A DNA stretch of 20,088 bases from an uncultured Deinococcales bacterium (GTDB lineage Bacteria > Deinococcota > Deinococci > Deinococcales > JAAFIG01): the NCBI GenBank assembly GCA_964244895.1, contig CAXTKV010000087.1:1-20088 (forward strand), written 5' to 3'. Shown one piece after another: positions 1-20,088 of this stretch. Each line of letters opens with the position of its first letter. Position 1 is the stretch's first letter. The notes under the pieces were generated by a model that worked only from the letters and a program-made list of their open reading frames with translations, did not search any database and was not told the origin of the DNA. The position numbers and the translations under genes are program-made.

Positions 1-12
1 GGCAAATCCCCG

Positions 13-61
13 GAATATCGTCGGGGACGCGAACCAGGAACATCGTGCAGCACGGTGTTCT
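13..61. repeat. REP-like palindrome pair (family core AACACCGTCC-A/T-GC/GACGGTGTT)
   Basis: GAACATCGTGC-A-GCACGGTGTTC at 38-60, with a degenerate half copy GAATATCGTCGGGGACGCG at 13-31. The motif recurs in many intergenic regions of the window. Confidence 0.65.
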
Positions 62-130
62 TAAAGCAGGTTGCGTTGCACGTGCGGTAAGCCGGAAAGG
101 CGTTCGGTGGCCTTGCTATGCTCAAAATTA

Positions 131-460
131 ATGGCCTCAAACCCGCTCGACACCATCGCGCCGTACCTCGGGCAAATCTCATTCGGTGGGCTGGCCGGGT
201 TCGCAGTCGGCTACGCCCTGAAGAAAATCGGACGCACCGCGCTGGTGATCTTCGGGCTGTTGTTCATCGCGCTTCAGGTGCTGGCCTTCATGGGATTCGT
301 CGAAGTCCACTGGTTGCGCATCGAACAGGCCGCCAGCCCCGCCCTGAGACGCGAGGGGCTCGAGGGCGCGTGGAAAGCCTTGCTGGGCGTGCTGGCGCAC
401 AACATTCCGTTCGCAGGCGCGTTCGTGCCGGGATTGCTGCTCGGGTTGCGGGCGGGTTGA
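131..460 (+). CDS. FUN14-family small membrane protein
   Basis: QISFGGLAGFAVGYALKKIGR...ALQVLAFMGFVEVHW...PFAGAFVPGLLLG matches the typical FUN14 pattern. ATG at 131 is preferred over the TTG at 71. Confidence 0.85.
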   Translation: MASNPLDTIAPYLGQISFGGLAGFAVGYALKKIGRTALVIFGLLFIALQVLAFMGFVEVHWLRIEQAASPALRREGLEGAWKALLGVLAHNIPFAGAFVPGLLLGLRAG

Positions 461-713
461 ACGCCGGAGCTGACCGTCGGACGAACTGAAGATCGGTACG
501 TTTGACCTCGAGAAACCCGGCGGTGATTCAGCAACCGCCCAGTTCGGCTCGAATTGAAGCCGTGCGAGACGCACCAGATCGCGATTCGACCGCGCGAACG
601 AACCGCCGCGCGACCCTCGAAACACAAACCATTTCTTGTGTGAAAACACCGCGAGTCAACCGCTTGACGTGATCTCCTCATGACAAGACCAAGAGGAGGT
701 GAGCCAGAAAGCC

Positions 714-1211
714 ATGATTGCCATAGTCCGAACGAGTTTGCTCGCGGGTGCAGCCGCGTTGATGGCCTGCGCGCCGTCGGCCAGCCCTCAGACGAACGAC
801 CTCTCGCCCGCTTCTCAGGCCGAATTTCTCGAGAGCATCAAGAGCGCCAACGGTTCAGTCCTGCTGAAAGGTGCGGACATCAGCTCAGCTGCCGTGGCCA
901 CGGCGCTGAGTTCGATCAACTCGCGCAAGGCCAACGTGGTCGTACTGGTGCAACGCGAAAGCCTGAGCAACACCGATTCCAAAATTGACCTGGTGGCCAG
1001 CAAATTCAAGGGCAGCCTGATCAACAGCGTCTTCATCGCCACCGGCGAGACGACCATCGCGCCGTTCGCGCTGATCGGCACGCGCGCCTTTTACGGGCCG
1101 GGATTGCTGAAGGACGGCGAAGCGGTGCTGGTCGCCGGAACCCGCCACGATTACAAAACCGATCTCGAGCAATTCACGTCCACCCCGAAACGGATCTACA
1201 CGGGCAAATGA
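714..1211 (+). CDS. Lipoprotein with probable degenerate phospholipase D/Nuc-like fold
   Basis: AGGAGG at 694-699 and ATG at 714 (GTG 699 is an alternative start). Lipobox LMA-C. FLESIKSANGSVLL..ISSAAVATALSSINSRKANVVVLV resembles the N-terminal half of PLD nucleases; no HxK(x4)D motif. Confidence 0.7.
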   Translation: MIAIVRTSLLAGAAALMACAPSASPQTNDLSPASQAEFLESIKSANGSVLLKGADISSAAVATALSSINSRKANVVVLVQRESLSNTDSKIDLVASKFKGSLINSVFIATGETTIAPFALIGTRAFYGPGLLKDGEAVLVAGTRHDYKTDLEQFTSTPKRIYTGK

Positions 1212-1714
1212 TGCGCCTCTGGTGGTTCGCCGGACTGACCGCGCTGGCGGTGCTGGGCAGCGTGTCTGCGCAACAGGCCGCGCAACGACTCGGCACGCCA
1301 CAAGCAGTCGGTGCAGCCCTTTACACGGCTTCCAGGGAAATCCTGATCGTGACCCCCTCGATCCGCTCCAAGGATGTCGCCGAGGCGCTCAGGAAAACCG
1401 CCGTGGAACGCGGCATCGCGATCTTCGTGATCGCCGACGCCAGACTGATCAACGAACCCGCCGGATACCTGAGCGGCCTGAGCCTGCTGGAAAAGATTCA
1501 GGTGCGGCTGGTGCAAGGCTTGACCTCCAGTCAAGCTCTGATCGACCGCAACGTCATGATCAGCGGCCCGTTGTTGTTCGACGGCCCGAACCCGCTCGAG
1601 AAACGCCCGACCGTGGCCGCGACCGACGCGGAAGTCAACAACCGCACCGTGACGTGGTTCAACCAGGTCTGGAAGACCGCCAAGCCCTACAAGTACGAAG
1701 CCAGCAAGAGGTGA
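1208..1714 (+). CDS. Secreted PLD-like-domain protein lacking the catalytic HKD motif
   Basis: ATGA overlap with the upstream stop; signal peptide ending VSA-QQ. TASREILIVTPSIRSKDVAEALRKTAVERGIAIFVIAD, SSQALIDRNVMISGP and FNQVWKTAKP follow the PLD-fold pattern. Confidence 0.8.
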   Translation: MMRLWWFAGLTALAVLGSVSAQQAAQRLGTPQAVGAALYTASREILIVTPSIRSKDVAEALRKTAVERGIAIFVIADARLINEPAGYLSGLSLLEKIQVRLVQGLTSSQALIDRNVMISGPLLFDGPNPLEKRPTVAATDAEVNNRTVTWFNQVWKTAKPYKYEASKR

Positions 1715-1717
1715 ACC

Positions 1718-2110
1718 ATGCAACCGATGATCAGACCCAACCAAGCCCAAGCCGCCTCCGTCAGACGCTTCAACCTGCTGACCGTGCTGGTGATCCTGAC
1801 GGTCATCCTGGGTGGAATATCGCTGCGGGTCGGCGAGATCTCGCTCGGCATCCTGACCTGGGTGGCCGCCGCGATGCTGTGGCTGGTGCAGGGCATGGCC
1901 GCGAACCTGCGCGCCAGCAACGAACGCCTGGAAGCCGTCACCAAAGAAATCAGCGCCATGCGTCAGCTCCTCGCCATCACCGTGATGCGCGGCAACCCTG
2001 GCGGAGGAGAAACGTATGAACCAAAACCCAGCCAGGACGCACCAGCCGCCCGCAAACCGGACGCGCCTTCTATGCGTCATCCTGGCGTGCCTCAGCCTGC
2101 AGGCGACTAG
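1718..2110 (+). CDS. Small membrane protein (2 TM helices, short coiled coil, Pro-rich tail)
   Basis: GAGG just upstream of the ATG; two hydrophobic segments; [22 protein letters not shown] heptad pattern; GC-rich third codon positions. Confidence 0.75.
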
Positions 2111-2513
2111 TTTCGCCTGCGGGTACATCCCCCAGAACCTCAACAACTGGACGGCCTACTACGCCAAAGGCTTCGGGCTCGAGCCGGAGTTGCTGACCGC
2201 GCTGATCTGGGTCGAATCGCGCTACTGCGCGGACGCGGTCAGTCCCGCCGGAGCCATCGGTCTGGGTCAACTGATGCCCGCCACCGCCCGCACGCTCAAA
2301 GTCGATCCGCGCGACCCCGTGCAGAACCTGTACGGCGCGGCCAAGTACCTGCGCGCCCAGTGGGACACCTTTCAGGACTGGTCGCTGGCGCTGGCCGCGT
2401 ACAACGCCGGGCCCGACAACGTGCGCCGTTACGGGGGCGTACCACCCTTCCCGGAAACCCAGAATTACGTGAGGTCGGTGCTGAATGTCTACTTCTCCAT
2501 CAAACGCAATTGA
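2016..2513 (+). CDS. Lytic transglycosylase (SLT domain) with signal peptide
   Basis: ALIWVES (catalytic Glu), [23 protein letters not shown] and ETQNYV motifs; GGAGGAG RBS upstream. Confidence 0.95.
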
Positions 2514-3504
2514 GCGCCCGTTGCCGCGCGAAATCACCGAAACGCTCGAGACGGATTCCGCCGAGGGAATCGCCCAGACGCACGTTCCCGAAATCGCGCC
2601 GATCGACGGCTTCGATCAACTCTTGCGCCTGCTGCCCGGCTGGATCAGGCTGATCGCCGAAGCGCACCAGGACGCGCTCGAGGAAATCGCGATGGACATC
2701 GGCAAGCCCTTGGCCTTGCGTTTCGACGGCCACCACAAGCTTTTTGACCGCGAGATCGAAGAGCGCGACCTGGAATACGTGGTGGACAGGGCGGGCCAGT
2801 TCCGGGCCGACAACCGCCTCGGCATCGACCGCACCTTGCACCGCATCAGCGCCAAACGCGACCGTTACGATTACCTGGACGGCCTGACCATCCGCGTGGC
2901 CCGCATGGTGCTGGGCGTGGCCGAAATCCTGCGCGAGTACATCGAAGCCTCGAGCGGATTCATGCTGATCGGGCCACCGGGCGTCGGCAAGACCACCTTG
3001 CTGCGCGACATCGTGCGCATCTGCGCCGAGAAAGCCGGGCCGAAAGTCATCGTGATCGACACCTCCAACGAAATCGGTGGCGACGGGCGCCTGGTTCACC
3101 CCGGCCTGGGTTCGGCGCGCCGCATGCAAGTCAATTCTCCCGACCAGCAAGCCAAGATGATCATGCAGGCCATCGCCAACCACGGCCCCGAAATCATCGT
3201 CTGCGACGAAATCGGCTACCACGGCGACGTGGCCGTCATCCAGACCGCCGCCCGTCGCGGCGTCGGCGTGATCGCCACCGCGCACGGCAAGATTTTCCAG
3301 GATGTCCTCGAGAACCCCGTCTTTCACCCCTTGATGGGCGATTTCGACATCGATTCCGGCAAGCGCCGCTCCAGACCCGTCTTCGATGCCGCCGTCGAGA
3401 TTCGCGCCAAAGGCAAATTCATCGTGCATCCCAGCGTGGCTAACGCGGTGGACAACCTGATGTCCATCGGTGATCCCGGCGGTCTTCAGATCGGTCGTTG
3501 GTAA
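2485..3504 (+). CDS. SpoIIIAA/Ycf45-like P-loop ATPase
   Basis: [19 protein letters not shown], Walker [21 protein letters not shown], Walker B IIVCDEIG and IATAHG motifs; GAGGT RBS at 2471-2475; no C-terminal R3H domain. Confidence 0.9.
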
Positions 3505-3517
3505 AACGTTGGCTCCA

Positions 3518-3578
3518 AGGAGCACCGTCCAGCACGGTGTTCCTCGAGATTCTAAAATGGCGTGCTGGACGGTGTCCT
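3518..3578. repeat. REP-like inverted pair
   Basis: CACCGTCCAGCACG (3523-3536) and its exact reverse complement CGTGCTGGACGGTG (3561-3574), right after the ATPase stop. Confidence 0.75.
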
Positions 3579-3693
3579 GAAAAGTGGCACCCCGGCGGAA
3601 CCCTGTTCAGGAACCAAAAAGAGAGCGTTTCTTACATCTCAGAAACGACACCGCGATGTAGATTCATCGTGTCGTTGACGAGAATATTGAAAA

Positions 3694-4170
3694 TTGCGCA
3701 ACCTCATTGCACGGCTTGCCCACCTGAGATATCAGCAGCAAGCAAACATCCTGCTCTCCCTCGAGAGCCAATACCTGGAAATGGCCCTCAAGCTTCTCAC
3801 CTCGAAGCTTGGAACTCCGCAAGCCATCGTCCTGGCGACCCATTTTGGAAACCCCGCCCCGGTTTTCCAGGATTGGGACGCGAGGCTCCGGCTCTACCTG
3901 AGCGGCCCTCAACACGACGCACAAACGACCTCCGAGTTCATCCTCGAGGGTCTGCGTCTGGGCGTCTACAGCGACGAAGAGGCAGCCCAAGCCCATATCA
4001 GTTTCTATCTCGCCCTCCTCGTCAGAAGAGGGAATCTGGTTCCATTCTGGAACGAACTGGTCAACGCGATTGGCCTGCAAAAACTCAAGGCCGCTCTGGA
4101 AACGGATACTGCGCGTCAACGCTTAGGTGACGCACTCGATCCACTCCTTACGGAATTGAGGGCTTTGTAG
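3694..4170 (+). CDS. Hypothetical alpha-helical protein, remotely related to the two downstream small proteins
   Basis: 158-aa ORF with protein-like composition; shares LIxR and LxxALKLL motifs with the 4946-5197 product. The TTG start has no clear RBS. Confidence 0.65.
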   Translation: MRNLIARLAHLRYQQQANILLSLESQYLEMALKLLTSKLGTPQAIVLATHFGNPAPVFQDWDARLRLYLSGPQHDAQTTSEFILEGLRLGVYSDEEAAQAHISFYLALLVRRGNLVPFWNELVNAIGLQKLKAALETDTARQRLGDALDPLLTELRAL

Positions 4171-4261
4171 GTCTGAAACGTGAATTGGGCTTTGCTCAGT
4201 TCACGTTTCTTTTTGTGGCGCATTTAGTGAAGTGTTTAAAGTGCTCATAGCCATTTTTGAA

Positions 4262-4344
4262 TAAGATCTGGGTGGTGGCTTCGCCATCGAGTTCCTTGAC
4301 AGCTTCAGCTGCGAAGCCATTCTTGGTTTCTGAGAATGCTATGC
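4262..4344 (+). promoter_or_regulatory. Putative -10 box plus conserved structured 5' leader, cassette 1
   Basis: TAAGAT (4262-4267) lies 7 nt before the conserved leader, which starts GTGGCT at 4275. Core GTTCCTTGACAGCTTC (4291-4306) is identical in cassette 2. Perfect 9-bp stem 4276-4284/4311-4319. Confidence 0.55.
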
Positions 4345-4376
4345 GCAATCGTTCTATTATTTTTGTGAGCAAAATC

Positions 4377-4643
4377 ATGATTCAACCCGAAACAGAACAC
4401 TTGATAGATACGTGTATTACAGAGCTCCGGAATGCACGTGAAAACAATGAAACCGAAAAACTCCTGAACGCACTGGCCTTTCTGGCTCGAAAGAGCGATA
4501 GAGATACAGTAGCTGATTGGATAAACACTGCAATTGATTTGATTAATCGAAATGAAAAATCTGCGGACATTTTAGTAACTGTTCTCAAGAGTCGTTCAGT
4601 TGATGCAATCAACAATGCGTTAACTGCTCTTCGCAGCCGATAG
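4377..4643 (+). CDS. Small helical protein (88 aa), cassette 1
   Basis: MIQPET...NALTALRSR*; paralog of 4946-5197, which fixes the start at ATG 4377; AT-rich codons; followed by a terminator. Confidence 0.75.
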   Translation: MIQPETEHLIDTCITELRNARENNETEKLLNALAFLARKSDRDTVADWINTAIDLINRNEKSADILVTVLKSRSVDAINNALTALRSR

Positions 4644-4698
4644 TCTGCCAAGACCCTCGAGAACATTGAGTCCTCACTCTCTGTTCTCGAGGTTTTTC
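4629..4698 (+). repeat. 70-nt direct repeat, copy 1 (ORF end plus terminator)
   Basis: 67/70 identical to 5183-5252 by manual alignment. Confidence 0.95.
4655..4697 (+). terminator. Intrinsic terminator, cassette 1
   Basis: CCTCGAGAACA/TGTTCTCGAGG 11-bp stem plus GAGT/ACTC upper stem, followed by TTTTT. Confidence 0.85.
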
Positions 4699-4706
4699 TT
4701 TTCAAG

Positions 4707-4764
4707 GATGCCGTACCAGACAGCGTTTTTTGGATAGCAAACCTTGCGTTCCGCACGGTGTTTT
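4707..4764. repeat. Degenerate REP-like pair
   Basis: GATGCCGTACCAGACAGCGTT differs from AACACCGTGCTGGACGGTGTT only by transitions; second copy GCGTTCCGCACGGTGTTTT. Confidence 0.5.
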
Positions 4765-4820
4765 TAAGCTTTTGACTGCGGACTGCGTGCGGTGTCAGCG
4801 CCTTCAACGCCACTTTCAAC

Positions 4821-4903
4821 TATATTGAACTCAGTGGCTTTGCCGCTGCGTTCCTTGACAGCTTCGGCTTGCGAACCCATTCGTGGGTCTCGAGGATGTT
4901 TGC
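4821..4903 (+). promoter_or_regulatory. Putative -10 box plus conserved structured 5' leader, cassette 2
   Basis: TATATT (4821-4826) lies 7 nt before GTGGCT (4834), the same spacing as cassette 1; core GTTCCTTGACAGCTTC at 4850-4865. Confidence 0.55.
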
Positions 4904-4945
4904 AGCACAGACACTGTTTTTGTTGTTATTCGGAGAATTTAAACA

Positions 4946-5197
4946 ATGCAACCTGAAACTTCTGTTCTCTTGAATGCAGTCTGCGAGGCTTTCCGAGCTA
5001 AGCGGTTGCGGAAAGAAAGCATCGCAGATGCTCTCCTTTTGTGCGTTTTCGATCCCCTTAATCAGGGTGAGGATGTCCAACGACTGCTCAGTCTGATTGA
5101 TCGTGGCGAGGAAACTCAGGATGCTCTTGTCAAAATGCTAAGTGCTGTACCTACAGTCTCGCTTGACAACGCCTTGAAACTGCTTCGCAGCCGATAG
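4946..5197 (+). CDS. Small helical protein (83 aa), cassette 2
   Basis: GGAGA RBS at 4932-4936; MQPET...NALKLLRSR*; paralog of 4377-4643. Confidence 0.8.
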   Translation: MQPETSVLLNAVCEAFRAKRLRKESIADALLLCVFDPLNQGEDVQRLLSLIDRGEETQDALVKMLSAVPTVSLDNALKLLRSR

Positions 5198-5252
5198 TCT
5201 GCCAAGACCCTCGAGAACACTGAGTCCTTACTCTTTGTTCTCGAGGTTTTTC
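5183..5252 (+). repeat. 70-nt direct repeat, copy 2 (ORF end plus terminator)
   Basis: 67/70 identical to 4629-4698. Confidence 0.95.
5209..5251 (+). terminator. Intrinsic terminator, cassette 2
   Basis: Same 11-bp CCTCGAGAACA/TGTTCTCGAGG stem followed by TTTTT. Confidence 0.85.
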
Positions 5253-5255
5253 ATG

Positions 5256-5311
5256 GCACCGTGATGCACGGTGTTTCTCGAGTCTCAAATATTGCGCCCT
5301 GGACGGTATTC
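5256..5311. repeat. REP-like pair
   Basis: GCACCGTG-ATG-CACGGTGT (5256-5274) and GCGCCCTGGACGGTATTC (about 5294-5311). Confidence 0.6.
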
Positions 5312-5374
5312 GTGGGAATCAGTATTTTCGAGGGACGCAAGGGATTCATCGAACCATAAGAGCTGACTGCATTC

Positions 5375-5418
5375 AAAAAGAAGCCGAAGCGCGAGGTGAG
5401 ACCTCGCACTTCGACTTC
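5375..5418 (-). terminator. Intrinsic terminator of the diguanylate cyclase gene
   Basis: 18-bp stem 5380-5397/5401-5418; its two mismatches become G-U pairs on the minus strand, where a U5 run follows. Confidence 0.85.
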
Positions 5419-5426
5419 AGCGCATT

Positions 5427-6059
5427 CTAGGAGTCCGAACCCGTGTCATCACCCCGGACGCAGTTGCGCCCTTCCGCTTTGGCGCGGTAGAGGTTCTTGT
5501 CCGCTTGTTCAGCAGACGAGAAACTCCAGCCAATGCTGACGGTGACGTGAATTCCGGTGCTCCAGAAAATGTTTTCTGAAGCGGCCACCCGAAGTTGCTC
5601 GCAGCGTTGCGTTACCGCAGCTTGAGCATCTGGCTGCACCACGAGAAGAGCAGTGAACTCTTCGCCGCCGGTGCGCGCCACCACATCGGAACCCCGAAAG
5701 AGCGTATTTGAAGTTTGAGCAACCGCGAGAAGAACCAGATCGCCGCGTGAGTGCCCCCAGGTGTCGTTCACGACTTTGAAGTGATCCAAATCGAAAACGA
5801 TCCAGGCTATTGCGAGCCTTTCACGCTCAGATCTTAAAATCTCACGCCCGAGCGCTTGCTCGAGTCCTCGGCGGTTGAGCATCCCGGTTAAGGGGTCTTG
5901 CGCAACCTCGAGTTGAAGCTGTTCAATCTCAAGCTGAGCAGCGCTCATTTGACGCCTGAGATGAATGTTCTCACCTCGCAAAGCTGTCAAATTCAGCTGC
6001 TTTCCGGCCAAGACTGAACAAACGATGAGCAGTGCGATCAGAAGATAGATGACCAACAT
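5427..6059 (-). CDS. Membrane-anchored diguanylate cyclase (GGDEF domain)
   Basis: N-terminal TM helix and coiled coil; DPLTGMLNRR, FDLDHFKVVNDTWGHSRGD, I-site RGSD, GGEEF and LYRAKAEGRN motifs. Confidence 0.93.
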   Translation of the reverse strand: MLVIYLLIALLIVCSVLAGKQLNLTALRGENIHLRRQMSAAQLEIEQLQLEVAQDPLTGMLNRRGLEQALGREILRSERERLAIAWIVFDLDHFKVVNDTWGHSRGDLVLLAVAQTSNTLFRGSDVVARTGGEEFTALLVVQPDAQAAVTQRCEQLRVAASENIFWSTGIHVTVSIGWSFSSAEQADKNLYRAKAEGRNCVRGDDTGSDS

Positions 6060-6688
6060 AAAAATATCTCGATAAACAACTTAGATTCGTTCCAAGAAAA
6101 CACATCGGAACGCTTCAATGATCTTGCGATCACTGAAATGAACACGGGTTGGTTCTCAAGAAACGCGGCAACGAAAAGCGAGGCTTTCCGCCGTTCCCGC
6201 GATCCTAACGATCCAGCGTGCCCATCAAGGCAGAAGCGCACATCGTGTCGGCGGCATCGAACTCTCGAGAAACGGGGCTTGAGGGAATAACTGTCCGGGC
6301 GTGCGTTGACACGCATATCGACCGATGTACACGCGTTAGATTGCATTCACCGGTCAGATGGCTCGGGCCGGTCTCTCCTCCAAAGCCCGCCACCGCTGCA
6401 CCCGGTGGCGGGTCATTCGTGGTGAGAATCCGTGCGTTCAGAAAACATCCAGGCCAGCGTTTTGAACGGCTCTGGCGGGCGGGATCATCGCGCAGGGCGT
6501 CAGCCCTCGTTACTGGCAAGTGACCGGAGCGAGTTTAAGGTGATCCGGTGGAACGCGATCAAGAAGTCTCCCGAAACTATTTTTCGCGTCCAACACGGAT
6601 TGGTTTCTGGTCAATCGGTCATCTTTGCTCATCTGCCCCAGAGACTCATGGCGTTCTTCACATGTTGATAATCATCGAAGGATAAATA

Positions 6689-9196
6689 ATGCGGCGAACT
6701 GATCGACCTGCGGCTCAGAAACCTGATCGACATCTCGCCCGTCAAAGTTCAAACAACCAACTGGCCAACCGCGAAGCCTCCGAAATTCACGGTTCAGCGC
6801 ACGAGATACAGTCGTTTCGGCATGGTTTGAGGCTCGAACATCTACCGGAAGTCAGGAGCAGCGTGATCGTTGATCGTCCGCATTTCAGCCTTCCGATGGC
6901 TCCGCCCGATCCATTTATTGGTCGGACGCTCGAGTTGCAAACCATGCGGAACTTGTTTGGCGAGACGACGCGCTTGATCACGGTTGTTGGCCCCGGCGGG
7001 GTCGGTAAGACGCGTCTGGCGCTCGAGTTCGTGCAGACGATCGGGGCAGCCTTCAAGGATGGCGTCTGGTTCGTGGACTTGAGCGCGATCAACGATGTCG
7101 AACACGCACTAACCGCGCTCACAGGCGCAATGCGGCTGCAGTTGCGCGAAGATCAGGTGCGCCAGGGCTTGTCGAATTTCCTGCGATCCAGAGAGATTCT
7201 GCTGGTGCTGGACAACCTCGAGCAGATTCCGAACGTGAGCCGGGAAGTGGCGGGGTTGCTGGCGGACGCCCCGAGTTTGAAGATCGTGGCCACGAGCCGT
7301 CAACCGTTGATGATCAGAGGCGAGCAACGCTACCCGCTCAAGGCGCTGGGCTTGCCCGACGAAACATCCGATCCAGAGGCCATCTCGAGCGCTCTGGCGG
7401 TCGAATTGCTGGTTTGCCGGGCGCGCGCCATCCGATCCGATTTCAAGTTGACCGCGCAGAACACGATGGCGGTCGCGCAGTTGTGCCGGGCGCTGGACGG
7501 TTTGCCGCTCGCGTTGGAACTCGCGGCGGCGCACTTGGATACGATGTCTCCGGGATCGCTGTTGCGGCATTTGCACGAACACCAGGACTTGCCCATCAGC
7601 CGGGACCGGGACAGGCCCGCTCGGCAGCGTTCGTTGATGGCTTCAGCCCGCTGGAGCTACGAGCTCCTGGATGCGCCGGATCGTTTCTTGTTTCGTCAGC
7701 TCGGCATTCTGACCGATGATTTCGGGCTCGAGGTGATCGAGGCGCTGACCTGCGAAGAACGCCCCGACACGCTCGAGGCGCTGGTTCGGCTGGTGGATCG
7801 GCACCTGATCGAACCGAACCGATCGGGTGCCGAAATGCGTTTTTGCATTCCTGAAACCCTGAGGGCTTTCGCGCTCGAGCAACTTTTCCGGATGGGTGAA
7901 CTCGACGCAGCTCAGGCGCTCCACGCGAAGTTCTTCGTTGGCTTTACCGAAAAAGCCAGCCTTCACCTGCACGGCGCCGAAGGGCAGGTCTGGCTGGAAC
8001 GGCTCGATCACGAAGCGCGCAACTTGCAGACGACCCTGAGCTGGTGCTTTCAGGGCGACGCGCAACTCGGCGTGCGGTTGTGCCTGGCGCTCGGTGTGTA
8101 CTGGACGATCCGGGGCGATTCCAACCAGGGACGGGATTGGTTGATGCGGGCGCTCGAGCACGCGCCGGAGCCGAGCGCCGTGCGAGCGCAACTGCTGAAT
8201 AGCCTCGAAGACCTGGCGGTGATCGCGGGCAACATCGAGAGCGCTGCGGCCTTCGCCGAGGAAGCCGCCTCGATCTGGTTGTTGCTCGAGCGCGCGCAGG
8301 AAAGTTTCAAGGGGCTGACTTCGTTGGCCAGGGCAGCCTGGTATCGCGGGGCGTTTGATCGCGCCGCACAGATTTTCGAACGGGCGCTCGACCTGAATCG
8401 CAGTCCACGGTACGACACGCCGCACATCAGGGCGCTGATCGGTCTGGCCAGCATTCATTTGCAAAGCGGCTCGTTCGAGCGGGCCGCCGCCTTGTTGAAC
8501 GAAAGTTTGCAGGTGGCCCGCAAACAAAGCGACTGGTACGCGGCCATTTCGATTCTTTGCGATCTGGGCTGGTTGCGAGCGCGGTTGGACGATCCGATTC
8601 AGGCGGCCAAGCTGCTGCTCGAGGGGCTGGAACTGGCCCGATCCTGGCAGGACACGCCGCACTTGGTGCTGATCCTCGAACACTTGGCGCTGGTCGCCAC
8701 GAAACAGAATTTGCCGGAGCTGGCGTTGCGATTGCACGCCTGCTGCACCGCACAGATCGAGGTTTGCGGTCTTCGGCTCGAGCCGGCCCGATTCGCGGAG
8801 CGCGATGCGCGGCTCGAGGCTCTGCGCGTTCAGGTGAGCGCAGCGGTGTTTCAGGACGCGATGCGAGAAGGGGCTCAACTGAGCTTGCTGGATGTCGAAC
8901 GCGTCTGGGTTTCGGCGCTCGAACAGGCGCCCGCCCTCAGCGCATCACCGAAGGAACTCAGGCTTCGTCACGTCGAACTGAGCCCCAGAGAACTCGAGGT
9001 GTTGCAGTACGTGGCGACCGGTGAAACCACGAAAAAGATCGCGCTGATGCTCGGCGTTTCACCCAGCACGGTGCGCTTCCACGTGGAATCGATCTTCCGA
9101 AAGCTCTTGTGTCACACGCGCGCCGAGGCGGTGCGCTTGGCCTCCGAGAACGGTTTGCTGGCCTCGATCGAGCCGAAATCGGCGATCAATGACTGA
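6689..9196 (+). CDS. STAND-type regulator: NB-ARC-like ATPase, TPR region and C-terminal LuxR HTH
   Basis: FIGR, Walker A GPGGVGKT, Walker B LLVLDN, LDGLPLALELAA, helical repeats and LSPRELEVL...IALMLGVSPSTVRFHVESIFRKL. The start could be later (GTG 6863). Confidence 0.92.
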   Translation: MRRTDRPAAQKPDRHLARQSSNNQLANREASEIHGSAHEIQSFRHGLRLEHLPEVRSSVIVDRPHFSLPMAPPDPFIGRTLELQTMRNLFGETTRLITVVGPGGVGKTRLALEFVQTIGAAFKDGVWFVDLSAINDVEHALTALTGAMRLQLREDQVRQGLSNFLRSREILLVLDNLEQIPNVSREVAGLLADAPSLKIVATSRQPLMIRGEQRYPLKALGLPDETSDPEAISSALAVELLVCRARAIRSDFKLTAQNTMAVAQLCRALDGLPLALELAAAHLDTMSPGSLLRHLHEHQDLPISRDRDRPARQRSLMASARWSYELLDAPDRFLFRQLGILTDDFGLEVIEALTCEERPDTLEALVRLVDRHLIEPNRSGAEMRFCIPETLRAFALEQLFRMGELDAAQALHAKFFVGFTEKASLHLHGAEGQVWLERLDHEARNLQTTLSWCFQGDAQLGVRLCLALGVYWTIRGDSNQGRDWLMRALEHAPEPSAVRAQLLNSLEDLAVIAGNIESAAAFAEEAASIWLLLERAQESFKGLTSLARAAWYRGAFDRAAQIFERALDLNRSPRYDTPHIRALIGLASIHLQSGSFERAAALLNESLQVARKQSDWYAAISILCDLGWLRARLDDPIQAAKLLLEGLELARSWQDTPHLVLILEHLALVATKQNLPELALRLHACCTAQIEVCGLRLEPARFAERDARLEALRVQVSAAVFQDAMREGAQLSLLDVERVWVSALEQAPALSASPKELRLRHVELSPRELEVLQYVATGETTKKIALMLGVSPSTVRFHVESIFRKLLCHTRAEAVRLASENGLLASIEPKSAIND

Positions 9197-9369
9197 TCCC
9201 GAGAAATCCAGGATGGCCTGAATTGTTTTCTCGAGGGCTTCAAAAAGCATCGGCGCACATTCTGTCTTGAGCCCGACGTAGGCTCGAGGTACTGCTCGAG
9301 CGGAGGCCCAAACCGTTCTTCTCGAGCGTGGGCGCGGAGGGCGGAACGTTTCGGCTCCGGCGCGAAACC

Positions 9370-9413
9370 CGAGCATGAAACCCCAGAATGCTCTGGGGTT
9401 TCAATTGTGCTCG
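9370..9413. other. Strong hairpin (possible terminator or processing stem)
   Basis: TGAAACCCCAGA-ATGC-TCTGGGGTTTCA perfect 12-bp stem, extended by CGAGCA/TGCTCG. Confidence 0.6.
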
Positions 9414-9435
9414 AACAACACGCACGTCGCTCGAG

Positions 9436-9607
9436 CACGACCTCTGGGCGCATCTGGCCCTTCGGTGACGCGACCTGGCAGGAGATCGCGTTTCCCCAGG
9501 TCCGTTCAAGTGGCCTGGGATCGCCCGAGGTACCGCCGGGGAAGACGTACCGACGGGCTGCGTTCAGGATGTCACGGGATGAACGCTTCGCGCGGTGAAA
9601 GATCACG
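9436..9607 (-). ncRNA. Candidate multibranched structured RNA of unknown family
   Basis: Five closely spaced hairpins inside a closing helix; the helix mismatches are C-A on plus and G-U on minus. See findings. Confidence 0.45.
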
Positions 9608-9688
9608 AAATCTGCTCGAGCCCGCCCTTGCTTCGCTTCGGGCGTCCGTCTCGAGATCGGGCGGGTTTTTACGGGCTTACGAACCAAC

Positions 9689-9734
9689 AACACCATCCAG
9701 CACGCAACAATAAAGTCGCGTGCTGGACGGTGTT
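9689..9734. repeat. REP-like inverted pair
   Basis: AACACCATCCAGCACGC (9689-9705) and GCGTGCTGGACGGTGTT (9718-9734). Confidence 0.75.
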
Positions 9735-9829
9735 CTCAAATCTCAACACAACGCGAAACCCCGCTCGGGCGTGCGGCAGCGCGCCAGCCCATCACCGCGC
9801 CGTGATCTACTCGAAGCCAGGAGGTGTTC

Positions 9830-11134
9830 GTGAAACACCCTCGAATCTGGTGGCTGACGGTCACCGTATTGATCTGCTCTGGCCCTCTAGCGCGCGCACA
9901 GGATGGCAATTTCTTTGAGATTCGCGGTCTGTTCCCACCCGAAGGTGGGCAGTTCAGCGCCGCCCCCGCGCTCGACGCGGCGGTGCGCTTGCCGGTCGCG
10001 GATCTGGGCATTTTCGATCTGCGCTTGACCAACCTGACGTTCGTTCGGCAGCGCGTCCAGGCGCAGTTCTCGGCTGAAGCCGCATTTTTTGGCTTGACGT
10101 TTCGCAACGAACCCGGCGAGGAATTGAACGCCCGCGCGCTCGAGCTGAACGCCATCGGCGCGTACAAGAATCCGAGCGACGATCCGGTCGCAATTTTTCG
10201 CGGTCTGACGCTGGCGTACTCGCTCGATACGGACACCAGCCCAGCTGCCGGTTACAGCCTGCAATCCGGTCAGGCAGACGCAGAGGGCGACATCGTTCAG
10301 GACTGGAACTGGAGCCTGGGGTATTCGCTGGCCAACAGTTTGATTCCGACCAATCTGGGGCTCGAGCACGACCTGCAGAGCTGGGTCAGAACCACCGCCT
10401 TCAAACCCATCGGGCTGGGCGTGGGGTTGGGGTACACCATCAAGGATCAGCGTTTCGCGCTCAAGGGGTCGCTCGAGGGCAGCTACGAGATCACACCGTT
10501 GGATACGCTCGGGTTGCGCTTGACCCTGACGACCGCGCCCGGTGATGCCGAAGAACTCTTTTACGACACCAGCCGCTTCGATCCGTTCACCATCAGCCTG
10601 AAAATTGGGCGCAGCAGCGAAGCCTTCGTGACCTGGGGCGGCAGCATCTCGACCGGCGATGGTTTGCAATTCAGCCTCAGTTACGACGGGCAGGCGGGCG
10701 CTCAGGCGATCCACGCGCTCGATCTGGGCGTCGGTTACGCGGGCGGTGCGGGCCGCGTCAACCTGCGCGGCGGGGTTCGCGCCGAACTCGATCCCAAGAC
10801 CGGGTTGTGGTACGCGCGGCTCGATGGGCAACTGGCGGCGAACCTGAGCCTGGACGCCTTCAATCTCGAGGCCATCGGTCAGATCAACTTTTCACCGCTC
10901 GCGATGATCGGGCGTTTCACGGCCAACGGGACGTGGTTGATCCCGCCGTTTGCGGTGCTTTTGAGCGCCGATTTTCGTTTCCAGAAGGCTGTCACCGGCG
11001 AGGCGTCCGTGCAGGGCCTGTACTTTTTCCTGCCGGGCATCGCGGTCAACCTGACCGGTTTTTACCGCGCGCAACCGGTCTGGGAAGGGCCGTCGGGTTT
11101 CGGCGTGGGTCTGGGGTTGATGGCGACGTTCTGA
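9830..11134 (+). CDS. Predicted outer-membrane beta-barrel protein of unknown function
   Basis: AGGAGG at 9819-9824 before GTG 9830; signal peptide ending ARA-Q; many alternating amphipathic beta strands; C-terminal FGVGLGLMATF beta-signal. Confidence 0.8.
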   Translation: MKHPRIWWLTVTVLICSGPLARAQDGNFFEIRGLFPPEGGQFSAAPALDAAVRLPVADLGIFDLRLTNLTFVRQRVQAQFSAEAAFFGLTFRNEPGEELNARALELNAIGAYKNPSDDPVAIFRGLTLAYSLDTDTSPAAGYSLQSGQADAEGDIVQDWNWSLGYSLANSLIPTNLGLEHDLQSWVRTTAFKPIGLGVGLGYTIKDQRFALKGSLEGSYEITPLDTLGLRLTLTTAPGDAEELFYDTSRFDPFTISLKIGRSSEAFVTWGGSISTGDGLQFSLSYDGQAGAQAIHALDLGVGYAGGAGRVNLRGGVRAELDPKTGLWYARLDGQLAANLSLDAFNLEAIGQINFSPLAMIGRFTANGTWLIPPFAVLLSADFRFQKAVTGEASVQGLYFFLPGIAVNLTGFYRAQPVWEGPSGFGVGLGLMATF

Positions 11135-11338
11135 AATCCGAACACTCGTCCCGGAACCGTTCTGCACGCGTTTTCTTGAGGTTCAAGGATGCTGTCCTGC
11201 GCGGTCTTCGCCGGGGGATGCGGATCTCGAACCCAGCGGTTCGGGCGCTCGAGCTACCCAAAACGCACTGGGTAAGGTCTGTGCCGGGAGGCTTTTCGAC
11301 TCGCGAGCGGCGCCATTCGCTCTGACTCGGGCCGAGTC

Positions 11339-11367
11339 TTGACAAAGCGAAGCCAAATACGCATGAT
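11339..11367 (+). promoter_or_regulatory. Sigma-70-type promoter of the ROK/ABC operon
   Basis: TTGACA-17 nt-CATGAT. Confidence 0.7.
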
Positions 11368-11372
11368 CTGTT

Positions 11373-11397
11373 TTAGTTAAATAAGCTTCTTAACAAT
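11373..11397. promoter_or_regulatory. Probable ROK (XylR-like) operator
   Basis: TTAGTT-N13-AACAAT containing the GTTAA-N9-TTAAC dyad, just downstream of the -10 box; resembles XylR-type boxes. Confidence 0.55.
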
Positions 11398-11411
11398 CTT
11401 CTCGGTGAACC

Positions 11412-12449
11412 GTGAGCGAACCCCGCAACCTGCGCCTGATCAACCGCTCGCGGCTCCTGGAGCAGATCTTCGAGCGCGGCGTGACCTCACGATCCGAGAT
11501 CGCAAAATCGATTGAGCTCTCCAAGGTGACCGTCGCCAGCATCGTCAGTGATCTGCTCGAGGAAGGCTGGTTGGTCGAATCGGGACGCACGGAAGGCGCT
11601 ACGGGACGCCCCGCCGGACTGGTCGAGCTTCATCCGAAAGCCGGGACGGTCATCGGACTGGACGTGCAACCAGGAACCATTCGGGTCGCGCTGAGCGACC
11701 TGTGCGGCCTGGAAATATGCGAACGACAAAAATTGTTCAGATCGCGCAAACGCGTCAACCAGACCATCATCGAGTTGCTCGAGATCGCGCTCGAGGAAGC
11801 CCTACACGGACCATTGCGCCAGGTCGCGATCGCCGTTCCCGCACCGGTGGGTGCGGACAACCTGCCGCTCGAGCCGACCAACTTTCACGAATTCGATGCC
11901 CGGGCCATCGGCGATTGGTGCGTCCAGCGCGACCTGAGCCTGTTTCTCGAGAACGACGCCAAACTGGCCGCGCTGGCGGAATTCGAGCGCGGCGTGGCCG
12001 CCAATACGCACAGCTTCGCGCTGCTGACCGAACGCGAGACGGGCGTCGGGCTGGGTCTGTTCCTGGGCGCGCGCGCCTATCGCGGCGAACACGGGCGAGC
12101 GGGCGAGATCGCGCTGATGCGCTGGCCTTACAAGGGCAAGCTCGTGCTGCTCGAGGAACTGCCGTTGCCCGCCCGAGAGACGGCGCTGGCGCAACTCGTC
12201 GGCGGTCTGGCGGTCGCGCTCGACCTGAGCCTGATTTTGGTGCATCAGGGCTCGAGCGGCGCGGCGGCGCTCGAACTCGAACCGTCCTTGCGCGAACTGG
12301 TGCCCTCGCCGATCCGCATCGAAAAAAGCCTGTTCGGTGATCGCGGCCCCGTTCTGGGCGCGATGCTCGAGGCCAGCCGTCTGGCGCGCGACTGGTTGAT
12401 CCACCAACACCCGCTCGAACCGCCCACTTTTACCCGAGGCTCGAGATGA
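11412..12449 (+). CDS. ROK-family transcriptional repressor
   Basis: NLRLINRSRLL, wHTH SRSEIAKSIELSKVTVASIVSDLLEEGWL, GRP, LENDAKLAALAE, GVGLGL and GRAGEI motifs. Confidence 0.9.
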   Translation: MSEPRNLRLINRSRLLEQIFERGVTSRSEIAKSIELSKVTVASIVSDLLEEGWLVESGRTEGATGRPAGLVELHPKAGTVIGLDVQPGTIRVALSDLCGLEICERQKLFRSRKRVNQTIIELLEIALEEALHGPLRQVAIAVPAPVGADNLPLEPTNFHEFDARAIGDWCVQRDLSLFLENDAKLAALAEFERGVAANTHSFALLTERETGVGLGLFLGARAYRGEHGRAGEIALMRWPYKGKLVLLEELPLPARETALAQLVGGLAVALDLSLILVHQGSSGAAALELEPSLRELVPSPIRIEKSLFGDRGPVLGAMLEASRLARDWLIHQHPLEPPTFTRGSR

Positions 12450-12508
12450 AGCGGTCGATCGACTGGTTTTACCCGTCCGAAAAGAGCCCTGTGGCTCGGG
12501 AGGTTCGT

Positions 12509-13759
12509 ATGAAACAGGCTGCACGCATCGCACTCGCCGCACTGCTGACCGGAGCTGGACTCGCGCTCTTTGGCGTGTCCAGGGGTCAGGAACCCGTCAC
12601 GCTGAACGCGCTCTTCATGAAGCAAGCCTCGTACAGCGAGGACGACGTGAAATCCATGACCGCCGATTTTGAGAAGGCCAATCCCGGCGTCAAGGTCAAC
12701 CTCGAGTTCGTGCCCTACGAGGCCCTGCGCGACAAGACCATCGCGGCGCAAGCCTCGAACGGCTACGATGTCGTGCTCTTCGACGCGGTCTGGCCGCCCG
12801 AGTACGCCACCAACGGCTTTCTGGTCGATGTCTCGAGCCGCATCAACAAATCCGACATCACCAAAATCTTCGATGGCGCTTGGACGACCGTGCAGTACGA
12901 CGGCAAGTACTACGGGCTGCCGTGGATTCTGGACACGAAGTACCTTTTTTACAACACCGAGATCCTCAAAAAAGCCGGTATCAAGGCCCCACCGACGACC
13001 TTCCAGGAGTTGATGGCGCAATCCGAGATCATCAAGAAAAAAGGGCTCGTCAAGTACCCGCTGGTCTCGAGCTGGGCCCAGGCGGAAGCGCTGATGGCGG
13101 ACTACACGGTCTACCTGAGCGCCTTCGGCGGCAAGTTTCTGGACGCGAACGGCGCACCCGCCTTCCAGACGGGCGGCGGCCTCAAAGCGCTCGAGTGGAT
13201 GGTCGATTCGGTCAAGAAGGGGATTTCCAATCCGAACAGCAAAGAATATTTAGAAGAGGATGTCAGGCGCGTGTTCTCGAGCGGTCAGGCGGCCTTCGCC
13301 TTGAACTGGACGTACATGTACAACCTCGCCCAGGATAAAAAAGAATCGAAGATCGTCGGCAAGGTCGGGATCGCGCCCGGACCGCGCGGTGACGGCACGA
13401 AGGTTGGCTCCGTCAACGGCTCGATGGGCTTGGGCGTGACCTCCGGCAGCCAGCACCTCGAGGAAGCCTGGAAGTACGTGACGTTCCTGACCAGCAAGCC
13501 CGTCCAGGAAAAGTACGCGAAGCTTTCCCTGCCGATCTGGAAGGCGTCCTACACCAGCCCCGCCGTCACCAAGGGCCAGGAATCGATCATCAAGGCCGCC
13601 AACGTCAGCATCGGCGCGATGTACCCCCGCCCGGCGGTCGTGAAATACCAGGAAATCAGCACGATCCTGCAAAAAGCCTTGCAGACCGCGATCCTCGGTA
13701 AGGCCAGTCCGAAGGCCGCCCTCGAAGACGCGGCCAAGCAGATCACCGCATTGAAGTGA
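12509..13759 (+). CDS. CUT1 sugar ABC transporter substrate-binding protein
   Basis: GGAGG RBS before ATG 12509; signal peptide; FEKANPGVKVNLE, YDGKYYGLPW and LFYNTEILKKAGIKAPPTT motifs. Confidence 0.93.
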   Translation: MKQAARIALAALLTGAGLALFGVSRGQEPVTLNALFMKQASYSEDDVKSMTADFEKANPGVKVNLEFVPYEALRDKTIAAQASNGYDVVLFDAVWPPEYATNGFLVDVSSRINKSDITKIFDGAWTTVQYDGKYYGLPWILDTKYLFYNTEILKKAGIKAPPTTFQELMAQSEIIKKKGLVKYPLVSSWAQAEALMADYTVYLSAFGGKFLDANGAPAFQTGGGLKALEWMVDSVKKGISNPNSKEYLEEDVRRVFSSGQAAFALNWTYMYNLAQDKKESKIVGKVGIAPGPRGDGTKVGSVNGSMGLGVTSGSQHLEEAWKYVTFLTSKPVQEKYAKLSLPIWKASYTSPAVTKGQESIIKAANVSIGAMYPRPAVVKYQEISTILQKALQTAILGKASPKAALEDAAKQITALK

Positions 13760-13766
13760 CGCGACA

Positions 13767-13818
13767 AACACCGTCTGGAACAACCCCCAAGAACACCGTC
13801 CTGGACGGTGTTCTTGGG
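13767..13818. repeat. REP-like palindrome after the binding-protein gene
   Basis: Perfect 16-bp CCCAAGAACACCGTCC-T-GGACGGTGTTCTTGGG (13786-13818) plus half copy AACACCGTCTGG. Confidence 0.8.
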
Positions 13819-13853
13819 AAATCAAAGGTTCGACGCGATGTTCGAGGAGCCAC

Positions 13854-14738
13854 GTGACGCAGCGACGTGACAACGCGACCGCCTGGCTGATGCTCGCGCC
13901 CGTCCTGGTGATCGTGCTGGGCGCAATCGGCTACCCGCTCGTGCGGACGCTCCTCTTGAGCTTCACCGACGCGCGCCTGACCGCGTTTCGCGTCGCACCG
14001 AACTTCGTCGGCCTGACCAATTACGCCAGGGCGTTAACCAACCCGGATTTCCAGGCCGCGGCGGGTCGCACCGCCTATTTTGTGATCGTCAACATCAGCC
14101 TCGAGTTGACGCTCGGCGTGCTCGTCGGCTTGCTCTTGAACCAATCGTTTCGCGGTCGGGCCTGGGTGCGCGTGCTGCTGGTCGTGCCGCTCGCGCTGCC
14201 CACGGTGGTCAGCGCGATCATGTGGCGCTGGATTTACAACCCGGAATTTGGCGCGCTGAACGCCTTGCTGACGCAATTGCACGCCATTCCCGCCTACCAG
14301 TCCTGGCTCGGCGAGCCGAACATCGCCATGAACATGGTGATCCTGGCCGATGTCTGGAAGAACTACCCGCTGGTTTCGTTGGTGGTGCTGGCGGCCCTGC
14401 AACTCGTGCCCAAGGAACTCTACGAAGCCGCCCAGGTGGACGGTGCGGGCATCTGGATGCGCTTCTGGCGCGTCACCTGGCCCGGCATCCTGCCCAGCTT
14501 GAGCGTCGCCATCGTGTTGCGCACGATCGAGTGCGTCAAGGTCTTCGACATCGTTTACGTCATGACGCGCGGCGGCCCGGCGGACGCCACGAAAACCCTC
14601 AGTTTCAGCGTCTACGACGAGGGCTTCCGGTTCTTGCGCGCAGGTTCCGGGGCGGCCTACGCGTATCTGGTCGTGTGCCTGAGCGCGATCCTGATCGTGA
14701 CCTACCTGCGCTTGCTGCAACGCCAGGAGCGCAGGTGA
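13854..14738 (+). CDS. Sugar ABC permease (MalF/UgpA-like)
   Basis: GAGGAG RBS; FVGLTNY; EAA loop LYEAAQVDGA; TRGGP. Confidence 0.93.
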   Translation: MTQRRDNATAWLMLAPVLVIVLGAIGYPLVRTLLLSFTDARLTAFRVAPNFVGLTNYARALTNPDFQAAAGRTAYFVIVNISLELTLGVLVGLLLNQSFRGRAWVRVLLVVPLALPTVVSAIMWRWIYNPEFGALNALLTQLHAIPAYQSWLGEPNIAMNMVILADVWKNYPLVSLVVLAALQLVPKELYEAAQVDGAGIWMRFWRVTWPGILPSLSVAIVLRTIECVKVFDIVYVMTRGGPADATKTLSFSVYDEGFRFLRAGSGAAYAYLVVCLSAILIVTYLRLLQRQERR

Positions 14739-15589
14739 ACGCCCGAACCCGGAAAACCCTGGAAAGCGGCCTGATTTACGTCGGCATCGCGCTGTTCGTG
14801 CTGACGACGCTCGCGCCCGTGGTGTGGCTGTTGATCTCGAGCGTCTCGAGCACCAACGACCTGACGACGCTACCGCTCAAATGGCTCCCGCAGAAATTCG
14901 ACCTATCGAGGTACGCGGTGCTGCTCTCCAGCGATCCGAACGGTCCGTTCGCGGGCTTCTTGTACGCCCTCAGGAACAGCCTCGCGACCGTACTCGGCAG
15001 CGTCGCGATTTCGCTTCTGGCCTCCATCCCCGCCGGGTACAGCTTCTCGAGGTTCACGGGGCGGCGATCCAACCTGCTCTACGTCGTGCTGGGCACGTAC
15101 ATGATTCCGCCGGTGGCGCTGATCTTGCCGCTTTACGCGATCCTGGCCAGCCTGAAGTTACTCAACACGACCCTGGGATTGGTGCTGGTCTACTGCACGA
15201 TCCTGACGCCGTTCACGACCTGGCTGCTGAAAACCAACTTCGATGGCGTGCCCCTTGAAATCGAGGAAGCCGCGCAACTCGACGGCCTCTCGCGCTGGGG
15301 CGTGCTGCTGCGCGTGACCCTGCCGCTCGCGCTGCCGGGGCTGACCACGGCGGCGGTCTGGGCGATCCTGATGGGCTGGGACGAATTCTTTTACGCGCTG
15401 ATCTTCACCAACAACATCAACGCCAAAACCATCCCCGTCGCCATCGCAGATTTTGCAGCGGGCCGCGCCGTGGACTACGGACTGATCTGCACAGCGGGCG
15501 TGCTGGCCGCGTTACCACCCGTGATCATCGGATTCTTATTGCAAAAAGGATTGCTTTCCGGGTTGACGGCGGGCAGCGTCAAAGGCTGA
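14735..15589 (+). CDS. Sugar ABC permease (MalG/UgpE-like)
   Basis: GTGA overlap with the upstream stop; NSL; EAA loop IEEAAQLDG; C-terminal GLTAGSVKG. Confidence 0.93.
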   Translation: MNARTRKTLESGLIYVGIALFVLTTLAPVVWLLISSVSSTNDLTTLPLKWLPQKFDLSRYAVLLSSDPNGPFAGFLYALRNSLATVLGSVAISLLASIPAGYSFSRFTGRRSNLLYVVLGTYMIPPVALILPLYAILASLKLLNTTLGLVLVYCTILTPFTTWLLKTNFDGVPLEIEEAAQLDGLSRWGVLLRVTLPLALPGLTTAAVWAILMGWDEFFYALIFTNNINAKTIPVAIADFAAGRAVDYGLICTAGVLAALPPVIIGFLLQKGLLSGLTAGSVKG

Positions 15590-15608
15590 TCATCACAGCG
15601 GATTGAAC

Positions 15609-15634
15609 CAAGCTCGAGATGCGTCTCGAGCTTG
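15609..15634. other. Hairpin at the end of the ABC operon
   Basis: CAAGCTCGAGA-TGCG-TCTCGAGCTTG perfect 11-bp stem; only a weak U tail. Confidence 0.5.
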
Positions 15635-15684
15635 TGCCGCGTTCGTTCAATGTGCAGGCCAGGTTCAACAGTTCAAAAGTGGAC

Positions 15685-15722
15685 AAAAAAAGAGAGCAAG
15701 TGACAAAGTCACTTACTCTCTT
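15685..15722 (-). terminator. Intrinsic terminator of the HAD gene
   Basis: AAGAGAGCAAGTGAC-AAA-GTCACTTACTCTCTT stem (the mismatch is G-U on minus); the A run at 15685-15691 gives the U tract. Confidence 0.8.
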
Positions 15723-15743
15723 CCTCCTCAATTCAAGACCGTT

Positions 15744-16466
15744 CTAGCCGACGTAACGGTTCCAGAGCGCGTCTAAACTTTCGGGGGTAAACCCGATAAA
15801 GTCTTCGACTTTGCATTGGACACCTTCAAGCTCGCGTTCTCCTACGCCGATGCGCAGAGGAACGTTCGCGTTACGTGCGCCGTTGACCCCAGACATCGAG
15901 TCCTCGAAGCTGACTTGACGATCAACCGGAAGACTGCTCAGACCGATAGCGCGGTTCGGAATTGCAGGATTGGGTTTAGCCCAATCTGCGTTTCCAAAAC
16001 GCCCAACGATCTGAACGTCACCTTCTGGAAGAACCCAGTACGGGAACTCAAGTTGACCATCCCACTTAACCTCGTGTCCCTGACTGTAAAGTCGGGCAGC
16101 CAAAACTTCTGGGTAGCTCGAAGACACAATTTGGATTCGGCCAAGCTGTTTCTCTTGGCGAATATACTCGACGACCCCAGGACGGAAGCTCATGCGTTGA
16201 TCCCACTCCAATGTATGAAGAAAGATCACAGCCTCTACGGGCAAGCCGAGAGTCTGGGCAATCTGTGAGTAGATGTTAAGGTTATCTACTTTTCCTCCCG
16301 GAACCAAAGCAGGTCGTGCAACTAGAACGTTAAACAACTGCTCGATTAAATCGAACCGGTGCTCAAACGTTTCAGTCAACAAAGTAGTCTCGTCGAAATC
16401 GAACAGAAGTGAAAGTATAAGTGCACCCGAAAAAATCTCCGAGAGAGGCTGGAAGATCGGGCACAT
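15744..16466 (-). CDS. HAD-superfamily hydrolase (beta-phosphoglucomutase/CbbY-like)
   Basis: Motif I LLFDFDET, motif II IVSSS, motif III KPNP and motif IV FEDSMSGVNGA. Start uncertain (ATG 16466 or 16481); the extension to 16808 is unlikely to be coding. Confidence 0.8.
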   Translation of the reverse strand: MCPIFQPLSEIFSGALILSLLFDFDETTLLTETFEHRFDLIEQLFNVLVARPALVPGGKVDNLNIYSQIAQTLGLPVEAVIFLHTLEWDQRMSFRPGVVEYIRQEKQLGRIQIVSSSYPEVLAARLYSQGHEVKWDGQLEFPYWVLPEGDVQIVGRFGNADWAKPNPAIPNRAIGLSSLPVDRQVSFEDSMSGVNGARNANVPLRIGVGERELEGVQCKVEDFIGFTPESLDALWNRYVG

Positions 16467-16910
16467 TCTTGGCGCTTTCATCCATGTCACAAGTGACACG
16501 AATAACCAGTACGCCTCACAACCTTCGACGATTGCGGAATTCTGAGCAATGTACTCACATTGCTGAAGAAGTCCTCGCAATCGAATTCGACGCGGAATTG
16601 TCACCCGGTGACGGGCGGCAAGAAAATCAACGTTCATGCTTGAAATACCAAATAGGTGAGCAGATTCCATAAAAATAAGAAATCGTTTTGCAACGGTCTT
16701 GATTTTCAAGGAACCATCAAGAGCTAGGCTCTCAACACGATCACCCTGACATCCCAAACATCCCCCAAATGGCAAAAACGCACATGGAGCTTGAATCTGG
16801 TGCGGCACGCATCAAGCTTGGAATACGGCACGTTTGCGGACACCACTGGCCTCGAGCGCAATCACAAAAAGTACCGTGAATCTCGGGGCGTTCACGCTCT
16901 GGATGTACGG

Positions 16911-16969
16911 GAACACCGTCCGGGACGCGGTTTCTCGAGAACGAGAAAACATCGTGCTAGACGGTGTTT
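16911..16969. repeat. REP-like pair
   Basis: GAACACCGTCCGGGACGCGGTTTC and AAACATCGTGCTAGACGGTGTTT. Confidence 0.7.
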
Positions 16970-17040
16970 AAGTTAACCCGTGAACCCAACGCGTTGGGCG
17001 ACGCGGGGAAAGAACACTGAACTTTTTTCGAGGCAACCCA

Positions 17041-17076
17041 AATAAAAGCGTTCCGCCCGACCTGCACGCCGGGCGG
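17041..17076 (-). terminator. Probable terminator after the PfkB kinase
   Basis: On minus, CCGCCCGGC-GTGCAG-GTCGGGCGG followed by AACGCTTTTATT. Confidence 0.5.
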
Positions 17077-17101
17077 CACATCAGCAAAATGACTCGGACT
17101 T

Positions 17102-18046
17102 TCAGGTAGAAACGACCCCGACAACTTTGGCGCGCGTTGGCGGGTCGCAACCCTCACGGGTGCAATTGATCGCGGCAGCTTGGGTAGCGAACCGCATGGC
17201 TTCGAGAAACACTTCGTCTCTGTGCATGCTGAGCTGGGCTGGAATCTCGTGCCCAAAATCCAGCAGCTTGACCATCAGCGCGGCAGTGAACGTATCGCCC
17301 GCGCCTACGGTGTCGCAGACGCTGACGTTCGGCGCTTCGACCAGGAGTTCTGGTCTTCCGGCGCGGTGCAGGACGCTACCGTGCTGACCTCGAGTGACGA
17401 TCACCGCTCGAGGCCCGAGCCTCAACCATTCGCGAGCCACGTCGTCGGTGGGGCGCTCGGGCTCGAGCCAACTTAAATCCTGATCCGAGACCTTGACCAG
17501 ATCGGCCAGCGCCAACCACTCGCGCATGGCCAAGCGGTACGCCTCGCGGTCTGGAATCAGGGCAGGACGGCAGTTCGGATCGAACACGATCGTGACCATG
17601 TGCTTGGGACTGGCGCGGTGCATGGACACGATGTCCGTGATGGTTCTGGCGGTCGGGTTTTCCAGCAAGCTGATCGAACCGAACTGAATGAACCGAACCG
17701 TGTCGGGCAGGACCGGGCGCGGCTGCGGGTCGTAGCGGGTGGTGGCCGCGCCGTTGCCGACGAAGGTGAAGTGAACGTTCCCGTCGGTTTCCTGAACGAA
17801 GGCCAGCGCGGTCGGCGCGTCGCTGATTTCGACGAAGCGGGTGTCCACGCAGTTGGTGTGCAGGTGCTCGAGCAGGCGCGTTCCGAAGGCGTCGCTCGAG
17901 ACGTGCCCCATGAAAGCGGCGCGCTGTCCCAGGCGGGCGGCGGCGGTCGCGACGTTCAGGTGCGCGCCGCCGATGAACCCTTTGAAGTTCAGGTCGCCCC
18001 GACTTTTGAAATCGATCAGGGCTTCCCCGAGAATGGCGATGTTCAT
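17102..18046 (-). CDS. PfkB-family carbohydrate kinase, probably fructokinase
   Basis: MNIAILGEALID, GGAHLNVATAAARLG, FDPNCRP, VKVSDQDL, VTRG and DTVGAGDTF motifs; AAGG RBS before ATG 18046. Confidence 0.92.
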   Translation of the reverse strand: MNIAILGEALIDFKSRGDLNFKGFIGGAHLNVATAAARLGQRAAFMGHVSSDAFGTRLLEHLHTNCVDTRFVEISDAPTALAFVQETDGNVHFTFVGNGAATTRYDPQPRPVLPDTVRFIQFGSISLLENPTARTITDIVSMHRASPKHMVTIVFDPNCRPALIPDREAYRLAMREWLALADLVKVSDQDLSWLEPERPTDDVAREWLRLGPRAVIVTRGQHGSVLHRAGRPELLVEAPNVSVCDTVGAGDTFTAALMVKLLDFGHEIPAQLSMHRDEVFLEAMRFATQAAAINCTREGCDPPTRAKVVGVVST

Positions 18047-18246
18047 GAATGACCTTCGAGATGAGTTGGGTCGCGGTCGAAGCAATCTGGACGCACGTTG
18101 GCCTCCTGCTCGGCGTTCGCAGTCAAAAGAGATGGTCGGACGCTGGCATCAGCGGCTGGGCCAGAGCGCGCGTCACGAACGCCTCGGATCTGGATGCTCG
18201 AGAGTCCTGGATAAAGCGAGCCTCCGAGGATCTGCGCCGCTCGGGG

Positions 18247-18300
18247 ACACCGTCCTACACACGAGTGTTCCAGTGTCAGCTCATGCGTCTAGGACGGTGT
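18247..18300. repeat. REP-like inverted pair
   Basis: ACACCGTCCTA (18247-18257) and TAGGACGGTGT (18290-18300). Confidence 0.7.
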
Positions 18301-18308
18301 TTCTCAAT

Positions 18309-18342
18309 TCACCCCGGCCTCGGGTGCAGCAGGCCGGGGTGA
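18309..18342 (-). other. Stable hairpin downstream of the binding-protein gene
   Basis: TCACCCCGGCCT/AGGCCGGGGTGA perfect 12-bp stem. Confidence 0.6.
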
Positions 18343-18378
18343 CCGTGACACCTGACAAGATTCAGCTCAAGCGAGCGC

Positions 18379-19359
18379 TTACTTGTTTTCGCAGTCGTAC
18401 TTCTCGCAGGCTTGCTTGGCGTTCTCGGGCGTGATCTCGTCCGTGCCGAGCGTGACCTTCTTCGGGGCGGTCTTGTCGCCCTTGACGAGAATCTTGTAGG
18501 CCCAATCCATCGCTTCCGCTGCGCCGTTCGGGTACACGAACGAAGCGCCCAGACGACCCTGGAGGATGCTGACGATCGAACCGTTCTTGTCGGGCAGGCC
18601 GTCAATCCCCAGGAAGAGCATCTTCTTCACGTCCAGGTTAGCGTTCTGCGCGGCGATGTACGCGCCTTCGGTCGAGTCGTCGTTGTGACCGTACACGACG
18701 TTGAACTTGTTGTTCGCCTGGAACGCGGCGGCGGCGGCGGGCAGGGCCTTGGCCTTCTGCCATTCGCTGGTCACGCTGGCCGCGATCTTGACGTTCGGGT
18801 TGGCCTTGATGCCGTCGCGGAAGCCGCTGCCGCGCTCTTGGGCGGGGGTCGAACCGGACAGGCCCGAGACCTCGAGCACGTTGCATGGGCTGATCTTCTT
18901 ATCCGCGCACCACTTGGCGACGTAGGCGCCCGCTTTCGTGCCGATGAACTTGTTGTCCGCGCCGATGAACATCGTGTAGGCATCGCCCAGCACGGCGCGA
19001 TCCAGCACGATCACGGGGATACCCGCGTCGTAAACCTTCTTGACCACGGCGGTCAGTGGCGCAGCTTCATTGGGCGAGATGATCAACAGGTCGACCTTCT
19101 GCTGCAACAGGTTTTCCACGTCCGCGACTTGCTTGGCGCTGTCGCGCTGCGCGTTGACGGTCACGAGCTTGAATTCCTTGTACTTCGCGGCGGCCTTGGT
19201 CATCTGGTTGTTGAAGGCCACGCGCCACGGATCGTCGAACGCGAGCTGCGAGAAGCCGATCAGGTACTGTTTGCTCTGGGCGCTGCTGTGTTGAATGGAC
19301 AGCGCGCCGACGGCGGCAGCGGCGCAAGCCGCCAGAAGAACTTTCGTGGTGTGTCGCAT
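18379..19359 (-). CDS. CUT2 (RbsB-like) sugar ABC substrate-binding protein
   Basis: GAGGGGG RBS before ATG 19359; signal peptide; IGFSQ..DDPWR, VDLLIISPNE, GIPVIVLDR, IGADN and HND motifs. Confidence 0.93.
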   Translation of the reverse strand: MRHTTKVLLAACAAAAVGALSIQHSSAQSKQYLIGFSQLAFDDPWRVAFNNQMTKAAAKYKEFKLVTVNAQRDSAKQVADVENLLQQKVDLLIISPNEAAPLTAVVKKVYDAGIPVIVLDRAVLGDAYTMFIGADNKFIGTKAGAYVAKWCADKKISPCNVLEVSGLSGSTPAQERGSGFRDGIKANPNVKIAASVTSEWQKAKALPAAAAAFQANNKFNVVYGHNDDSTEGAYIAAQNANLDVKKMLFLGIDGLPDKNGSIVSILQGRLGASFVYPNGAAEAMDWAYKILVKGDKTAPKKVTLGTDEITPENAKQACEKYDCENK

Positions 19360-19556
19360 GGAATCCCCCTCTGAATGATGGGCTGATGGACGTGTGATAC
19401 CCTGGTTACAGATCGCGTGGTGGTCTGAATGGCGGCGGAGGCGTTGCTCGGTTGCATTCCTGGTAGCACAGTTCGGTAACTCGAGCGCGCCCTCTGCTGC
19501 TGATATCACCTCCTTCAAAATTGAAGTCCGTCGTGGTCGGTTTTGGCGTGGTTGGT

Positions 19557-20088
19557 TCAGGCGCGGCGCTGAAGTCTCTGAAGAGCGACAGCGGCCACGA
19601 TCAGACCGCCTTTGATCAGCAGTTGCACGTCCGCCTGAACGTTGTTGAGGTTAAGGGCGTTGTCAATCATGCCCAGCATCCACGCGCCGGCCACCGATCC
19701 GGCGATGCTGCCGATCCCGCCTTGCAGGCTGGTGCCGCCGATCACGACGGCGGCGATGGCGTTCAGTTCGTAGGCGTTGCCGTCGTTCGGCGCACCCTGG
19801 TTCAGTTGGATGGCGTGGATGATCGCGGCCAGCGCGGTCAACGCGCCGCAGAGGGTGAACACGATGACTTTCGTCAGGTCCACGCGCACGCCCGAGAGTC
19901 GCGCCGCGATGGGGTTGCCGCCGATGGCGTAGACGTGCCGACCGAACGGGCTGTAGCGCAGGATTCCGCCGATCAGGAACGCGACGGCGAACATCAGAAC
20001 GGCGGGCACGGGGATGCCCAGAAAGCGCTGGTTGATAAAGAAGGCGCTGTCCGGGGCGTTGCCGCCCTGCGAGGTCGCCAGGAGCGTG
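19557..20088 (-). CDS. CUT2 (RbsC-like) sugar ABC permease, 5' end outside the window
   Basis: FGRHVYAIGGNPIAARLSGV and YELNAIAAVVIGGTSLQGG motifs; the reading frame runs toward the window edge. Confidence 0.92.
   Translation of the reverse strand, partial: TLLATSQGGNAPDSAFFINQRFLGIPVPAVLMFAVAFLIGGILRYSPFGRHVYAIGGNPIAARLSGVRVDLTKVIVFTLCGALTALAAIIHAIQLNQGAPNDGNAYELNAIAAVVIGGTSLQGGIGSIAGSVAGAWMLGMIDNALNLNNVQADVQLLIKGGLIVAAVALQRLQRRA

Follow-up and report, generated by a model that had tools for sequence, protein, structure and literature searches.

Why would two neighboring small genes keep nearly identical ends and differ so strongly in between? The question is raised by two tandem units, at 4275-4697 and 4834-5251 on the forward strand of the window, by which we mean the whole 20,088-nt stretch of DNA analyzed here. 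A reading of the sequence alone had described twin cassettes, and their coordinates and common layout were confirmed: a TAnnnT box is followed, after a spacer of 7 nt, by a conserved noncoding leader of about 70 nt, a diverged ORF and a tail with a terminator. The leader of unit 1 spans 4275-4345 and continues, as a predicted 5' UTR, to the ATG at 4377, and that of unit 2 spans 4834-4905; both were recognized by nhmmer (E = 3.6e-21 and 1.8e-23, respectively) and by alignments, and share an identical 16-mer, GTTCCTTGACAGCTTC, at 4291-4306 and 4850-4865. ORF 1 (4377-4643, plus strand, GC3 0.35) encodes a protein of 88 aa (P0001) ending in LRSR and ORF 2 (4946-5197, plus strand) one of 83 aa (P0002), both of subfamily B. 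The proteins are 31% identical and the tails (4626-4697 and 5183-5251) 96% identical, with three differences that all fall in the terminator loop region, so the flanks are indeed far more conserved than the coding middle.

Recent duplication does not account for this pattern. At identical residues the same codon was found in 12 of 29 cases between units 1 and 2, and in 12 of 30 and 10 of 27 cases in the remaining pairs, so synonymous sites are saturated among the units. Beyond the window, the same genome harbors a third intact unit on contig C154 and a fourth, decayed leader copy on contig C17 (nhmmer E = 6.1e-19 and 0.0026 for the two further leaders), giving three intact units and one decayed leader in total. 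The leaders score 57-71 bits with their covariance model. The expectation that further cassettes would enclose different ORFs was not supported: the third unit encodes a protein of the same family, which occurs three times in the genome (28-35% pairwise identity among the three ORFs), and the one leader standing before an unrelated ORF is the decayed copy, whose two downstream ORFs showed no kinship to the small-protein family (hhalign probability 0.2%). A whole-unit DNA search of 60 relatives returned no match, and the best foreign match of the leader covariance model in 150 relatives reached 21.2 bits; among 20 foreign loci from that model, the two that were read (L019 and L020) both have their matches within coding-like sequence.

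The encoded protein belongs to a family with 12 known members and is predicted with confidence to adopt a soluble five-helix fold (pLDDT 92). One metagenomic relative (P0004), 69% identical to family member P0003, carries an N-terminal extension that corresponds to a translated leader, 24 of its 32 residues matching the unit-3 leader in that frame. PADLOC and PHROGs gave no match for six family members each, Pfam none for P0001 and P0002, NCBIfam none for P0001-P0003 and Foldseek none against the PDB at E <= 0.001, and the best hit of a PDB sequence profile had an E value of 0.68. Two structural or annotation leads were set aside, namely a wide VIA-align search whose best Z of 5.8 (filovirus VP30 C-terminal domain) is below the meaningful level for helical bundles, and an 'Immunity protein 30' lead from a protein atlas (0.89), which is weak and below the level of trust. 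On the basis of these predictions the product is probably best described as a five-helix domain to which family, structure and defence matches assign no function. Its distribution appears sparse: a protein profile found nothing in 362 and 363 other Deinococcota genomes save one weak match inside a 700-aa frame, two metagenome scans gave first no relative of the query and then one chance match (L013, in a 1184-aa frame on the opposite strand), and neither viral contigs nor plasmids, the latter searched with P0006 and P0007, contained a family match. A 16-residue match in Jannaschia from a scan of genome contigs (L012) was likewise treated as chance.

Upstream of the ORFs, the leader is preceded by a candidate -10 box, TAAGAT (4262-4267) in unit 1 and TATATT (4821-4826) in unit 2, each on the plus strand and exactly 7 nt upstream of GTGGCTT. 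A TAnnnT box stands at this distance from GTGGC in all four leader copies, and the sequence of the 7-nt spacer differs in each. The sequence-only reading had allowed that transcription might instead start downstream of the leader with TTGACA as a -35 box; in none of the copies does a TAnnnT follow TTGACA at a distance of 16-19 nt, and the sequence speaks against that start. In D. deserti, where 60% of mRNAs are described as leaderless, a -10 motif is reported to precede 94% of transcription start sites and no -35 motif to have been detected (PMC4007540), so that by analogy a promoter with only a -10 box would be normal for this lineage. The leader itself is noncoding, as no reading frame survives the indels of 1, 1 and 2 nt that separate the copies, and within it the block GTTCCTTGACAG..CTTC.GC.TGCGAA hardly varies. 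A coding frame on the opposite strand was also considered, given that AVKExxGxAT can be read in all four copies and the first 28 nt are free of indels, but the frames diverge on both sides; the sole Pfam match of this frame, DUF5988, lies below cut-off (18.8 vs 27 bits).

The part of the leader that is conserved best is the very strand that can pair with the tail, which may be the reason for its conservation. In unit 1 this block (4295-4316) can pair with 4629-4652, which comprises the last four codons, the stop TAG at 4641-4643 and 9 nt of 3' UTR, and in unit 2 4854-4875 pairs in the RNAfold structure with 5184-5206, including the stop TAG at 5195-5197 (all plus strand). The same arrangement recurs in unit 3, so that in 3/3 intact units the most conserved leader segment can form an imperfect, bulged helix of 20-22 bp with a stretch that runs from the final codons across the stop codon into the beginning of the 3' UTR. 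The claim that such a helix covers the stop codon was upheld by folding of both units in the window and, assuming the inferred transcription start, the helix is part of the minimum free energy structure of all three whole mRNAs, with 16, 15 and 22 pairs and mean pair probabilities of 0.76, 0.94 and 0.97 in units 1, 2 and 3. Capping the pair span at 250 nt costs 3.3, 5.2 and 10.1 kcal/mol, and the core duplexes have energies of -25.8, -25.8 and -31.1 kcal/mol, respectively. An ungapped repeat finder recovered the proximal 12 nt of the unit 1 helix (repeat I8), and G4866 of unit 2 does repair the mismatch that A4307 makes with C in unit 1. A proposed extension by TCGAG (4287-4291) and CTCGA (4656-4660) did not hold, as it is not conserved in unit 2, overlaps and competes with the terminator stem, and involves a motif, CTCGAG, that occurs 21883 times in the genome.

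Taken singly, each helix is only modestly unusual. The core duplex energies were matched by 27, 83 and 2 of 40000 random genome windows for units 1, 2 and 3, and with some 400 windows per mRNA and p of about 1e-3 the chance expectation is about 0.3 for units 1 and 2. Moreover, other ORF windows pair with the 70-nt leader at least as well as the tail does in unit 2 (-36.6 vs -36.4) and unit 3 (-43.9 vs -37.9). By chance alone, one helix this strong should turn up in a good many 400-nt mRNAs, which lends some weight to an explanation that we otherwise consider unlikely: that the conservation of the leader has nothing to do with the tail and may reflect an operator or roadblock for a DNA-bound regulator, a site for an RNA-bound protein or a locally folded regulatory 5' UTR, and that its complementarity to the tail is incidental. 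In keeping with this explanation the leader carries dyad symmetry of its own (GCTTC-N6-GAAGC in unit 1, TTCG-N5-CGAA in units 2 and 3), and its consensus can fold locally, UCCUUG pairing with CGAGGA next to a small hairpin in which one G-U pair is replaced by C-G. Dyad spacing varies between copies, which makes the protein-site version a poor fit.

The case for the helix rests on its recurrence in unit 3, whose tail differs. As judged by eye on alignment and duplex folds, five substitutions and two insertions set the unit-3 tail apart from that of unit 1, and despite this divergence its pairing is stronger than in the other two units. In the register derived from the folds none of its changes breaks a pair: a C to U change repairs an A-C mismatch, an A to G change yields a G-U pair and an inserted G pairs with the inserted U of the leader. 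When the unit-1 tail was mutated at random with the same number of changes, 16-18 of 5000 mutants reached the observed energy and 173-209 of 5000 kept the unmutated energy, which argues against purely incidental complementarity. The same holds for the tail nucleotides CTTCGCAG..CCG..AG.CTG, which are kept although the reading frame changes between protein subfamilies, and for CTT CGC, which encodes Leu-Arg in all three ORFs although their GC3 spans 0.35 to 0.73. On the other hand, the covariation expected between leader and tail was not found: none of the 21 helix pairs shows a two-sided change across the three units, a shuffle control being powerless with three sequences, which is in line with incidental complementarity. 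In the MAFFT register 14 of the 21 pairs are invariant and five depart only via unpaired cells; 90.5% of cells are paired in register, compared with 26-38% after a shift of the 3' partner by 1-3 columns. In P0004, a Pro to Thr change near the C-terminus, inferred from the protein, would break one G-C pair.

Complementary flanks around a diverged middle could also act at the level of DNA, either as sites for inversion of the ORF segment or as flanks for recombinational swapping of divergent ORFs, much as promoter/stem-loop cassettes of T4-type phages have been proposed to swap by recombination. Besides this layout, the 96% identity of the unit 1 and 2 tails, which includes the terminator loop region, suggests gene conversion, and both units sit in a low-GC island (41-57% vs 62-64%; genome GC 0.627). 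The terminators, too, have a link to repeats. Those of unit 1 (4655-4697, plus strand; stem 4655-4665 with 4682-4692, followed by T5) and unit 2 (5209-5251, plus strand) were identified by folding and by a genome scan, and their stem is the outer stem of a REP-like CTCGAGAACA...TGTTCTCGAG family, from which it derives; 22 such palindromes were found in the genome, two of them being these terminators. In contrast to the other REP-like repeats, the inner part of the unit 1/2 hairpins is unrelated to the REP core ACCGT...ACGGT, the unit 3 terminator is wholly different, and the leader-tail helix falls outside the REP-like part. Finally, the A-C mismatches of units 1 and 2 on the top strand become G-T on the bottom strand. 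Unit 3, with its two G-U pairs, favors the top strand instead, so the units do not agree on a strand. Of the 28 larger window ORFs that were scanned, none matched a family of recombinases or transposases. The repeats are interrupted by bulges and indels that vary from copy to copy, and they lie internal to the conserved block, not at its ends. On balance we regard a role in DNA recombination as improbable.

The complementarity might also act in trans. The unit-1 leader with the unit-2 tail (-29.5 kcal/mol) and the unit-2 leader with the unit-3 tail (-31.2 kcal/mol) pair at least as strongly as the cis combinations, and repeat I6 is such a cross-unit leader-tail match. The tail and terminator might thus be released as a 3'-derived small RNA, or the mRNAs might pair mutually, one paralog regulating the leaders of others. 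Small RNAs derived from 3' ends usually consist of a seed followed by a terminator hairpin, which is the build of the tail. Against this, a processed tail fragment is without support, cis pairing is favored kinetically, and relatives elsewhere are known as single proteins only; we see little chance that the system works in trans. In the window, Rfam 15 covariance models gave no match at the gathering score, and for loci L003 and L006 none at E <= 1.

Considering the above, the best reading in our view, held tentatively and with somewhat less than even confidence, is a clamp between the two ends of one mRNA resembling that of B. subtilis hbs; of the possibilities raised earlier, the closed-loop mRNA fits best, albeit without the two-sided covariation that would go with it. 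Each unit would be a stand-alone small-protein gene, transcribed from about 7 nt past the TAnnnT box so that the conserved leader of about 100 nt is part of the mRNA. In the cell this leader may pair with the far end of its own transcript, from the last codons over the stop codon to the first bases of the 3' UTR, forming a 5'-3' clamp beside the terminator hairpin. Such a clamp would likely govern mRNA stability and not ribosome binding. Its 5' strand occupies leader positions 21-43, some 60 nt upstream of the Shine-Dalgarno (SD) sequence, and the mean unpaired probability of the SD-AUG region with the helix formed or the tail held open is 0.46/0.45, 0.45/0.55 and 0.54/0.55 in units 1, 2 and 3, so the predicted helix should leave the ribosome site equally accessible. 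As in hbs, the helix might protect both ends of the message, leader and 3' end, against RNase Y, RNase J and 3' exonucleases. The genome has genes for RNase J and RNase Y, whose scores (535 and 625 bits, respectively) exceed the curated cut-offs; RNase III gave a partial match only (38.5 bits, at a contig start), and a complete gene is unconfirmed in the assembly. Since the stop codon lies within the helix, no ribosome could terminate without opening it, which could couple decay to translation. A bolder version, in which a self-contained, horizontally travelling module of gene plus RNA clamp has its closure unzipped by terminating ribosomes, counts mRNA lifetime in rounds of translation and keeps its pairing through indels and frame change, all this in a lineage whose mRNAs mostly lack a leader, strikes us as distinctly doubtful. 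Several observations count against the clamp: transcription would give the local fold of the leader a head start, a helix over the stop codon would be melted by translating ribosomes, tail identity between units 1 and 2 that extends into the terminator loop region looks like gene conversion and not selection, and the same complementarity suits a DNA-level or trans-acting model equally.

Were the pairing real, it would offer a natural case conserved across diverged paralogs, extend the idea of cis 5'-3' pairing to Deinococcota and, through the 3' strand over the stop codon, give a handle on the coupling of termination and decay; were it not, the units would be no more than two ordinary accessory ORFans within a low-GC islet. 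In either case an orphan protein family of 12 members, with a confident fold that has no match, is brought to attention. To our knowledge, only a handful of bacterial genes, namely hbs, icaR and type I toxins, have mRNAs with documented cis pairing of the 5' and 3' ends. Type I toxin mRNAs such as hok and aapA encode short hydrophobic toxins and have a masked ribosome binding site and an antisense RNA partner. The units share with them a predicted long-distance 5'-3' helix in a short mRNA, which could keep a toxin mRNA translationally inert, and U-rich upstream frames do encode short hydrophobic peptides in unit 1 (4336-4368, MLCAIVLLFL) and unit 2 (4896-4973). These mini-ORFs were rejected as a conserved element, as they are not kept between units and the upstream frame of unit 3 runs continuous with the main ORF. 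The main product is the soluble five-helix protein and no hydrophobic peptide, the helix lies off the ribosome binding site, and no antisense partner was seen: the promoter scan gave two sigma-70-like sites where 1.7 would be expected from shuffles, both on the bottom strand and one of them (4385-4356, 9/12 matches) opposing the start of ORF 1; this number leaves an antisense RNA gene unsupported. Together with the absence of PADLOC, Pfam, PHROG and NCBIfam matches, this tells against the toxin-antitoxin or defence reading suggested at first, and a type I-like module is close to refuted. Overall, the earlier interpretation was partly supported.

Two further characterized mRNAs invite comparison. 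In S. aureus icaR, the 3' UTR is reported to pair with the Shine-Dalgarno region and to block initiation (Ruiz de los Mozos et al. 2013, PMC3868564). As described there, icaR resembles the present units in the cis pairing of the two ends of one mRNA, here too in a duplex whose length could make it a target of RNase III, and differs from them in its effect on initiation, as SD-AUG accessibility is predicted to be unchanged by the helix. In B. subtilis hbs, compensatory mutants proved that a stretch of the 5' UTR directly behind a 5' hairpin pairs over 14 nt (-19 kcal/mol) with one that immediately precedes the terminator (Braun, Durand and Condon 2017, PMC5737220). Measured against that description, the helix reported here, known from sequence alone, is longer and bulged (20-22 bp, -26 to -31 kcal/mol, in contrast to 14 perfect bp), has a 3' strand covering the last codons and stop codon instead of the 3' UTR alone, and recurs in paralogs of an orphan family. 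Like hbs, the units are small and monocistronic with an unmasked ribosome binding site, their host has genes for both RNase Y and RNase J, and in all three units a predicted 5'-UTR segment behind a 5' hairpin is complementary to one directly before the terminator.

Units 1 and 2 (4275-4697 and 4834-5251, plus strand) share one layout in tandem, as the sequence-only reading had proposed. In each, a TAnnnT box (4262-4267; 4821-4826) and 7 unconserved nt precede a leader beginning GTGGCTT (4275-4345; 4834-4905), followed by a U-rich stretch, an ORF of 88 or 83 aa (4377-4643; 4946-5197) and a tail whose terminator has an 11-bp stem followed by T5 (last positions 4697 and 5251). A DNA search of the genome revealed a third leader on the minus strand of contig C154, part of a complete unit 3 with TATTTT, 7 nt, leader, an 87-aa paralog (P0003) and a different terminator of its own. 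A profile built from these three leaders detected a fourth, decayed copy (C17:12301-12371 minus, or L017:2800-2872 minus in the extracted stretch; nhmmer E 0.0026, covariance model 56.8 bits), which retains TACACT, 7 nt and GTGGC; the ORFs after it, of which the first is AT-rich and 83 aa long (L017:2527-2778 minus), bear no relation to the family. The observed layout is real, third locus included. The expectation of further cassettes with different ORFs was not borne out: the third complete unit carries a paralog, and the one leader found before unrelated ORFs is decayed. The unit-1/2 tail has two occurrences only in the genome. Around the C17 copy, we noted a tail-like TTCTGCCTCAAGG..CTCGAG stretch about 500 nt downstream, and a minimum-energy structure in which a leader segment pairs weakly (about 8 bp) with bases just before a terminator.

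The TAnnnT-to-leader distance is exact in all four copies and the spacer bases are randomised, an arrangement that fits a candidate -10-only promoter. In Deinococcus deserti, 94% of start sites carry a -10 motif upstream, with no -35 motif detected (PMC4007540). The opposing scenario, in which the leader's TTGACA acts as a -35 box and transcription starts downstream of the leader, finds no -10 partner in any copy.

Units 1 and 2 lie in a low-GC islet (41-57% at about 3400-7000, versus 62-64% in its surroundings) of the window, a complete contig (C87) from an assembly of 5.12 Mb, 328 contigs and 62.7% GC. The islet also holds an orphan 158-aa helical ORF upstream of unit 1 (3694-4170, own terminator 4175-4209), and a convergent GGDEF gene on the minus strand downstream of unit 2 (5427-6059), and a LuxR-type STAND regulator (6689-9196) begins within it. 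Beside the islet, an SLT lytic transglycosylase gene and a SpoIIIAA/secretion-type ATPase gene overlap one another (2016-3504), with further unassigned ORFs upstream of both; together they may be what is left of a secretion or transfer apparatus. Units 1 and 2 have no conserved neighbour in common with unit 3, and the genes stand alone.

Relatives of the encoded proteins are few: a profile run against 1.84 billion representatives gave four, and a word-indexed search nine. The family has 12 members including the three described here, in two subfamilies ending RRPQD-like (A) or LRSR-like (B, with P0001 and P0002 of units 1 and 2). Direct look-up of four clusters showed each to be a singleton, and the word-indexed listing gave clusters of one or two sequences from JGI, ENA and NCBI. 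Representative genomes of 363 other Deinococcota yielded no member. AlphaFold2 gave a confident five-helix model (pLDDT 92.2, pTM 0.81), with no credible structural neighbour by PDB sequence profile, Foldseek against PDB or VIA-align. The suggestion of a toxin-antitoxin or defence role gained no support, with no family match in Pfam (P0001, P0002), NCBIfam (P0001-P0003), PHROG or PADLOC (six members each).

The leader behaves as a constrained noncoding element. Indels of 1, 1 and 2 nt separate its copies and disrupt any reading frame. The ORFs of units 1-3 share 28-35% pairwise identity, use the same codon at only 12/29, 12/30 and 10/27 identical residues and range in GC3 from 0.35 to 0.73; the divergence must therefore be old, with synonymous sites saturated. 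Despite this, the leader block GTTCCTTGACAG..CTTC.GC.TGCGAA is almost invariant, bearing out the earlier impression that the flanks are far more conserved than the ORF. In P0004, a metagenomic relative, the called N-terminal extension agrees with the translated unit-3 leader at 24 of 32 residues, so the leader is conserved beyond this genome too. On the bottom strand, the leader's first 28 nt (4275-4302, 4834-4861 and the equivalents in units 3 and 4) are indel-free and read AVKExxGxAT in 4/4 copies, unit 4 having a synonymous GAA to GAG change; this frame diverges on both sides and may be an older-gene relic or chance. The U-rich part contains short upstream frames for hydrophobic peptides (unit 1, 4336-4368, MLCAIVLLFL; unit 2, 4896-4973, 25 aa); unit 3 does not keep them, its upstream ATG sharing the reading frame of the main ORF.

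The invariant block is also the strand that pairs with the tail. As predicted from complementarity, the leader-tail helix (4295-4316 with 4629-4652; 4854-4875 with 5184-5206) appears in the RNAfold minimum-energy structure of full-length units 1 and 2, and of unit 3 as well, with 16, 15 and 22 pairs, mean pair probabilities of 0.76, 0.94 and 0.97 and whole-unit z-scores of -3.5, -4.4 and -5.1, respectively. Its 3' strand runs from the final codons through the stop codon into the start of the 3' UTR, stopping 2-3 nt short of the terminator hairpin. Core duplexes of -25.8, -25.8 and -31.1 kcal/mol were equalled by 27, 83 and 2 of 40000 random genome windows, and some other unit-2 and unit-3 ORF windows do no worse than the tail in pairing with the 70-nt leader; helix strength taken for one unit alone is not compelling. 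A local fold of the leader is plausible as well. A second complementarity joins the 3' part of the unit-2 leader (4888-4905) to both tails (4645-4662 and 5199-5216; 18 nt, 83%); centred on a CTCGAG palindrome, it might form at the expense of the main helix or the terminator. CTCGAG itself occurs 21883 times genome-wide, versus 60-568 for four other palindromic hexamers.

The case beyond chance comes from tail divergence. By eye, from alignment and duplex folds, five substitutions and two insertions separate CTTCGCAGGCCGCAAGACTGATCGAG, the tail of unit 3, from CTTCGCAGCCGATAGTCTGCCAAG, that of units 1 and 2, and none of them disrupts a pair in the register taken from the folds. One C-to-U repairs an A-C mismatch, one A-to-G yields a G-U pair, an inserted G pairs with a U inserted in the unit-2 and unit-3 leaders, and the remaining changes fall in bulges. 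Among random mutants of the unit-1 tail with equal numbers of changes, 16-18 of 5000 trials reached the observed energy and 173-209 kept the unmutated energy. Tail nucleotides are kept across a frame change (subfamily B, CTT CGC AGC CGA TAG; subfamily A, CTT CGC AGG CCG CAA GAC TGA), so one subfamily translates part of the conserved tail that belongs to the 3' UTR in the other.

Several points weigh against the helix. In the MAFFT alignment, 90.5% of cells are paired in register versus 26-38% when slid, but 14 of the 21 helix pairs are invariant, two show one-sided changes and five include unpaired cells. The sought covariation between leader and tail did not appear, with two-sided changes at none of the 21 pairs among three sequences, and the shuffle control, with three rows, had no power. 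The tails of units 1 and 2 are 96% identical into the terminator loop region, which looks like gene conversion. The outer stem of their terminators is common to REP-like palindromes, and 2 of the 22 of this form in the genome are these terminators. REP-like palindromes CTCGAGAACACCGT...ACGGTGTTCTCGAG are dispersed across the genome (in the window e.g. 5255-5282, with remnants at 4705-4760), one variant lying directly after unit 2.

Overall, the closed-loop mRNA proposed earlier, an RNA clamp, is the best reading available, based on conservation, thermodynamics and one-sided changes, and lacks two-sided covariation. If the tail strand is kept unpaired, as it would be by a terminating ribosome, the predicted cost is 12-18 kcal/mol. 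Predicted SD-AUG accessibility with the helix and with the tail held open (0.46/0.45, 0.45/0.55, 0.54/0.55) counts as unchanged. This sets the helix apart from icaR, whose 3' UTR pairs with the SD (PMC3868564), and, by the same prediction, from the type I toxin mRNAs (hok, aapA) to which it had been compared. It resembles hbs in that a leader segment is predicted to pair with sequence just before the terminator: in hbs, 14 nt of the 5' UTR immediately following a hairpin pair with sequence directly ahead of the terminator, limiting RNase Y cleavage, as proven by compensatory mutants (PMC5737220). RNase J and RNase Y are present in the genome, both above cut-off; for RNase III the assembly yields a single match, a C-terminal fragment (C69:372-593, model positions 142-216, 38.5 bits) close to the start of a contig, and the gene may have been cut by assembly. 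Because of these differences from icaR and type I toxin mRNAs, the likeness to hbs and the presence of RNases J and Y, we tentatively favor, as a nearly even call, a 5'-3' clamp controlling mRNA stability, possibly coupled to termination. It would be an mRNA feature of a known but rare kind, here in a new form and attached to an orphan protein family.
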